Source: an uncultured delta proteobacterium
Lineage (GTDB): Bacteria > Desulfobacterota > Binatia > UBA9968
Length of the DNA: 64,000 nucleotides
NCBI GenBank assembly: GCA_963771465.1
Contig: CAVYTU010000005.1
Coordinates: forward strand, 59,957-123,956
Direction of reading: 5' to 3'
In this document: piece after piece, positions 1-64,000 of the stretch
Layout of the letters: every line of letters starts with the position of its first letter
Position numbering within the stretch: position 1 is the stretch's first letter
Program-made: the position numbers and the translations under genes
Notes under the pieces: model-generated
Told to the model about the DNA's origin: nothing
What the model saw: the letters and a program-made list of their open reading frames with translations, nothing else
The model's database searches: none

Positions 1-1008
1 TTATTGGTAAAGTTTTTTGTAAAAGCCGCTCTGTTCTAATTGCTTGACGATGCGCGCGTCGATAAACGATTCGGCATCGGCGCTTTTCGCTTTAGGAATA
101 TCCGGAGCGATGAAATCAAGCAAGGTCTTGACGCCTTGCAGCGATACGTACGGTGTCTGATCGAGATATTTACCCGCGTACAAGTCATAGGTCTTCTCAA
201 TGTAAACGCTTTGGCCGTGATCGAGCCTGAGTTTTTTGCGCAACACGTCGATGCTCTGGGCTTTGTTTTTCTTGATGAAGGCGATGCCCTCCGAATAGCC
301 CCTGATAAATCTCGTCGCTTGATCTTCCGAATTTTTTAGATAGTCGCGGCTGGTCGATAGCGTGCTTTGCAGCGAGTAGAGTTTCATGTCGGCCAGGTCG
401 GCCAAGGTGCGATTACCTTTTTCCTCGGCGATGAAATCCGAAGGCGAGGTCAATATCGCGGCATCGATCAAGTGTTTTTCCAAGCTCAGGATCATCGTCG
501 GCGACGGACCGATTTGCAATATCACCACGTCCTCAGGCTTCATCGACCAGCGTTTGAGCAGCATGAGCAGCACAGAGTGAGTGTTGGAACCGAAGGCGGT
601 GACGCCGACCCGTTTGCCTCGGAGGTCATCGGGGGTCTTGATTTCCGGCCGCGCCATCAAACGCTGGGTGCTCAAGTTCACGTTCGAAGCGACCATCGTT
701 ACGTCGATGCCGCGCAGCGCCGCGTTGATCACGCCGACGCCGCCGATGATCATGAACTGTACGTCTTTGGCGACCAAGGCGTTCATGCCGCGGGCCGCGC
801 CACCGCCGATGAAAATCACTTGCGCATCGATGCCGTGTTTTTTGAATAGCCCCTTTTCCTCTGCGACCCAGACCGCCCAGTTAGTCGGACTGAGTGCGCT
901 CAGTCCGACCCGAACGCGGTCCAAGCTTTGGGAATACGAGTCGTGGCTGAGCAAAACCAAAATCAGGCCGATTAAAAATGCAAGATGGTGGCTGTTTCTG
1001 AATCTCAT
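1..1008 (-). CDS. NitT/TauT (SsuA/THI5-like) ABC transporter substrate-binding protein
   Basis: Signal peptide; WVAEEKGLFKKHGID and DLRGKRVGVTAFGS motifs; C-terminal FIDARIVKQLEQSGF typical of the family. Confidence 0.85.
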   Translation of the reverse strand: MRFRNSHHLAFLIGLILVLLSHDSYSQSLDRVRVGLSALSPTNWAVWVAEEKGLFKKHGIDAQVIFIGGGAARGMNALVAKDVQFMIIGGVGVINAALRGIDVTMVASNVNLSTQRLMARPEIKTPDDLRGKRVGVTAFGSNTHSVLLMLLKRWSMKPEDVVILQIGPSPTMILSLEKHLIDAAILTSPSDFIAEEKGNRTLADLADMKLYSLQSTLSTSRDYLKNSEDQATRFIRGYSEGIAFIKKNKAQSIDVLRKKLRLDHGQSVYIEKTYDLYAGKYLDQTPYVSLQGVKTLLDFIAPDIPKAKSADAESFIDARIVKQLEQSGFYKKLYQ

Positions 1009-1269
1009 TTATTGTTTTCTCCTAGCCCAGATTGTTCGCAATCAGATTACGATCGGGTGTGACTCTTGCGGAACGATGGCAAAGCATTCGTGTCTTGAGG
1101 ATACCAGCGAGGCATGTTGCTTATGAGACCAGAATCGAAAGGGTCAAATAGGGTGCCAAGCGTCGAGCAAAAATGAGACATTCAGGCCGATGCCTTCGTT
1201 CCTCCGGGGTCGTACCTCGATCAACATTGTGCCAACAGGTTCAGTCGTAGCATGAATGATCCAGGCTGG

Positions 1270-2247
1270 CTACTTTCCGGCGTTAACTTGTCGGACAAAG
1301 CGATCGTCGAAAAATTGTGAAGGCTTGGCTGATTTCGCTTCGGGGATCGATTCAGCGAGGAAATCCAACATGCCTTGCAGTCCTGGTTCCGAAGTGACCA
1401 ACTCCCGGCGAAAGCCGGCCTTCTTGTAGAATTCGTAACTGCGGTCGAGCACTTCTTGGTCGGTTTCCTTGGCGTATTTGGCGATGACTTTCACGGCGAA
1501 CTGCTTGTCGGCGTAGAAACGATCGATGCCGGCGCGCACGGCGCGAAGCATCGGCACGAGCCGAGGGCCGAGCTCGTCGAGGCGGCTTTTTCGCACGACC
1601 AGGCCGACGTTTTGATAAGGCTCACCGATGAGACTGACTAGTGAGCGGAAACCGTCGCGTTCCATCTTGAAGCTGGCGGGCGGCGAGCCGACGCCGCCGG
1701 CGATCTGTCCGGCATAAAATGCCGCGACGATCTGCGGGCTGCTACCGAGCGGGCGAAGCTGTACGTCTTTCGGCGTCAGTCCCAGTTTTTTGAGCGCGAC
1801 TACCGTGCCGTAATAGACCGGTGTCGCCGGACGATCGGTGCCGACGATTTTGCCTTTCAGTTGCTCGACATTTTTGATTTCCGGGCGCACGTAGAAATCC
1901 CAGATCATCGTATTCAGCAGTCCGGCGATGAATGTGACGTCGATGCCGCGCAAGGACGCCGTCAACACTGGTGCAGCCGAGACCTGCACGACGTCGATCT
2001 CATTGGCGATCAACGCGGGGATTGCGCTGGTCGACTGCATGGTGAGAACTTCGATGTCCAAGCCTTCTCTGGCGAAACCGCCTATCTCTTTCGCCATCCA
2101 CACCGATGCCATTGTCACCGTTGTGCTCAGGTAAGCGATGCGCAAAGGCCGGTTTGGGCGACTCTGCGCATGCACTTGCGGTGTCGCGGTGACGACCGGG
2201 ACTAGCGAGAGAACTATTAGGAACAAGGCTTTCGGATATCCGAACAT
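1270..2247 (-). CDS. NitT/TauT-family substrate-binding protein
   Basis: WMAKEIGGFAREGLD and QLKGKIVG motifs; probable ATG at 2247 (MFGYPKALF signal peptide). Confidence 0.85.
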   Translation of the reverse strand: MFGYPKALFLIVLSLVPVVTATPQVHAQSRPNRPLRIAYLSTTVTMASVWMAKEIGGFAREGLDIEVLTMQSTSAIPALIANEIDVVQVSAAPVLTASLRGIDVTFIAGLLNTMIWDFYVRPEIKNVEQLKGKIVGTDRPATPVYYGTVVALKKLGLTPKDVQLRPLGSSPQIVAAFYAGQIAGGVGSPPASFKMERDGFRSLVSLIGEPYQNVGLVVRKSRLDELGPRLVPMLRAVRAGIDRFYADKQFAVKVIAKYAKETDQEVLDRSYEFYKKAGFRRELVTSEPGLQGMLDFLAESIPEAKSAKPSQFFDDRFVRQVNAGK

Positions 2248-2610
2248 TAAGTCACCTCGGACGACTAATCGCGAATCTAATGCACTCTGGTCAGGTTGGC
2301 CGGTAAGATAGGGCAGGTAGCTCCTGCCGGTCAAGCCTACTAGCGGTTGGCGGGTGGCCAATGTGCCTTGCAACGGGTGCAAATACGCTCAACGTCGCAC
2401 AATTCGGTGCGCTGCCGATGGCCGGACGGTACAAATAGCTCCGAAATTTCCTGTTTGTTGCCACTTTCCGTGGTTTTATTCTGGGCACGGGCCTTGCTCA
2501 ATTGGTGGCTGAGAGATAGACCGATGGAGCGGTCAAACAAGTCGACCCGTTAACGATTTGAGGTCGTAACCGTCAATGAGTCAGGTGAGGACAAAATTAG
2601 GAGGTGTTTT

Positions 2611-2772
2611 ATGAGTGACACTTCAAGACCACTTATAGCTCTCGGTTTTACCATCCTGATGTTGATTGGTCTGTTGGTCTTCGATCCAAGGCCGGTACGC
2701 TTTGCTGCGCTCGCGGGCGATAGCGAATCGAAAGTTACTGAGCTCGGCCTGCGCTTTACTATGCAACGTTAG
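2611..2772 (+). CDS. 53-aa small membrane protein (below ORF-track cutoff)
   Basis: AGGAGGTG Shine-Dalgarno before ATG 2611; MSDTSRPLIALGFTILMLIGLLVFDPRP... has one hydrophobic helix; TAG at 2770-2772. Confidence 0.55.
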   Translation: MSDTSRPLIALGFTILMLIGLLVFDPRPVRFAALAGDSESKVTELGLRFTMQR

Positions 2773-2827
2773 TCTGGCTGTCCGATACTCGCCGCGTTCA
2801 CCGATCACGGCGTTTCGTTCTCGTTAG

Positions 2828-3822
2828 TTAAAACCGGCCTTCTTTCTCTAGTTTTCTAAGCACGCTGTCGTCGATCAATTCTTCAGCTTTTAACCGGCGA
2901 ATCTTTTCATTGGTTGTGCCGAGCAGGCGGATCACGTTGCGAATGCCGTCGACGCTTGGATAAATTTTCTTGTCATAGATTGTCGGCAAGCTTTGATAGC
3001 CTTCCTCGGCGTCTTCGAGCCGCGGCAGACGCATGCCTTTAGCAACGGCGCGGATCACTTCAGATTTGTTGGCGGGATTCCTGATAAAAGTCACCGCGTC
3101 GAGTAATCCTTTGAAAACACTTTCGGCGGTCGCCGGTGACGACTTCATGAAGCTGCGCCGTGAGATCAGCCCCGAGCCTTGGTAGGCGATCGGCAGCTTT
3201 TCTACGTCGGCGAGCACCGTGTAGCCTTTGTTTTGTAGATTCTTTCCATGCGCATAACCGACCAGGACGGCGTCCACTGTGCCGGCCATGAAACCTTGCA
3301 CCATGACGGTTTGATCGCCGAGTGAACGAAACTGTATTTTGTCACGCTCCGGCGACAGGCCCCAGTGATCGAGCGTGAGCATGGAAAAAATCCAGCCGCC
3401 GCCGCTCAGGCTATTGACGCCGACGCTTTTGCCTCTCAAGTCAGCCGGAGTTTTGATCTTCGGATGAGCCATGAACATGCCAGTGAGCCGGTTAATGAAG
3501 CCGGCGACGAAAACTAGCTCTGCGCCTTCGGCGATGGCGCCGAGATTGGCGCCGGACACCGAGCCCCAGTGAAACTGCGATTCACCCGAGCTGAGCGCGG
3601 CCATGCCGATGGGCCCGCTGCGCGTCTGGACGAAGTGTACGTCGACACCGTATTTGCGGAAGTAGCCTTGCTCCTGCGCGACATAGATCGCCGCTTCACG
3701 CTCGCTCACCGAGCCGGTGGTGAGCAGGACTTTGGTGAGCGGCGCGGCCGCGTCGAGCGGATTCAAACGGAGCCGCAAGAATCGAGGGACACAATTAGCA
3801 ATCCAAATGAACGAACCATCAT
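2828..3822 (-). CDS. NitT/TauT-family substrate-binding protein, frameshift in signal peptide
   Basis: YVAQEQGYFRKYGVD and DLRGKSVGV motifs; upstream MMVRSFGLLIVSL is in another frame. Confidence 0.8.
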
Positions 3823-3858
3823 CGCAATAAATCTCCGTTCAACTCGCAGGATTTCATT

Positions 3859-4854
3859 TCACTTGATCAACTTGGTCGCGCGGGCGAGCAACTCCGGCGG
3901 AATCGTTAGGCCGATCTGCTTGGCTGTTTTCAGATTGACGACAAACTCGAACTTCATCGGCTGCTCAACTGGTAGATCGGCAGGCTTCGCGCCCTTGAGA
4001 ATTCTGTCGATGTAGTATGCGACGCGCCGGTAGCTGTCCGCTTGGTCCGCCGCGTAGTACATGAGCCCACCAGCATTTACATATTCACTTCTGAGGTACA
4101 TCGACGGCAACCGGCTCTTTAACGCCAAGGCCCACAATCCGTTTTTGGTTAGCACGTCATTAGCGGGCTCGCGAGCACGTAGAGTCCATCCGGGCGCTGC
4201 TTGTTCAGCGCAGCGAATACCTTCTCGAAACCGTCCGCATCTCGTAGCTCCCAAGGCTGAATAGTCAACCGCAGCGCACGCGCCGCGGCTGGGAGAACCT
4301 CTTTCAGCTCGAGTGCACTGCCCAGAGTAGCCGGATCGTAGAGAACCGCGACACGGGCAAGTTTCGGAACGGCTTCTTTGAGCAGCTCCAGCCGCTTCCC
4401 GCCTAGGTCTCTGGTAAGGTTTGTAATGCCGGTGACGTTGCCGCCAGGACGGGCAAGGCTTTCAATTAGGCCCGTCTTGACAGGATCGACCCCAGCGCCC
4501 ACCATAACGATAGGAATCGTCTTGGTCGCGTTCTTGGCCGCCTGGACCAGATCTGGCCCCGCCTGCTGCCACGATGATATCGACCTTGAGACGCACCAGC
4601 TCGGCCGCAAGCTCAGGAAACCGATCCCGCTTCCCCTCCGCATATCGGTACTCGATGGCGATGTTCTGTCCTTCTATGTAGCCACGCTCGCGCAGAGCCA
4701 GCCGAATTCCCTTGGAACGGGTGGACTCACTAGCTGGATCGACATTTGATACATACCCTATCAGAGGGACTTTCTTCGGCTGCTGCGCCCGGGCTGGAAA
4801 GGGAAGAGCCAAGAGTATCGAGCAGAAAGCTCGCCGAGTGATTCTGGTTTTCAT
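3859..4854 (-). CDS. ABC_sub_bind (TrpX-like) substrate-binding protein split by about two frameshifts
   Basis: AQQPKKVPLIGY, SLARPGGNVTG and ILKGAKPADLPVEQPMKFEFVVNLKTAKQIG spread over three frames. Confidence 0.85.
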
Positions 4855-4878
4855 TGGGTTGCTCACGTTACAGACGAA

Positions 4879-4960
4879 TGGAGTGTTGGAGTAATGGAGT
4901 ATTGGCATGTGTCCGGACCAATCACTCCATCACTCCAATACTCCACTATTCCATCACTCC
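4879..4960. repeat. Hairpin of tandem 8-mers (TGGAGTNN ... NNACTCCA), family A copy 1
   Basis: TGGAGTGT TGGAGTAA TGGAGTAT TGG, loop, then ATCACTCC ATCACTCC AATACTCC ACTATTCC ATCACTCC. Confidence 0.9.
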
Positions 4961-4966
4961 GCCTTC

Positions 4967-5528
4967 TCACGGCGTATTTTGCACCACCGGACGATTCAGC
5001 AACCGGTTCATCCAAGCTTTGACAATGGGTATGTCATCGCCAATCGTCGCTTGATAGCGTTCGAGCCGGCAGAAGAACGGGATGTAGGTGATGTCGGCCA
5101 ACGAGTAGTCGCCGGCGATAAAATCTTTGTTGCGCATCTCTTGATTCAAAGTCGCCAGATGTTGCTTCATCTGTTCTTTGGACTTTTCGACTTGGTAGTC
5201 GTGCGCGACATTACCCGCGGCCGGCTTGTAAGCGCGTGTTGGCGAAGTCGATCCAGATGCGCGCCCGCGCCCGTTGGTAGGGATCTTTCGGCATCAGCGG
5301 TATCGCGGGAAATTTTTCCTCCAAGTATTCATCGATGATCGCCGACTCGTAGATCACTGCATCGCCATCTTCCAACACGGGGACTTTGCCGTAGGGATTG
5401 CGCTCGAGCAGCTCTTTCGATTTGTTCTTCAAGTCGCACTCGATGAGATCGTATGAGATGTTCTTTTCGGCCAGGACAATCCTTGTCCTGTGGGCGTAGG
5501 GTCAAGGCTGATAGGAAAACAATTTCAT
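4967..5528 (-). CDS. Glutathione S-transferase (omega/SspA-like), predicted selenoprotein (Sec at codon 9); one frameshift near 5222
   Basis: GGAGGTG SD, ATG 5528: MKLFSYQP-TGA-PYAHRTRIVLAEKNI...NPYGKVPVLEDG...ESAIIDEYLEE in one frame; C-terminal FIAGDYSLADI in the next frame. Confidence 0.85.
5472..5490 (-). promoter_or_regulatory. Putative bacterial SECIS element
   Basis: CAGGACAA-GGA-TTGTCCTG perfect 8-bp hairpin beginning 11 nt after the in-frame UGA (5504-5502), G-led loop. Confidence 0.75.
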
Positions 5529-5776
5529 GATTCACCTCCGTGGTTAAAGTTTAGTCGACGAGCCATTGGCAACGAATATAGGGGAGGCAGTAGACAATAG
5601 GCAACCGAAAAGGCATGGGGCGAGAGGCATGTAGTCATGGCCGCCGCTTTCAGCAAATTTCTTGGTGCGCGTAAAATAGGGCAGACAAACTGCGGCGTCA
5701 AGGAGAAATCTCCCCGCTATCGTTGTCTCGTTACGCATGTTTGTGGTTTAGAAATGAACCAGAGGAGTAACCAACA

Positions 5777-6817
5777 ATGCTGTTACCATTTCGTGAACAC
5801 TTAGACTTCGGACCGACGCCGTATGATTTGCTGCAACAGAAAGAAGGAATTCCGATCGTCAAAGGCAATGTCGTTAAGGACGTGACGACTTTGGAGCTGG
5901 GCCATTGGCAGCGCATGGGCGTTCCCGGTTGTTATATAAACTTATCCAACCAGCAGCGGACCGATGCTTACGTGTGCGAGATTCCGCCGAGCGGCCAGAG
6001 CTTGCCGCAGCGCCACCTCTTCGAAGAAATTGTTTATGTCGCCAAGGGACACGGTGCGACCTCGGTATCGCAGGAGGGCACAGCGAAGGTGACGTTCGAG
6101 TGGGGACCGGGGGCGATCTTCGCGATCCCGCTCAATTCGACCTACGTGCACTTCAACGGCTCGGGCAACGAGGTGATCCGTTTGTTTGTCGGCACGACTT
6201 GTCCGGCCATGATCAATATTTTTCACAATGAGGATTTTATCTTTCGCAATCCGTTCAACTTTCGCGATCGCTTTCACGAGGGCGATGAGTTCCTTCGTTA
6301 CAACAAGCATGTGACGGATCGCTACTGGGAGACCAATCTGGTTCCCGACGTCAACCAATTCCCGCTCGACGATTTTCCGATGAAGGGGAAGAACGTCAAG
6401 CATATGCGCTATACATTGGCGGATACGACCTACGGTTGTCACGTGTCGGAATTCCCCGCGGGCTGCCGCAGCACGTTTCACCGTCACGGGCCCGGCGCTG
6501 TCATCATCATCACGCAGGGCGAAGGTTACGTGGTGTTGTGGAAGGACGGCGAGGAGCGCCAGCGCCATGAATTTCAAGTCGGCACGGTGTATTCGCCCGA
6601 CGATCTCATGTGGCACGGCCATTTCAATACTGGTACGGGGACGATGCGCCACTTCGCCATGCGCGGCGACAGCCCGAAATACAGCCACGACCGCTTTCGC
6701 AATCCGGCCTGGACGATGATTCCAATGAGCGACGAGGACCCGGCGATCCAGCGAGAATACGTCGAGATTCTCCAGCGCAAAGGGGTGAAAGCGGCGCTGC
6801 AGGTGGTGGAAGACTGA
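5777..6817 (+). CDS. Bicupin (gentisate-dioxygenase-like) protein
   Basis: Two cupin motifs: QRHLFEE...YVHFN and FHRHGPG...WHGHFN; GAGGAG SD. Confidence 0.75.
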   Translation: MLLPFREHLDFGPTPYDLLQQKEGIPIVKGNVVKDVTTLELGHWQRMGVPGCYINLSNQQRTDAYVCEIPPSGQSLPQRHLFEEIVYVAKGHGATSVSQEGTAKVTFEWGPGAIFAIPLNSTYVHFNGSGNEVIRLFVGTTCPAMINIFHNEDFIFRNPFNFRDRFHEGDEFLRYNKHVTDRYWETNLVPDVNQFPLDDFPMKGKNVKHMRYTLADTTYGCHVSEFPAGCRSTFHRHGPGAVIIITQGEGYVVLWKDGEERQRHEFQVGTVYSPDDLMWHGHFNTGTGTMRHFAMRGDSPKYSHDRFRNPAWTMIPMSDEDPAIQREYVEILQRKGVKAALQVVED

Positions 6818-6821
6818 AGAG

Positions 6822-7281
6822 AATTAAAAATGCAAAATTAAACATTAAAAAAGGGGAGGCGACCATGGAATTAAATAAGGCGCCGGCCATTACGGTGAGA
6901 TGCTTCGATTTTGCCGTCAACGTCGTTGCTTCTGTCAAAAACTCGACACGAAGCCGGGAGTAAGCCGGATTTTGAGTCGGCAGCTTCTACGATCTGGCAC
7001 CTCAGTGGGAGCGAATGTCGAAGAAGCACAAGCCGCGCAAAGCACCGCGGACTTTGTCAGCAAATGTTCGATCTCACTCAGAGAAGCCCGCGAATCAAAT
7101 TATTGGCTGCGATTGTTGGAAGCCTCGGGCGAAAATGCAAGTGATGACCTCAAGCTCTTGGCGCGTGAAGCGGATGAACTATCACGTATCATCGGTACGA
7201 TCATTGTCAAAACTAAGAACCGGCGAAAAGATCAGTAAACTTGCTTCCCCTTTTTTAACTTTTAATTTTGAATTTTTAATT
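6822..7281 (+). mobile_element. Four-helix-bundle gene cassette bounded by 40-bp terminal inverted repeats
   Basis: 6822-6861 vs reverse complement of 7242-7281: 35/40 identical; AT-rich 7-mer periodicity in a GC-rich context; mobility itself is inferred. Confidence 0.6.
6865..7238 (+). CDS. Four-helix-bundle protein (23S rRNA-IVS protein / TIGR02436-like), one frameshift near 6925
   Basis: MELNKAPAITVRCFDFAVNVV then QLLRSGTSVGANVEEAQAAQSTADFVSKCSISLREARESNYWLRLL signature. Confidence 0.9.
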
Positions 7282-8425
7282 ATCTCAGCGGCAGCTCCTC
7301 CGCCTTCAGTCCGAACCAGTTCTTGGCATTCTCACCCAGGACGTGTCTCAGCTTGTCTTCCGTCATACCGGGGATTTTTCTTACTTCTTTAACCGAGTCG
7401 GGGAATTCGGAATCCCAGTGGCGGTAGTCGGAGGCGTACATGACTTGGTTGATGCCGATGGTGTCGAGCACGTAGGGCAAGATCGCTTCTTCCGGCTCGC
7501 AGGTGAAGGCAACTTGCGAGCTCTTGATGATTTCGGACGGTTTGCGTTTGAGCAGCGGCCACTGTGGGCGGAGCTTGTGAAAATGCTCGTCCAATCTTTC
7601 CGACCAGAATGGCAGCCAGCCGCAGGCGCCTTCCATGAAGCCAACTTTGAGTTTGGGAAAGCGGTCGAACACGCCTTCGCCGATCATGTGCATGAGTGCG
7701 ATCATTAATTCAAAAGGGAACGCGGTCATGTGCACGTAGCTGTATTTCTCCATGCGCTCGCTGCCGGCGCCCATAACGCCCCAGACACCGTACTGGCCGT
7801 CATGTTCGGTTTGTGGATGGACCGACAACGGTATGCTCAGGTCCTGCGCGGCGGCGTAAACCGGATCGAACATGCGGTGGCCCAAATTGATGCCATAAAC
7901 ATTGGTCGGTAGCATGGCGGTGACGATGGAGGCGCGCTGCTTGGCGAGAAATTCCAACTCCTTCACCGCCGCCGGCGGGTCTTGCACCGGGATTAGACCA
8001 ACACCTTTCAAACGTTTCGGATCAGGGGCGAGATATTCTTCGACTAACCAGCGGTTGACGGCGTGGCATAGGACCGCGGCGAGCGGCTTGTCGGCCATGC
8101 CGTTAACCATCAACGCGATCGAGGTGCCGAAAATGATCGCGACATCGATGCCTTCCTCATCCATGTCAGGCAAGCGCTTGAGTGGGTCGGTCATGCCCGG
8201 CCGGCTGCGTTCGATGTGCTCGGCGAAAACTTCGCCGCGATCGGCGCCGCCGCCCCAACGGCGTCGGCCGGCGAGGCGGCCTTCGATCATCAAGTGGGAA
8301 TAACCGGAACTGTCGGTGACGCGGTTGGGCGCGAGATGGGCCATTTCCTTCGGCATCCACTTCGCCAATTGATTATCCGGTTCGTAGCAATGTCCGTCGG
8401 CATCGATCACGAAGTTGGACGTCAT
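7280..8425 (-). CDS. Amidohydrolase family 2 (LigW/ACMSD-like) protein
   Basis: IDADGH metal motif, DMDEEGID, FDRFPKLKVGFMEG, YASDYRHWD. Confidence 0.85.
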   Translation of the reverse strand: MTSNFVIDADGHCYEPDNQLAKWMPKEMAHLAPNRVTDSSGYSHLMIEGRLAGRRRWGGGADRGEVFAEHIERSRPGMTDPLKRLPDMDEEGIDVAIIFGTSIALMVNGMADKPLAAVLCHAVNRWLVEEYLAPDPKRLKGVGLIPVQDPPAAVKELEFLAKQRASIVTAMLPTNVYGINLGHRMFDPVYAAAQDLSIPLSVHPQTEHDGQYGVWGVMGAGSERMEKYSYVHMTAFPFELMIALMHMIGEGVFDRFPKLKVGFMEGACGWLPFWSERLDEHFHKLRPQWPLLKRKPSEIIKSSQVAFTCEPEEAILPYVLDTIGINQVMYASDYRHWDSEFPDSVKEVRKIPGMTEDKLRHVLGENAKNWFGLKAEELPLR

Positions 8426-8581
8426 AAATTCTCCTTTTTTGGCCGGGCGAGATTTTGTTTTCTTCCTAGTTGGGTTCTGCAACAATTGCAACTGAAACGA
8501 TTGCGCGGGCGGCTAGTTTCTGGTTAGCAAGGATGGAGTAAGTGGATTCACCGCGGCGGGAGCATTGGCGGAGAGGAAATT

Positions 8582-9010
8582 ATGAAACGAACGATTGTTG
8601 CGCTGGTTATGTTGCTATTGGTCGCCGAGGGCGCTCAAGCGGCGTGGCTTTTGTGGAGGCATAGCCTGGTGACCCGACGAGTCGAGGGAACACCGCGCGG
8701 GCTTTTACCCGAGGGTAACGTTGACAAATGGGAATTGCTCAATGCGGTCGATCTGCGCAAAGAATGCGTCACGGCGCTCAGAGCTGACCATAAAAAGAGC
8801 ATCGACAATTTAACGGCGGTCTATCCCAACGAGCCGGTATCACAATCGATCATCGCCGATGGAGTCAGTGCGTCGGTATCCGCCGGCGCGGAGAAAAGCG
8901 GCGGCGGGCCATCGGCGCGCACGACGCAGCTTTATTATGAATACACTTTTTGGTGCCTGCCGGCGGGAGTCGATCCAAAACTCATCAAGCCCGTCCCCGA
9001 GAGAAAATAG
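8582..9010 (+). CDS. Secreted hypothetical protein
   Basis: Signal peptide ending AQA-AW; GAGG SD; C-terminal CLPAGVDP. Confidence 0.7.
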   Translation: MKRTIVALVMLLLVAEGAQAAWLLWRHSLVTRRVEGTPRGLLPEGNVDKWELLNAVDLRKECVTALRADHKKSIDNLTAVYPNEPVSQSIIADGVSASVSAGAEKSGGGPSARTTQLYYEYTFWCLPAGVDPKLIKPVPERK

Positions 9011-9099
9011 CCGGGCGCAAATTCCTTGGAGAAGACTGGAACCGTTCGGTCATACCTTTCTACTACAGTTATCGCGCCGCGCCGAAAGCGTAGCTGAAG

Positions 9100-10139
9100 C
9101 TATTGACTGGCCGGCGCCAGCGCATAACCGGTACCGGCTTTGGGCAGGCCGAACTGACAGCGGGCAAGCAGGAAGCGGTCGAACTCCTGATCGGTGGAAA
9201 ATTTAAATCGCACCGCGTCGCTTTGATGCCATAATTCGCGCGACGGCACTTGGCATTGATTGCACCGGATGCCATTTTCGCAGTTGGCGGCCGGCGCGGC
9301 CAAAGTGGTGATGGTTGCCGTGGTGCCGATGCGCGGATCGGCGCCGCGCGCGTTGGCACGCACGACGACGCCTTTGCCGCCGTATTCGATCACCGGGAAA
9401 TTGCGCGCGCGTCGATCCGGGTTCAAATCCACCGGCGCTTCGGTTAGCACGCCGCTGAGTATTTCATGAGTCTGGGCGTTGAATTCGACTTCTTCGCCGG
9501 TCGGCAAGGTGACGAGATTTTTACCGTTGAAGTCGACGATCGCCGGCAGATAGTTGCGCGGGAAGAAATGCAGCAAAGTAAGCATCAACTCGCTCAGACG
9601 AAACTGCCGGTCACGGGACGCCACCCAATCGGTGACGAGTAGGTGAATGTCCTGGCGCGCCCGCTCGTCGAAACGAAACTGATAATCGCGCGTGTAAAAT
9701 TGGTTCTTGGCGGCGTCGCGGCGCGGCGTCAAGACGGGATTGCCGCCGTGGTTGGAAAACTCAAAACCGACGATGGTGCCGTCGCGGGTGCGCCGGTATT
9801 GCCATCTCGATTTCTGCGCCGCAGCGCCGGTTCTCGTGCTGACCGTGGTGTTGTATTGGAGCTTGGGAGAGGCCAGTTCTTTTTGCGGCGCGGCGATGAT
9901 CGACTCGGGCAGCAGTCTGGGAATCGATGGCAGGACGATTTCGGGAACGATTTCGGGTATCGCTTCGGGAATCTTGGCGATCTCGACTGGAGTCGTCGTT
10001 TCGGGGGTTTGACTAGTTTGTGGTGCATCCGTGCTGGGTGACGACGGCAGTGGAGTTTGTTGGCAAGCCATAACGGCCATCGCCGCACCAAGGCGGTTAG
10101 CGCAGCACCGAATCGATATCGTCGAAGGCCGTTCATCAT
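9100..10139 (-). CDS. Hypothetical lipoprotein, frameshift in signal peptide
   Basis: MMNGLRRYRFGAALTALV / AVMAC lipobox-like; Pro/Thr-rich linker; Cys-containing C-terminus. Confidence 0.6.
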
Positions 10140-10174
10140 TTCACTCGCTCACGTCGCCATAGTGTGCCCGTTCT

Positions 10175-10906
10175 TCAACGGCTGCGCAACGCGAGTGGGG
10201 CGAGTTGGCTGGCGAGATTGCCGGCGGTGATGACCGTGCGCGGCGATACCGGGACAGCGGCTGCTTCCAACACCTCGGCGACCCACGTGTTGCAGGTCCG
10301 CAAGAGGCTAAATTTCGGCGTTGCCGGATAAAACCGACTGTGGGGATAAAGGCCCGGTGCCGCCGGCGCGCGGTTGGCGCCTTGGGCTCGAAGAAAAGTT
10401 TTTGACAGCGATTCCACCAATCGATTGAATGCGCCGAGGGATAATCTGAGTTCGATAATCTCTGCGCCGCGGTAGGCTTGCTCCAGTGTGCCGCTGAAGC
10501 CAACCAAGTGAATCACGCTGCCGCTGGACCACAGGGCTGCTTTGATGGCGGCAAAGAATCCTGAGTGGGGATCGGGAAAGTAATCCTGGTCGCCCCAACT
10601 AAATTCGATGAATTCCGCGCCGGGGAAGTCAGCCGATTCCGGGAGCTCAGCCGGAGCGATATCATTTTTACTGAGCACAATGGCCGCGTGCCACGAGTCG
10701 TGTACGATGAAGAGTGATTTGCACGACGGTTTTTCGGCTTCACAGGACCAATCCGCCCAAACCTCCGTTGAAAACAGCAGCAGCCACAGCGTGAGAATCC
10801 CCATGACGGAGAACGCTGCAATCGGTCGATCGCGCCAAGCCACGCTTCCAGATAGCCCGCGAGCCGCCGTGAAAGCAATCTCCTCGGCGGTTTCGTCCGG
10901 GCTCAT
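10175..10906 (-). CDS. DUF2459-family protein
   Basis: WHAAIV, EFSWGDQDYF and RTCNTWVA motifs. Confidence 0.75.
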   Translation of the reverse strand: MSPDETAEEIAFTAARGLSGSVAWRDRPIAAFSVMGILTLWLLLFSTEVWADWSCEAEKPSCKSLFIVHDSWHAAIVLSKNDIAPAELPESADFPGAEFIEFSWGDQDYFPDPHSGFFAAIKAALWSSGSVIHLVGFSGTLEQAYRGAEIIELRLSLGAFNRLVESLSKTFLRAQGANRAPAAPGLYPHSRFYPATPKFSLLRTCNTWVAEVLEAAAVPVSPRTVITAGNLASQLAPLALRSR

Positions 10907-11039
10907 TGCGAGCGTTACACACTTGGCCTTGATTCCGATGATTCATTGGATGGCGGGCAAAAGACCGAAGTGCTGCGCCTTAACCATGGACCGGTTTTGC
11001 CGAGGGCGAGCCGTCCGAAGAAATGGCCTCGCTGCAAGG

Positions 11040-11239
11040 TCGTCTTTGAGATCGCGCACGCATTTCTTGTAGAACGCCGACGACATAATTTCGATCGCTT
11101 CGAAGCCGGCTTGGTCGAGCCGCTCGGCGATCGGCAACATCACGCCCGTGCGCATGTTGGAAGCCCACAGGCTGAGCTGGCCGTCGCGCAGCGTCGTGTC
11201 GACGAAAAAGATTTTGCCGCCGTGATTGGCTTCCTTCAT
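11040..11239 (-). pseudogene. Truncated N-terminal fragment of pyruvate carboxylase subunit B / oxaloacetate decarboxylase alpha (DRE-TIM)
   Basis: FVDTTLRDGQLSLWASNM...LDQAGFEAIE...KKCVRDLKDD, then similarity ends. Confidence 0.75.
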
Positions 11240-11254
11240 GGTTTCAAGAAAGCG

Positions 11255-11323
11255 ATGGGCGTGATGGAATTCTGGAGTGTTGGAGTCATGGGTTGCCGAA
11301 ACTCCAATTCTCTATCACGCCAA
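11255..11323. repeat. Family A TGGAGT 8-mer hairpin, copy 2
   Basis: TGGAATTC TGGAGTGT TGGAGTCA ... ACTCCAATTCTCTATCACGCCA. Confidence 0.8.
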
Positions 11324-11328
11324 TTCTT

Positions 11329-11658
11329 TTAGTCGAGGTTGACGTAGAGCCTGATCCAGTTTGTCGGCGTGGCTGTGTGGCCCTGACCGGTGGTGTCTTC
11401 GGCGAGAAAAACGTCGCCGGGATAAAAAGTTTTGCTGCTGCCGTCGCCCACACCGATGGTGACGCTGCCGGTGAGCGTTACCACCCACCGGCGCCTTGGC
11501 GCGCGGTGAAAGTTGACGATATGCGGCGCGAAGTCGTCGCGAAATAAATGGCTTGTCGCAGGCTTGGTCTCGTTTAAAAATGGCGCCGCTTTGGCCCCAT
11601 CCAATTCCTCGAAATGCGATTGGCCGTCAGCACCGGCATAGAGTCGATAGAACTGCAT
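11329..11658 (-). CDS. Small cupin protein (paralog of 34001-34330)
   Basis: DGQSHFEE, HRAPRRRW, PGDVFLAEDTTGQGH. Confidence 0.8.
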   Translation of the reverse strand: MQFYRLYAGADGQSHFEELDGAKAAPFLNETKPATSHLFRDDFAPHIVNFHRAPRRRWVVTLTGSVTIGVGDGSSKTFYPGDVFLAEDTTGQGHTATPTNWIRLYVNLD

Positions 11659-11765
11659 CGTTGTCCCTCCAGCAAAATTGCTGCTGAATCTGTAACATCA
11701 AAGCGCGCCGCCGTGCCAGCGGTGAAGAGAATTCGATGGGAAAAGTTAAGTGGAGGGATAGTGTA

Positions 11766-11798
11766 CGGGAAGAGGCGGCAGGTCGCCGCATCTTCCCG
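11766..11798 (-). terminator. GC-rich hairpin downstream of small ORF
   Basis: CGGGAAGA-GGCGGC...GCCGC-ATCTTCCCG; no clear U-tract. Confidence 0.4.
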
Positions 11799-11813
11799 GC
11801 AGTCTTTAGCCTG

Positions 11814-11918
11814 TTAAGAAAGGAAAGTGGACTGAAATACGCCCCAAAGGGTGTAAGCCACCGTCAGCCCCATGGTGCCCCAGATGATGAGTTTTAACCA
11901 AATCGGAAAGTCTTCCAT
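11814..11918 (-). CDS. 34-aa single-TM small protein
   Basis: GAGGAG SD before ATG 11918; MEDFPIWLKLIIWGTMGLTVAYTLWGVFQSTFLS. Confidence 0.6.
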   Translation of the reverse strand: MEDFPIWLKLIIWGTMGLTVAYTLWGVFQSTFLS

Positions 11919-12042
11919 GTTGATCTCCTCGGAAAGCGCTGCGCGCACTCCTGTTCTGTATGACTTGAGATGAGCGGTAACGTCTCGCGCAGCCATAGGA
12001 GCGAGACGAACCTCAGCTAAGGTCGGCGGCGGGATAGGAAAA

Positions 12043-12354
12043 TTAGATGCGCCAAACGGCGTGCCACTCAAAGATCGGCACGCTGTGGCGATGGGAATGT
12101 TGCGGTTGGTACAGACTCGTGACGAATGCTAACTCTACGAGTCGCTCAAGCGCTGGTGCCGCTGCCGCGATCGCGCTCAGGAAAAGAACGCTGTGATCGG
12201 TGTCATCGCATTCCGCGTATTCGGTCAGCCTGCTCGGTTGAGCGGCGACAACCATTGACCGGATGCCGTGTTGATTGGCGCTGAGCAGCGCGCTTTGGTT
12301 AACGGCAGCGAAAGCGAAAAGTAAAGCTATGACGACGCGACCCATAATTGACAA
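12043..12354 (-). CDS. Hypothetical exported/leader-like protein with His-rich C-terminus
   Basis: Hydrophobic N-terminus; C-terminal HSHRHSVPIFEWHAVWRI. Confidence 0.45.
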   Translation of the reverse strand: MSIMGRVVIALLFAFAAVNQSALLSANQHGIRSMVVAAQPSRLTEYAECDDTDHSVLFLSAIAAAAPALERLVELAFVTSLYQPQHSHRHSVPIFEWHAVWRI

Positions 12355-12423
12355 CGGACCGCTCGACTATAGCAGTCGTACAAAATGCCGCAACGGCATG
12401 GAACCTAGCGCGGCCACCGCCGC

Positions 12424-13908
12424 TCACAGCGGCGTGACGCTCGCCGGCGGCTTGCGGTGACGGGTCGTCTGCTCGTAGGCATAGGCGAACTTGATCATAT
12501 TGCCGTCGTCATAGGGCCTGCCGAGAAAAGTGATGCCCGCCGGCAAATTGTCGCGGGTAAAACCGGCCGGCACGGCCACCGATGGCACGTAAATCAAAAA
12601 GGTATTGATATGGGGCGCGCCTTTTTGATCGACGTAGGGCGGATTGACCCCATCCTTGATCAAGGTCGGTTGGTGTTCGACGGATTTATGGACGATGGCG
12701 TCGAGTCTAAGATCGGCCATGACCTTGAGCAGGTTGGTCATCAGTTCTTCTTTGGCTTTCAAATATTCATAGTGTGCTTCGGCCGTAGCGTTGCGCGCCC
12801 AGCGCTCACGCGAGCCTTTGACGACTCTCTGAAAGTCGGCAGACAGCATCGCTTCGGCGCGGGATCGATACGGCTGTTGCTTGCTCCGCCCGAGAAAGTT
12901 TCGGAAGCCTTCTTCATCGTCGGTGAAGCTGCCGGCTCGTTTGGCGAGTAACGCTTTCAAGTTTGGGATGACCACCGGATCGACGACCGCCGCACCGGCT
13001 TTCGTTAGCTCGGCAACGGCTTTGTCGAAGACTTCAGTAATCTTGTTGAAGTCCGCCGAGCCCGGTTCGGCGTCGTAGCCCATGGACTCGCGCAAAATAC
13101 CGATGCGCGCGCCTTTCAGTCCGTCGGCGTCGAGAAATCTTGTGAAGGTATCCGGAACCCGACCGACGCCCCGCGCCGTCACGGGATCGTCGGCATCGTA
13201 GCCGACCATGATGTCCAACAGCTTTGCCAAATCTGTGACCGTACGGGCCATCGGGCCAAGCGAGCCGTTGACTGATGGCCAGCCGGCGTAGACGCCGCTG
13301 CGGCTGACGAAGCCGGCTGTTGGCCGCATGCCTGAGACGCCGTTCCACGTCGACGGCCGGCGGATCGAGGCGAAGCCTTCTTGACCGACGGCGACCGTGC
13401 AGAAATTCGCCGACACGCTGGCGCCCGAGCCGCCCGATGAACCGCCGGCGGTGCGTTCGAGGTCGTAGGGATTTTTCGTCGAACCGAACAGCGATCCATG
13501 AGTGTCGCCGCCGCCGAGCTCGCCGAGTGTCGCTTTGGCGAGAATGATGGCGCCGGCTTTTTTCAATTTATCGACGACGAAGGCATCGCGATCGGGATAA
13601 TAATCTTTGAACAAGAGTGAGCCGAGCGTGGTCGGCATCGGCGTGGCGTCGCCTTGATCTTTCATGATGATCGGGATGCCGTGCAGCGGACCGACAAAGC
13701 CTGATGCTTTGAACGCCGCGTCGAGGCGCCCGGCTTCTTCGAGGGCGCCGGGATTGAGCGAGATGATCGCATTGATCGCCGGCCCTTTTTTGTCGTAGGC
13801 CTCGATGCGGTCGAGATACATCTGCACCAGTTGGCGGCAAGTAAGCTCGCCGGATTTGAAAGCCGCGTGGACTTGTTCGATGGTGGTTTCTAGAATATTG
13901 AATGCCAT
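12424..13908 (-). CDS. Amidase signature (GatA-like) family protein
   Basis: GPLHGIPIIMKD, GGSSGGSG, GQEGFASIRRPS. Confidence 0.9.
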   Translation of the reverse strand: MAFNILETTIEQVHAAFKSGELTCRQLVQMYLDRIEAYDKKGPAINAIISLNPGALEEAGRLDAAFKASGFVGPLHGIPIIMKDQGDATPMPTTLGSLLFKDYYPDRDAFVVDKLKKAGAIILAKATLGELGGGDTHGSLFGSTKNPYDLERTAGGSSGGSGASVSANFCTVAVGQEGFASIRRPSTWNGVSGMRPTAGFVSRSGVYAGWPSVNGSLGPMARTVTDLAKLLDIMVGYDADDPVTARGVGRVPDTFTRFLDADGLKGARIGILRESMGYDAEPGSADFNKITEVFDKAVAELTKAGAAVVDPVVIPNLKALLAKRAGSFTDDEEGFRNFLGRSKQQPYRSRAEAMLSADFQRVVKGSRERWARNATAEAHYEYLKAKEELMTNLLKVMADLRLDAIVHKSVEHQPTLIKDGVNPPYVDQKGAPHINTFLIYVPSVAVPAGFTRDNLPAGITFLGRPYDDGNMIKFAYAYEQTTRHRKPPASVTPL

Positions 13909-14028
13909 TGTCGGAACTCCTGTTTTGATTCTGTTTAACTACTTCAGCGGTTGGCCAATGTCCAGTTGAGCGCAGCGCCCCAGCGCTCTGTGGGTTGGCC
14001 AGGAGAGCATGATTAGCGGCTGGAGTAG

Positions 14029-14703
14029 TTGCGAACCAGCGAGTGGAGAAGGTTGCCTCCAATCACGATAAGACGCCTTACGGTGAATCGTCAATCCGAG
14101 CGAGTTGTGTGGAACGCGATTGGCGAGCTTTGTTGCCGCACCGGCGATAATGGCGCGCCGATCGCGCCCCAGCGTTGGCGGCTTTTTGCTAGAATATGGA
14201 TCGAGCCCTACGAAAAACAGCTGCCCGATTGGACCTATGTCGCCGAGGCGGACGGCGAAGTAATCGGTTATCTCACCGGCTGCCCTGATAGCCAAAAATT
14301 TGCCCGGCAAAACTTTTGGCGTTGCACGCTGCCGTTGCTCGTTGAGATTTTTATGGGCCGCTTTCGCGGCCAGGCCGACGCGCGCGCCTTCGCCCGGCGC
14401 GCGCTTGGCCTGACGCCTAGCGTCGAGCGCTGTTTTCCCAGTCACGTGCGCCAGCGGATTCGCTCCGCTTACCCGGCCCATCTGCACATTAACGTGGACG
14501 CGCAATGGCGTGGCAGCGGCATTGGGCGGCGATTATGCCAGGCGTTCTTTGCCGATGTGCGGGCACAGGGCATTGCCGGGATCCATCTTTATTGCGGCGC
14601 CGATCCCCTGAAGTTTTATCTCCGGCTCGGCTTTGACGAGCTTTCGTTTATGCGCTTGGGTGGCGTGGCGGTACATTTGTTGGGGCTCAAGATTCAAACG
14701 TAA
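14029..14703 (+). CDS. GNAT-family acetyltransferase
   Basis: VIGYLTG, YPAHLHINV...WRGSGIGRRL, FYLRLGF; start uncertain. Confidence 0.8.
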   Translation: MRTSEWRRLPPITIRRLTVNRQSERVVWNAIGELCCRTGDNGAPIAPQRWRLFARIWIEPYEKQLPDWTYVAEADGEVIGYLTGCPDSQKFARQNFWRCTLPLLVEIFMGRFRGQADARAFARRALGLTPSVERCFPSHVRQRIRSAYPAHLHINVDAQWRGSGIGRRLCQAFFADVRAQGIAGIHLYCGADPLKFYLRLGFDELSFMRLGGVAVHLLGLKIQT

Positions 14704-14782
14704 GCTGGCTTAACCTTGACGATGGTGCCGGCCTTCAATAGAGTTCGCACGCAGTAACGCAGCTGGAAGTTGAGACGTAGAC

Positions 14783-16689
14783 GTGGCTGATGTCCGCAAT
14801 AAAAAATTTCGCATCTCGCTGAAAATCAAGCTCAGTTTACTCATCACCTTGCTGATCGTCCTTTCGGTTGGGCTGGTCGGTGATTATCTTTTGGACGAAG
14901 CGACCAAGAGTTTGCGCTACGAGATGACCAAACGCGGCTTAACCATCGCCAATAATTTGGCGGCGAGCGCAAGAAACGCCCTGGTGACCCACGATGACCT
15001 CACGCTCAGTCTCTTGGTCAGGGACGCCCTCAAAGACGAAGACGTCGCCTACGTCGTGTTTGCCGACGATGATGGCAAAGTGGTCGCCCATGGCGATCTC
15101 AATTTTGTCGGCCGCAAGCTCGATCGGCCCAAAGAGTTAAAGCCGCTGGCGAACCAGCTGTTGGTGCAAAACTACGACGACGCCAAGGGCGGTGAGGTCT
15201 CGATTTCGCCGTACCGCTGGAGTTTAGCAAAGTCCGGCTCGGCGCGCTTTATCTCGGCTTCAGCGACCGTGGTATTCGCAGCACTGTCGATCGCTCGCGC
15301 AATCAAACCATCTGGATCACCGGCCTGATGATTCTCGGCGGCATCACCGGCGCCGTGGGCTTGTCGATTGTTCTAACCAAGCCACTGCTGAAACTCGCGC
15401 AAGGGACCAAAAGCATTGCGGCGGGAAATTTTGACGTGACCCTGCCGATCGCGGCGCGCGACGAGATCGGCGATCTCACCGATTCGTTCAATGAAATGGC
15501 CAAGAGCCTGCGCGAAAAGGAAAAGATCAAGCACGCTTTCAGCAGTTACGTGGCGCGCCAGGTGGTCGAGGAAATTCTTAAAAACCCCGACAGTATCGTG
15601 GTCAGCGGCGAACGCCGGGACGTGACGGTGATTTTTTGCGACATGCGCGGCTTTACCACGCTCGCGGAGCGGCTACCGCCGGAAGAGGTCGTCAGCGCGC
15701 TCAATGAATTTTATAACTTGATGATCGACGCTACCGTCAAGCATGACGGCTATATCAACAAGTTTCTCGGCGATGCGGTGATGGCGATCTTCGGCGCGCC
15801 GACGCACTATGCCGATCATTGCCTGCGCGCGGTGAGAACCGCCGTGTCGATGCAGGTACGCGTCGCTGAGCTGAGCACGCGCCGGGTCATGGCCGGCAAT
15901 TACAACGGGACGCCAAGTTTGACGCCGGGCCAGACCATCGTCATACCGAAACAGCAATGGAATCCTTCCGGCATCACGTCGAACGGCTACCAACTGGTGC
16001 CGATCCTCGTCTATCACGATGTCGCGCCCCAGGCCAAAGGGCGGATGATCATTGGCGCCAAGGGTTTCGAGGCGCAGATGCGTTATCTCAAGGCGCAGGG
16101 CTACCGGGTGATCAATCTGAGAGAGTTCGTCGAGTTTGTCTCGCTGCAGCGCCAACTGCCAAAAAAGAGCGTGTTAATCACGTTCGACGATGGCTATCGC
16201 TCGTTTTCACGCTACGCTTACCCGGTTTTGAAAGAGCTTGGCTTTTCCGCGACGCTATTTATTTACACCGATTATATCGGCGCGGGTGGCAATGCATTTA
16301 CTTGGCCGGAGCTAAAGAAGCTTTCGGATGAAGGGTTTCCCGTCCAAGCGCACTCGAAGAGCCATGGCGATATGGTGCGAGCGGGTGGCGAGCCCGCAGG
16401 GGAATATGAAAAGCGGCTTGAAGCGGAACTCGTGCAGCCCAAAGCGTTGTTCCAAAAATATCTCGGCTACGCGCCCGACATTATTGCCTATCCCTACGGC
16501 CGACAGGACGACGCCGTCGCGCGGCGGACTAAGGATCGAGGTTATAGCGCGGCGTTCACGGTGCGGCGGCAGGGCAGCCAATCCTTCGTCGATCCGCACC
16601 GAATCCACCGGATCCAAATCTATCCCGAAATGAGCATGGATGAGTTCGTCAAGAGCCTCAGTCTATTTAGTCAGGAGGCGATTAAATGA
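14783..16689 (+). CDS. Membrane sensor-HAMP-class III cyclase (truncated) fused in frame to partial LysM and NodB polysaccharide deacetylase; frameshift near 15199
   Basis: RDEIGDLTDSFNEM (HAMP); VTVIFCDMRGFT and KFLGDAVMAIFGAP (cyclase N-half); LTPGQTIVIP (LysM end); TFDDG, HSKSH, AYPYG (NodB). Confidence 0.75.
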
Positions 16690-17816
16690 CGCTTCGTGAT
16701 TGCTGTCATATTCTCCTCCTGGCGTGCTGCCTCACGCTCGCAAGCTGCACCGCAGTACAACAGGATGGACCGGGACGATCATCGGCTTTGGAAGCGTTGA
16801 TCGCGCCGCAGCGCGACAAAGCGGCGGCGCTGGCGGCGCAGGGCGATTTACGGGGAGCCAGCGAAGCTTGGAAGGTTGTATTGACCATCGATCCCAGGGA
16901 CGCAGTCGCATTGGCGGAAAGCAAAAGTCTCGCTGAGCGCATACAGCAGGCGATCGCCGAGCGCATGGCGCGTGGACGGGAAGCGCTCAAACGCAACGTC
17001 CATCTCGAAGCGCGCGGCCACTTTCTCGCCGTGCTGGCCATGAACCCCGGCCACAAAGAAGCCTTCGACGCGTTGCAAACCCAAGTGCGCGAAGTGCGGC
17101 AATTGAATCATACCGTGCGCGCGGGCGAGTCGCTGGCGTCCATCGCGCAATTTTATTACGGCGACCGGGTGCGCTCTGAAGTCATTTGGGAAACCAACCA
17201 GTTGCCCGTCAATCCGAAACTTTCACCCGGCATGGTGCTGAAGATTCCCGAGATACCAGGCTTACCATTCGGGCGGCAAGATACGCCGCAGCCTGGCAAA
17301 GCGGCGCCGTCGGTCGCGCCGATCCCAGGCGCTAAGCCGGAGGCGAGCGAAGGCGAATTGTACGCGAATCCGGCGCTGGCCGATGCCAAGGAAGCTTCTG
17401 AACGAGGCGATTATGTATTGGCGTTAGCGACCATCGATCGTTTTCTCGGGCAAAATCCGCGCAGCGGCGATGCCGCGGAGTTAAAACGATCGGTCTTGTT
17501 TCAGCAGGGAAAGAGCTTGTTTGACCAGAATAAGTTTGTCGATGCCATGAACGCGCTCAATCAATTGTTGAAGCTGAGCCCGAAAGATAGTGGCGCGACG
17601 GCCCTGCTGACCAACGTGCGCGGCCGCTTGGTGCAGGAACACTACAATCAAGGCATCCGGCTTTTTCGTGAAGAGAAACTTCAGCCGGCGATCGGTGAAT
17701 GGCGCAGTGTTTTGCGATACGATCCCAGCCACGAAGCCGCCAAGCGCAACATCGATCAAGCCGAACGGCTGCTCAGGGGTTTGCAAGAGCGTCAGCAAAA
17801 GCAGAGCGTTAAATAA
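16686..17816 (+). CDS. LysM and TPR lipoprotein
   Basis: LASC lipobox; HTVRAGESLASIAQFYYG...LSPGMVLKIP LysM; TPR-like helices. Confidence 0.8.
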   Translation: MTLRDCCHILLLACCLTLASCTAVQQDGPGRSSALEALIAPQRDKAAALAAQGDLRGASEAWKVVLTIDPRDAVALAESKSLAERIQQAIAERMARGREALKRNVHLEARGHFLAVLAMNPGHKEAFDALQTQVREVRQLNHTVRAGESLASIAQFYYGDRVRSEVIWETNQLPVNPKLSPGMVLKIPEIPGLPFGRQDTPQPGKAAPSVAPIPGAKPEASEGELYANPALADAKEASERGDYVLALATIDRFLGQNPRSGDAAELKRSVLFQQGKSLFDQNKFVDAMNALNQLLKLSPKDSGATALLTNVRGRLVQEHYNQGIRLFREEKLQPAIGEWRSVLRYDPSHEAAKRNIDQAERLLRGLQERQQKQSVK

Positions 17817-17828
17817 TCTTGCTTCGTC

Positions 17829-18710
17829 TCACGGTTTATCGTCTTCCAGGGTCAAAAAATCGCGCTCGATTTTTTGCCAGCCGTCTAAATCAACGACGCG
17901 ATCGCGTTCTTTGAACGTGGTCAGCGCCGCATCGATCGACTCGGTAGTGCCGTCCCGTTTGAGCGTGCTGAGCGCGCTGCGCATGGCGTAAATTCCCGCC
18001 CGTTGAGTTTCCGAAGGATAGATGGCGATGCGATAGCCGATTTTTTCCAAGCGTTCGACCGGCAGCATGGGCGTTTTGCCGCCTTTGAACACGTTGACCA
18101 GCAGCGGGATATTGGGAATTTGCCGGGGAATCTCCGCCAACTCTTCTTCCGACTGCGGCGCTTCGATAAAGATCGCATCGACGCCGAGTTTGGCGAAGGC
18201 TTGGCCGCGTTTGATCGCGTCGTCAAAGCCATGGACGCCGCGGGCGTCGGTGCGGGCGATGATGCCGAAATCGGCATCGCTGCGATTGGCCAGCGCGGCT
18301 TTGAGTTTCTGCAGCATCTCGTCGAGCGGAATAACTTCTTTGCCGTCCAAGTGGCCGCAGCGTTTGGGCGTGATCTGATCTTCGATGTGAATTGCGGCGA
18401 CGCCGGCGCGCTCGAAGGCGCGCACGGTGCGGACGAGATTAACCGCGTTGCCGTAGCCGGTATCGGCGTCAGCGATGATCGGAATAGAGATCACGGAAGC
18501 CACTTGGGCGGCGCGTTCGATGTTTTCCGACATCGTCACCAGGCCGATGTCGGGTATGCCCATGCTGCGGGCGACGGCGCCGCCGCTTAAATACGCGGCT
18601 TCGAAGCCGGCTTCTTGAACGAGCCGGGCGGACAGACCGTCGAAGCAGCCGGGAGCGACGAGTAATTTGTTGCGCTTGAGTAGTTGCTTGAGGGTTTGGC
18701 GTGGACTCAT
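17829..18710 (-). CDS. prpB: Methylisocitrate lyase / ICL-PEP mutase family
   Basis: DADTGYG, IEDQ...KRCGH, IIARTDA; downstream of prpC-prpD. Confidence 0.75.
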   Translation of the reverse strand: MSPRQTLKQLLKRNKLLVAPGCFDGLSARLVQEAGFEAAYLSGGAVARSMGIPDIGLVTMSENIERAAQVASVISIPIIADADTGYGNAVNLVRTVRAFERAGVAAIHIEDQITPKRCGHLDGKEVIPLDEMLQKLKAALANRSDADFGIIARTDARGVHGFDDAIKRGQAFAKLGVDAIFIEAPQSEEELAEIPRQIPNIPLLVNVFKGGKTPMLPVERLEKIGYRIAIYPSETQRAGIYAMRSALSTLKRDGTTESIDAALTTFKERDRVVDLDGWQKIERDFLTLEDDKP

Positions 18711-18755
18711 GTTTTACCTCAGCTTAGTTAAAGGGATGGTTGTCTTTCATTTCCG

Positions 18756-18785
18756 CCGTACAGGACGGTGGCGACCGGCGCCTAC
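18756..18785 (-). repeat. REP-like GTAG element overlapping the prpD stop
   Basis: GTAGGCGCCGGTCGCCACCGTCCTGTACGG on the minus strand. Confidence 0.5.
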
Positions 18786-20217
18786 ATTTTCAACGCAAAC
18801 ATGTCCGTAAACCGATCGACCGGTGTAGCGTCGAGCGCCGTCGAATCATTGCATAAGCGCATAATCGCCTCGCACTGCTGTGGGGCGAAGCGCGAGGCTA
18901 AGTTCGCTGCGAACTTCTGCACCAACAGCGGCATGCCTTCGGCGCGGCGGCGGCGGTGGCCGATGGGATATTCGACGGCGACATTATCCGTCGACGTGCC
19001 GTCTTTGAAGAAAACTTGCACCGCGTTGGCGATGGAGCGTTTGTCGGCGTCGAGATATTCCTTCGTATAGCGTGGCTCTTCGACGCAGGTCATTTTGGCG
19101 CGCAGCGCATCAATGCGCGGATCATTGGCGACATCGTTTTCATAGTGATCGGCGGTTAATTCGCCGAAGATCAAACCAATGGCGGTCATGTATTGAATGC
19201 AATGGTCGCGGTCGGCGGGATTATGCAGCGGCCCGGATTTGTCGATGATACGGATCGCCGATTCCTGCGTGCTGATGATGACTTTGTCGATCTCTTCTAG
19301 CCGATGTTTGACCCGTTCGTGCAACTGAATCGCGCACTCGACGGCGGTTTGCGCATGAAACTCCGCGGGGAAGGAGATTTTGAACAGCACGTTCTCCATT
19401 ACATACGAACCTAAAAGCCGCCCCATGGTGAATGGCTTGCCGTGAAACAGCACGTCGTAGTAACCCCAAGTTTTGGCGGTCAGCGCGGATGGATAACCCA
19501 TCTCGCCTTGCATCGCCATCAGCGCCAATCGCACGCCGCGGCTGGTGGCGTCGCCGGCAGCCCAGGATTTTCTCGGCCCGGTGTTGGGCGCATGGCGATA
19601 GACGCGCAGTGCGCCGCCGTCGGTCCAAGCGTTGGACAGTGCGCTGATGATTTGCTCCATGCTCCCGCTAAGCATGGCGGTGGCCATTGCGCTGGTCGCG
19701 ACGCGGACGAGTAACACGTGATCCAAGCCGACCCGATTGTAACTGTTTTCCAGCGCCAGAATGCCTTGGATCTCGTGCGCCTTGATCATCGCTCGGAGCA
19801 CGTCGCGTATCGTGAATGCTTTCTGTTTGTTGCGCGTGAGATAGTCGGCGAGGGCCAGAATGCCGCCGAGATTGTCCGACGGATGGCCCCATTCGGCGGC
19901 GAGCCAGGCGTCGTTGAAGTCCAACCAGCGAATCATCGCGCCAATGTTGAACGCCGCGTGCACCGGGTCGAGCTGCCAGTCGGTCCCCGGCACGCGCGCG
20001 CCATTCGCTAGCACCGCGCCGGGAACGACGGGGCCGAGATGCTTGGCGCATTCCGGATAGCGCAGAGCGAGCAAGCCGCAGCCCAGCGTGTCGAGCAAAT
20101 CGTAACGCGCGGTGTCGAGCGCTTCTTGCTGGTCGGCACGTAGTTGGCCGCGTAGTCGGCGAGATCGACTAATATCTTGTCCGGTTTGGGACGAATGTTT
20201 GAGACTTCTCCGCTCAT
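18782..20217 (-). CDS. prpD: 2-methylcitrate dehydratase, frameshift near 20125
   Basis: [54 protein letters not shown]. Confidence 0.95.
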
Positions 20218-20232
20218 GATGCCACTCAAAGC

Positions 20233-20293
20233 GTTCAAGGGTTCAAGAGTTCAATCAGGGCAAGAGACATTGAATTTTTGAACCCGTGAACTT
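20233..20293. repeat. GTTCAA/TTGAAC 8-mer hairpin (family B)
   Basis: GTTCAAGG GTTCAAGA GTTCAATC ... TTGAATTT TTGAACCC GTGAACTT between prpC and prpD. Confidence 0.8.
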
Positions 20294-20304
20294 TGCACGA
20301 AGGT

Positions 20305-21423
20305 TTATCTTTTGTCGACCGGCACGAACGGCCGCGGCTCGGGCCCGATGTAATCGGCGTTGGGCCGAATCAAACGATTATCAGCGCGCTGTTCGATAAT
20401 ATGCGCCGCCCAGCCGGTGATGCGCGAAACGACGAACAGCGGCGTGAACATCGCCGTCGGAATGCCGCAGAAGTGATACGCCGTAGCGCTGTAGAAATCC
20501 AAGTTGGGGAACATTTTTTTCTCGCGCATCATTACCTGCTCCATGCGCTCGGAGATCGCATAGAGCTTGGTATCGCCTTTGGCCTCGGCGAGTTTTTTCG
20601 ACCAGCCTTTGATGACATTGGAGCGCGGGTCGGAAATCTTATACACGCGATGGCCGAAGCCCATGATGAGCTTTTTCGCCGCCATCATTTCCAGCAACCC
20701 CTTCTCCGCCGCATCGGGTGTGTCGAATTGCTCGATCAATTCCATCGCCGCTTCATTGGCGCCGCCGTGCAGCGGTCCGCGCAGCGCGCCGATGCCGCCG
20801 GTGATCGCCGAGTAGAAGTCGGCCAACGTCGCGGTGATCGTGCGCGTGGTAAACGTCGAGGCGTTGAATTCATGTTCGGCGTAGAGAATCAGCGAGGCAT
20901 CGATGGCGCGGCGCTGCAAGTCGTCGGGCTTCTTGCCGTGCAGCAAGTGCAAGAAGTGGCCGGCGGTGTCGTCATCGTCGGTTTCGGTATTGATGCGTTT
21001 GCCGCTGGTGACGAAATGGTGCCAATAGAGCAACATGGCGCTGAAGCAGGCGGTCAGCCGATTGGCAACGCCGATCTGGGTGCGGCCGGGGCCCTCGGGT
21101 TCCAAGGTGCCCAACATCGAGCAGCCCGTGCGCAGCACGTCCATCGGATGGGTGCTGCTGGGAATTTCCTCAAGAACCGATTTTAACGTCGGATGGAGGC
21201 CGCGCAGGTTGCGCAATCTCGTCTTGTAATCGTCAAGCTCGTCCGCTTTCGGCAAACGGCCGTAGATCAGCAAATAGGCGACATCCTCAAAGGTCGAATG
21301 CGCCGCTAGATCCTCGATCGAGTAGCCGCGGTAGGTGAGACCGACGCCTTGTTTGCCGACTGTCGAGATCGCCGTATTGCCGGCGATAATGCCTTCGAGG
21401 CCGCCGGTTTTTTTCTCTGCCAT
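20305..21423 (-). CDS. prpC: 2-methylcitrate synthase
   Basis: [37 protein letters not shown]. Confidence 0.9.
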
Positions 21424-21565
21424 GGAAATATCCTCCACACCGACAATGCAACGCGGCTCGTCGTATTTCAAGCAGCGAAAAGCCTTTCGCGAACCTCCAG
21501 CACTTGACAGTTCGGCGTTCGATTCGATAGCGCTGGGGTAAATCTTTTTTACCAGGGAGTGATTC

Positions 21566-22567
21566 ATGGCGTTACCGCAAACTTTCAAAGCGATGGTGGT
21601 TTCAGAAACTATCGAGAAAAAATTCGTTCGCGAAGTTACTCAAAAGGCGTTGAGCGAGCTGCCCGGCGGCGAGCTGATCGTCGAGGTGAAGTATTCCTCA
21701 CTCAATTACAAAGACGCGTTGTCGGCCTCGGGCAACAAAGGCGTGACGCGCAAGTATCCGCACACACCGGGCATCGATGCTGCCGGCGTGGTCGTGGATT
21801 CGACGACCAAAGCATTTGGCGCCGGCGAGGAAGTCATCGTCATGGGCTTCGATCTCGGCATGAACACCTCCGGCGGCTTTGGCGAATACATCAGCGTGCC
21901 GTCCGGTTGGGCGGTGAAGCTGCCGCAAGGTTTGTCACTGCGCGACAGCATGGGTTATGGCACCGCCGGCTTGACCGCGGCGCTATGCTTGTTGCGACTG
22001 ATGGCCGGTGGATTGAACAAAGATTCCGGCGAGGTGTTGGTGACCGGCGCGACTGGCGGCGTCGGCAGTATCGCCGTGGCGATTCTCGCCAAGCTCGGCT
22101 TCAATGTCGTGGCCGCCACGGGCAAGGCGAACGAAACTGAGTATCTCACCCAGCTTGGCGCCAAGGCGGTCATCTCGCGCGAAGAGGCCAACGATACCTC
22201 GGGCCGGCCGATGCAAAAAGGGCGTTGGGCCGGGGTCGTCGACACGGTGGGCGGAAACATTCTCGCCACGGCGCTCAAGAGCGCGAAATACGGCGGCTTG
22301 GTAGCGGCCTGCGGCAACGCTATGTCCGCCGATCTAAGCGTCAGCGTATTTCCATTTATTCTCCGCGGCGTGAGTTTGCTCGGCGTCGATTCCGTCGAGA
22401 TTCCCATGCGCGCGCGCCAGATGGCGTGGAACAAACTCGCCGGCGAATGGAGTGTCGATCTGGCGCGCATCGTTAGCGAAGTTTCACTCGATGCCCTGAG
22501 CCCGGAGATCGACAAGATTTTAAAAGGCGGTGTGCGCGGCCGAATCGTAGTCGACTTGGGCAAGTAG
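21566..22567 (+). CDS. acuI: Acrylyl-CoA reductase YhdH/AcuI family
   Basis: [52 protein letters not shown]. Confidence 0.85.
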
Positions 22568-22580
22568 AAAGGGAAAGATT

Positions 22581-22652
22581 CATCACGAAGGACACGAAGA
22601 GCATGAAGTTCGGAAATTAATCATCCGAACCCTTCGTGATCTTCGTGGTGAA
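22581..22652. repeat. CACGAAG 9-mer hairpin (family C)
   Basis: CACGAAGGA CACGAAGAG CATGAAG-TTCGGA...TCCGAA-CCCTTCGTGAT CTTCGTGGTG. Confidence 0.85.
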
Positions 22653-22687
22653 AAGTTCTTTTTCGCACTGAATCGAAAGGCAATCTC

Positions 22688-25081
22688 TTGGCAGAAACAA
22701 TCAGTCATGAATCCGCTCTCGGTCATCTTCGCGTCATCGAGCTTGGCGATATTCCGGCGTCCTACGCGACGCGGCAGCTCGCCGATCTCGGCGCCGATGT
22801 GATCAAAGTCGAACCGCCGGGCGGCGATCCCAATCGGCTGCTGCCGCCCTTCGCCGGCAACATCGAGCATCCCGAGCGCAGCCTGACGTTCATCAACGCG
22901 AATACCAACAAGCGTAGCATCGTCCTTGACCTCGAGCGTGAGTCGGATCGGGAAACTTTTTCGAAATTACTTGCGTCAACCAATCTGTTTTTCGAGGCGA
23001 CGCCGCTTGGCTATTTGGAAAAGTTCGGTTTCAACGACGAAAGCCTAAGCAAAGACTTTCCCGGATTGGCCATCGTTTCGATCACGCCCTTCGGCCGCAC
23101 AGGTCCCTATCGTCACTATAAAGGCAGCGACGCCATCGCCAACGCCGCCGGCGGATTTCTTTACGGCCAGGGGGATAACAACAAAGGCCACTGTACGGCG
23201 CCGAGCCATCTCGCTTATCAGATGGCCGCCACCATGGCGGCATGGTTGGGCCTCGCCGCGCTGCGTCATGCGCGCGTCACCGGCGCCGGACAGCGCATCG
23301 ACATCTCGCTGCAGGAAGCCTTGACGTTCGCCAACAGCAGCAGCATCGCGCGCTATTCGCGCGAGAACCGTTTGGAGCGGCGCCCCGGTGCCAAAGCATC
23401 CGGCGGCGCCGGGACGAATATTTATCGCTGTAAAGATGGCCGCTACGTGCACTTCACCACCAACATGCCGCATATGTGGAAAGAGTTTGCGCAAAACTGG
23501 ATGACCGACAAAAAGCTCGCCGGACCGGAGTGGGAAAACCCGCGCTACCGCGACGCGCATGCGGCGGAAGTGGCGCAAGGGTTCGCCGAGTTTATCGGCC
23601 AGTTCAACGCGGATGATTTCGCCAACCAGGCGCAAGCGCGCCACCTCGCCGCCGCGCCGCTCAACACCATCGGCCAGTTCGTCGACTGCGAGCAAATCCG
23701 CGCGCGCGGGTGGATGCAGGAGATCGACCATCCGGTGATCGGCAAGTACAAAGCGCCCGGCGCGCCCATGCGCTTGTCATTGACTCCCATGCGCGTGCGC
23801 CGGCCGGCGCCATTGCTCGATCAGCAGCGAAACGAGATTTTGCTTGAGCTTGAGAAACAGCTAGCCAATAGCGCGAAAGTAAACGGTGAAAATGCTCGCG
23901 CTCCAATGCTTGCGGGTCTGCGCATGGCCGATTTGACGCAGCAATTCGCCGGACCGCTGGGAACCGAATTACTCGCTTACTATGGCATGGAAGTGGTGAA
24001 GATCGAGACTGGCACGATTGCGAGCAAAGAGCGCGAGGCGGCGGTGCATGCGTGCATGAACCGGGCGAAGCTCGGTTGCACGGTCAATCTGCGCAATGCC
24101 GAAGGTAAAGAATTATTTAAGCAGTTGGTGGCTAAGTCCGATGTCGTGGTCGACAATTTCAGCTCCGGTGTGCTTGAACGATTAGGCTTCAGCTTCGATG
24201 TTTTGCAGCAGATCAATCCTGGCATCGTTCAAGCCGTGATGCCGGGTTGGGGTCTGACCGGGCCGCTAAAAAGGTGGGTCGCCTGGGGTTGGCAGCTGCT
24301 CGCTTACACCGGCATCATGCGCTTGTGGGGTTATCCCGACTCGCCCATGGAAACGCGCTGCAAGATCGCGTGGCCCGACCGTGTGGGGTCGGTGACGATG
24401 GCGCTTGGCGTCCTCGCCTCGTTGGAATATCAAGCGCGTACCGGCAAAGGACAATTCATCGAGGCCGGCATGCTCGAAGCGCAGGGCGCGATGATGGGGC
24501 CGGCGATTCTCGATTATACGGTCAACGGCAATGACTGGGATGCCATGGGTTACGGCGAAATTCTCGGCCAAGTTTATGCGCCCTATGGTGTGTATCCGTG
24601 CAGTGGCGACGACAGTTGGATCATCATCGCCTGTGCGAGCGATGAAGAATGGCAGAGCATGGTCGGCAGGATCGGCAGATCGTCTTGGGCCGCCGACGCT
24701 AAATTCGCCACCAAAGCGGGCCGCGCGGAAAATCGTACGGAGCTTGATCAAAACCTTTCTCAGTGGACGCGCAAGTGCACGGCGAAGCAAGCCTTTCGGT
24801 TGCTGCAAGAGTCCGGCGTCGCCGCCGGAATTCCATCTTCCGGTGAAGACCTCTTTCACGACATCCACCTGCGCGCTCGCAGCCACATCGTCGAGACCGA
24901 GGCCCAACCTTGGGGCAAGATCACCCATCACGGCTTGCCGGGAATTCCTTCTCTGTCCGTGGCCAATGCTGCTAGGGCTGCGCCGTGGATTGGCGTGAAC
25001 AACGATCAGGTGTTTGGCGAGATACTCGGTTTGAGCACCGAGACGATTGAGGAACTGAAAGCGCGCGAAGCGATCAAGTAG
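22688..25081 (+). CDS. Tandem two-domain class III (CaiB/BaiF) CoA-transferase
   Basis: LADLGADVIKVEPPGGD...NTNKRSIVLDL and LAYYGMEVVKIE...NRAKLGCTVNL halves. Confidence 0.9.
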   Translation: MAETISHESALGHLRVIELGDIPASYATRQLADLGADVIKVEPPGGDPNRLLPPFAGNIEHPERSLTFINANTNKRSIVLDLERESDRETFSKLLASTNLFFEATPLGYLEKFGFNDESLSKDFPGLAIVSITPFGRTGPYRHYKGSDAIANAAGGFLYGQGDNNKGHCTAPSHLAYQMAATMAAWLGLAALRHARVTGAGQRIDISLQEALTFANSSSIARYSRENRLERRPGAKASGGAGTNIYRCKDGRYVHFTTNMPHMWKEFAQNWMTDKKLAGPEWENPRYRDAHAAEVAQGFAEFIGQFNADDFANQAQARHLAAAPLNTIGQFVDCEQIRARGWMQEIDHPVIGKYKAPGAPMRLSLTPMRVRRPAPLLDQQRNEILLELEKQLANSAKVNGENARAPMLAGLRMADLTQQFAGPLGTELLAYYGMEVVKIETGTIASKEREAAVHACMNRAKLGCTVNLRNAEGKELFKQLVAKSDVVVDNFSSGVLERLGFSFDVLQQINPGIVQAVMPGWGLTGPLKRWVAWGWQLLAYTGIMRLWGYPDSPMETRCKIAWPDRVGSVTMALGVLASLEYQARTGKGQFIEAGMLEAQGAMMGPAILDYTVNGNDWDAMGYGEILGQVYAPYGVYPCSGDDSWIIIACASDEEWQSMVGRIGRSSWAADAKFATKAGRAENRTELDQNLSQWTRKCTAKQAFRLLQESGVAAGIPSSGEDLFHDIHLRARSHIVETEAQPWGKITHHGLPGIPSLSVANAARAAPWIGVNNDQVFGEILGLSTETIEELKAREAIK

Positions 25082-25089
25082 TGTCACTT

Positions 25090-25895
25090 ATGAGTAGCAA
25101 AGGATCAGACCGATCCGACGGACACCGGCGGCTGAGGCCGAGCGGTGGTTACCGTGAGTTACGCAGCTTTCAGGTGGCCACGGTGATTTATGATGCGACA
25201 GCGTCGTTCTGTGACCGGTTTGTCGACAAGCGTTCGCGCACTCACGATCAAATGGTTCAGGCCGCGCGCAGTGGGCGACAGAATATTGCTGAGGGTAGCA
25301 GAGCTGCAGCGACGTCTAGCGAGACCGAGCTGCGTCTAGTGAACGTTGCGCGCGCTAGCCTCGATGAGTTGCTGCTGGACTATGAGGATTTTCTACGACA
25401 ACGAGGAAAGCGTCAGTGGAGTAAAGACGACCGAGAAGCTCGCGAGGTGCGCGCTGTGGGATCCAAAAGAGATCGAACGGATCAGTCTGATCGGACCGAT
25501 CCGACGGATCATTGGAAGGCTTACTGCCGCTGGCTCGATGCCGCAGATGCCGCGCTCGTTGCGAATACAGTGCTCTGTCTGATCCACCAGGCGAACTATC
25601 TGCTCGATCAGCAGATCGCTGGGCTGGAGCGCGGGTTTGTTAAGGACGGCGGCTACACGGAGAAACTTGCTGCCGCACGATTGGCCGAGCGGCAGCGACA
25701 GAAAAAAGATCGGACCGATCCGTCGGATCAGACTGATCAGTCGGGACTCTTAGTTAGCGCGCCAACCTGCGCGACTTGCGGCAAGACGATGGTCGTGCGC
25801 ACCGCCCGCAAAGGGGAACTCGCCGGTTCGCAGTTTTGGGTTGTTCAGGTTATCCCGAGTGCAAAGCTACGCGACTGTTTGAAGAATCAACCTGA
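25090..25895 (+). CDS. Four-helix-bundle protein with suffix domain and topoisomerase-type C4 zinc ribbon; frameshift near 25838
   Basis: GGYRELRSFQ, DQMVQAARSGRQNIAEGS, NVARASLDELLLDYEDFLRQ, GGYTEKL; CATCGK...FW/GCSGYPEC after a one-base correction. Confidence 0.9.
25471..25743 (+). repeat. In-frame GATCNNNNN 9-mer arrays (25103-25123, 25471-25510, 25708-25743)
   Basis: GATCGAACG GATCAGTCT GATCGGACC GATCCGACG, encoding DRTDQSDRTDPTD. Confidence 0.85.
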
Positions 25896-25911
25896 GGCAG
25901 CCTGTTAAAAA

Positions 25912-26796
25912 TCATGACACTTTCTTGGCCTTGGGTCCGAACGGTTCGGGTTGAAACGGCCCGTCGCGTTCTTGCAAGAATGCCGCGAGTCCGCCTTTTT
26001 TCTTGGCGTCATCGAGTCGTTTGTTGAACTCCTCGCGCTTGGTCAAGCGCGCCATCGCGGCCAGCTCTGAATTCATCGTCCAGGCTTTGCGCAGGCCCAT
26101 CATTTCTAATCCCATGGTCGAGATCTGCAGGTTGATCTTCACCGTTTCCGGCGAAATATGCGCGATGCGATCGACGAATTGAAAACAGGTTTCAATCAAC
26201 TGATCTTTGGGCACCACTTGATTGACCAGGCCGATGCGCAACGCTTCCTGGGCGTCGACATGATCGCCGGTGAGGGAGTAGCGTAAAGCATTTTTAAAAC
26301 CGGCAAGAGCGACCCAAATGAAATCGGTGTTGGCGCCGTGGCGCACTTGCGGCTGGCCGAACACGGCGTCGTCCGCGGCGATGGTTACATGGCAGGTGAG
26401 CGCGAGCCAAGAGGCCGCGCCGAAACACCAGCCGCTGACCGCGCCGATGATCGGCTTGGGAAATTGCCAGCGGTAAAGCTGGCGGCCCAAGATATCCTTG
26501 CGGTCGGCGTCGCGAAACTTGTTGTACGTTGCGTTGAGCGATGTGCCAGCTGGGACACCATAGGGCCACGCAGTGTCGGGATCGGAGTCGCCGATATCCT
26601 CACCCGCGGAAAACGCGCCGCCGGCGCCGGTAATGACAACGGCGCGAATCTCAGGATCTCCTTCAGCTTCGGCGAACGCGCCATCGAGCTCGTTCATCAT
26701 GTCTTGATTCATCGCGTTCAACGCATTGGGCCGGTTGAGCGTGATTAGCACCCCGCTGCGTTGTTTCTCATAAATTAAAGTCTTGTACTGTGCCAT
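25912..26796 (-). CDS. Enoyl-CoA hydratase/isomerase (crotonase) paralog 3
   Basis: ITLNRPNALNA, AFSAGED, FGQPQVRHG, C-terminal RDGPFQPEPFGP. Confidence 0.85.
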   Translation of the reverse strand: MAQYKTLIYEKQRSGVLITLNRPNALNAMNQDMMNELDGAFAEAEGDPEIRAVVITGAGGAFSAGEDIGDSDPDTAWPYGVPAGTSLNATYNKFRDADRKDILGRQLYRWQFPKPIIGAVSGWCFGAASWLALTCHVTIAADDAVFGQPQVRHGANTDFIWVALAGFKNALRYSLTGDHVDAQEALRIGLVNQVVPKDQLIETCFQFVDRIAHISPETVKINLQISTMGLEMMGLRKAWTMNSELAAMARLTKREEFNKRLDDAKKKGGLAAFLQERDGPFQPEPFGPKAKKVS

Positions 26797-26822
26797 GTTT
26801 TCTTCTCCCAGTGTTGCTACGG

Positions 26823-26858
26823 CTTGAACGATTTGAACGTCTTGAACATTTTGAACGG
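26823..26858. repeat. TTGAAC 9-mer tandem array (family B-like)
   Basis: CTTGAACGA TTTGAACGT CTTGAACAT TTTGAACGG. Confidence 0.8.
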
Positions 26859-26866
26859 GCGATTTC

Positions 26867-27745
26867 TCAATCGCGCTTCTTTGACCGCGGCCCGAACGGT
26901 TCCGGTTGGAACGGTCCGTCGCGCATTTGTAAATATTCGCGAATGCCTTTGTTGGCGCGGGCGTCGTCCAGGGGCTTGCGTAACTCTTCGCGCAGCATGA
27001 CATGGGCTGGCGCCGACAACTGATTGTCCAACGTCAAGGCATCGCGCAGCCCCATCATGTCGAGGCCCAGGGTGGCGACCTGCAAATTGATTTTCACCGT
27101 TTCCGGCGGCACGTGGGCGATGCGCTCGACGATGCTGAAGCATTCGTCGATCAGTTGGTCGGCCGGCACGACTTTGACGACCAGGCCGATGCGCAACGCT
27201 TCTTGAGCGTCGATATGATCGCCGGTGAGACCGTAGCGCAGGGCGTTTTTGTAACCGCCCAACAACGTCCACATAAAGCTCGTGTTCGAGCCGTGGCGCA
27301 CTTCCGGTTGAGCGAATACCGCGTTTTCCGAAGCGATCGTTATGTGCGTGAAGAGCGACAGCCACGAGCCCGCGCCCATGGCCCAGCCGTTGATCGCGCC
27401 GATGATCGGTTTGCCGAACTCCCACATGCGGCGAAAGTTGCGCGGATCGGCGCGCCAAGAATCGACCACGCTGGCAGCGGTTTCACCGGTGACGATGCCG
27501 TAGGGCCAGTGTAAATCTCGACGCCTCCCGGACGCGTTGCCTTGGTCCATTCCAGCGGAGAACGCCCGGCCGGCGCCGGTGAGCACGACGGCCCGCACTT
27601 CGCGATCCTGCTCGACGTCGTCGAGAGCCTGATGGATTTCCTTGATCATGCTGCGGCTGATGGCGTTCATCGCCTCCGGGCGATTGAGCGTGATCAGCGC
27701 GCCGCCGCGTTGTTTCTCGTAGAGGATTTCTTTGTAGTCGGGCAT
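26867..27745 (-). CDS. Crotonase paralog 2
   Basis: ITLNRPEAMNA, FSAGMD, FAQPEVRHG, RDGPFQPEPFGP. Confidence 0.85.
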   Translation of the reverse strand: MPDYKEILYEKQRGGALITLNRPEAMNAISRSMIKEIHQALDDVEQDREVRAVVLTGAGRAFSAGMDQGNASGRRRDLHWPYGIVTGETAASVVDSWRADPRNFRRMWEFGKPIIGAINGWAMGAGSWLSLFTHITIASENAVFAQPEVRHGSNTSFMWTLLGGYKNALRYGLTGDHIDAQEALRIGLVVKVVPADQLIDECFSIVERIAHVPPETVKINLQVATLGLDMMGLRDALTLDNQLSAPAHVMLREELRKPLDDARANKGIREYLQMRDGPFQPEPFGPRSKKRD

Positions 27746-27765
27746 AAAACTCCTTCAGGGAATAA

Positions 27766-27840
27766 TTGGAGTACTGGAGTGATGGAGTTCTGGAGTATTG
27801 GGGTCCGGAACGCATCACTCCATCACTCCAACACTCCAAT
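27766..27840. repeat. Family A TGGAGT 8-mer hairpin, copy 3
   Basis: TGGAGTAC TGGAGTGA TGGAGTTC TGGAGTAT TGG ... ATCACTCC ATCACTCC AACACTCCAA. Confidence 0.9.
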
Positions 27841-30019
27841 TGATTTCTGCTTCATCGCAATCTCCACCACAGCGTCGACGGCGACGACGCCTTGGCCTTT
27901 GCGGCAAGACGATCAGCGGATTGATATCGACGCCGAGCAGTTGATCGCCGAGGCTGACGGCGAGGTTCGAGATGCCGACGATCGCATCGCACAGTGCATC
28001 GACATCGCCGGCCGGTTTGCCGCGCACGCCGCCGAGAATTTGAAAACCGCGCAGACGCATCAACATGTCTTGAGCCTGTTGGCGCGACAGCGGCGGGATG
28101 CCGACGGCAATATCTTTGAGCACTTCAACTAGAATGCCGCCCAAACCACAAAGCACCACTGGGCCGAATAACGGATCGCGCTTGATACCGAGGATCATTT
28201 CGACGCCGTCGCCGGCCATGCGCTGGACGACAATGCCGTCGATCTTAGCGTTCGGCACGCGGCTTTTGACTTCGCTTTGAATGCGCGCGAACGCTGCTCG
28301 CACTTCGCTGCCATTGGAAAGGTTCAACGCGACGCCGCCGACATCGCTCTTGTGCGTGATCTGTGCCGACTCGACTTTGAGGACGACCGGGTAGCCCATC
28401 TTGTCAGCGGCAAGCGCCGCATCATCGGCGTTGCTCGTGAGAACCGTGGGCGCGACTGGGATGGCGAACTCTTTGAAGAGCGCAAACGCGGCTTCGGCGC
28501 CGAGCATTCCTGACGGCAGTTTGGCATGAGCTGTCGGCCTGGGAATTTCGCCACCTCCGGTCAGCCGCGATTTCTGAAAGTCGTAGTAGTCGGCCAAATT
28601 TCTTATCGTCGCCGTGGCGCACTCGGCGCCTTCCATGATCGGCACGCCGGCATTGCGCAACGGCTGAAGAATTTCCGGATCGACGGGACCGCCGACGACT
28701 GAACTGAAAGTTGCGATCGGTTTCTTACTCGCTGCCGCGGCTGTTTCGATCGCCAACGTGAAACGGTTGCCGCTTTTTAATTCCTTCGGCCTCGGGTCGT
28801 TGGCTTCGAGATTGATCGTGACGATGTCGATGTTGGCGTCGTCGACCAACCCTTGAAGCAGGCGAGGAAAAATTTTCTCGTCGTCGTACATGGCGCCGGT
28901 GCCGTCCAGGGGATTGTTCATGTTGCCGAAGTCGGCGACCGCTGCTTGCAAGCTCGCTTTAGTTGATTCAGTCAGTTCGGGAACTTCGACGCCGACGTTG
29001 GCCGCAGCGTCGGAGACCAACGTGCACTCGCCGCCGGAACCGGAGAGCACACCGATGCGCCGTCCGCCGTGATATTTCTTGATGAAACCGTCGCAGGAAA
29101 AAACGCTGATGCTGTCGATCAATTCATTGATGCTGCGCACCGAGACGATGCCGCCTTGGCGAAATGCCGCATCGACCACTTCCGCCGCGCCGGCCAGCGA
29201 GCCCGAGTGGGTGGCCGCAGCGCGCTTGGATACCTCGGAGCGGCCGCCTTTGAGAATGATCAACGGTTTATTATGTTCGGCGGCTTTGCGCGCCACTGCG
29301 AGCAAGCGTTCCGGCTGTTTGAAGCCTTCGACGAACACCGCGATGACCCGCGTATTGGTGTCTTCGACGAAGTAGTTGATGTATTCTTCGATGGTCGCGC
29401 CGGATTGGTTGCCGCAGGAAATAATATGGCTCAGGCCGACGTGGCGGTTGAGCATGAGCGCGTTGGCGATGGTCGTGCTGAGTCCGCCGCTCTGCGAGAT
29501 CAACGCCACCGAGCCGGCGAGAAATCCCGGCGGGATCGTCGAGGCGAAGAGCGGCGTTTTGCCATGAACATTCAACACGCCGTAACAGTTCGGTCCGCAG
29601 ATGAGAAAGCCGCGTTCTTTGGACAATGCTTCGAGACGCGCTTGGCGAATTTTGCCTTCGCCGCCAATTTCTCCGAAGCCGGCGGCAAATACGACGCCAG
29701 CGCGCACGCCGGCGTTGGCGGCGGACTCCAACAGGTCGGCCACATGGCGATTGGGCACCGCCGAGACCACGCAGTCGACCGGTTCGGGAATGGACGCGAT
29801 GTCTGGATAGCACGGGAAGCCCATCACTTCGCTGTATTTCGGATTGACCGCGACGATGCGCCCTTCGAAGCCGAAGTTTTTGAGATTGCGAATGACTCGG
29901 TTGCCGCGCGGCTCACGCGCCAGGTTAGCATCTGCTCCACGCTGCGATGCTCCGACGATGGCGACGGATTGCGGCGCGATGAGCGGCGTGAGATCGCGCC
30001 AGGAAGCTACGTCATTCAT
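27815..30019 (-). CDS. ADP-forming acyl-CoA synthetase (acetate-CoA ligase family, CoA-binding plus ATP-grasp); frameshift near C-terminus
   Basis: SVAIVGAS, GPNCYG, SQSGG, ATHSGSLAG (phospho-His), HKSDVGGV, DINPL. Confidence 0.9.
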   Translation of the reverse strand: MNDVASWRDLTPLIAPQSVAIVGASQRGADANLAREPRGNRVIRNLKNFGFEGRIVAVNPKYSEVMGFPCYPDIASIPEPVDCVVSAVPNRHVADLLESAANAGVRAGVVFAAGFGEIGGEGKIRQARLEALSKERGFLICGPNCYGVLNVHGKTPLFASTIPPGFLAGSVALISQSGGLSTTIANALMLNRHVGLSHIISCGNQSGATIEEYINYFVEDTNTRVIAVFVEGFKQPERLLAVARKAAEHNKPLIILKGGRSEVSKRAAATHSGSLAGAAEVVDAAFRQGGIVSVRSINELIDSISVFSCDGFIKKYHGGRRIGVLSGSGGECTLVSDAAANVGVEVPELTESTKASLQAAVADFGNMNNPLDGTGAMYDDEKIFPRLLQGLVDDANIDIVTINLEANDPRPKELKSGNRFTLAIETAAAASKKPIATFSSVVGGPVDPEILQPLRNAGVPIMEGAECATATIRNLADYYDFQKSRLTGGGEIPRPTAHAKLPSGMLGAEAAFALFKEFAIPVAPTVLTSNADDAALAADKMGYPVVLKVESAQITHKSDVGGVALNLSNGSEVRAAFARIQSEVKSRVPNAKIDGIVVQRMAGDGVEMILGIKRDPLFGPVVLCGLGGILVEVLKDIAVGIPPLSRQQAQDMLMRLRGFQILGGVRGKPAGDVDALCDAIVGISNLAVSLGDQLLGVDINPLIVLPQRPRRRRRRRCGGDCDEAEINWSVGVME

Positions 30020-30032
30020 AATTTCCTACTGT

Positions 30033-30058
30033 TGCCTCAAGCCTCGTGCCTCACGCCT
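30033..30058. repeat. GCCTCNN 7-mer tandem overlapping a stop codon
   Basis: GCCTCAA GCCTCGT GCCTCAC GCCT. Confidence 0.6.
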
Positions 30059-30929
30059 TCTTCTTGGCCCTCGGTCCAAACGGTTCGGGCTGAAACGGGC
30101 CGTCACGTTTTTGCAGGTAAGCTTTCGTGCCTTCGGTGGCGCGCACTTCGTCGAGTGGGCGGCGGAATTCTTCGCGCAGCATCATGTGCGCCGGGATCGA
30201 TAGCGTTTCGTCCATGTGGAGTGCGTCGCGCAGTCCCATCATTTGCAGCCCCATGGTCGAGATGGCGAGATTGATTTTCACCGTCTCCGGCGGCACGCGA
30301 GCGATGCGCTCGACGATCTGAAAACATTCTTCCAGCAACTGATCGACGGGGACGACTTTGTTCACCAGGCCGATGCGATGGGCTTCCTTGGCGTCGATGT
30401 GATCGCCGACCAGGCCGTAGCGCAGCGCGTTTTTAAATCCAGCGAGCAGCGTCCACATGAAAGTCGTGTTCGAGCCATGGCGCACTTCCGGCTGGGCGAA
30501 CACCGCGTCTTCGGCGGCGATGGTGATGTGGCTGTAGAGCGCCAGCCAGCAGCCGCCGCCCATGGCCCAGCCACGCACGGCGGCGATCACCGGCTTGGTC
30601 ATTTCAAAGATGCGGATCAGCTTCACATCATCCATGGACCAATAGTTCATCAGGTCCGCCGCGCTCATGCCGGTCTGGATGCCATAGGGCCACTGAATGT
30701 CGCGGCGCCGGCCGGTGGTAGTCGCCTGATCGAAGCCGGAGCTAAATGCGCGCCCGGCGCCGGTGATGATGATGGCGCGTATCTCGGGATCGGCTTCAGC
30801 GTCGTCCAACGCGTTATGAATTTCCTTCAGCATCGGCCGGGTTATGGCGTTGAGCGCTTCGGGCCGATTGAGCGTGATCAGTACGCCGCCGCGTTGCTTC
30901 TGGTAGATGATTTCTTTGTAGTCGGCCAT
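30051..30929 (-). CDS. Crotonase paralog 1
   Basis: ITLNRPEALNA, FSSGFD, FAQPEVRHG, RDGPFQPEPFGP. Confidence 0.85.
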   Translation of the reverse strand: MADYKEIIYQKQRGGVLITLNRPEALNAITRPMLKEIHNALDDAEADPEIRAIIITGAGRAFSSGFDQATTTGRRRDIQWPYGIQTGMSAADLMNYWSMDDVKLIRIFEMTKPVIAAVRGWAMGGGCWLALYSHITIAAEDAVFAQPEVRHGSNTTFMWTLLAGFKNALRYGLVGDHIDAKEAHRIGLVNKVVPVDQLLEECFQIVERIARVPPETVKINLAISTMGLQMMGLRDALHMDETLSIPAHMMLREEFRRPLDEVRATEGTKAYLQKRDGPFQPEPFGPRAKKKA

Positions 30930-30948
30930 GGGAATTCCTCGGTCGGGA

Positions 30949-31000
30949 TTGGAGTAAGGGAGTGATGGAGTATTGGCTGGTAAAGAGGCCCATCACTCCA
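30949..31000. repeat. Family A TGGAGT 8-mer hairpin, copy 4
   Basis: TGGAGTAA GGGAGTGA TGGAGTAT TGG ... CCATCACTCCA. Confidence 0.8.
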
Positions 31001-31008
31001 GTCTTCGT

Positions 31009-32031
31009 TCATCGATACTCGCCTTCGTACAGGCTTTTGATAAAACCGCTCGCTTCGATTTCTCTGATGACGCTTTCGTCAACGAAAAGTCTGGCGTCGG
31101 CGCCGCGCGCCTTGGGCTCTGTTGCGGCGATGAATTCGAGCGAGGTTTCCACCGCCTTGGGCGTGGCGTAGAGCGTGGGGTTGTAATATTTTGCCGCTAG
31201 AAGATTGTACGATAATTCAAGATACTTCAAATCTTTTTCCTGGGCCGACTGGATGCGCAGTTTCTTTTGCAGCACTTCGAGACTTTCCTTTTTATGTTTT
31301 TTGAAATAAGCGACGCCTTCGATCAGACCTTTACCGAAGCGGATCGCCTGGGCCCGGTTGGCTTTCAAATAGCTGCGGGTGGTATCGACGGAGTTCTGCA
31401 AATAATAAATGTCCATCTCGGCGGGATCGGCGAGGGTGCGAAAGCCTCTCTCCTCGGCGACGAAGAACGACGGCATGGTCAGCACAGCCGCGTCACAGCC
31501 GCCTTTTTCCAAGCTGGCAAACATCGCCGGTGAAGCTTCAAGTTGGATGAGCTGAAAGTCTTCCGGGCGCATGCCCCACTTTTTGACGAATAGCTGGAAG
31601 GCCCAATGACCGGCGGAGCCGAAACGCGTGATCGCCACTCGCTTGCCTTTAAGCTCCGCCGGGGTTCGTATATCCGGCCGCGAGATCAAACGCTGCAAGC
31701 CGCGGTTCATCGGCGAGAATGCGAGCACGGTGTCGGCGCCGCGTAGTGCTGCACGGATCACCGCATCGCCGCCGCCGACGGAAAACTGGATCTCGCCGGC
31801 GAGCAGCGCGCTCACCACCCGCGACGCGCCGCCACCGATGAAGATCATTTCGACGTTGGCGCCGTGTTTTCTAAACAGTCCTTTTTCTTCGGCGACCCAG
31901 ATGCTGCCCGAAGTCGCGCTTATCGAGCTCAAGCCGACGCGTATTCGCTCCTGCGCGCCGATCGGCTGAAAGGTCCCGAAGAACGATGATGGCCAGCAAC
32001 AAACATTGAAAAGTCTGTAACGCATCGGCAA
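31009..32031 (-). CDS. NitT/TauT-family substrate-binding protein (paralog of 1-1008)
   Basis: RVGLSSIS, WVAEEKGLFRKHG, IFIGGGA, ELKGKRVAITRFGS; N-terminus probably frameshifted. Confidence 0.85.
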   Translation of the reverse strand: MPMRYRLFNVCCWPSSFFGTFQPIGAQERIRVGLSSISATSGSIWVAEEKGLFRKHGANVEMIFIGGGASRVVSALLAGEIQFSVGGGDAVIRAALRGADTVLAFSPMNRGLQRLISRPDIRTPAELKGKRVAITRFGSAGHWAFQLFVKKWGMRPEDFQLIQLEASPAMFASLEKGGCDAAVLTMPSFFVAEERGFRTLADPAEMDIYYLQNSVDTTRSYLKANRAQAIRFGKGLIEGVAYFKKHKKESLEVLQKKLRIQSAQEKDLKYLELSYNLLAAKYYNPTLYATPKAVETSLEFIAATEPKARGADARLFVDESVIREIEASGFIKSLYEGEYR

Positions 32032-32241
32032 TCTCCATTACAGAATATCTTTTAACTAGTAGATGGCGTGGTTGGGCGTCAAGGGAATTGTATGAAAATT
32101 CTCGATTTCTAGGCGTTGCTTCCCGTATTGGCCGCTCTTGGCATAACGCTCGAACGGCGCCTGAGTGAACAAATCGATGGTCGCTTCTTGCCAACGAAGT
32201 TCGCGTCAACTATGCAAAGTGTAGTGAATCGGGAGAAACCC

Positions 32242-33048
32242 GTGCCGAAGCTTAAAGTAAACGACGTCGAAATCTACTACGAAGAACACGGTCAAGGCCG
32301 GCCGATGGTTTTTTTGAGCGAGACCGCCTGCGACGGCGAAGTGTGGAAGATTAATCAAGTCGGCGAATTTTCCCGAGACCATCGCGTGATCACCTTCGAC
32401 TACCGCGGCACCGGGCAGTCGAGTAAACCGTCGGTCGATTACACCACAAAAATATTCTGCGACGATCTGGTTGGCTTGATGGATCATCTCACAGCCGAAG
32501 ACGCCGTCGTGGTCGGTCACTCCATGGGTGGGCGAGTCGCGCAGTTGCTGGCGCTCGATCATCCGAAGAAGGTTCATAAGCTGGTGCTGGCTTCCACCGG
32601 CGCACATTATCCGCTGACCAAGGGATTGCCGCTCAAGATCATGAAGGAGATGATCGAGTGGGGCTACGAGAAATACGAACGGGAGCACACGATCTTGGTC
32701 GGTTGGACGGATGAATATATCAAGCAGCATCCGGAGAAGATCGACGCTTACTTGAAAGTCAGGATGCACGATCTTTGCCCCGTAGAGTTTTACCTGCGCC
32801 ACTTGATTGCGCGCCAGAGCCATGACACGAGCCAGCGGTTGAAGGACATCAAGCAGCCGACTCTGATTCTCGTCGGCGACGGCGACCAAAACATGACCAG
32901 CGAGATCAATCATCAGATGTCGTCGGAAATATTGGCGAAGGGGATTGCCCACTCCAAGCTGGTCCTGTTGCCGAACGAGCGGCATAGCTACTTCTTCAGT
33001 AATCCCGACCTGGCGCACAAGACGATTCGGGAATTTATCACGGATTAG
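32242..33048 (+). CDS. Alpha/beta hydrolase
   Basis: DYRGTGQS, GHSMGG nucleophile elbow. Confidence 0.85.
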   Translation: MPKLKVNDVEIYYEEHGQGRPMVFLSETACDGEVWKINQVGEFSRDHRVITFDYRGTGQSSKPSVDYTTKIFCDDLVGLMDHLTAEDAVVVGHSMGGRVAQLLALDHPKKVHKLVLASTGAHYPLTKGLPLKIMKEMIEWGYEKYEREHTILVGWTDEYIKQHPEKIDAYLKVRMHDLCPVEFYLRHLIARQSHDTSQRLKDIKQPTLILVGDGDQNMTSEINHQMSSEILAKGIAHSKLVLLPNERHSYFFSNPDLAHKTIREFITD

Positions 33049-33081
33049 GCAATTCGTGCTTTGGGCGAAAATAATTCGAAC

Positions 33082-33113
33082 GTAGGAGCGACTCCGGGTG
33101 ATTGCCCGTACGG
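33082..33113 (+). repeat. REP-like GTAG element
   Basis: GTAGGAGCGACTCCGGGTGATTGCCCGTACGG. Confidence 0.5.
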
Positions 33114-33144
33114 ATACTGTGAATATTCGCGAGGAAATATTTTT

Positions 33145-33951
33145 ATGCCGACAGTACGCAGCAACGACGCAGAGATTTACTACGAAGTGCATGGCCGCGG
33201 TCAGCCGTTTTTGTTTTTCAGCGAGACGGCGTGCAGCGGCGAAGTTTGGAAGCTCCATCAGCTGGCGGAGTTTTCCAAGGATCATGCCGTTATTATTCAC
33301 GACTACCGCGGCACGGGCAGATCGAGCAAGCCGTCAATCGAATACACGACGCGGATGTTTTGCGACGATGCCGTGGCGTTGCTCGATCACCTGCACGTCA
33401 AGGATGCCATCGTGCTCGGCCATTCGATGGGCGGGCGAGTAGCGCAATTGCTAGCGTTGGAATATCCGGAGCGGGTCAAGAAGTTGATTCTCGCGTCCAC
33501 CGGCGCGTCGTTTCCCGGCGGCGCGGGATTGCCTTTGCAGATGTGCAAAGAAATGATCGAGTGGGGTTACGAGAAATACCTGCGCGTACATACGATCCAA
33601 GTGGGTTTCACCGATGAGTTCGTCAAGAGCGAGCCGGAACGCTTGGAAGCGTTCTTCAAAGCTCGCTTGGCCAATCTCGGCCCGGTGGAATTTTATTTGC
33701 GCCATGTGCTGTCGCGTCAGGGACATGACACCAGCGGCAGGCTCAAAGACATTCGCATGCCGACGCTGGTATTGGTCGGCGAGCACGAAGGCGATCCCAA
33801 GGTCGTCATGACGCACCGCATGTCATCGGCCATTCTAGCGAGAGGGATTCCCAATGCGAAATTTGTCATGCTGCCCAAACAGAAGCACAACTATTTCATT
33901 AGCGATCCGGTCACGTTTCACAAAGTGATCCGTGAGTTTCTATCCTCGTAG
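33145..33951 (+). CDS. Alpha/beta hydrolase (tandem paralog)
   Basis: DYRGTGRS, GHSMGG; same 268-aa length as the upstream copy. Confidence 0.85.
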   Translation: MPTVRSNDAEIYYEVHGRGQPFLFFSETACSGEVWKLHQLAEFSKDHAVIIHDYRGTGRSSKPSIEYTTRMFCDDAVALLDHLHVKDAIVLGHSMGGRVAQLLALEYPERVKKLILASTGASFPGGAGLPLQMCKEMIEWGYEKYLRVHTIQVGFTDEFVKSEPERLEAFFKARLANLGPVEFYLRHVLSRQGHDTSGRLKDIRMPTLVLVGEHEGDPKVVMTHRMSSAILARGIPNAKFVMLPKQKHNYFISDPVTFHKVIREFLSS

Positions 33952-33971
33952 GGGCGACCGGCCGGTCGCCC
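33948..33971 (+). repeat. REP-like GTAG palindrome between convergent genes
   Basis: GTAG-GGGCGACCGGCCGGTCGCCC, perfect palindrome; overlaps the TAG stop. Confidence 0.7.
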
Positions 33972-34000
33972 GACCGTGCACAACGGTGCGATAGACCGGA

Positions 34001-34330
34001 TTACAGATGAATAAACGCCCGCACCCAATTCTTCGGCAGCGCGGTGTGGCCTTGGCCGGTTTCATCCTCGGCTAAGAAGACATCGCCGGGGCTGAAGGTC
34101 TTCACCGTGCCGTCGCCGATGCCGATATCGACCGTGCCGGAGAGTGTAATACACCATTGGCGGCGCGGCGCGTTGTGCCAGCCGTGCAGATCGTCGCGAT
34201 TCAGGTCGTTCTTAAAAACCAGAGCTTTGGGCGTGATCGTGGTGAGAAAAAACTTTGAACCTTCTTGCTGGTCTAATTCCTCGAAGTGCGACTTGCCGTC
34301 GGCGCCGGTATACATTCTGCAGAACTGCAT
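34001..34330 (-). CDS. Small cupin protein
   Basis: DGKSHFEE, WHNAPRRQW, PGDVFLAEDETGQGH. Confidence 0.8.
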   Translation of the reverse strand: MQFCRMYTGADGKSHFEELDQQEGSKFFLTTITPKALVFKNDLNRDDLHGWHNAPRRQWCITLSGTVDIGIGDGTVKTFSPGDVFLAEDETGQGHTALPKNWVRAFIHL

Positions 34331-34488
34331 GATACCTCCTAGAGTGTGAAATTGGTTTAGGGCTTAACAGCAATCCAAATATCTTTGCAAGGCGAGCAGT
34401 TTTTCTCTGCCATCGATTGACAGTTCCGACGCATCTGGAGTAGGAAATCTTGTTACGAATCGATGCAAAATTTAGAGGAGGAAAGAAA

Positions 34489-35307
34489 ATGGCAAATTAT
34501 CAGACGTTATTAGTGGACAACAAAGAGGGCGTGACGACGATCACACTCAATCGGCCGGAGAAGCGCAACGCCATGAGCCCGCAGCTGCACCGCGACATGT
34601 ACGATTGTCTCACGGATCTGCGCTACGACAAGGACACGCGGGTGATCATCATCACCGGCGCCGGCGAAAGCTTTTGCGCCGGACAGGACTTGAAGCAATA
34701 TTTTATCGAAATGGATTCGCAGCCCGAACGCGTGCGTGACGAAGTGCGCGAAAAATCGCGCCAGTGGAGAAACGAAATTCTGCGCAAGATGCCGCAACCG
34801 GTGATCGCCAAGATCAACGGCTGGGTGTTTGGCGGCGGCTTTACGGTTGTCACCGGCTGCGATATCGCGATCGCGGCCGAAGACGTGCAATTCGGCTTAT
34901 CGGAAGTCAACTTCGGCCATTTCCCTGGCGGCGAAGTGACGATTGTCTTGACCGAACACTTGCAGCCCAAGCACGGGCTCTATTACGCGCTCACGGGCAA
35001 GACGATGAACGCCAAGGAAGCGGAACGGATCGGTCTCATTACCAAGGCGGTGCCGCGCGCGGACTTGGACAAAGAGGTGATGGACATCGCCAATAATCTG
35101 AAAGAGAAAGCGCCGTCCGCGCTCAATGCCGTCAAAGAAGCTTGGTATTACACCTTCTATTCCAATCCCGACGTTGCCTACGAAATTTCCGGCTTGATTT
35201 CCGACAAAGCCAAGCAGGCGATCGGCGGCCGGCCGGGGTTGCAACAGTTCGCGCGCAAGGAATATCGGCCGGGGTTAGGGTCGTATAAGGTTGAAGAAAA
35301 GAAGTAA
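34489..35307 (+). CDS. p-hydroxycinnamoyl-CoA hydratase/lyase-like crotonase
   Basis: NRPEKRNAMSP, AGQDLKQYF, GLSEVNFG, GLQQF...RPGLGSY resemble HCHL/Ech. Confidence 0.75.
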   Translation: MANYQTLLVDNKEGVTTITLNRPEKRNAMSPQLHRDMYDCLTDLRYDKDTRVIIITGAGESFCAGQDLKQYFIEMDSQPERVRDEVREKSRQWRNEILRKMPQPVIAKINGWVFGGGFTVVTGCDIAIAAEDVQFGLSEVNFGHFPGGEVTIVLTEHLQPKHGLYYALTGKTMNAKEAERIGLITKAVPRADLDKEVMDIANNLKEKAPSALNAVKEAWYYTFYSNPDVAYEISGLISDKAKQAIGGRPGLQQFARKEYRPGLGSYKVEEKK

Positions 35308-35317
35308 GTTCGCCAAA

Positions 35318-35428
35318 ATTTTGGATTTCCAATATTGGATTTTGGATTGACGGATTAGGAGATGCCGGTGCAAGTGTAACAACCTGTGCCGGCATTTTTC
35401 CGATAATCCAAAATCTAAAATCCAAAAT
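35318..35428. repeat. TTTTGGA/TCCAAAA 7-mer hairpin (family D)
   Basis: TTTTGGA TTTCCAA TATTGGA TTTTGGA TT ... AATCCAA AATCTAA AATCCAA AAT. Confidence 0.85.
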
Positions 35429-35438
35429 GGGGGAAGTG

Positions 35439-36593
35439 ATGGATTTCAATTTACCTGACGAACTGCAGATGCTCAAAGATACGGTGCGCAAGTTTGTCGA
35501 TAAGGAGCTGATCCCGATCGAGATGCATACGATCGAGAACATGGAGCTGAAGCCCGACATCCGCGAAAAGCTAGAGAAGAAAACCAGAGAGATGGGGTTG
35601 TGGATGTTCGACGTGCCGGAAGAGTACGGCGGCGGCGGGTTGGGCAGCTTGGCGCAGGTGCTGGTGTGGGAAGAGCTATCGCGCACCGTGGCGTTGCCGT
35701 CACGCGGCCAGGGAATCTTCGGACCCGAGGTGCGGCCGATTCTTTACGCGCTCAATCCGGAACAAAAAAAGCGTTTCATGGATCCGGTACTGGCCGGTGA
35801 GAAAAAACTTTGCTTCATGCAGACCGAGCCCGATGCGGGTTCCGATCCGGCCTCGATGAAAACTCGCGCCGTCAGGCAAGGCGATCACTACGTGATCAAC
35901 GGCACCAAGCGATTCATCACCGGCGCCGGTGATGCCGACATCGGCCAGCTCATGGCCGTCACCGATCCGACCAAAGGCGCGCATGGCGGCATCTCTTGTT
36001 TCATGGTCGACATGAAAACCCCCGGCCTCACGCTGGTCACGCGCTACAAGACGATGATGGGCGAGGAACCGTGGCATATCACCTTTGACGACATGAAAGT
36101 TCCGGCGGAAAATTTAGTCGGTAAAGAAGGCGAGGGCTTCAAATTAGCGCAGAAATGGCTCGGCATCGGTCGGCTAAAACACGGCGCGCGCGCCTTGGGC
36201 GTCGCCGAGCGCTGTATCGAAATGGGCGCGAGTTACTCGAAGCAACGCATCACCTTCGGCAAGCCGCTCTCCGAGCGCCAGGGAATTACCTTCAAACTCG
36301 CTGATTCCTTCGTCGAGTTGCACGCGGCGCGTCTGATGGTTTACCAAGCGGCGTGGAAGAACGACCAGAAGCAAGATATCCGCAACGAAGCTTACATGGC
36401 CAAGCTGTTCGCCGATGAAATGTCGTTCCGCGTCGTCGACCGCGTGCTGCAAATCCACGGCGGCATCGGCTTGACCCTCGACTTGCCACTGGCGAAATGG
36501 TTCGTCGACCAGCGCAGCCGCTTGATCACCGAAGGCGCCTCAGAAGTCATGCGCATGGTGATCGCGCGGGAAGTGCTGAAAAAGTACAACTGA
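35439..36593 (+). CDS. Acyl-CoA dehydrogenase
   Basis: QTEPDAGSD, INGTKRFIT, R-TFGKPL, QIHGGIG, ITEGASEV. Confidence 0.9.
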   Translation: MDFNLPDELQMLKDTVRKFVDKELIPIEMHTIENMELKPDIREKLEKKTREMGLWMFDVPEEYGGGGLGSLAQVLVWEELSRTVALPSRGQGIFGPEVRPILYALNPEQKKRFMDPVLAGEKKLCFMQTEPDAGSDPASMKTRAVRQGDHYVINGTKRFITGAGDADIGQLMAVTDPTKGAHGGISCFMVDMKTPGLTLVTRYKTMMGEEPWHITFDDMKVPAENLVGKEGEGFKLAQKWLGIGRLKHGARALGVAERCIEMGASYSKQRITFGKPLSERQGITFKLADSFVELHAARLMVYQAAWKNDQKQDIRNEAYMAKLFADEMSFRVVDRVLQIHGGIGLTLDLPLAKWFVDQRSRLITEGASEVMRMVIAREVLKKYN

Positions 36594-36612
36594 CCTGGAT
36601 TTCTTAGTCCGG

Positions 36613-36640
36613 GTCATTCCCGTGAAAAACGGGAATCCAG
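36613..36640. repeat. ATTCCC-N8-GGGAAT REP-like palindrome
   Basis: GTCATTCCCGTGAAAAACGGGAATCCAG. Confidence 0.7.
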
Positions 36641-36700
36641 TCCATTTTTAAGGCAAAGGGCCCAATACGGCAGAGCCGCCACCCAACGATAAAGCAAGGT

Positions 36701-36777
36701 TCACCGCGGCGGCACAGAGTTCACGGAGATTATTTTTACTTTCCTCCTGCCGCGTCGACCCGCGCCGCTGCGGTAAA
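36701..36777. repeat. CACCGC...GCGGT hairpin (family E), copy 1
   Basis: TCACCGCGGCGGCACAGAGTTCACGGAG ... GCCGCGTCGACCCGCGCCGCTGCGGT; similar copy at 60144-60230. Confidence 0.7.
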
Positions 36778-37103
36778 CTATCTGAAACATTCATTACTTT
36801 TCAGTTTTTCCGCTCCCTGGCGCAATCAACCGGATTCCGCACTTGAAATTGAAGCAGCGATCCAGGCGCAATCCTTCCGTAGTGAAGACAATGGGTCAGT
36901 GCCTTACAGCGAGCACCATAGCGGAGCGTTGAACCAGGAAAAGTGACTTTGCGATGCAGCGTCGGGTATCTCCAGGCGCGCGCCTCGCTCGGCGCACGTG
37001 ATTACTTCGACTGCGGAATCCGGAATCAAAACCGTCGGAACGAGCTAGGCTATCTTCAGGAAAGCCTGTAGCGCGGTTTGTTTTATGCTACAGTTTGGCC
37101 AAC

Positions 37104-38342
37104 ATGGTTCGTACTTCCGTCCCAGAAACCGACTTGCCGTTGTTCGCCGCTGAGACCCGGAAGTTTCTCACCATCAGCGAGCTCAACGATCTCATCAAGG
37201 GTACGTTGGAAAAGCGCTTGGACGCGCTCTGGGTGGCGGGCGAGATTTCCAATTTCAAAGCCGCGCCTTCGGGCCACTGCTATTTCACTCTCAAAGACGA
37301 CAAGAGTCAGATATCGGCGGTGATGTTTCGTCGTCAGGGATCGCTGCTCCGTTTCACTCCTGAAGGCGGCATGGCGGTGCTCTGCTTCGGCCGGGTGAGT
37401 CTCTACACCGTGCGCGGCGACTTGCAGCTCTACGTCGAGGACATGGAGCCGCAGGGTCAAGGCGCGCTGGCGCTGGCCTTCGAGCAGCTCAAAAAAAAGC
37501 TCGCCGCCGAAGGCTTGTTCGCGCCCGAGCGCAAGCGCGAGTTGCCGTTCCTGCCGCGCTCTATAGGTATTGTTACTTCCGATAAAGGCGCGGCGCTGCA
37601 CGATATGCTGCGCATCATTCGCGACCGCTATGCTGACCGCCGCGTGGTCATTCGTCCAGTCAAAGTTCAGGGCGAAGGCGCGGCGCGGGAAATCGCCCAA
37701 GCGATCGTCGATTTGAATCGTCTCGGTACCATCGACGTGATGATCGTCGGACGCGGCGGTGGCTCGCTGGAAGATCTCTGGGCGTTCAACGAAGAGGTCG
37801 TCGCCCGGGCCATTTATACGTCCGTCGTTCCGGTGGTGTCGGCGGTGGGACATGAAATCGATTTCAGCATCGCCGATTTCGTTGCCGACCAGCGCGCGCC
37901 GACGCCGACGGCGGCCGCTGAAATGATTTTGCCGCGCAAAGTCGATCTGGCTGAGCAAGTCGAACTGCTCGCGCAGGAATTGCACGGGCACATGGATTTT
38001 AGAATCCAGACGTTGAGAGAATGCATTCAAGGCTTCGTCAAGCGCTTATCCGATCCCAGTAGAAAGCTCAGAGAGAACCAGCAACGCCTCGATGAATTGT
38101 CGATCGATCTGTTGCGCCGATTCCAAGATCGATTGCGCCAGTGCAAAAACCGCTTGGCTCACGCCGCCGGGCGGCTCCATGCGCTCAGCCCCTTGGCCGT
38201 GCTCGACCGCGGTTATAGCATTACGCACAAATTGCCGGAGGTGAGCATCGTCAAAGACTCGGCTTCGCTGCAAATCGGCGATCGCGTGCGCGTCAGTTTC
38301 GCCAAGGGGAAGTCGATATGCCGAGTTGAGGAGAAGGAATGA
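37104..38342 (+). CDS. xseA: Exodeoxyribonuclease VII large subunit
   Basis: GEISNF...SGHCYFTLKD, GRGGGSLEDLWAFNEE, SAVGHEID, APTPTAAAE, LSPLAVLDRGY. Confidence 0.97.
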   Translation: MVRTSVPETDLPLFAAETRKFLTISELNDLIKGTLEKRLDALWVAGEISNFKAAPSGHCYFTLKDDKSQISAVMFRRQGSLLRFTPEGGMAVLCFGRVSLYTVRGDLQLYVEDMEPQGQGALALAFEQLKKKLAAEGLFAPERKRELPFLPRSIGIVTSDKGAALHDMLRIIRDRYADRRVVIRPVKVQGEGAAREIAQAIVDLNRLGTIDVMIVGRGGGSLEDLWAFNEEVVARAIYTSVVPVVSAVGHEIDFSIADFVADQRAPTPTAAAEMILPRKVDLAEQVELLAQELHGHMDFRIQTLRECIQGFVKRLSDPSRKLRENQQRLDELSIDLLRRFQDRLRQCKNRLAHAAGRLHALSPLAVLDRGYSITHKLPEVSIVKDSASLQIGDRVRVSFAKGKSICRVEEKE

Positions 38343-38343
38343 A

Positions 38344-39267
38344 ATGCGCGCCTCTCGACTCGCGCTAGTTGTTTGTTGCTGCTGCTTCAGCGCGTCAATC
38401 GCGCTTGGCGCCGGGGCACGGAAGGATCATTGGCCCAAGACGTTGGAAGCGTTTCAAGGCGACGTCGTCGAGGTCAAAGTCAGTGGCGACGATTTGGCGC
38501 AAGTCGAAGGGAGCTTGGGCAAGGAGAAGATTTATTTTTATCCGGGCGAGAACCATACGTTTTCCGCGCTGGTGGGCGTCGATGTCGAAGCCAAACCGTC
38601 GCTGGCCAAGCTCGCGGTCAAAGTTAAATCAACGGGAGGAGCACAACGCCAGACCGAGATACAGCTCAAGATCAAAGCGAAGTCCTTTCACAAGGAGTCG
38701 TTCAACGTGGCGCCAAGCTTCGATCAGATGAGCCCGGAGACTCTCGCCGAGATTCGCCGCGAACAGGAAGCGTTCATGCGCGCGTTTGCGACGACTTCGA
38801 CGGAACGTTTTTGGGATATTCCTTTTGTTCGGCCCGTGCCTCAAGACGCGTCCGCGTCGTCCTTCGGCTCGCGGCGCATCATCAATGGCGTAGCGCGCGC
38901 ACCGCACTCCGGCACGGATCTTTCGGCGCCGGCGGGGACGGAGGTTGTGGCAACCAATCACGGTCGGGTCGTACTGGTCGGCAATTTTTTCTTCGCCGGC
39001 GGCAGCGTCGTAGTCGATCATGGCGGCGGTTTGTTCACCATGTATTTTCACCTCTCGGAATTTAAGATTGGAGAAGGCGCGTTGGTGCGCAAAGGCGACG
39101 TGCTGGCGCTATCCGGCGACACCGGCCGGGTGACCGGCCCGCATCTGCACTGGGGCGTCAGGCTGAATAATACCAGAGTCGACCCATTGGACTTACTGAA
39201 AAAATTTTCCGGTTCGCCGGAGAACTTACTCGATCCCAGCAAAGCGGCGAGTAAATTGGAGGAATAA
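38344..39267 (+). CDS. M23 family metallopeptidase
   Basis: HSGTD, DHGGGLFTMYFHLS, TGPHLHW. Confidence 0.9.
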   Translation: MRASRLALVVCCCCFSASIALGAGARKDHWPKTLEAFQGDVVEVKVSGDDLAQVEGSLGKEKIYFYPGENHTFSALVGVDVEAKPSLAKLAVKVKSTGGAQRQTEIQLKIKAKSFHKESFNVAPSFDQMSPETLAEIRREQEAFMRAFATTSTERFWDIPFVRPVPQDASASSFGSRRIINGVARAPHSGTDLSAPAGTEVVATNHGRVVLVGNFFFAGGSVVVDHGGGLFTMYFHLSEFKIGEGALVRKGDVLALSGDTGRVTGPHLHWGVRLNNTRVDPLDLLKKFSGSPENLLDPSKAASKLEE

Positions 39268-39268
39268 A

Positions 39269-39532
39269 ATGGCGCGAAAAGAGCAAGGCGATAAAAATTT
39301 TGAAACCGCACTGGAGGATTTAGAGCAAGTTGTCGAGCAGCTTGAGTCCGGCGATCTCGCTCTTGAAGATTCCTTGGCGGCCTTCGAAAAAGGCGTCGGA
39401 CTGGCGAAGTTTTGTAATCAAAAGCTCAACGACGTGGAAAAGAAGGTCGAGCTACTGATCAAGGACAAAGAAGGCAAGTTGCAACTCACAGCGTTCGGGG
39501 ATTTGGCCGAGGAAGAGGACGGTGAGGATTAG
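39269..39532 (+). CDS. xseB: Exodeoxyribonuclease VII small subunit
   Basis: FETALEDLEQVVEQLESGDLALEDSLAAFEKG. Confidence 0.95.
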   Translation: MARKEQGDKNFETALEDLEQVVEQLESGDLALEDSLAAFEKGVGLAKFCNQKLNDVEKKVELLIKDKEGKLQLTAFGDLAEEEDGED

Positions 39533-39612
39533 CCGGGATGATTCGTCCGGACTAGTGCCTCAATTTTCATGCTTTGCAGTTTGATCGACATGCCGAACGG
39601 GCGAGATACAGG

Positions 39613-40314
39613 TCAAGTTTCGCATAGCCGTTTCACCTCGTATTCCAATCTCTCGATCAGTTCGCGTCGGCTGGCGGTTTTATTGCGATAAATCGCCGTG
39701 CCGAAATTCAGATAACCTTGGCAGATTTCCTCCGTTGCGTAGTGAATGCCCGCAGGAATGATTGGGATTGCAGCGCCGAGTCGGGTTTCGGCGGTGCGAA
39801 GGATCCTCACGAAGCCCGTTTTGAACGGCAAGAACTGATCGGGTTCGGTCTTCGGCGTGTAGGTCGGGTCGATGTTGGGATAGCCTTCAGGAAAAACCAC
39901 CAGAATCTTCCCTTCGACAAGCAGTTGGACGGCTTCGCGCAACGCTTCTCGCTGATAACGTGCGCCATCGCTAGTGGAAAAAAGTCGGCGCTGGCTATTC
40001 TCGTGATGTTTTAACGCGTCGGTTCGAAGTATCATGGGCCAGCGCGCCATGTGGTTTATCGCGTGCATGAAAATCTTTGTGCGACGATTTGCAACCCAGT
40101 CCACGGTGACTACGATATGAAACTGGCGCTGCATCGCGGCAAATAATGCCAAGCCGTCGAAGAGATGATGATAGTGGCGCGCGACGATGAGCGCCGGGCC
40201 GCGGATGGGAAGATTTTCCATGCCGTTTGCGCTGGTTTGCAATTTTCCCGCCGCCAAGTAACGGGCGATAAGCCGCATGGCTTTGTCGATGCAATATTCT
40301 CCTAAGCTCGACAT
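39613..40314 (-). CDS. PlsC-type acyltransferase (probable carotenoid-glycoside acyltransferase)
   Basis: HYHHLFD (HxxxxD), VFPEG, FKTG, PIIP; next to a GT2 in the crt island. Confidence 0.7.
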   Translation of the reverse strand: MSSLGEYCIDKAMRLIARYLAAGKLQTSANGMENLPIRGPALIVARHYHHLFDGLALFAAMQRQFHIVVTVDWVANRRTKIFMHAINHMARWPMILRTDALKHHENSQRRLFSTSDGARYQREALREAVQLLVEGKILVVFPEGYPNIDPTYTPKTEPDQFLPFKTGFVRILRTAETRLGAAIPIIPAGIHYATEEICQGYLNFGTAIYRNKTASRRELIERLEYEVKRLCET

Positions 40315-40323
40315 GCCAGCCTG

Positions 40324-41427
40324 TTAGTCGGATTGTCGCAGCGGCTCGAACGTGCCGCCTTTGCGGCGCACATAGGTGCGGCCACGCCAGCTATGATGTT
40401 TGCGCAGCGCGAACTGAATGATCCGAAGTATGACGGGAAGATCGGCAAGCGGCGAAAGCCAGTAGGACCACGGTTTGGTTGGATAAGCGCGGGCCAGGCC
40501 GAAGAGCACGCCGATGCGCATCATGAGCAGGAAACCCGAGAGGATCAGCAACCACGGCGGCGCGCGCAAAATAATTCCCAGCACAAAGGCTGGCAACGGC
40601 AATGCTTGCACTAGCAAGATGCCGATCAGTCCGACAATCTCCCGCCAGCCGAAATATTGATCGCGCATCGGCAACGAGCGCGGCCAGTTGTTCCAAGTCT
40701 CGCGCCAATTATCATACATGGTCACGTCGACTAAGCCATGGCTTTCGTAGAAGCCGACGGCGGTGCCACACTCGGAGAGCCGGCGCACGATTGTGATGTC
40801 CTCGCAAAGCGAGGCTTGCGCGGCGCGAAATGCTTCGGTTTCGAGCAAAAGTCTACGTGGGCTCAAAAAGCATTGGCCGTTGGCTTGAACTTTGTGGAGG
40901 TTGCTATGGGCGCGACCGGGGGAGCCAAAGCGATAAATAAGCGTTGTCAGCATTGCTGGATGAAGCAGCGCTTCGAGCTTGCCGGAAAGATGCTGGCTGG
41001 TGGCGACGGAGAATGTCGTCACGCCGGTTTTTTCCGCGTGGGCGAGCAATGAACGAACCAGATTCGGTGAAACCCAGACATCGGCGTCGACAGTGAGTAT
41101 CCAGATCGATTTGGGATCGGACTGTTGAAGTCCGCAATTGAGCCCCCAAGCTTTTCCCGTCCAGCGGTTGTCCACGGGGGTCGCGTCGACCAGCCGTACC
41201 CGCGCATCGAGCGAATGATAGCGGTCGATGATCTTTTGGGTGCCGTCGGTGGAGCCGCCGTCGACAACGAGAATCTCCGTTACTTCTTCGGGTTGGGTGA
41301 TAAGGCTGTCGAGACAGCGCTCGATTCTCCTCGCTTCGTTCAAAACCGGTAGGATGATGCTGACGCATGCCGGGTGTGGCCGATCGGAAAGCTCGACGCG
41401 CCATTTCGGTTGTCCTAAGCCAAACAA
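40324..41427 (-). CDS. GT2 glycosyltransferase (CruC-like carotenoid glucosyltransferase)
   Basis: IILPVLNE, VDGGSTDGT, WTGK, DAD, ANGQC, ED; C-terminal TMs and WRGR; start uncertain. Confidence 0.75.
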   Translation of the reverse strand: MFGLGQPKWRVELSDRPHPACVSIILPVLNEARRIERCLDSLITQPEEVTEILVVDGGSTDGTQKIIDRYHSLDARVRLVDATPVDNRWTGKAWGLNCGLQQSDPKSIWILTVDADVWVSPNLVRSLLAHAEKTGVTTFSVATSQHLSGKLEALLHPAMLTTLIYRFGSPGRAHSNLHKVQANGQCFLSPRRLLLETEAFRAAQASLCEDITIVRRLSECGTAVGFYESHGLVDVTMYDNWRETWNNWPRSLPMRDQYFGWREIVGLIGILLVQALPLPAFVLGIILRAPPWLLILSGFLLMMRIGVLFGLARAYPTKPWSYWLSPLADLPVILRIIQFALRKHHSWRGRTYVRRKGGTFEPLRQSD

Positions 41428-41471
41428 GAATATTATCCAGTTTTAATCGAAGCGAGAGCGCTCAGATCGGT

Positions 41472-42251
41472 TTACGATTTGGCAGCTAAGCCGCGTATAC
41501 TTTCACAGGTGCTGCCGTTAGCAACTTGAGTGAGAATGAAACGGCTTTCTTTCGGGTTAGGCTCGACCTCGGCCGATTGATTTAAAAAACCCGGCCAAGC
41601 GCCGAGCACCCGCTGTTCGAATAAGCGAGTTTCTATGGAGCCTTCGATTTTTCCCGGTTGAACGAGGCGGCCGTTGAGAATGGAGTGACCGCGTTGGACG
41701 ACATACAACTCTCCGTCCGGTAAAAGTGGGATGGAAATCTTGAGTGTAGCGGCGGGATGGCCGTCGCCGTCCCAGTCATAAACTGCCGGGTCATCGATCC
41801 TGGTCGGCAACGCCGTCTCATTGCCACTCGACTTATAACCGACACGTTCAATGCCAAGATCGGCGCGGTAGCGCCAGCCTTGCGCGTCTTTGTCCAGTTG
41901 CAGCGGGTAGCTGTGTTGTGCAAGCGCCGCGACAAATTTCTCGGGAAAGATCATTTTGATGAACTTGGAATCTTCGAGCACGCGAAAGTCGCACGTCTTG
42001 TGGGTTTGAATCAGCGCCGCGCCATCGCGATTGATCTCCACTAGAGAAACCGACTTCGATGCGGACTTTGACGAACCGAAGAACGGCACGCGAGTTATCG
42101 AGGCCATGATCAGTTCAAGGCGGTAGGTGCCTGGGGCCAGTGGATACTCTTCCTGGGCCAAGAGCGTTGGGTGGAACGGCGTTGTCATTACAATCAAGAA
42201 TAGCGCGGCCGATACATTGAATATTTTATGTCGCCATGAAGAACTAGCCAT
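41472..42251 (-). CDS. Secreted hypothetical protein
   Basis: Signal peptide; DWDGDGHP Ca-binding-like loop; two Cys. Confidence 0.65.
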   Translation of the reverse strand: MASSSWRHKIFNVSAALFLIVMTTPFHPTLLAQEEYPLAPGTYRLELIMASITRVPFFGSSKSASKSVSLVEINRDGAALIQTHKTCDFRVLEDSKFIKMIFPEKFVAALAQHSYPLQLDKDAQGWRYRADLGIERVGYKSSGNETALPTRIDDPAVYDWDGDGHPAATLKISIPLLPDGELYVVQRGHSILNGRLVQPGKIEGSIETRLFEQRVLGAWPGFLNQSAEVEPNPKESRFILTQVANGSTCESIRGLAAKS

Positions 42252-42353
42252 AGATTGGTCTCCTGAGCGGGTTTGCCGATTGTTTTTACCAAAGGATTTA
42301 GGCATACGCTAATCTCCGATCCTGTGCTGCGTCGAAGCACGAACAAATCGTCG

Positions 42354-43754
42354 ATGAATGATCTCGAATCGTTGGAGTTCGATGCGCGAGTGACTCGTCG
42401 TAAGACGGGCGCCCCCGATGGCGACGGCAGTTGCGTGGTCTACTGGATGCGGCGGGCGCAGCGGGCGCAGGACAATCCCGCCCTGAATATCGCCATCGAA
42501 GCGGCCAACTTGCTCGCTAAACCTGTCGTGGTTTTTTTCCAACTTGTGCCTCATGCTCGTCACGCCAATTTGCGCCACTATGAATTTATGCGCGATGGGT
42601 TTTTAGAATTACCGGATCAATTGCGCAAGCGCGGCGTCGGATTTGTGCTGCGCCGTTACCCCGATCATGGTTTTGGCAAATTCTGTGCGGAGCTTCGACC
42701 GTGTTTAGTTATCGGCGATGAAAATCCGCTGCGCGAAGCGGAGCGCGCCAAAGACCGGGCCGCGCGACACCTCGAAGTCCCGTTCTGGACCGTCGACGCC
42801 GATGTGATCGTGCCGAGCCGGCTGCTCACCAAGGAGCATTACGCCGCGCGCACCATCCGTCCGAAGATTCATGGGCTGCTGCCCAAATTTCTTATGCCTT
42901 TGACCAATCCGACTGCGCGATTCGAATGGCGCAATCCCGTGGCCGCGCGAAGCGTCGGCGCCGATGCGTCGCTGCTCGAAAATTTTCCCCTCGACCGTTC
43001 GATTTCCCCAGTATCGAGCATGGCCGGCGGCGGCCGAGCCGCGCAAAAAGCGCTGAGCCGGTTTCTCGGCACTCGTCTGGCCGGCTATGCGGCGAGACGC
43101 AATCAACCCGACGTCGACGGCACCAGCCAGCTGTCGCCCTATCTTCACTTCGGCCATATCAGTGTTCATCGAGTTGCCATGACGGTAATGCAGGCGAACG
43201 CGCCCAAGGTCGACAAGCAGGCGTTTCTCGAAGAGCTGATCGTGCGCCGCGAATTGGCGGTAAATTTTGTCCGCTACAATCCACGGTACGACAGCCTGGA
43301 TTCCAGCGAGCCGTGGGCGGATCGTACCTTGCGGCTACATGCGAGCGACTCGCGTTCATTTACCTACTCCGAAAGTCAGTTTGAAAACGCCGAGACTCAT
43401 GATCCGTTGTGGAACGCGGCGCAAAAGCAAATGGTGTTGACCGGTTGGATGCATGGTTATCTACGCATGTATTGGGCCAAGAAAATTCTCGAGTGGAGTC
43501 AGTCACCCGCAGAGGCTTATGATATCGCCGTGCGCCTAAATGATCGCTACGAGTTGGACGGCCGCGATCCCAATGGCTATGCCGGGATCGCCTGGGCGAT
43601 TGTCGGCAAGCACGATCGGGCGTGGGGACCGGAGCGGCCGGTATACGGGAAAATTCGTTATATGTCCTTCGCCAGTACATCGCGCAAGTTCAACAGCAAG
43701 GCTTATATCGCTCGCATCGCCGGGTTAGAAAAAGGAGCGAGCTCTGATCTTTAG
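42354..43754 (+). CDS. phr: Class II CPD DNA photolyase
   Basis: VVYWMRRAQRAQDN, SQLSPYLHFG, EELIVRREL, MHGYLRMYWAKKILEW, DGRDPNGY, HDRAW..ERPVYGKIRYM. Confidence 0.93.
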   Translation: MNDLESLEFDARVTRRKTGAPDGDGSCVVYWMRRAQRAQDNPALNIAIEAANLLAKPVVVFFQLVPHARHANLRHYEFMRDGFLELPDQLRKRGVGFVLRRYPDHGFGKFCAELRPCLVIGDENPLREAERAKDRAARHLEVPFWTVDADVIVPSRLLTKEHYAARTIRPKIHGLLPKFLMPLTNPTARFEWRNPVAARSVGADASLLENFPLDRSISPVSSMAGGGRAAQKALSRFLGTRLAGYAARRNQPDVDGTSQLSPYLHFGHISVHRVAMTVMQANAPKVDKQAFLEELIVRRELAVNFVRYNPRYDSLDSSEPWADRTLRLHASDSRSFTYSESQFENAETHDPLWNAAQKQMVLTGWMHGYLRMYWAKKILEWSQSPAEAYDIAVRLNDRYELDGRDPNGYAGIAWAIVGKHDRAWGPERPVYGKIRYMSFASTSRKFNSKAYIARIAGLEKGASSDL

Positions 43755-44230
43755 GTTCCCGTTCGCCGCGACGGCGAGACTTTATCCGGATTGAAAAGTT
43801 GCTGCAAAATTTTGTGACGATAGTCAAAGATGCGCTCCATATCGGGAGCGACTAGAAATCTCTGTACGGGGTTTCCCCCGGGAACGGCATATTCGACCTT
43901 GTCTCCAACCAAGGTGCCGTTGTCGCGCTCCTCGAAGGTGTGTTCGTGAACCCAGAGCGAGTAGGGGCCTTTGGTCTGGCGGTCGATGAAACGGCGCGGC
44001 GGTTCCCACACTGTGATCTCACTCTGCCAGCGGATCAGGATACCGCGGATGCGTAGCCGGTAATCTAACAAAGCTCCCTGGATTATTGGCTTGGTCGCCG
44101 GCGTCAAGATCTCGAAGCCCAGCCACGTCGGCGTGAGCCGATCGAGATTTGCCGGATTGGAGAAGAACTCGAAAACCTTGTCGCGCGATTGCGGCAGCCA
44201 AATACTTTTTCTCAGCCAGTAAGTCTTCAT
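43751..44230 (-). CDS. SRPBCC-family protein
   Basis: FEFFSNPANL..LTP, FIDRQTKGPY..WVHEH, IFDYR. Confidence 0.85.
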   Translation of the reverse strand: MKTYWLRKSIWLPQSRDKVFEFFSNPANLDRLTPTWLGFEILTPATKPIIQGALLDYRLRIRGILIRWQSEITVWEPPRRFIDRQTKGPYSLWVHEHTFEERDNGTLVGDKVEYAVPGGNPVQRFLVAPDMERIFDYRHKILQQLFNPDKVSPSRRTGT

Positions 44231-44263
44231 AATCGTTTTGCTGACAATCCTTACAAAAGCTGC

Positions 44264-45236
44264 TTAGACGTGGTTTCGCAGCATCAGCTCTTTCGGACTT
44301 GGTTCCAAGTAAAGCTGTCCCTGCAAGTATTCAATGCGATATTTTTTACTGTAATGGCGTATCAATGTGATCGGCACGATCAATGGAATGAGTCGGCGGC
44401 GATAATCGCCGATCAAGTGCACCAATTCTTGCCGCTCCGGCGCGGTCAACTGTTTTGAGAAGTGGCCCATCATGTGATCCAGGACGTTGGCGTGAGACCT
44501 TTCCGTCGCGTGAACGGCCAACGCTGCCATAAAAATCCGAGCCATAATCGTCGCACACGGCGGCAAGAGTGATTTTTGTTTTGCTGCCGCCACCAACCGA
44601 CCGAGTTGGCGATAATGACGCTTGGCTATGCGCCAGCAGCAAGTATTTGTGGCTGGTATGAAAGCGCACCAGCGCGCTGGCGGTTGTTTCGTTTGACGAG
44701 ATTTGTTGCCAGCGATGATAGGCAAATACTCTCTCGATAAAGTTTTCCCGAAGCTTTAGATCGCTCAGCCGGCCTTCTTCTTCGACCGGCAAGAGCGGCC
44801 AACGGCTCATGAGCGCCGCCGCGAAAAGTCCGCGCCCCTGGCGTTCCGCCATGCCTTTGGAGTTATAAACTTTCACACGCTCCATGCCGCAGCTCGGTGA
44901 ATTTTTCTTGAACACGTAGCCCGACAAGTGTTTCTCGGCGAGGTCGCGCAGTCGCTGCGAAGTGAAGTGGGTCATCGCATCCGTCCAGTCTTTGCCCGAT
45001 CGCTCCGCGACTATTCTCGGATGGGTCGTTGCGCCGACTAAGCGCACGGTCTCGCGGGGCACGCCCATGCCGACTTCGACTTCCGGACATATCGGCATCC
45101 ACTCGACAAACTTGCCAAATAGTTCGGTCAGGAAAAGATCGCGTTTGTGCCCGCCGTCGTAGCGAACCTTTTGACCAAGGAGGCACGCGCTGATTCCTAA
45201 TCGCGGTGTACGGCCGGCGGAAGGAAGCGAAACCAT
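44264..45236 (-). CDS. DUF523+DUF1722 (YbgA-like) protein, frameshifted
   Basis: GISACLLGQKVRYDGGHK, CPEVEVGMGVPRE, KKNSPSCG, EEEGRL; C-terminal NVLDHMMGHF...YLEPSPKELMLRNHV in another frame. Confidence 0.9.
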
Positions 45237-45254
45237 ATATGATATATATGTCAC

Positions 45255-45310
45255 AGATAAATATTTAGTCAACTATACTTGACATCAATACCCGCCGGTG
45301 TTAAATCAGC
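45255..45310. promoter_or_regulatory. Divergent promoter region with back-to-back -35-like boxes
   Basis: GTCAACTATACTTGAC (45268-45283): TTGACA on +, TTGACT on -; AT-rich. Confidence 0.55.
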
Positions 45311-45399
45311 TGTCCATGAGGATGCGGTGATGAGCTCGGTGAGCCTTCTCAGACCCTGAAGAAAAAGGAGGCGAGCCGAAGAAAGTTGTCTTTTTTATT

Positions 45400-46302
45400 A
45401 TGGCGCGAAAGGTAGTTCAGGTTGATCCGGCTCACGTCAAGGCGCGTTACTTACAAGCGCTGTTGGCAGGCGATCTCGACGCCGCATCCGACGCGGTTGC
45501 CAAGCTGGTCGCCGCCAAGGTCGGCTTGGCCGATATCTACTTGAGTGTATTGGGGCCGGCGATGGTCAAGGTCGGCGACTTGTGGTGCGAGGGCAAAATC
45601 AACGTCGCTCAGGAGCATCTGGCGACGCAGACCACGCTGGGTCAGATGGAAAAATTGCGCCTGCTGCAATCCATCCCGCGCCCGGTTCCCTATCGTGTGA
45701 TGGTTTCCTGCGTTGAGGGAGAAAGACATTATCTCGGTGCGCAAATGCTCGCCGACCTGTTCCACCTCGAGGGCTGGGCGGTGGATTTTTTAGGCCCCGA
45801 CGTGCCGAATCGAGCGCTGATAGATATCGTCGACGCCAGACACCCGGATCTGTTGTGCGTGTCGGTAACGCTGGAGATCCATCTGAAAGCCACACGCATT
45901 TTGCTGAAGGGACTGAACACCATTTCCGACCGGCCTAAAATTCTCATTGGTGGTTTCATTGGAGGAACGTTAGGCAATTGGAAGAGTGAGTTTGACGGGG
46001 TCGAAGTCGCGAACAGTCTGGTCCATGGAATCAAGCTGGCGCGCAAGTTTTTCAAACCGGTTCTGCCCACGGTCCTTCTTGGCGATGTTCTAAAAGAGCT
46101 TGGCCGCCGAATTCGCGCTCTGCGTAATCAGAACGGTTGGACGCAGGAGGATATAGCAAAGGCAACCAAGCTGACACGAGCTTATCTAGTAGCGGTTGAG
46201 GGCGGTAAGCAGAACCCCAGCCTGGATGTCGTGATTCGTATAGCGAACGCGCTAAACGTGCCGCCGGAGCAGTTGATCAGTAGAGAAGGAAAATTGAGTT
46301 AG
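45400..46302 (+). CDS. Cobalamin-binding (CarH-type) domain fused to C-terminal XRE helix-turn-helix
   Basis: W-x9-EH (WCEGKINVAQEH), ExH-xxG (GERHYLG), FLGPDVP, SVT; C-terminal IRALRNQNGWTQEDIA...VEGGKQNPSLDVVIRIANAL. Confidence 0.9.
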   Translation: MARKVVQVDPAHVKARYLQALLAGDLDAASDAVAKLVAAKVGLADIYLSVLGPAMVKVGDLWCEGKINVAQEHLATQTTLGQMEKLRLLQSIPRPVPYRVMVSCVEGERHYLGAQMLADLFHLEGWAVDFLGPDVPNRALIDIVDARHPDLLCVSVTLEIHLKATRILLKGLNTISDRPKILIGGFIGGTLGNWKSEFDGVEVANSLVHGIKLARKFFKPVLPTVLLGDVLKELGRRIRALRNQNGWTQEDIAKATKLTRAYLVAVEGGKQNPSLDVVIRIANALNVPPEQLISREGKLS

Positions 46303-46364
46303 TGGAGTAAAGCAAAATGTTGACGTCAACGAAACGAAAAAATCCGAGCGTGATCGATTGTGCA

Positions 46365-47411
46365 ATGAATAATTTTAGATCGAGCAATCGCTTCGATGAG
46401 GCGCTGCCGTTCGATGGCCGCCTGAGTAGCTTATTAGGACTGGATGCCGACGGGGAAATCGGAAGAATCTTGCGAGATGTTCTCATCGGTCCTATTAGTG
46501 AGTTAACTTCAAATCATGGCAAGAAGATTCGCGGCACTCTCGTTAACTTGGCGTATCGGTTGGTCAACAATGAAACTCGGTCGTCGGTAACGGCCGCTCG
46601 CAGAATTAAAATTGGCGCTCAAGTGCTGGAACTGATCCATGCAGGTTCGTTGATCGTCGATGATATTGAAGACGGTAGTCAGACGCGCCGCGGCAGACCT
46701 GCTCTGCATGTGAGGCATGGACTGCCTTTAGCTCTCAACGCTGGCAACTGGCTCTATTTTTGGCCATTTCAACTTGTCGCTGATTTGGATTTGCCAAAAG
46801 AGAAGACTCTTGCCGCATACGAAGCGTATCAGCGTACTCTCTTGCGCGCTCATTTTGGGCAAGCGATGGATTTAGGGGCGCGAGTTGACACACTTGAACA
46901 AGATTGCGTCGCGGACGTGTGTCTCGCCTCTCTCGCGCTAAAAACCGGCGCTCTCACGGGGTTTGCCATGGTTTTAGGTGGGCTCGTCGCCGGCGCGGAC
47001 GAAAATACCACGTCAGTCCTCGACGACTTCGGGCAGGAACTCGGTGTGGCGCTGCAGATGTTTGACGACATCGGTAATGTCACTGGAGTGCGCGAGCCAT
47101 CGAAGCAGTACGAAGATTTTATCCTTTCTCGTCCGTCCTTTGCCTGGGCTTGGGCCGCGGAGAACAGTTCGCGAAATGACTATTCTCGGTTTATCAACGC
47201 GGTCGCTAAGTTGCCGGACGCCGGTGAAATCAAGGGCTGGCTCGACCTGCATGATCTAGTTACGGCGGGCCGATCGAGTGCGGCTCGTCACATGGAACAA
47301 GCATTCGTTAAACTCATAAGGGAACTCGAAGAGCGCCGGGTACCATGGTCGCGGTGTGCCTACGAAGAAATGAGGGCATTAGGAGAGGAGATTGCGGTCG
47401 CCTATGGATAA
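46365..47411 (+). CDS. crtE: Geranylgeranyl diphosphate synthase
   Basis: GKKIR, LIVDDIEDGSQTRRG, GQAMD, KTG, QMFDD; precedes crtI-crtB. Confidence 0.8.
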   Translation: MNNFRSSNRFDEALPFDGRLSSLLGLDADGEIGRILRDVLIGPISELTSNHGKKIRGTLVNLAYRLVNNETRSSVTAARRIKIGAQVLELIHAGSLIVDDIEDGSQTRRGRPALHVRHGLPLALNAGNWLYFWPFQLVADLDLPKEKTLAAYEAYQRTLLRAHFGQAMDLGARVDTLEQDCVADVCLASLALKTGALTGFAMVLGGLVAGADENTTSVLDDFGQELGVALQMFDDIGNVTGVREPSKQYEDFILSRPSFAWAWAAENSSRNDYSRFINAVAKLPDAGEIKGWLDLHDLVTAGRSSAARHMEQAFVKLIRELEERRVPWSRCAYEEMRALGEEIAVAYG

Positions 47412-48937
47412 GTTGAGGGCTGCCGTGATTGGCAGCGGCTTCGGCGGTCTGGCGGCGGCGATTCGCTTGCAGGCGGCCGGATTTCAGACGGTTATTTTTG
47501 AGAAGCGCGATCAGCCTGGCGGTCGGGCCTACGTCTATAGCGACCACGGATTTACCTTCGACGCCGGTCCGACGGTGATTACCGCGCCGCATTGTCTCGA
47601 AGAGCTGTTCGCGGTCTCCGGCAAATCGATGCGCGACTATGTCGAGCTGATACCGGTCAAGCCATTTTATCGTTTGTTCTGGGACGATGGTTACGAATTC
47701 GATTACTCGGATGACGACGAGGCGCTGGAAAATCAAATTCGTGCTAAATCGTTGGACGATTGGGCGGGCTATCAAAAATTCTTGAAATACTCGCAGGAGG
47801 TTTTTCACGAAGGCTACGAAAAACTAGTCCACATCCCGTTCTTAAATCTTTCGAGCATGATAGCGGTGGCGCCGCAGTTGATCCGGCTTGAAGCTTATCG
47901 CTCAGTTTATGGTGCGGTCGCCAAACATATTCGTGATCCACATCTGCGTCAGCTGTTTAGTTTTCATTCTCTGCTCGTCGGTGGCAATCCGTTTACGACG
48001 ACGTCGATTTACACTCTGATTCACTGCCTTGAGCGCAGATGGGGTGTTTTTTTCCCCAAAGGCGGGACCGGACAGCTAGTTCGGTCGCTGGTGAAATTAT
48101 TCCAGGAGCTTGGCGGTGAGATTCGCTACAACGCGGAAATCGATCGGATTGCTACCCGCGGTGGCGCGGTTACGGGTTTGCAAACAATGACGGGCCGAGA
48201 GCAAAGTTTCGATCTAGTGGTCAGCAACGCCGACGTGGTTCACACTTATGATCGGCTCCTCAAAGACGAACCGCGCGTCGGCGCGATGCGCCGCAATCTT
48301 GGGCGAAAAAAGTACAGCATGTCGCTATTTCTCATCTACTTCGGCACCAACCGGCAATATCCGAATTTGCAGCATCATAACGTTATCTTTGGACCGCGTT
48401 ACCGCGAATTGTTGAGACGATATTTTCGAGCGCGGCCGGTTGGCCGATGATTTTTCACTCTATCTGCATGCGCCGACTCGCTCCGATCCGACGCTCGCGC
48501 CGCCAGGCTGTGAAGCATTCTACGTGCTCTCGCCGGTGCCGCATCTGGGCAAGCTGGCAATCGATTGGCAAATCGAAGGGCCGGGCTACGCGGCAAAGAT
48601 TCTAGCCTATTTGGAAAAGCGCTATATGCCCGGTCTGGCGGCGTCGATCGTCACTCAGAGAATTTTTACGCCGGCCGATTTTAAGAGCGAGCTCAACGCT
48701 CATCACGGCTCGGCATTTTCACTCGAGCCCCGACTGATGCAGAGCGCCTATTTTCGGGTGCATAACCGGGATCGAAATGTTCGCGGTCTCTATTTCGTTG
48801 GCGCGGGTACACATCCCGGAGCAGGCATTCCCGGTGTGGTCAATTCCGCTAAAGCGACGGCGAATTTGATTCTTGAGGACTTGAAATTTGTATTGGCAGG
48901 TTCGGCTATCAAACCAACGGAAGTGTCCTATGCGTGA
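47404..48937 (+). CDS. crtI: Phytoene desaturase, frameshift near 48415
   Basis: GSGFGGLAAAIRLQ, FTFDAGPTVIT, HSLLVGGNPF, GSAFSLEP, GAGTHPGAGIPGV. Confidence 0.95.
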
Positions 48938-49883
48938 TGCGCTAACTCCGGAAGTGCGTGCGGCGCTCAACGACTGCCGCGAGATTATCACTAAAGGCTC
49001 GAAGAGCTTTTCTCTCGCCGCGAAACTTTTCGATCCTCAGACGCGCGATGCCGCTGTGTTTCTCTACGGCTGGTGTCGCTACTGCGACGATCAAGTCGAC
49101 GACGCCGGCAAAGCCGATAGTCAAGCTGAGCTTCAAGCCAGGCTCAAGTCGCTCAAAGAGAAAACCGCTTCGGCTTTTAGTTTTGAGCCGCAACAAGAAC
49201 CGGTCTTTATCGCCTTGCAACATATCGTGCACCGCTACGGCATCCCGGCGCATTACGCACTCGAATTGATCGAAGGCATGGCGATGGACGTCAAGGGAAC
49301 CCGCTACGCGACTTTGCGCGATTTGTTGCTCTACTGTTATCGGGTCGCCGGGACGGTCGGGCTGATGATGTCCCATGTGATGGGGTTGCGCGAGGAGAGC
49401 GCGCTCCGAAACGCCGCCGACTTGGGCATCGCTATGCAGCTCACCAACATCGCTCGCGACATCACCGAGGATGCCGCAATGGGGCGAATCTATTTACCGC
49501 TTGCGTGGCTCGATGAAGTGAATATTAATCACGGTGGGATCAGCGCGCCGGAAAATCGTGACAAGCTGGCGATGCTGACGCTGCGCCTACTCAATGAAGC
49601 GGACCGCTACTATCGTTCCGGCGATGCTGGCTTGTGGCATCTGTCGTTTCGGTCGGCGTGTGCGGTGTCGGCGGCGCGCCAAGTTTATTCCGAGATCGGC
49701 TCCTTGCTGGCTAAACGCGGCGCGCACGCTTGGGATCAACGAACTTATGTCACTGGCGCGCTCAAGATTTGGGTGGTGTTGCGCGGCGTTTTGAATCTGT
49801 TGTGCTCGGCACCGGCTCGTGTGTTCGAGCCCTGGTCGCCCGGCGCATTGAGAACCATCTGGAAATATTCCAATGTTCAGTAA
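48930..49883 (+). CDS. crtB: Phytoene synthase
   Basis: GSKSFSLAA, WCRYCDDQVD, YCYRVAGTVG, QLTNIARDITED, GRIYLP. Confidence 0.95.
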   Translation: MRDALTPEVRAALNDCREIITKGSKSFSLAAKLFDPQTRDAAVFLYGWCRYCDDQVDDAGKADSQAELQARLKSLKEKTASAFSFEPQQEPVFIALQHIVHRYGIPAHYALELIEGMAMDVKGTRYATLRDLLLYCYRVAGTVGLMMSHVMGLREESALRNAADLGIAMQLTNIARDITEDAAMGRIYLPLAWLDEVNINHGGISAPENRDKLAMLTLRLLNEADRYYRSGDAGLWHLSFRSACAVSAARQVYSEIGSLLAKRGAHAWDQRTYVTGALKIWVVLRGVLNLLCSAPARVFEPWSPGALRTIWKYSNVQ

Positions 49884-49976
49884 GGGACGAAGGATATACC
49901 CCCAAGACCGAAACGAGGGATCGGAATTGCAGGAGCAATTTTCGTGGTTGCCCTTTCCCGGTATGGCTAGATTGAG

Positions 49977-51257
49977 ATGATGCACGAGAATAATCGATCG
50001 GAACTCCGGCGCGTGGTTGTTACAGGGCTCGGTGTGGTCAGCCCAAACGGAGTTGGCGCTGATGCGTACAAAAATTCATTGCGCCGAGGCGTAAGTGGTA
50101 TCGATACGATCTCATCTTTTGATCCGAGTCTGCTTTCCTGCCGTGTGGCCGGCGAAGTGAGAGATATATGCGCCAATCAAATTATGCCGCCGCGGGAACT
50201 TAAACGCACCGGACGGGCGGTGCATTTGGCGATCGTCGCGACGGGTGAAGCGTTAGAGCGCGCCGGCATCTGCCCTGAGACCATGAACTTGGCAGAAAGA
50301 CAATCGTGGGGCGTGATCCTCGGCAGCGGCGGCGGCACAGCCGATTTTGTCGAAGAGCAATATCGTCTTTATTTCAGCGATCAGTTACGCAAAATCAGCG
50401 CCTACAATATTTCGAGCTCGACCATCGGCTCGTTGTCGAGCGAGCTGTCGATTCATTTCGGTTTTCACGGACCGAGCCATGTGATTTCCACCGGCTGCAC
50501 CAGTTCCACCGACGCGCTCGGTTATGCTTTTAATCTCATTCGTTTCGGTTTGGCCGATCATTTTGTCGCCGGCGGCGCTGACGCGACGATTACGCCGGCG
50601 ATCATGCAGGGCTTTTGCATCATGCAAGCGGTGTCGACTTCGCACAACGACGAGCCGGCGCGGGCGTCGCGGCCGTTCGAACGCAGCCGGGACGGATTTG
50701 TGCTCGGCGAGGGCGCCTGGATCTTGATCCTTGAAGAGCGTGACCGAGCGTTGACCCGCGGCGCGACGATCTATGCCGAGGTGCGCGGTTACGCCTCGAC
50801 GTGCGACGCCTATCACCGCGTCCGGCTGGAGCCGGGCGGCGAAGAGCCGGCGCGAGCGATGAGCTCGGCGATCGAGGATGCGCGGCTCGCCAAAGACGAT
50901 GTGGGTTACGTCGCTTTGCACGGCACGTCGACCGTGTTGAATGATAAGGTCGAGACGCGCGCGAGTAAGTTATGTTTTGGCAAAGGCGCGCGTGATCTGC
51001 CGATGAGCTCGGTCAAATCGATGATCGGCCATCCGCAAGGCGCATCGGGCGCGGCCGGCGTGGTCGCGGCGATCTGTGCCATGAACGGCGGTTTTTTGCC
51101 GCCGACGATCAATTTAGATGAGTCCGATCCGGAATGCGATCTCAACTACATTCCCAATCAGAGCATCACCAAAGCCACCGATATTGCGCTCTGCAACTGT
51201 ATCGGTTTCGGCTCGAAAAATTCGGCCCTAGTCATAGAGCGTGGAGCCTTGGCGTGA
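49977..51257 (+). CDS. Beta-ketoacyl synthase (FabF / type II PKS KS-alpha-like)
   Basis: RRVVVTGLG, STGCTSS (Cys), DGFVLGEG, HGTST, KSMIGH. Confidence 0.9.
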   Translation: MMHENNRSELRRVVVTGLGVVSPNGVGADAYKNSLRRGVSGIDTISSFDPSLLSCRVAGEVRDICANQIMPPRELKRTGRAVHLAIVATGEALERAGICPETMNLAERQSWGVILGSGGGTADFVEEQYRLYFSDQLRKISAYNISSSTIGSLSSELSIHFGFHGPSHVISTGCTSSTDALGYAFNLIRFGLADHFVAGGADATITPAIMQGFCIMQAVSTSHNDEPARASRPFERSRDGFVLGEGAWILILEERDRALTRGATIYAEVRGYASTCDAYHRVRLEPGGEEPARAMSSAIEDARLAKDDVGYVALHGTSTVLNDKVETRASKLCFGKGARDLPMSSVKSMIGHPQGASGAAGVVAAICAMNGGFLPPTINLDESDPECDLNYIPNQSITKATDIALCNCIGFGSKNSALVIERGALA

Positions 51258-51958
51258 AGCGAAGTTACGAAAAGGAAATGATGGATTTTACGGCTGACAG
51301 CAGCGAGCTCTTGGCTGGGAATTTATCTGACTTGCGCAGGCTCAATCGATACTTGAGCGGTTCGCGCGGCGTTATCCTCGGGTTGCAGCGGGCAATCGGG
51401 CGCGAGCCGGCTCGGCGTCTCTCGGTACTCGACGTGGGCACGGGCAGCGCCGATATCCCGGCGGCGATTTTCGCGTGGGCGCAGCGGCGAAATGTCGCTA
51501 CCAAGATTGTCGGCGTGGACGCGAATACTGAAACGGCGCGGATCGCCGCCAATCAAACCCAACAACTCGCCGATATTGAAATTGTTCAAGGCGACGCGCG
51601 CGGGCTACCGTTTTCGTCCGGCGCTTTCGATTTCGTCGTCGCGTCGCAGTTACTGCACCATTTTTCCGAAGTGAAAATTATCGAGCTGCTAAAGCAGTGG
51701 GCCACACTGGCGCGCCGTGGCATTGTCATCAGCGATCTGGTGCGCCATCCCGTCGCCTATCATGGCATCCGGCTGCTGACCAGGCTTGCGACCCGCAATA
51801 TCATGACTCTAACCGATGCGCCACTGTCGGTGCGTCGCGCCTTTGCATTTAGCGAGTGGCGCGAACTTATGCGCCAAGCTGATATCGGAACCGTGGAAAT
51901 GATTTCGGTGTTTCCGTTCCGCATGGCTGCCGTCGTCAGGCTGGGAGACCGGCGATGA
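51254..51958 (+). CDS. SAM-dependent methyltransferase
   Basis: EMMD...LRRLN, VLDVGTGSAD, LHHF, DAPLSVRRAF; GTGA overlap with the KS stop. Confidence 0.85.
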   Translation: MKRSYEKEMMDFTADSSELLAGNLSDLRRLNRYLSGSRGVILGLQRAIGREPARRLSVLDVGTGSADIPAAIFAWAQRRNVATKIVGVDANTETARIAANQTQQLADIEIVQGDARGLPFSSGAFDFVVASQLLHHFSEVKIIELLKQWATLARRGIVISDLVRHPVAYHGIRLLTRLATRNIMTLTDAPLSVRRAFAFSEWRELMRQADIGTVEMISVFPFRMAAVVRLGDRR

Positions 51959-53119
51959 TGGAATGCGACGTTGCCATCGTCGGCGCCGGGCCGGCGGGTT
52001 GTTCCACGGCGATCACCCTGGCGCAACGCGGCTATCAGGTTGCGCTGATCGACCGCGCGAGATTTCCGCGCGAAAAATTATGCGGCGATTTTTTGAATCC
52101 GATTAACTGGCCCGTCTTGGACGAATTAGCTGTCAGCCAAGAAGTATTGGCTCGTCCTCACAATCAGATTTCGGCATTTCGTATCACCGCGGCGGATGGG
52201 ACCGAAGCATTTAGTGCGATTCCCGCGCAAGGCGAGCGTGGTTTTGGTCTTGGGCTTCGGCGTTTCCATTTGGATCATGTGCTTTTGCAGCGGGCGAAGC
52301 GCGCCGGCGTGAGCGTCAACGAAGGCGTAAAGGTGACGGGCGTCGAAAAGTGTTCATATGGATGGCAGTTGGACATGGATCGGCGTGGCCAAAGTTTTTC
52401 TACTCGCGCCAAGGTTCTGGTCGGCGCCGACGGCAGAAACTCATCGATCGCGCGGCAACTCGGTGTCTCGTTGGAGCGGCCGAAAACATCATCCTCGGTG
52501 GGATTTGAAATCCAATTGCAAAATTGCTTCGCTGTGCGCGGCAGTATTGAGATTCATCAGTTTGCCGGCGGCTATGCCGGCTTGGCGCGGATCGATGAGA
52601 GCACGATCAATCTTGGCTTTGCCGTGCAGCGTTCGCTGTTAGGACGATCGGTTTCCTTCGAAAGTCTGCGTCGAGCAATTTCTTTGCCATAATCCGTTTC
52701 TCGATAAGCTTCTCAGCGCGAGCGAACCGACGGGTGATCTCCGCTCGGTGTGGCCGGTGTATTTTGGCCCGCGCAAGTGTTTCGGAGCTGGTTTTCTTTT
52801 GGTCGGCGACGCTGCTCGGGTGACCGAACCGGTTACCGGCGAGGGGATTTTCTTCGCGCTTAGAAGCGGTCAGCTGGCAGCGGTGACGATTGCCGAGGGG
52901 TTGCGCAATGGTGATGCGAGTCTGGCTCGATTCAGTCAATACGATGGAGCGTGCCGGGCTGAGTTTGGTGCGCGGGTTCGCCTTAATTCGCTTATTCGTC
53001 GGCTCATGTATCGACCGCGGTTACTGTCTTTGGCGATCCGGACCTTGAGTCGGCGCCAGCAGCTCTTGGATTCGCTGGTTAATGCGGTGTGTCTACCGCG
53101 CGCGGTATTGCAAAAATGA
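51955..53119 (+). CDS. FAD-dependent oxidoreductase (geranylgeranyl-reductase-like), frameshift near 52675
   Basis: GAGPAG, FPREKLCG, GADGRNS, VGDAA...EPVTGEGI. Confidence 0.85.
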
Positions 53120-53147
53120 ATGATCAACTTCAGTCGGAGGATTGTTG

Positions 53148-53972
53148 ATGCAAATATTTGCCTGGGGTTTATTAATTTTGCAGGCGTTGATCGTTGTCGC
53201 GAGCCTGCTCGGTTACGGCATTTTCACCGCGCGGCCCGATTTGTTGATGCAGGTCGATCCGCAGGCGCGGTTTTTTACCTGGGCATTTCACGGCTTCGCC
53301 ATCGGTAACATGTTCTTCGGAGGACTTGCGGTGATGGCCGACGCTTTCGATCGTAACAGGATGGCGGCGTTTTACGCCTTTCTTGCTGTCTATGTCGTAA
53401 GCTTAATCAGCGAACTGATGGGGACGGGTTTAGGCATTCCTTTCGGTCCCTATTCCTACACAAATTTGCTCGGACCGAAGTGGTTTACGCTCGTGCCGCT
53501 CCTGATTCCACTGAGCTGGTTCACCATGTGCTGGGCGTGTTGGGTAATGGCGCGCCATCGCGCTGCCGGTATCGTGGCGATTCTACTCGGCACGTCGCTT
53601 TTGGTGGCTTGGGATCTATTGCTCGATCCGGCGATGAGCAAAGTAACCAGTTATTGGATTTGGGGTGAAACCGGTAGTTACTATGGCATGCCTTGGAGTA
53701 ACCTATTGGGCTGGGGTGTTACTGGTTTGGCGCTGTTTATCATTCTAAACAAGCTAGCGCCGGAGCCGCGCACTTCGCTGCGATTCGCCACGTCCATCTA
53801 CGGCGTTAATTTCGCCCTGCCGTTGGGTTTCTGCATTCTCAATCAATACTGGCTCGCCGTTTGCGCCGGCATCGGCGGAGTGTTGTTGGCGTGGTTCGTA
53901 ATCGGACGATATTCTTCGGGGAATGAAGCCATCAGTTTCTCGGCGAAGCCCGGCAATCTGCAAAAAATATAG
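53148..53972 (+). CDS. cruF: Carotenoid 1,2-hydratase (CruF/DUF422 family)
   Basis: ELMG...G.PFGPYSY...LGPK, VPLLIPLSW, WDLLLDP, YW.W, PWSNLLGW. Confidence 0.8.
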   Translation: MQIFAWGLLILQALIVVASLLGYGIFTARPDLLMQVDPQARFFTWAFHGFAIGNMFFGGLAVMADAFDRNRMAAFYAFLAVYVVSLISELMGTGLGIPFGPYSYTNLLGPKWFTLVPLLIPLSWFTMCWACWVMARHRAAGIVAILLGTSLLVAWDLLLDPAMSKVTSYWIWGETGSYYGMPWSNLLGWGVTGLALFIILNKLAPEPRTSLRFATSIYGVNFALPLGFCILNQYWLAVCAGIGGVLLAWFVIGRYSSGNEAISFSAKPGNLQKI

Positions 53973-54079
53973 TGGGAATCTTGACCGAAACTGCATCAAT
54001 AGATTTGTAGAATTGAGTCGGTCAATGCTAAATTGTCTTCCGTGCGGCGCCATGGCCGCGATCCTGTATAATCCGTCAC

Positions 54080-55048
54080 ATGGGTTTAGCCATTAAAAAA
54101 ATCACCGTCTTGGCAGAGTTCGATTTAGATTCCTATCTGCGTGCCCGTAGCGCGGCGGTGGATCGGGCGCTCGACGGTTACCTGCGGCGTTATTCCGAAC
54201 GGTCGGGCAACATCTGGAAGGCGATGCATTACGGTTTGTTTCCCGGCGGCAAGCGCCTGCGTCCGATATTGGTTCTTGCCGCCGGCGAGTTGTTCGGCGC
54301 CAAACGCAAAACGTTGCTGCCATTCGCCTGTGCGGTGGAGATGATTCACGGTTATTCGCTGATCCACGACGACCTGCCGGCACTCGATAACGACGACTTG
54401 CGGCGGGGCGAGCCGGCCAATCATAAAGTTTTTGGCGAGGGCATGGCACTCCTTGCCGGCGACGGCTTACTCACCGAAGCGTTCCATGTCATGTCCGGCG
54501 CCGCCGTGCTGACGAATTTGCCCGCGGAATTGGTGCTCAAGCTGGTACACGAGTTGTCCTATGCCGTTGGCGTGGCCGGCCTCGTCGGCGGGCAGGCGTT
54601 CGATCTCGAAGCGGAAAAGCGCGCCGTCGACATCGGCATGGTCGAATACATTCACGTGCGCAAGACCGGCGCGTTGATCCGCGCTGCGATTCGCTTGGGT
54701 GCTCAAGTGGCCGGCGCCAGCGCCGCTGATCTGAGGCGGGTCACACGCTTCGGCGATTGTCTCGGCTTGGCTTTCCAGATCGCCGACGATATTTTGGATA
54801 TCCTCGGTGAAACGGCACCGGGTGAACGCGCGCAATCGGGCCACAGCGAATGGAACAAAGCGACCTATCCATCGGTGGTCGGTATCGCCCGCGCCCAGGA
54901 ACGGCTAAAAGAATTGTCCGCTCAATGTTTGCGTGAACTGGCGCCCTTCGGCAAGGCTTCGGAACCGCTCCGCGCGCTCGCCACGCAAGTGGCGGCGCGG
55001 GCGCTGCAAAGCAACGGAAAATCTGCGGCTGGGGAGATTAAAATCTAA
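54080..55048 (+). CDS. ispA: Farnesyl diphosphate synthase
   Basis: GGKRLRP, SLIHDDLPALDNDDLRRG, GQAFD, KTGALI, FQIADD, KATYP. Confidence 0.93.
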   Translation: MGLAIKKITVLAEFDLDSYLRARSAAVDRALDGYLRRYSERSGNIWKAMHYGLFPGGKRLRPILVLAAGELFGAKRKTLLPFACAVEMIHGYSLIHDDLPALDNDDLRRGEPANHKVFGEGMALLAGDGLLTEAFHVMSGAAVLTNLPAELVLKLVHELSYAVGVAGLVGGQAFDLEAEKRAVDIGMVEYIHVRKTGALIRAAIRLGAQVAGASAADLRRVTRFGDCLGLAFQIADDILDILGETAPGERAQSGHSEWNKATYPSVVGIARAQERLKELSAQCLRELAPFGKASEPLRALATQVAARALQSNGKSAAGEIKI

Positions 55049-55049
55049 T

Positions 55050-56966
55050 ATGACACGATTGCTCGATGGCGTTGAATATCCCAAAGACATTCGCGGCTTC
55101 TCGGTGGCGGAATTGAATCAGCTCGCCGGCGAAATTCGTGAAGAAGTGATCTCGGTGGTGTCCGAAGTGGGCGGCCACTTCGCCTCGACCTTGGGCGCGG
55201 TGGAGTTGACTCTGGCGCTGCACTACGCTTTCAACACACCGGAAGACCGGATCATCTGGGACACCGGCCATCAGTGCTATGCGCACAAATTGCTTTGCGG
55301 CCGGCGCGAGCGCTTGGCGACCATCCGTCAGCTCGGCGGCTTGAGCGGTTTTTTAAGCCGTGAAGAAAGCGAATACGATGTCTTTGGCGCCGGCCACGCG
55401 GGAACTTCGATCTCGGCTGCCCTTGGGATGGTCGAAGCGAAATCACTCGACGGTTCGTCGCGCAAAGTCGTCGCCGTGATCAGCGATGGCGGCCTGAGCG
55501 CCGGCCTGACCTATGAAGGTTTGAACTCCGCCGGCCATCTCGACCAGGACTTGATCGTTATTCTCAACGACAACGAGCACTTCATCGATCCGCGTGTGGG
55601 CGCGGTGTCGTCTTTCTTGAGCAAACAATTTACTTCGGATCTGGGCGTGCGCTTGCAAAAGAATTTGTCCAACTTGCTACAAAACTTGCCCGCCGGGGAG
55701 AATCTCAAGCTTGCGGCGCGTAAACTGCGCGACTCATTTTTGGGCTTGGTGACGCCGGGATTTCTTTTCGAAAGCCTCGGCTTTCAGTACGTCGGTCCCA
55801 TCGATGGCCATAACATCGGCGAAATGCTCGCGACTTTAGAAAACGTCAAGAAGATCGACGGGCCGACGTTGGTCCACGTAATGACCAAAAAAGGTAAGGG
55901 CTACTTACCGGCGGAAAAAGACCCGATCAAATTTCACGCCGTCACGCCGTTCCACGTGCTCACTGGCAAAGCGAAAAAAGAAAAAGGGCCGATTCCGACT
56001 TACACTGATATCTTTGGCCAGTCGCTGCTCAGACTCGCCAAAGAAAATTCCAAAGTGGTGAGCATCACCGCAGCCATGGGGAGCGGCACGGGCATCGATA
56101 AGGTGCAGCGAGAACTGCCCAACCGCACCTACGACGTCGGCATCGCCGAGCAACACGCCGTTACCTTCGCCGGCGGCATGGCCACCGAAGGCTATGTTCC
56201 AGTGGTGGCGATCTACTCGACCTTTTTACAGCGCGGCTATGACGAGATTCTCCACGACGTGTGCTTGCAGAATTTACACGTCGTCTTCGCACTCGATCGC
56301 GGCGGCTTGGTTGGCGCCGATGGACCGACGCACCATGGAGTTTTTGATTTCGCGTACATGCGCTCCATGCCCAATCTCACCATCATGGCGCCCAAGGACG
56401 AAAACGAGCTGCAGCATATGCTCAAGACTGCGGTCGATCATTCGGGTCCAATCTCGCTCCGTTATCCGCGCGGCGAAGGTTGGGGTGTGGCGCTCGATAC
56501 GGAAATGAAAAGTTTGCCCATCGGTAAAGCCGAGCTGTTGCGCGACGGCAGCGATGTCGTTATCGCCGCCATCGGTCAAACGGTTTTGCCGGCATTGAAA
56601 GCGGCGCAAGAGCTTGCGCCGCTGGGGATCAACGCCGCCGTCGTCAATGCCCGCTTCGTTAAGCCGCTCGATGGCGAGTTATTTGGCGCGTTGCTCAACC
56701 GCATTCCACGGTTGATCACCGTCGAGGATCACGCCGTCGCCGGCGGCTTTGGCAGTGCGCTGATAGAATTTCTCGCCGACCAGAATATCACCGGCGTTGA
56801 GATCAAACGGCTCGGCGTGCCCGACCGCTTTATTCCCCATGGCACTCAAGACGAGCTTAGAAAAATGTGCGGCTTCGACAAAGACGCCATCGCTCAGGCG
56901 GCCTTACAAATCATGCGCCGGCCCAAGAAAAAAAGTAGAGAGGGATGGGAAAGAGGGAGCGTTTAG
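55050..56966 (+). CDS. dxs: 1-deoxy-D-xylulose-5-phosphate synthase
   Basis: WDTGHQCYAHK, GHAGTSISAA, DVGIAEQHA, YSTFLQR, DGPTHHG. Confidence 0.97.
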   Translation: MTRLLDGVEYPKDIRGFSVAELNQLAGEIREEVISVVSEVGGHFASTLGAVELTLALHYAFNTPEDRIIWDTGHQCYAHKLLCGRRERLATIRQLGGLSGFLSREESEYDVFGAGHAGTSISAALGMVEAKSLDGSSRKVVAVISDGGLSAGLTYEGLNSAGHLDQDLIVILNDNEHFIDPRVGAVSSFLSKQFTSDLGVRLQKNLSNLLQNLPAGENLKLAARKLRDSFLGLVTPGFLFESLGFQYVGPIDGHNIGEMLATLENVKKIDGPTLVHVMTKKGKGYLPAEKDPIKFHAVTPFHVLTGKAKKEKGPIPTYTDIFGQSLLRLAKENSKVVSITAAMGSGTGIDKVQRELPNRTYDVGIAEQHAVTFAGGMATEGYVPVVAIYSTFLQRGYDEILHDVCLQNLHVVFALDRGGLVGADGPTHHGVFDFAYMRSMPNLTIMAPKDENELQHMLKTAVDHSGPISLRYPRGEGWGVALDTEMKSLPIGKAELLRDGSDVVIAAIGQTVLPALKAAQELAPLGINAAVVNARFVKPLDGELFGALLNRIPRLITVEDHAVAGGFGSALIEFLADQNITGVEIKRLGVPDRFIPHGTQDELRKMCGFDKDAIAQAALQIMRRPKKKSREGWERGSV

Positions 56967-57679
56967 ATCTGCTCTTGGTCGAACGCCAGTTGGTCGCAAG
57001 CCGTGAGGATGGCCGGCGCAGGATACTGGCCGGCGAAGTTCTGGTCAACGACCAGGCGGTGACCAAAGCGGGAAATCTGATCGACACCGGCGCCGCCATT
57101 CGGCTAAAGCCGACGGCTCCCTATGTCAGCCGCGGCGGCGTCAAGCTCGAAAAGGCGCTCGTCCAATTCGCCATTCAAGTCAAAGACAAAACTGCGCTTG
57201 ACATCGGCGCGTCCACCGGCGGCTTTACCGACTGTTTGTTGGCCCACGGCGCGGCGCAAGTTTTCGCCGTCGATGTCGGTTACGGCCAACTCGACTGGAA
57301 GCTGAGAAACGATCCGCGCGTGATCGTTTTTGAAAAAACCAATGTCCGTTACCTCAACTTAAGCCGGCTGCCACGCGCAGCAGATATCTCAACTATCGAT
57401 GCGTCGTTTATTTCGCTCAAACTGATTTTGCCCCAAGTGAAAACCCTGATCGTCGAACAGGGCGAAGTCGTTGCGTTGATCAAACCCCAGTTCGAAGTCG
57501 GCAAAGGCAAAGTCGGCAAGGGCGGCGTGGTGCGCGAGGCGGAAGAACATCAACGGGTGATCGATGAAATTTGCCGGGCGTCGACCGAGTTAGGCTATCA
57601 GGTTCTCGGCGTTACCGAGTCGCCGCTCATCGGGCCCAAGGGGAACAAGGAGTTTCTCATCCACCTGCGCGTATTTTAA
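56945..57679 (+). CDS. tlyA: TlyA family rRNA 2'-O-methyltransferase
   Basis: YVSRGGVKL, DIGASTGGFTD, SFISL, KPQFE, GPKGNKEF. Confidence 0.95.
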   Translation: MGKRERLDLLLVERQLVASREDGRRRILAGEVLVNDQAVTKAGNLIDTGAAIRLKPTAPYVSRGGVKLEKALVQFAIQVKDKTALDIGASTGGFTDCLLAHGAAQVFAVDVGYGQLDWKLRNDPRVIVFEKTNVRYLNLSRLPRAADISTIDASFISLKLILPQVKTLIVEQGEVVALIKPQFEVGKGKVGKGGVVREAEEHQRVIDEICRASTELGYQVLGVTESPLIGPKGNKEFLIHLRVF

Positions 57680-57734
57680 GTAGCGGACGTTTGCCCCTAC
57701 GCGTGCGTACCGAGCGCCCAACCGGTAAAGACTC

Positions 57735-58463
57735 GTGGCAGCAATCAAAAAAATCGCTCATCGCGGCGCTTCCGGCGAATATCCCGAGAATACTCGGCTC
57801 GCTTTCGAGAAAGCGATCGAAGCCGGCGTCGATATGATCGAGCTCGACTGCCAGATGACCCGAGACGGGCATGTGGTCATTTTTCACGATGAAAAGCTCC
57901 TTCGCACTGCGAGAGTTCGCGGCACGTTAAGGTCGAAGAGTCTGGCAGAACTTAGGAATCTCGATATCGGCAGATGGTTCAAGCCGACTTTCAAAGGTCA
58001 GCGTGTCCTGACACTGGAGGAGGCGCTTGAGATCGTTGCCGGCAAAGTTGGCCTTTGCCTGGAGATCAAATCCTTCAGTGAACCCGCGCCGGGCATCGAG
58101 CTGAAGGTGTTATTTGCGCTTAGCCATTTTGACTACTTGGATCGGACGATCATTTCCTCTTTCGACTATCGTTGTCTCGCGAGAGTGCGTGAACTGGCCC
58201 CTGAGGCGTTGCTCGGCGTAATCGTCGGGAGCGAAAGCCGGGAGGACGCAATCGATGTCGCCCGTCAGCTCGGCGCCACGTCGATTCAGGCGCAAAAGGA
58301 GCTGGTGACCTATGATTTTCTGCGCCGCGCTTGGGATGACGGCCTGGATGTCTTTGTTTGGACTGTCAATGATGTCCGTGACTTGGAAACCTTTGCGTCT
58401 CTCGGAGTTCAAGGGCTGATTTCTAATTATCCCAAGCGGTTGCGAAAAGTTTTTGCCCGCTAA
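57735..58463 (+). CDS. Glycerophosphodiester phosphodiesterase
   Basis: IAHRGASGEYPENT, ELD, HD, EIK, WTVN. Confidence 0.9.
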   Translation: MAAIKKIAHRGASGEYPENTRLAFEKAIEAGVDMIELDCQMTRDGHVVIFHDEKLLRTARVRGTLRSKSLAELRNLDIGRWFKPTFKGQRVLTLEEALEIVAGKVGLCLEIKSFSEPAPGIELKVLFALSHFDYLDRTIISSFDYRCLARVRELAPEALLGVIVGSESREDAIDVARQLGATSIQAQKELVTYDFLRRAWDDGLDVFVWTVNDVRDLETFASLGVQGLISNYPKRLRKVFAR

Positions 58464-58646
58464 CCGCGGGCGATTTTCATAGCTGCGGTGAGTCGCCATG
58501 GTGATGGTCCGGCCGCATTACGTAGAAGTCCTTTCCCTCGGATTAGCGGCTTGAAAAGTCCCTGCGGCGCCGGTAAGTTTTCCGTGCCCGGAGTGTTAAA
58601 TTGAATCCCTCGCGCCTGCAAGCCGTTCATATTAAAAGTGAATTGC

Positions 58647-58674
58647 TTGACTTGGCAGGCCAATACGTTAGAAT
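58647..58674 (+). promoter_or_regulatory. sigma70-type promoter of the rpsU operon
   Basis: TTGACT-16 nt-TAGAAT. Confidence 0.6.
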
Positions 58675-58723
58675 CATCGACGGACTAAATTAGGTCCAAG
58701 TTGATCGGGGGTGAGTGCATTTT

Positions 58724-58918
58724 ATGACCGGAGTTCGAGTCCGAGATAACGAATCCATTGAAAGCGCTATTCGCCGCTTCAAAAAACTATGCGAGAAGGC
58801 CGGCATCTTGGCTGAGTTGCGTAAACGTGAACATTACGAAAAACCCAGCGTGAAACGGAAGAAAAAAGCGATCGCCGCGAAAAAGCGGGCGTTGCGCCGC
58901 GTACGCCACGCTTTTTAG
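58724..58918 (+). CDS. rpsU: 30S ribosomal protein S21
   Basis: ESAIRRFKK...[16 protein letters not shown]. Confidence 0.97.
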
Positions 58919-58953
58919 CGAACTTATTGCGCGATTAAAAATCAAACTATCGA

Positions 58954-59406
58954 ATGTCACTTAAGGCCGAGATACAAGAAGCCGTGAAGGTCGCGATGAA
59001 GAGCGGCGATCAGATCACGCTGTCGACGCTCCGGCTTCTTCTCTCGGCGCTCCATAATGAAGAGATCCGCGTCCGCAAGGATCTCGGCGTGGAAGAAATC
59101 CAAAAAATCATCTCGACCCTCTGTAAGCAACGCGGCGAAGCGATTGAAATGTTTCGCAAGGGCGGGCGCGTGGATTTGGCCGAAAAGGAAGAAGCCGAGC
59201 TGGTCGTGCTCAAACGCTACCTACCTCAACAGCTGAGCGAGGAGGAGATCACGGCTTTGATTCGCGCCAGCATCGACGAATCGGGCGCCAAGGGCGTTGG
59301 CGACCTCGGCAAAGTGATGAAAGTTCTGATGCCAAAGGTTTCCGGGCGGAGCGACGGCAAGCGGGTCAATGAGATCGCTAAAGCTCTGCTCGGCGCGCCC
59401 GCGTAG
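58954..59406 (+). CDS. yqeY: GatB/YqeY domain protein
   Basis: AMKSGD, YLPQQLSEEE, DLGKVMK, DGK. Confidence 0.92.
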   Translation: MSLKAEIQEAVKVAMKSGDQITLSTLRLLLSALHNEEIRVRKDLGVEEIQKIISTLCKQRGEAIEMFRKGGRVDLAEKEEAELVVLKRYLPQQLSEEEITALIRASIDESGAKGVGDLGKVMKVLMPKVSGRSDGKRVNEIAKALLGAPA

Positions 59407-59569
59407 TCATGCGCGGCCGCAGGCGCCGACAAGCGGGTGGTATCGATCTTGGCTCGCTTGCGACCGTAGAGTTGGGACGATCGGCGCTGGAGAGGCTTTC
59501 TAACCGTTGATTTTGTCGCGCCCGTTTAGATGATGGCTGGAAAACTTAAATCCTAATGGGTTCCCACCC

Positions 59570-60100
59570 GTGAACTGGGTTGATCTGATTGTGATCGCTA
59601 TCCTTGCGCTGTTTGGCCTGCGCGGTTTTTTTCGTGGTCTTTTCCGTGAAGTGTTTTCTCTTGCCGGCCTAGTTTGTGGTTTCATGTTCGCCGTTGCTTA
59701 CCAACGGCAATTAGCGGATTTGGCGGCGGGGTATTGGCAACTCTCGCCGCTGGTTCTCAAGGGTGGGGCCTTTATCACGATCTTTTTCGTCGTTTATTTT
59801 TTGTTCAGCTTGGCCGGTTGGCTGCTGCATCGTTCGGAGAAACTATTGTTCCTCCAAACCGTCAATCGTACGGGTGGCATCGCCATCGGTATGGGTAAAG
59901 GCGCGGCGCTAACCGCGTTGGCAATCTTTTTTTTGCGCTCCGCGGCATGGCTGCCGGAACCGGCCCGGGAGAACATCGCCGGTTCTTATTTCATCTCGCC
60001 ACTGTCCCAGTTAGGCGAGGGGTTGGTCCGAGTCGGCAAGGAAAGAATTTTTTCTCACGACGGCACGGTCGAATCGCCGACCAGCGGCGCGCGTTTGTAG
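59570..60100 (+). CDS. cvpA: CvpA family membrane protein
   Basis: MNWVDL...GFFRGLFREVFSL, NRTGG. Confidence 0.85.
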   Translation: MNWVDLIVIAILALFGLRGFFRGLFREVFSLAGLVCGFMFAVAYQRQLADLAAGYWQLSPLVLKGGAFITIFFVVYFLFSLAGWLLHRSEKLLFLQTVNRTGGIAIGMGKGAALTALAIFFLRSAAWLPEPARENIAGSYFISPLSQLGEGLVRVGKERIFSHDGTVESPTSGARL

Positions 60101-60143
60101 CGCTCGGTTATGGGGCGATTCCGGGTTTGATGTACGGCAACGA

Positions 60144-60230
60144 TCACCGCAGGGACACAGCGATCGCGAAGGGTTAGTTCAAGGTGGCAATTCAATTGAT
60201 TTCCGCCGCGTCAACTGCGCCTCGGCGGTG
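60144..60230. repeat. Family E hairpin, copy 2
   Basis: TCACCGCAGGGACACAGCGATCGCGAAG ... GCCGCGTCAACTGCGCCTCGGCGGTG. Confidence 0.65.
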
Positions 60231-60273
60231 CCGTCTTCGGTGCCGTTTCACAGGATAGCTTAAACACCGAGTC

Positions 60274-62076
60274 ATGATTACCCAGGAAAAAATCGCCGAG
60301 ATTCGTAACCGCGCCTCCATCGTTGAGGTGGTTTCGGATTACGTCACGCTCAAGAAAGCCGGGCGTAATCATATGGGTCTGTGTCCGTTTCACGCCGAGA
60401 AAAGCCCGTCGTTTACCGTGAGCGAGGAGAAGGGGATATACCACTGCTTCGGCTGCCACGCCGGCGGCAGCGTTTTTCACTTTCTCATGCAGTACGATCA
60501 CTTGAGCTTTCCCGAGTCGGTGGAACGGGTGGCCAAACGCTATGGCATTACCATCGAGCGAAATGAGCGTGCCGGCGCGTCCAAAGACTATGGCGAGCGG
60601 GAAAATCTCTATCGGGTCAATGAGCAGGCGGCGGCCAATTATCACAAAATGCTCTTCAGCCATCCCGAGGGAAGACGGGCATTCGAGTATCTTAAAGCGA
60701 GAGGCGTCGACGAAGCGACGGCGCGGAAATATCAGCTCGGCTACGCGCCGCAAACCGGCTCGGGATTGTTGGCGCTTTTGAAAAAAGAAAATATTACACA
60801 CAATGACGCGCTTCGCCTGGGTCTGATCGGCCAGCGCGGGCCGCAACAGTATCATGAGAAATTTTTCGCCCGCGTGATGTTTCCCATCGTCAATCCGGCG
60901 GGCAAGGTGGTTGGTTTCGGCGGCCGCGTGCTCGATCAAGGCATGCCCAAGTATCTTAACTCGAGCGAGACGCCGCTGTTTCATAAGGGCTCGACTCTCT
61001 ACGGTTTGTACCAAGCCAAAGAAGGCATTCGTCAGGCCGACCGGGTGCTGGTGGTTGAGGGTTATCTCGACGCCATCGCTCTGGCGCAATTCGGCGTCGC
61101 TTATTCCGTCGCCACATTGGGGACGGCGCTGACCGTCGAACATGTGCGCGCCTTGTCGCGCTATACCAAAAACATTATCGCCTTGTTCGATGGCGACGAT
61201 GCCGGTCTTAAAGCGGCGGCGCGTAGTTTTGAGATTTTCATCGAAGCCGGCATGCTCGGGCGCGCGGCGTTTTTGCCCAAGGGCGAAGATCCCGACACAT
61301 TTATCCGCGCCAAGGGCAAAACCGCGCTAGAAACTATTTTAGATCAAGCGGTGCCGTTGGCCGATTTTTATTTCTCCTGGCTCGAACAACGCCACGGTAA
61401 AAGCTTGGAAGGCAAGAGCCAAATCGCCGGCGAAATCAGCCGGCTGTTGGCGAAAGTTACCAATCCGTTCGAGGTCGATTTATTGGCGCGCCGAGCCGTG
61501 GATATGTTGGGTATTCGCGAAGAACTCTTGCGCCGGCCGGCAAGCCTCACCCCTGGATTTAGGCCCACATCGTCGTCACCTCGGCCGCTGCCGCCGCCCA
61601 ACGGCGACAATCGCGATGACGTTGCTGAACGTACTTTGGTTAGCTTGATGTTGCGCGTGCCGGCGCTGCTCGAACAACTCGCCGGCGACGGCGAGGCGCG
61701 CCAATGGTTTAGCGCCAAATGGCGACCCATTGTTGACGAGATCATTACCGCGTGGCAAGAACTAGGAAATATCGATATAGCCCAACTCGCGCAAACGTTG
61801 CCTGCAGCTTTAGCCAGCGAATTCGCCGCATTGGCACTCGAAGGTGAAAACCTATCGGATAGCGAATGCGCCAAGATGGCCAGCGACTGTCTGGCGTACT
61901 TGAGACGCAAGCATGTCAAAGGCCTAGAGCGCGATCTCCGTATTGCGATCCGTGCCGCCGAAGAGCAAAAAGACGAGCAAGTGAAGAGAGAAAGGATGCT
62001 AGAATGGCAAGACCTCCTCAGAAAAAAACGCCAGCTAGAACGCCCAAGGCCCGAGCCGAAAATCACCATCCGGTAA
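60274..62076 (+). CDS. dnaG: DNA primase
   Basis: [11 protein letters not shown]...CFGC, FGGR, KYLNS, VEGYLD, FDGDDAG, DPD. Confidence 0.97.
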
Positions 62077-63875
62077 CCAAGCTTAAAGCCGCCTCCGACG
62101 CCGGTCAGCCGGCGGAAAAGAAAAATATGAAGGAGGTCAAAAAGCTCATCGATTTGGGCAAGGAAAAGGGCTACCTCACCTACGATGACGTGAACGATAT
62201 GTTGCCCGCGGAAGTCGTGTCGCCGGACCAGATCGACGACGTCATGTCGATCTTCGGCGAGATGGATATCGAGGTTGTCGACTCCAATCAGCGCGTGAAC
62301 CTGGGCGGCGCCGGCGAAGAACTCGCTGAAGAAGAGGAAGAGGAGAAAGAAGCCGAGAGCGACGTCGACGGCGACGTGGTCGGCAAAACCGGCGATCCGG
62401 TGCGCATGTATTTGCGCGAGATGGGCACGGTGTCGCTGCTTAGCCGCGAGGGCGAAGTCGAGATCGCCAAGAAAATCGAATTTGGCGAAAACAAGGTTAT
62501 CAATGAGGTTCTGACGAGTCCGTTGGCGTTGCGCTACATTCTCGATCTCGGCGAAAAACTGGCCCAGCATGAGATTCGCGTGCGCGAGATCATTAAAGAA
62601 GAAGGCGACGAGGAGAGCGAGAATTTCGAGGACGAAGAGGTTCACGAGAAGCGTCTGCTCGATCAGATCGGCAGGATTCGCCGCACCACCAACGACCGGG
62701 AAAAAATCAAGCGCCAACTCGAGAGCAAGCGCGTCTCGGCGCGGCGGCGCGAAGTGCTTCTGGGTGGCGTCGCCAAGTATAACGATAAGATCATCAATAG
62801 CCTAAAAGACCTTCAGCTCAACCGCAAGCAAACCGAAGCCATCGCCGACGGCCTCAAGCGAGCCATGGAGCGGATGCAAACCATGGAGAGGCGCATCAAA
62901 GACTACGAACACCGAGTGGGCCGACCGACCTCTGAGATTTTGAAGCAGATCACCAACGCCGACGGCAACAAGAAGTACTGGCCCAAGGTGGTCAATTCGT
63001 TTCGCATGGGTCACGACGCGATCCTGAGCATGGCCGAAGAAATTCGCAGCAACCGGCGCGATATTCGCCATATCGAAAAAGACTTGGAGATGCCGGCCGA
63101 AGAAATCAAGCGGCGTGTCTGGTCGATTATCGAAGGGGAGACCAAGGCGAATTTAGCCAAGAAGGAACTGATCGAAGCCAATCTGCGATTGGTCGTCAGC
63201 ATCGCGAAGAAATACACCAACCGCGGCTTGCAGTTTCTCGACCTGATTCAAGAAGGCAATATCGGTCTGATGAAAGCGGTGGACAAGTTCGAGTATCAGC
63301 GCGGCTACAAATTCTCCACCTACGCGACCTGGTGGATTCGCCAGGCGATCACCCGGGCGATCGCCGACCAAGCGCGCACGATTCGAATCCCGGTGCACAT
63401 GATCGAAACGATCAATAAATTGATCCGCACCTCGCGCTACCTGGTCCAGGAGATCGGCCGCGAGCCGACGCCGGAAGAGATCGCCACCAAGATGGAAATC
63501 CCGCTCGACAAGGTGCGCAAGGTTTTAAAGATCGCCAAGGAACCGATCTCACTCGAAACCCCTGTAGGTGAAGAAGAAGACAGTCACTTGGGCGATTTCA
63601 TCGAAGACAAACGGATCATCACGCCGTCAGATGCGGTGGTGAATATCAACTTGCAGGAACAGACGCGCAAGGTGCTGGCAACGCTGACGCCGCGCGAAGA
63701 GCAAGTGTTGCGCATGCGCTTTGGCATCGGCGAAAAATCCGATCACACCTTGGAAGAAGTCGGCCAAAAGTTTACTGTTACGCGCGAACGCATCCGCCAG
63801 ATCGAAGCCAAGGCCCTGCGCAAGCTGCGCCATCCGAGCCGCAGCAAACGGCTCAAGAGTTTCATGGAGAATTAA
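62004..63875 (+). CDS. rpoD: Primary sigma factor sigma70
   Basis: [56 protein letters not shown]; start may instead be near 62127. Confidence 0.97.
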
Positions 63876-63929
63876 CTTCGCGTCCTTAACCCCGTAACCC
63901 GAAACTCTAAACAAGAAACTATTTCCTTG

Positions 63930-64000
63930 GGGCCCATAGCTCAGTTGGTTAGAGCCACCGGCTCATAACCGGTTGGTCCCTGGTTCGAGTCCAGGTGGGC
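63930..64000 (+). tRNA. tRNA with CAT anticodon, probably tRNA-Ile2 (lysidine); 3' end cut by the window edge
   Basis: GGGCCCA acceptor, TAGCTCAGTTGGTTAGAGC D-arm, CTCATAA loop, GGTTCGAGTCC T-arm; position after rpoD is typical of Ile2. Confidence 0.9.

What the first reader, a model, noticed from the sequence alone, without database searches (positions are those of the whole stretch)
4967..5528. Hidden selenocysteine-containing glutathione S-transferase (U-P-Y-A) with SECIS-like hairpin
Seen: GGAGGTG SD and ATG 5528 read MKLFSYQP-TGA-PYAHRTRIVLAEK, in frame with the GST ORF the track starts at 5432. A perfect hairpin CAGGACAA-GGA-TTGTCCTG begins 11 nt after the UGA. Known: the UGA sits at the catalytic Cys of the CPY(A) motif of omega/SspA-like GSTs, and bacterial SECIS elements are G-loop hairpins just 3' of the UGA. 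Inference: a recoded selenoprotein thiol-transferase that gene callers would truncate. Sec-GSTs have been predicted before but are uncommon.
Basis: partly seen in the sequence, partly recalled or inferred. Interest (0 to 1): 0.8.

Follow-up and report, generated by a model that had tools for sequence, protein, structure and literature searches.

The report
Selenocysteine glutathione S-transferase with SECIS hairpin
This is a real glutathione S-transferase gene whose catalytic residue is selenocysteine encoded by UGA, a rare but already predicted kind of selenoprotein that gene callers cut short, and the copy in this window also carries a one-base insertion that is probably an assembly error.

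Summary
On the minus strand, GGAGGTG (5539-5533) and ATG (5528) open a GST frame with an in-frame TGA at codon 9 (5504-5502). A perfect 8-bp hairpin with a GGA loop (5490-5472) starts 11 nt after it.

The Sec reading is strongly supported:
- The genome has tRNA-Sec, selA, selB and selD.
- 75 of 76 published related loci carry TGA at this codon. The other has TGT (Cys) and a degraded hairpin.
- A match occurs in 115 of 123 genomes of the order.
- Synonymous variation collapses at the hairpin codons only.
- The hairpin meets the four published bSECIS constraints.

The window has one extra base at 5221-5225, so the frame stops at TAA 5213-5211 and the C-terminal domain continues in another frame. 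Three relatives' contigs listed as crossing the site lack one base there, and a fourth shows one unplaced gap. The assembly also shows an excess of one-base insertions. I read the break as an assembly error (about 0.75).

The parts
5533..5539 (-). Shine-Dalgarno-like GGAGGTG, 4 nt before the ATG
   Evidence: Read directly. A purine-rich GGAGG-type stretch sits before the start in most orthologues.
5526..5528 (-). Start codon ATG of the full-length GST
   Evidence: Codons 1-8 keep their residues while synonymous sites vary: Leu3 is Leu in 75 of 75 loci and uses 6 codons. The stretch before the TGA is therefore under coding selection.
5502..5504 (-). In-frame TGA, codon 9, read as selenocysteine (U in the motif P-U-P-Y-A-H-R)
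   Evidence: TGA is present in 75 of 76 published related loci and TGT in the other one. The column aligns with the Ser of WPSPFSHR in 7dwf and the Cys of TCPFSQR in SspA 6v91.
5472..5490 (-). bSECIS-type hairpin: 5' arm 5490-5483, loop GGA 5482-5480, 3' arm 5479-5472. There are 19 nt between the UGA and the loop.
   Evidence: -9.2 kcal/mol alone. Over 66 distinct sequences, 97.2% of cells are paired and 5 of 8 pairs are invariant; one pair has 2 compensatory changes and 6 mismatches. Synonymous variation is lost at codons 13-19. The hairpin is lost in the Cys form.
5214..5525 (-). N-terminal frame (GST N-terminal thioredoxin-like domain), which ends at TAA 5213-5211 as assembled
   Evidence: Pfam GST_N_3 74.8 bits, GST_N_2 71.9, GST_N 67.2.
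5221..5225 (-). Frame break: one extra base within GCCGG relative to relatives
   Evidence: Pairwise alignment with L022. A base is 'left out' at 5221 in X1 (1 of 1 contig) and in the RNA run X15 (1 of 1), and at 5225 in X3 (1 of 1). The X5 contig over 5026-5357 has 1 gap whose place is not listed.
4970..5220 (-). C-terminal frame (GST C-terminal helical domain), shifted by one base
   Evidence: Translation. Pfam GST_C 45.4 bits, GST_C_2 26.6. Collinear with residues about 103-186 of the orthologues.
4967..4969 (-). Stop codon TGA of the gene
   Evidence: It shows that TGA is also an ordinary stop here. TGA ends 1426 of 3636 ORFs of at least 300 codons in the genome.
4870..4954 (-). Long imperfect hairpin made of TGGAGT-type repeats, just after the stop (terminator or REP-like element)
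   Evidence: -53.3 kcal/mol, z = -8.05, and 0 of 200 shuffles fold as well. A similar element follows the G024 orthologue.

Best explanation
The locus encodes a 186-residue cytosolic-type glutathione S-transferase of the Cys/Ser-type omega / tau / SspA-like group. Its active-site residue, at the start of helix alpha-1 in the motif P-U-P-Y, is selenocysteine.

Proposed decoding (inferred): translation starts at ATG 5528. SelB carrying Sec-tRNA(Sec) binds the 8-bp hairpin with the G-G-A loop that lies 11 nt after the UGA, and inserts Sec at UGA 5504-5502.

Proposed chemistry (inferred from Cys-type GSTs): the selenolate attacks glutathionylated or disulfide substrates and forms a selenenyl-sulfide with glutathione. 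The enzyme would then be a thiol-transferase or reductase rather than a conjugating GST.

Shown here: the TGA and hairpin are conserved, the Sec machinery and glutathione synthesis genes are present, and a Cys homologue exists. Not shown: Sec insertion itself and the enzyme's chemistry.

The copy in this window has one extra base at 5221-5225 that breaks the frame. This is most likely an insertion error of the assembly (about 0.75) rather than a real, recent pseudogene.
For: Sec machinery in the same genome:
- tRNA-Sec scores 76.7 bits against a cut-off of 47, and ARAGORN calls tRNA-SeC with anticodon tca.
- selA scores 614 bits, selB 358.6 bits, and selD 376 bits with its own in-frame TGA.

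Conservation of the TGA:
- In the whole order, 115 of 123 genomes and 27 of 27 genera have a match at E <= 1e-33. That is 111 of 119 without the four unpublished genomes.
- 149 of the 150 listed matches contain exactly one TGA.
- At codon level, 75 of 76 published loci have TGA at codon 9 and one has TGT.
- Most genomes carry a second Sec paralogue. G000's own copy on C17 is intact.
- A third, 43%-identical paralogue (L142) also has TGA. Its hairpin is at the same spacing, and two of its pairs have changed on both sides.

Hairpin:
- Codon entropy at codons 13-19 is 0-0.58 bits. For example Val18 is GTC in 75 of 75 loci and Arg16 is AGG in 75 of 75. Elsewhere in the gene, Leu, Val and Pro codons show 1.1-2.3 bits.
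- The Cys form uses AGA / CGA / ATC at these codons and loses the fold.
- The hairpin meets the constraints quoted from the Fig. 2 legend of PMC13188914: loop of 3 nt, stem of 8 bp, G in the first two loop positions, 19 nt spacing, and -9.2 kcal/mol.
- selD of the same genome has the same apical architecture...CAA-GUU-UUG..., with 33 nt spacing.

Protein:
- Pfam GST_N and GST_C domains are present.
- The PDB search gives E = 9e-31 to a GST, then SspA, tau and omega GSTs, with U aligned to Ser or Cys.
- gshB (393.9 bits) and plant-type glutamate-cysteine ligase (476.7 bits) are both over their cut-offs.

Frame break as an error:
- The three contigs listed as crossing 5221-5225 (runs X1, X3 and the RNA run X15) each lack one base there. 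The X5 contig has one gap whose place is not listed.
- 6 of 66 G024 ORFs are split over frames in G000, against 0 of 71 in the reverse control.
- Across those six genes G000 has 9 one-base extras and 1 one-base lack.
- selB is split at a TTTAAA run.
- The neighbouring PF04392 gene is in three frames.
Against: - No experiment or mass spectrum shows Sec in this protein.
- Covariation is thin because the hairpin is almost invariant. Among 66 sequences, only 1 of 8 pairs has changes on both sides (2 sequences), and the same pair is a U-U mismatch in 6.
- RNAalifold keeps only 4 pairs, with a covariation term of 0.
- The fold of the 66-nt stretch is no more stable than shuffles (z = -0.15).
- No Rfam family matches at E <= 10.
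- The Cys-form contrast rests on a single DNA locus (L112).
- As assembled, this copy is broken, and selB of the same assembly is split too. Real loss of Sec decoding in this strain is therefore not excluded.
- No run held more than 0.41 of the sampled words. The reads behind this assembly were not seen, and the laid contigs come from relatives 90-99% alike.
Confidence: 0.9

Rival explanations
1. This strain's copy is a real pseudogene. The Sec-GST family is real in relatives, but here a true one-base insertion has inactivated the gene, perhaps along with a truly broken selB and decaying Sec use.
For: As assembled the frame is broken. selB of the same genome is also split. The reads of the source assembly were not available.
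Against: The break is one of many one-base extras in this assembly: 6 of 66 genes are split against 0 of 71 in the control, and there are 9 extras against 1 lack. The next gene is in three frames. selD with its in-frame TGA, the second Sec-GST paralogue and their hairpins are intact. Apart from the one base, the gene is 93% identical in protein to an intact orthologue and has no other damage.
Confidence: 0.2
2. The TGA is an ordinary stop and the real protein starts downstream, as databases annotate it. That protein would be a truncated GST-like protein of 146-159 residues without the first strand and helix.
For: Most of the 120 listed database homologues are called this way, at 129-177 residues covering 69-95% of the query. 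Some are named 'glutathione S-transferase family protein'.
Against: The eight codons before the TGA, the start codon and a ribosome-binding site are conserved with synonymous variation. The truncated calls start at different places (LKNK..., MIECD..., MAEKK..., MYAHR...) and would lack the catalytic residue and part of the thioredoxin fold. A full-length Cys form exists (P0064, 186 aa, 149 member sequences).
Confidence: 0.03
3. The UGA is read through by something other than Sec: a reassigned code, or near-cognate Trp or Cys insertion helped by the hairpin.
For: One database entry (P0011) was translated with W at this codon. Nothing here measures which residue is inserted.
Against: TGA is the commonest stop of long ORFs (1426 of 3636) and ends this very gene. 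The full Sec machinery is present. The hairpin fits the bSECIS constraints and resembles that of selD in the same genome. The natural replacement seen is Cys, the usual Sec counterpart.
Confidence: 0.03

Closest known systems
GST-like selenoprotein family (Zhang, Fomenko and Gladyshev 2005, Sargasso Sea, PMC1088965; listed in the 2026 review PMC13188914 with PF13409). I saw passages and tables only.
   Same: It is a glutathione S-transferase with an in-frame UGA read as Sec, predicted by computation, with widespread Cys homologues. PF13409 matches here at 71.9 bits.
   Different: The 2005 set was 4 marine metagenome sequences. Here the gene is near-universal in a whole order of soil and sediment bacteria whose named records are labelled Candidatus Binatia or Deltaproteobacteria MAGs, and it occurs in two to three paralogous Sec clades. 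I could not fetch the published example sequences, so whether they belong to the same clade is untested. The papers' supplements were closed and may hold the alignments.
Cys-type GSTs: omega class (for example human GSTO1, PDB 1eem) and stringent starvation protein A-like proteins (PDB 6v91, 4qq7)
   Same: Same two-domain fold by sequence (E = 1.6e-29 to 2.3e-27). The catalytic position is followed by Pro and an aromatic residue. The Cys of SspA 6v91 (TCPFSQR) aligns with U. From general knowledge, such enzymes act as thiol-transferases or reductases through a mixed disulfide with glutathione.
   Different: Sec replaces Cys. No NCBIfam model reaches its cut-off: SspA scores 108 bits against a cut-off of 314. 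It is therefore not an SspA orthologue or any other named subfamily.
Tau-class (Ser-type) GSTs (PDB 7dwf, 4chs, 2vo4)
   Same: These are the best sequence matches among solved structures (E = 8.9e-31). U aligns with the Ser of WPSPFSHR.
   Different: From general knowledge, Ser-type enzymes activate glutathione for conjugation. A Sec or Cys at this site points to redox chemistry instead.
Bacterial SECIS consensus (the bSECISearch model, as quoted in the Fig. 2 legend of PMC13188914)
   Same: All four quoted constraints are met.
   Different: It is a minimal element: a triloop on a perfect 8-bp stem, with no bulge and no conserved lower stem. bSECISearch itself was not run.

Membership tests
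Glutathione S-transferase superfamily (cytosolic type) | N-terminal thioredoxin-like domain followed by an all-helical C-terminal domain | tested here: met
   Pfam GST_N_3 74.8, GST_N_2 71.9 and GST_N 67.2 bits on the N-terminal frame; GST_C 45.4 bits on the C-terminal frame. All are over their cut-offs, and both domains lie in one chain in the intact orthologue L022.
Glutathione S-transferase superfamily (cytosolic type) | Glutathione-site residues: the cis-Pro of the V-P motif and the E-S pair before helix alpha-3 (motif names recalled, not from a call) | tested here: met
   GKVPVL and YESAI are present in the window and in all orthologues printed. K48, V49, P50 and Y60 are each kept in 99-100% of 75 loci. 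Their role is inferred from general knowledge.
Glutathione S-transferase superfamily (cytosolic type) | Catalytic residue (Cys, Ser or Tyr) at the start of helix alpha-1 | tested here: met
   U9 aligns with the Ser of WPSPFSHR (7dwf) and the Cys of TCPFSQR (6v91). Paralogues in the same genome have Ser there (L042-L044). No structure was predicted.
Bacterial selenoprotein | Sec-decoding machinery (selA, selB, selC, selD) in the same genome | tested here: met
   all over their cut-offs. Caveat: selB is split over two frames in this assembly.
Bacterial selenoprotein | In-frame UGA conserved among orthologues, with Cys in homologues at the same column | tested here: met
   75 of 76 published loci have TGA and 1 has TGT. 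The Cys-form protein cluster P0064 has 149 member sequences.
Bacterial selenoprotein | bSECIS after the UGA: loop 3-9 nt, stem 4-16 bp, G in the first two loop positions, 16-37 nt spacing, MFE <= -7.5 kcal/mol (PMC13188914, Fig. 2 legend) | tested here: met
   Loop GGA, 8 bp, 19 nt spacing, -9.2 kcal/mol. The constraints were applied by hand, not by bSECISearch.
Bacterial selenoprotein | Selenium actually incorporated at the UGA | not testable with these tools
   Needs 75Se labelling or mass spectrometry.
Published GST-like selenoprotein family (2005 Sargasso set; example accession in the 2026 review) | Sequence membership in the same clade, with Sec at the same column | not testable with these tools
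   The tables give only COG0625 / PF13409 and an accession. The sequences could not be fetched and supplements were closed. PF13409 does match here.
Stringent starvation protein A (NF007016) | Score over the curated cut-off of the equivalog model | tested here: not met
   108.4 bits against a cut-off of 314.

The most novel reading that the evidence does not exclude
In this order of uncultured bacteria the Sec-GST is a fixed, near-universal core enzyme that has duplicated into two or three Sec-retaining clades. All keep an almost invariant minimal SECIS (an 8-bp stem closed by A-U pairs under a G-first triloop) that selD of the same genome shares. That would make it the best natural system for asking why a GST needs selenium, and would define a lineage-specific SelB recognition motif usable to find the rest of this lineage's selenoproteome. 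Public annotation of most of the 120 listed homologue clusters as N-terminally truncated GSTs would then be systematically wrong.
Probability: 0.5. Interest if true: 0.45.

Novelty: new member of a known kind. Interest (0 to 1): 0.35.

Why it matters
Sec-containing GSTs have only been predicted by computation. The 2026 review (passages seen) says the functions of such families remain largely uncharacterised.

This case adds three things:
- A lineage where the Sec form is the rule: 111 of 119 published genomes of the order.
- A natural Cys counterpart for comparison.
- A very small, well-defined SECIS.

On the practical side, most public homologues listed are truncated calls that lack the active-site residue, so annotation pipelines miss this selenoprotein. 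The case also shows that this assembly carries one-base insertion errors that break genes, including selB, which matters for any other finding drawn from this window.

Tried and rejected
- Rfam scan of 4900-5700 at E <= 10: no match.
- RNAalifold on 66 sequences kept only the 4 invariant pairs, with no covariation term.
- The single-sequence fold z-score was unremarkable.
- Phylum-wide sample of 400 other genomes at E <= 1e-33: only 1 match, in the same family. This clade was not found outside the order among those searched. The threshold is strict, so more distant Sec forms would be missed.
- The look-up of sequencing runs: no run held half of the sampled words (best 0.41). The reads behind this assembly could not be examined, and only Logan contigs of relatives were laid.
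- In one search no other letter at 5502-5504 is among the 40 rows shown, but 128 rows are not shown.
- The RNA-library contig (X15) covers 5113-5504 and runs on upstream. The tool warns that this does not prove transcription.
- A genome scan for hairpins of the form AA-G[G/T]N-TT placed 16-37 nt after an in-frame TGA gave 10 hits. Only the two GSTs and selD look like genes, so it is not a selenoproteome survey.
- NCBIfam: no model over its cut-off.
- Literature: 'Binatia' with 'selenocysteine' gave 0 papers.
- Programmed frameshifting at 5221-5225 was considered and rejected, because the intact orthologues printed are in one frame there.
- No structure prediction or complex prediction was run.

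Full report
**1. What is in the sequence**

All features below are on the minus strand.
- GGAGGTG lies at 5539-5533, four bases before ATG 5528-5526.
- The frame reads MKLFSYQP, then TGA (5504-5502), then PYAHRTRIVLAEK. It stays in frame with the TTG-started ORF that a gene caller would report from 5432.
- Eleven bases after the TGA comes CAGGACAA-GGA-TTGTCCTG (5490-5472), a perfect 8-bp stem with a 3-nt loop. It folds at -9.2 kcal/mol alone and at -11.2 kcal/mol within 66 nt. That 66-nt stretch is no more stable than shuffles (z = -0.15).
- Perfect 8-bp hairpins with 3-9 nt loops occur 19 times per strand in the 64-kb window, and 14 per strand have a G in the first two loop positions. One at the right spacing from a given TGA is expected about 0.5% of the time (my arithmetic).

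**2.

The interval 4967-5528 is not one frame.
- The N-terminal frame runs into TAA at 5213-5211. The C-terminal GST domain continues in another frame down to the TGA stop at 4969-4967.
- Alignment with the closest orthologue (L022 from G024, 93% protein identity) shows a single extra base in the window inside GCCGG at 5221-5225, and no other indel in the gene.
- Orthologues are 186 residues in one frame.

**3. Is the TGA a Sec codon?**

Machinery:
- The window's genome (G000, 6.9 Mb, 19 contigs) has a tRNA-Sec at 76.7 bits against a gathering score of 47. ARAGORN calls it tRNA-SeC with anticodon tca.
- It also has selA (614 bits), selB (358.6 bits) and selD (376 bits, itself with one in-frame TGA). 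These three lie next to each other on contig C14.
- TGA is otherwise a normal stop. It ends 1426 of 3636 ORFs of at least 300 codons, and it ends this gene.

Conservation:
- A first search of 40 relatives found an orthologue with exactly one TGA and an open frame of about 187-230 codons in nearly all of them. Most had a second paralogue at about 65% identity that also contains one TGA.
- Over the whole order, 115 of 123 genomes have a match at E <= 1e-33. That covers 27 of 27 genera, and 55 of 58 genomes of high quality.
- 149 of the 150 listed matches contain one TGA.
- Four of those genomes are flagged unpublished, and all four have a match. Without them the count is 111 of 119.
- In a phylum-wide sample of 400 other genomes, only one (same family) matched at that threshold.

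Codon level:
- I fetched 78 loci. Of these, 77 have TGA at this codon and one (L112) has TGT.
- Leaving out the two loci from unpublished genomes gives 75 TGA and 1 TGT out of 76.
- A third, more distant paralogue (L142, 43% identity, an intact 204-codon frame with its own ribosome-binding site) also has TGA followed by PYAQRTR.
- The eight codons before the TGA keep their residues while synonymous sites vary. Leu3 is Leu in 75 of 75 loci and uses six codons. They are therefore translated.

**4. Is the hairpin a SECIS?**

- Across the 75 Sec loci, codon entropy is 0-0.58 bits at codons 13-19 (H R T R I/L V L), which form the hairpin. Arg16 is AGG in 75 of 75, Val18 is GTC in 75 of 75, and Leu19 is CTG in 70 of 75.
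- Elsewhere in the gene, Leu, Val and Pro codons show 1.1-2.3 bits.
- The single Cys-form locus encodes the same peptide but uses AGA, CGA and ATC. This breaks three pairs and the GG of the loop, and no hairpin is predicted there (MFE -5.6 kcal/mol with a different fold).
- On 66 distinct Sec sequences, 97.2% of cells are paired. Five of eight pairs never vary. Pair 27-33 is A-U in 58, G-C in 2 (compensatory) and a U-U mismatch in 6. The two outermost pairs are broken in 4-5 sequences.
- RNAalifold keeps only the four invariant core pairs, with a zero covariation term. Covariation inside the main clades is thin, so the argument rests on synonymous-site constraint and its loss in the Cys form.
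- L142 adds support. Its hairpin is at the same 11-nt distance, has the same GGA loop, and has two pairs changed on both sides: C-G to G-C at the base, and A-U to G-C.
- The 2026 review quotes the bacterial SECIS model as follows: loop 3-9 nt, upper stem 4-16 bp, a G in the first two loop positions, 16-37 nt between UGA and loop, and MFE <= -7.5 kcal/mol (PMC13188914, Fig. 2 legend, passages seen). The values here are 3 nt, 8 bp, GG, 19 nt and -9.2 kcal/mol.
- selD of the same genome has UCGCGCAA-GUU-UUGCGCGA with 33 nt between UGA and loop. This is the same 8-bp stem, closed by two A-U pairs under a G-first triloop.
- No Rfam family matches.

**5. What protein is it?**

- Pfam finds the GST N-terminal domain on the first frame and the GST C-terminal domain on the second. 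Both lie in one chain in the intact orthologue.
- Among solved structures the best matches are a GST (7dwf, E = 8.9e-31), SspA-like proteins (6v91, 4qq7), tau-class GSTs and omega-class GSTs.
- In the printed alignments, U falls on the Ser of WPSPFSHR (7dwf) and on the Cys of TCPFSQR (6v91).
- No NCBIfam model reaches its cut-off; SspA scores 108 bits against 314. It is an unnamed subfamily of the omega / tau / SspA-like group.
- The genome has gshB and a plant-type glutamate-cysteine ligase, both over their cut-offs, so glutathione is available.
- Paralogues without TGA in the same genome carry Ser at this column.
- By analogy with Cys-type GSTs (general knowledge, not tested here), I expect a thiol-transferase or reductase that cycles through a selenenyl-sulfide with glutathione.

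**6. The frame break**

Logan contigs of three DNA runs and one RNA-library run from soil and rhizosphere metagenomes were laid at 90% likeness or better.
- A base is left out at 5221 in X1 (1 of 1 contig) and in X15 (1 of 1), and at 5225 in X3 (1 of 1).
- The X5 contig over 5026-5357 has one gap, but its place is not listed.
- Over the 2-kb stretch laid, the shown rows list 11 places where contigs lack a base of the window and 1 place where they have an extra base. Eleven further rows are not shown.

The assembly as a whole shows the same pattern.
- Of 66 ORFs of at least 250 codons from 237 kb of G024 that have an orthologue at 75% identity or more in G000, 6 are split over frames in G000.
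- In the reverse control, 0 of 71 G000 ORFs are split in G024.
- In those six genes I count 9 one-base extras and 1 one-base lack in G000. The alignment ends are rough.
- selB is split where a TTTAAA run sits.
- The PF04392 substrate-binding gene just downstream of the GST is in three frames that match profile positions 12-69, 73-190 and 203-292 in turn.
- selD, the second Sec-GST paralogue and their hairpins are intact.

I conclude that the extra base is most likely an assembly insertion error (about 0.75). A real, very recent pseudogene remains possible, because no run held more than 0.41 of the sampled words and the source reads were not seen.

**7. Comparison with what is known**

- A glutathione S-transferase selenoprotein family (4 sequences, COG0625, with widespread Cys homologues) was reported from the Sargasso Sea metagenome in 2005 (PMC1088965, tables seen).
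- The 2026 review lists a 'GST-like protein' with PF13409 and says that nearly all such families were found by computation and remain largely uncharacterised (PMC13188914, passages seen).
- The kind is therefore known. I could not fetch the published sequences, and supplements were closed, so whether this clade is the same subfamily is open.
- A full-text search for 'Binatia' with 'selenocysteine' found no paper. Named relatives are labelled Candidatus Binatia or Deltaproteobacteria MAGs.
- In the protein database most of the 120 listed homologues are truncated, at 129-177 residues covering 69-95% of the query. Some are named 'glutathione S-transferase family protein'. One was translated with W at the TGA. 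One cluster (P0064, 186 residues, 149 member sequences) is the full-length Cys form.

**8. Verdict**

- The gene is a Sec-containing GST with a minimal bSECIS, and it is a new member of a known but little-studied kind.
- The copy in this window is frame-broken by one base, probably an artefact of the assembly.
- Interest is moderate. The lineage-wide fixation, the two to three Sec paralogues and the nearly invariant SECIS make a good experimental system, but the concept is not new.

Noticed in passing
window 4870-4954 (minus strand): A long imperfect hairpin made of TGGAGT-type repeats lies directly after the GST stop codon (-53.3 kcal/mol, z = -8.05). A similar element follows the G024 orthologue. 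TGGAGT-N(1-3)-TGGAGT occurs 54 times in the genome. It may be a terminator or a REP-like dispersed element.
   Followed up: partly
window 3859-4908 (minus strand): An ABC-transporter substrate-binding gene (PF04392) is split into three ORFs in three frames that match consecutive parts of the profile. Relatives' contigs lack single bases at 4131 and at 4155/4156. These are probably assembly insertions, like the one in the GST.
   Followed up: partly
G000:C14:198726-200613 (L011 1380-1620): selB is split over two frames near residue 28, at a TTTAAA run. If real it would abolish Sec decoding. More likely it is another one-base error.
   Followed up: partly
G000:C17:841564-841866 (L041) and L142: There is a second, intact Sec-GST paralogue in the same genome (65% identity, same hairpin). 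In a named Binatia-labelled MAG there is a third Sec clade at 43% identity, with a compensated hairpin.
   Followed up: partly
G000:C14:200741 (selD): selD is itself a selenoprotein. Its SECIS is UCGCGCAA-GUU-UUGCGCGA with 33 nt between UGA and loop, and it shares the apical architecture of the GST hairpin.
   Followed up: partly
window 5777-6817 (+), 6900-7238 (+), 7280-8491 (-), 2828-3778 (-): The neighbours are a bicupin protein (divergent from the GST), a 23S rRNA-intervening-sequence protein family member, an Amidohydro_2 protein and an NMT1-like binding protein. The flanks are not shared with the G024 orthologue, so the GST looks like a stand-alone gene.
   Followed up: no
G000:C14:13177-14205 (L015): A translation-factor-like match contains one in-frame TGA. 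I did not examine it.
   Followed up: no
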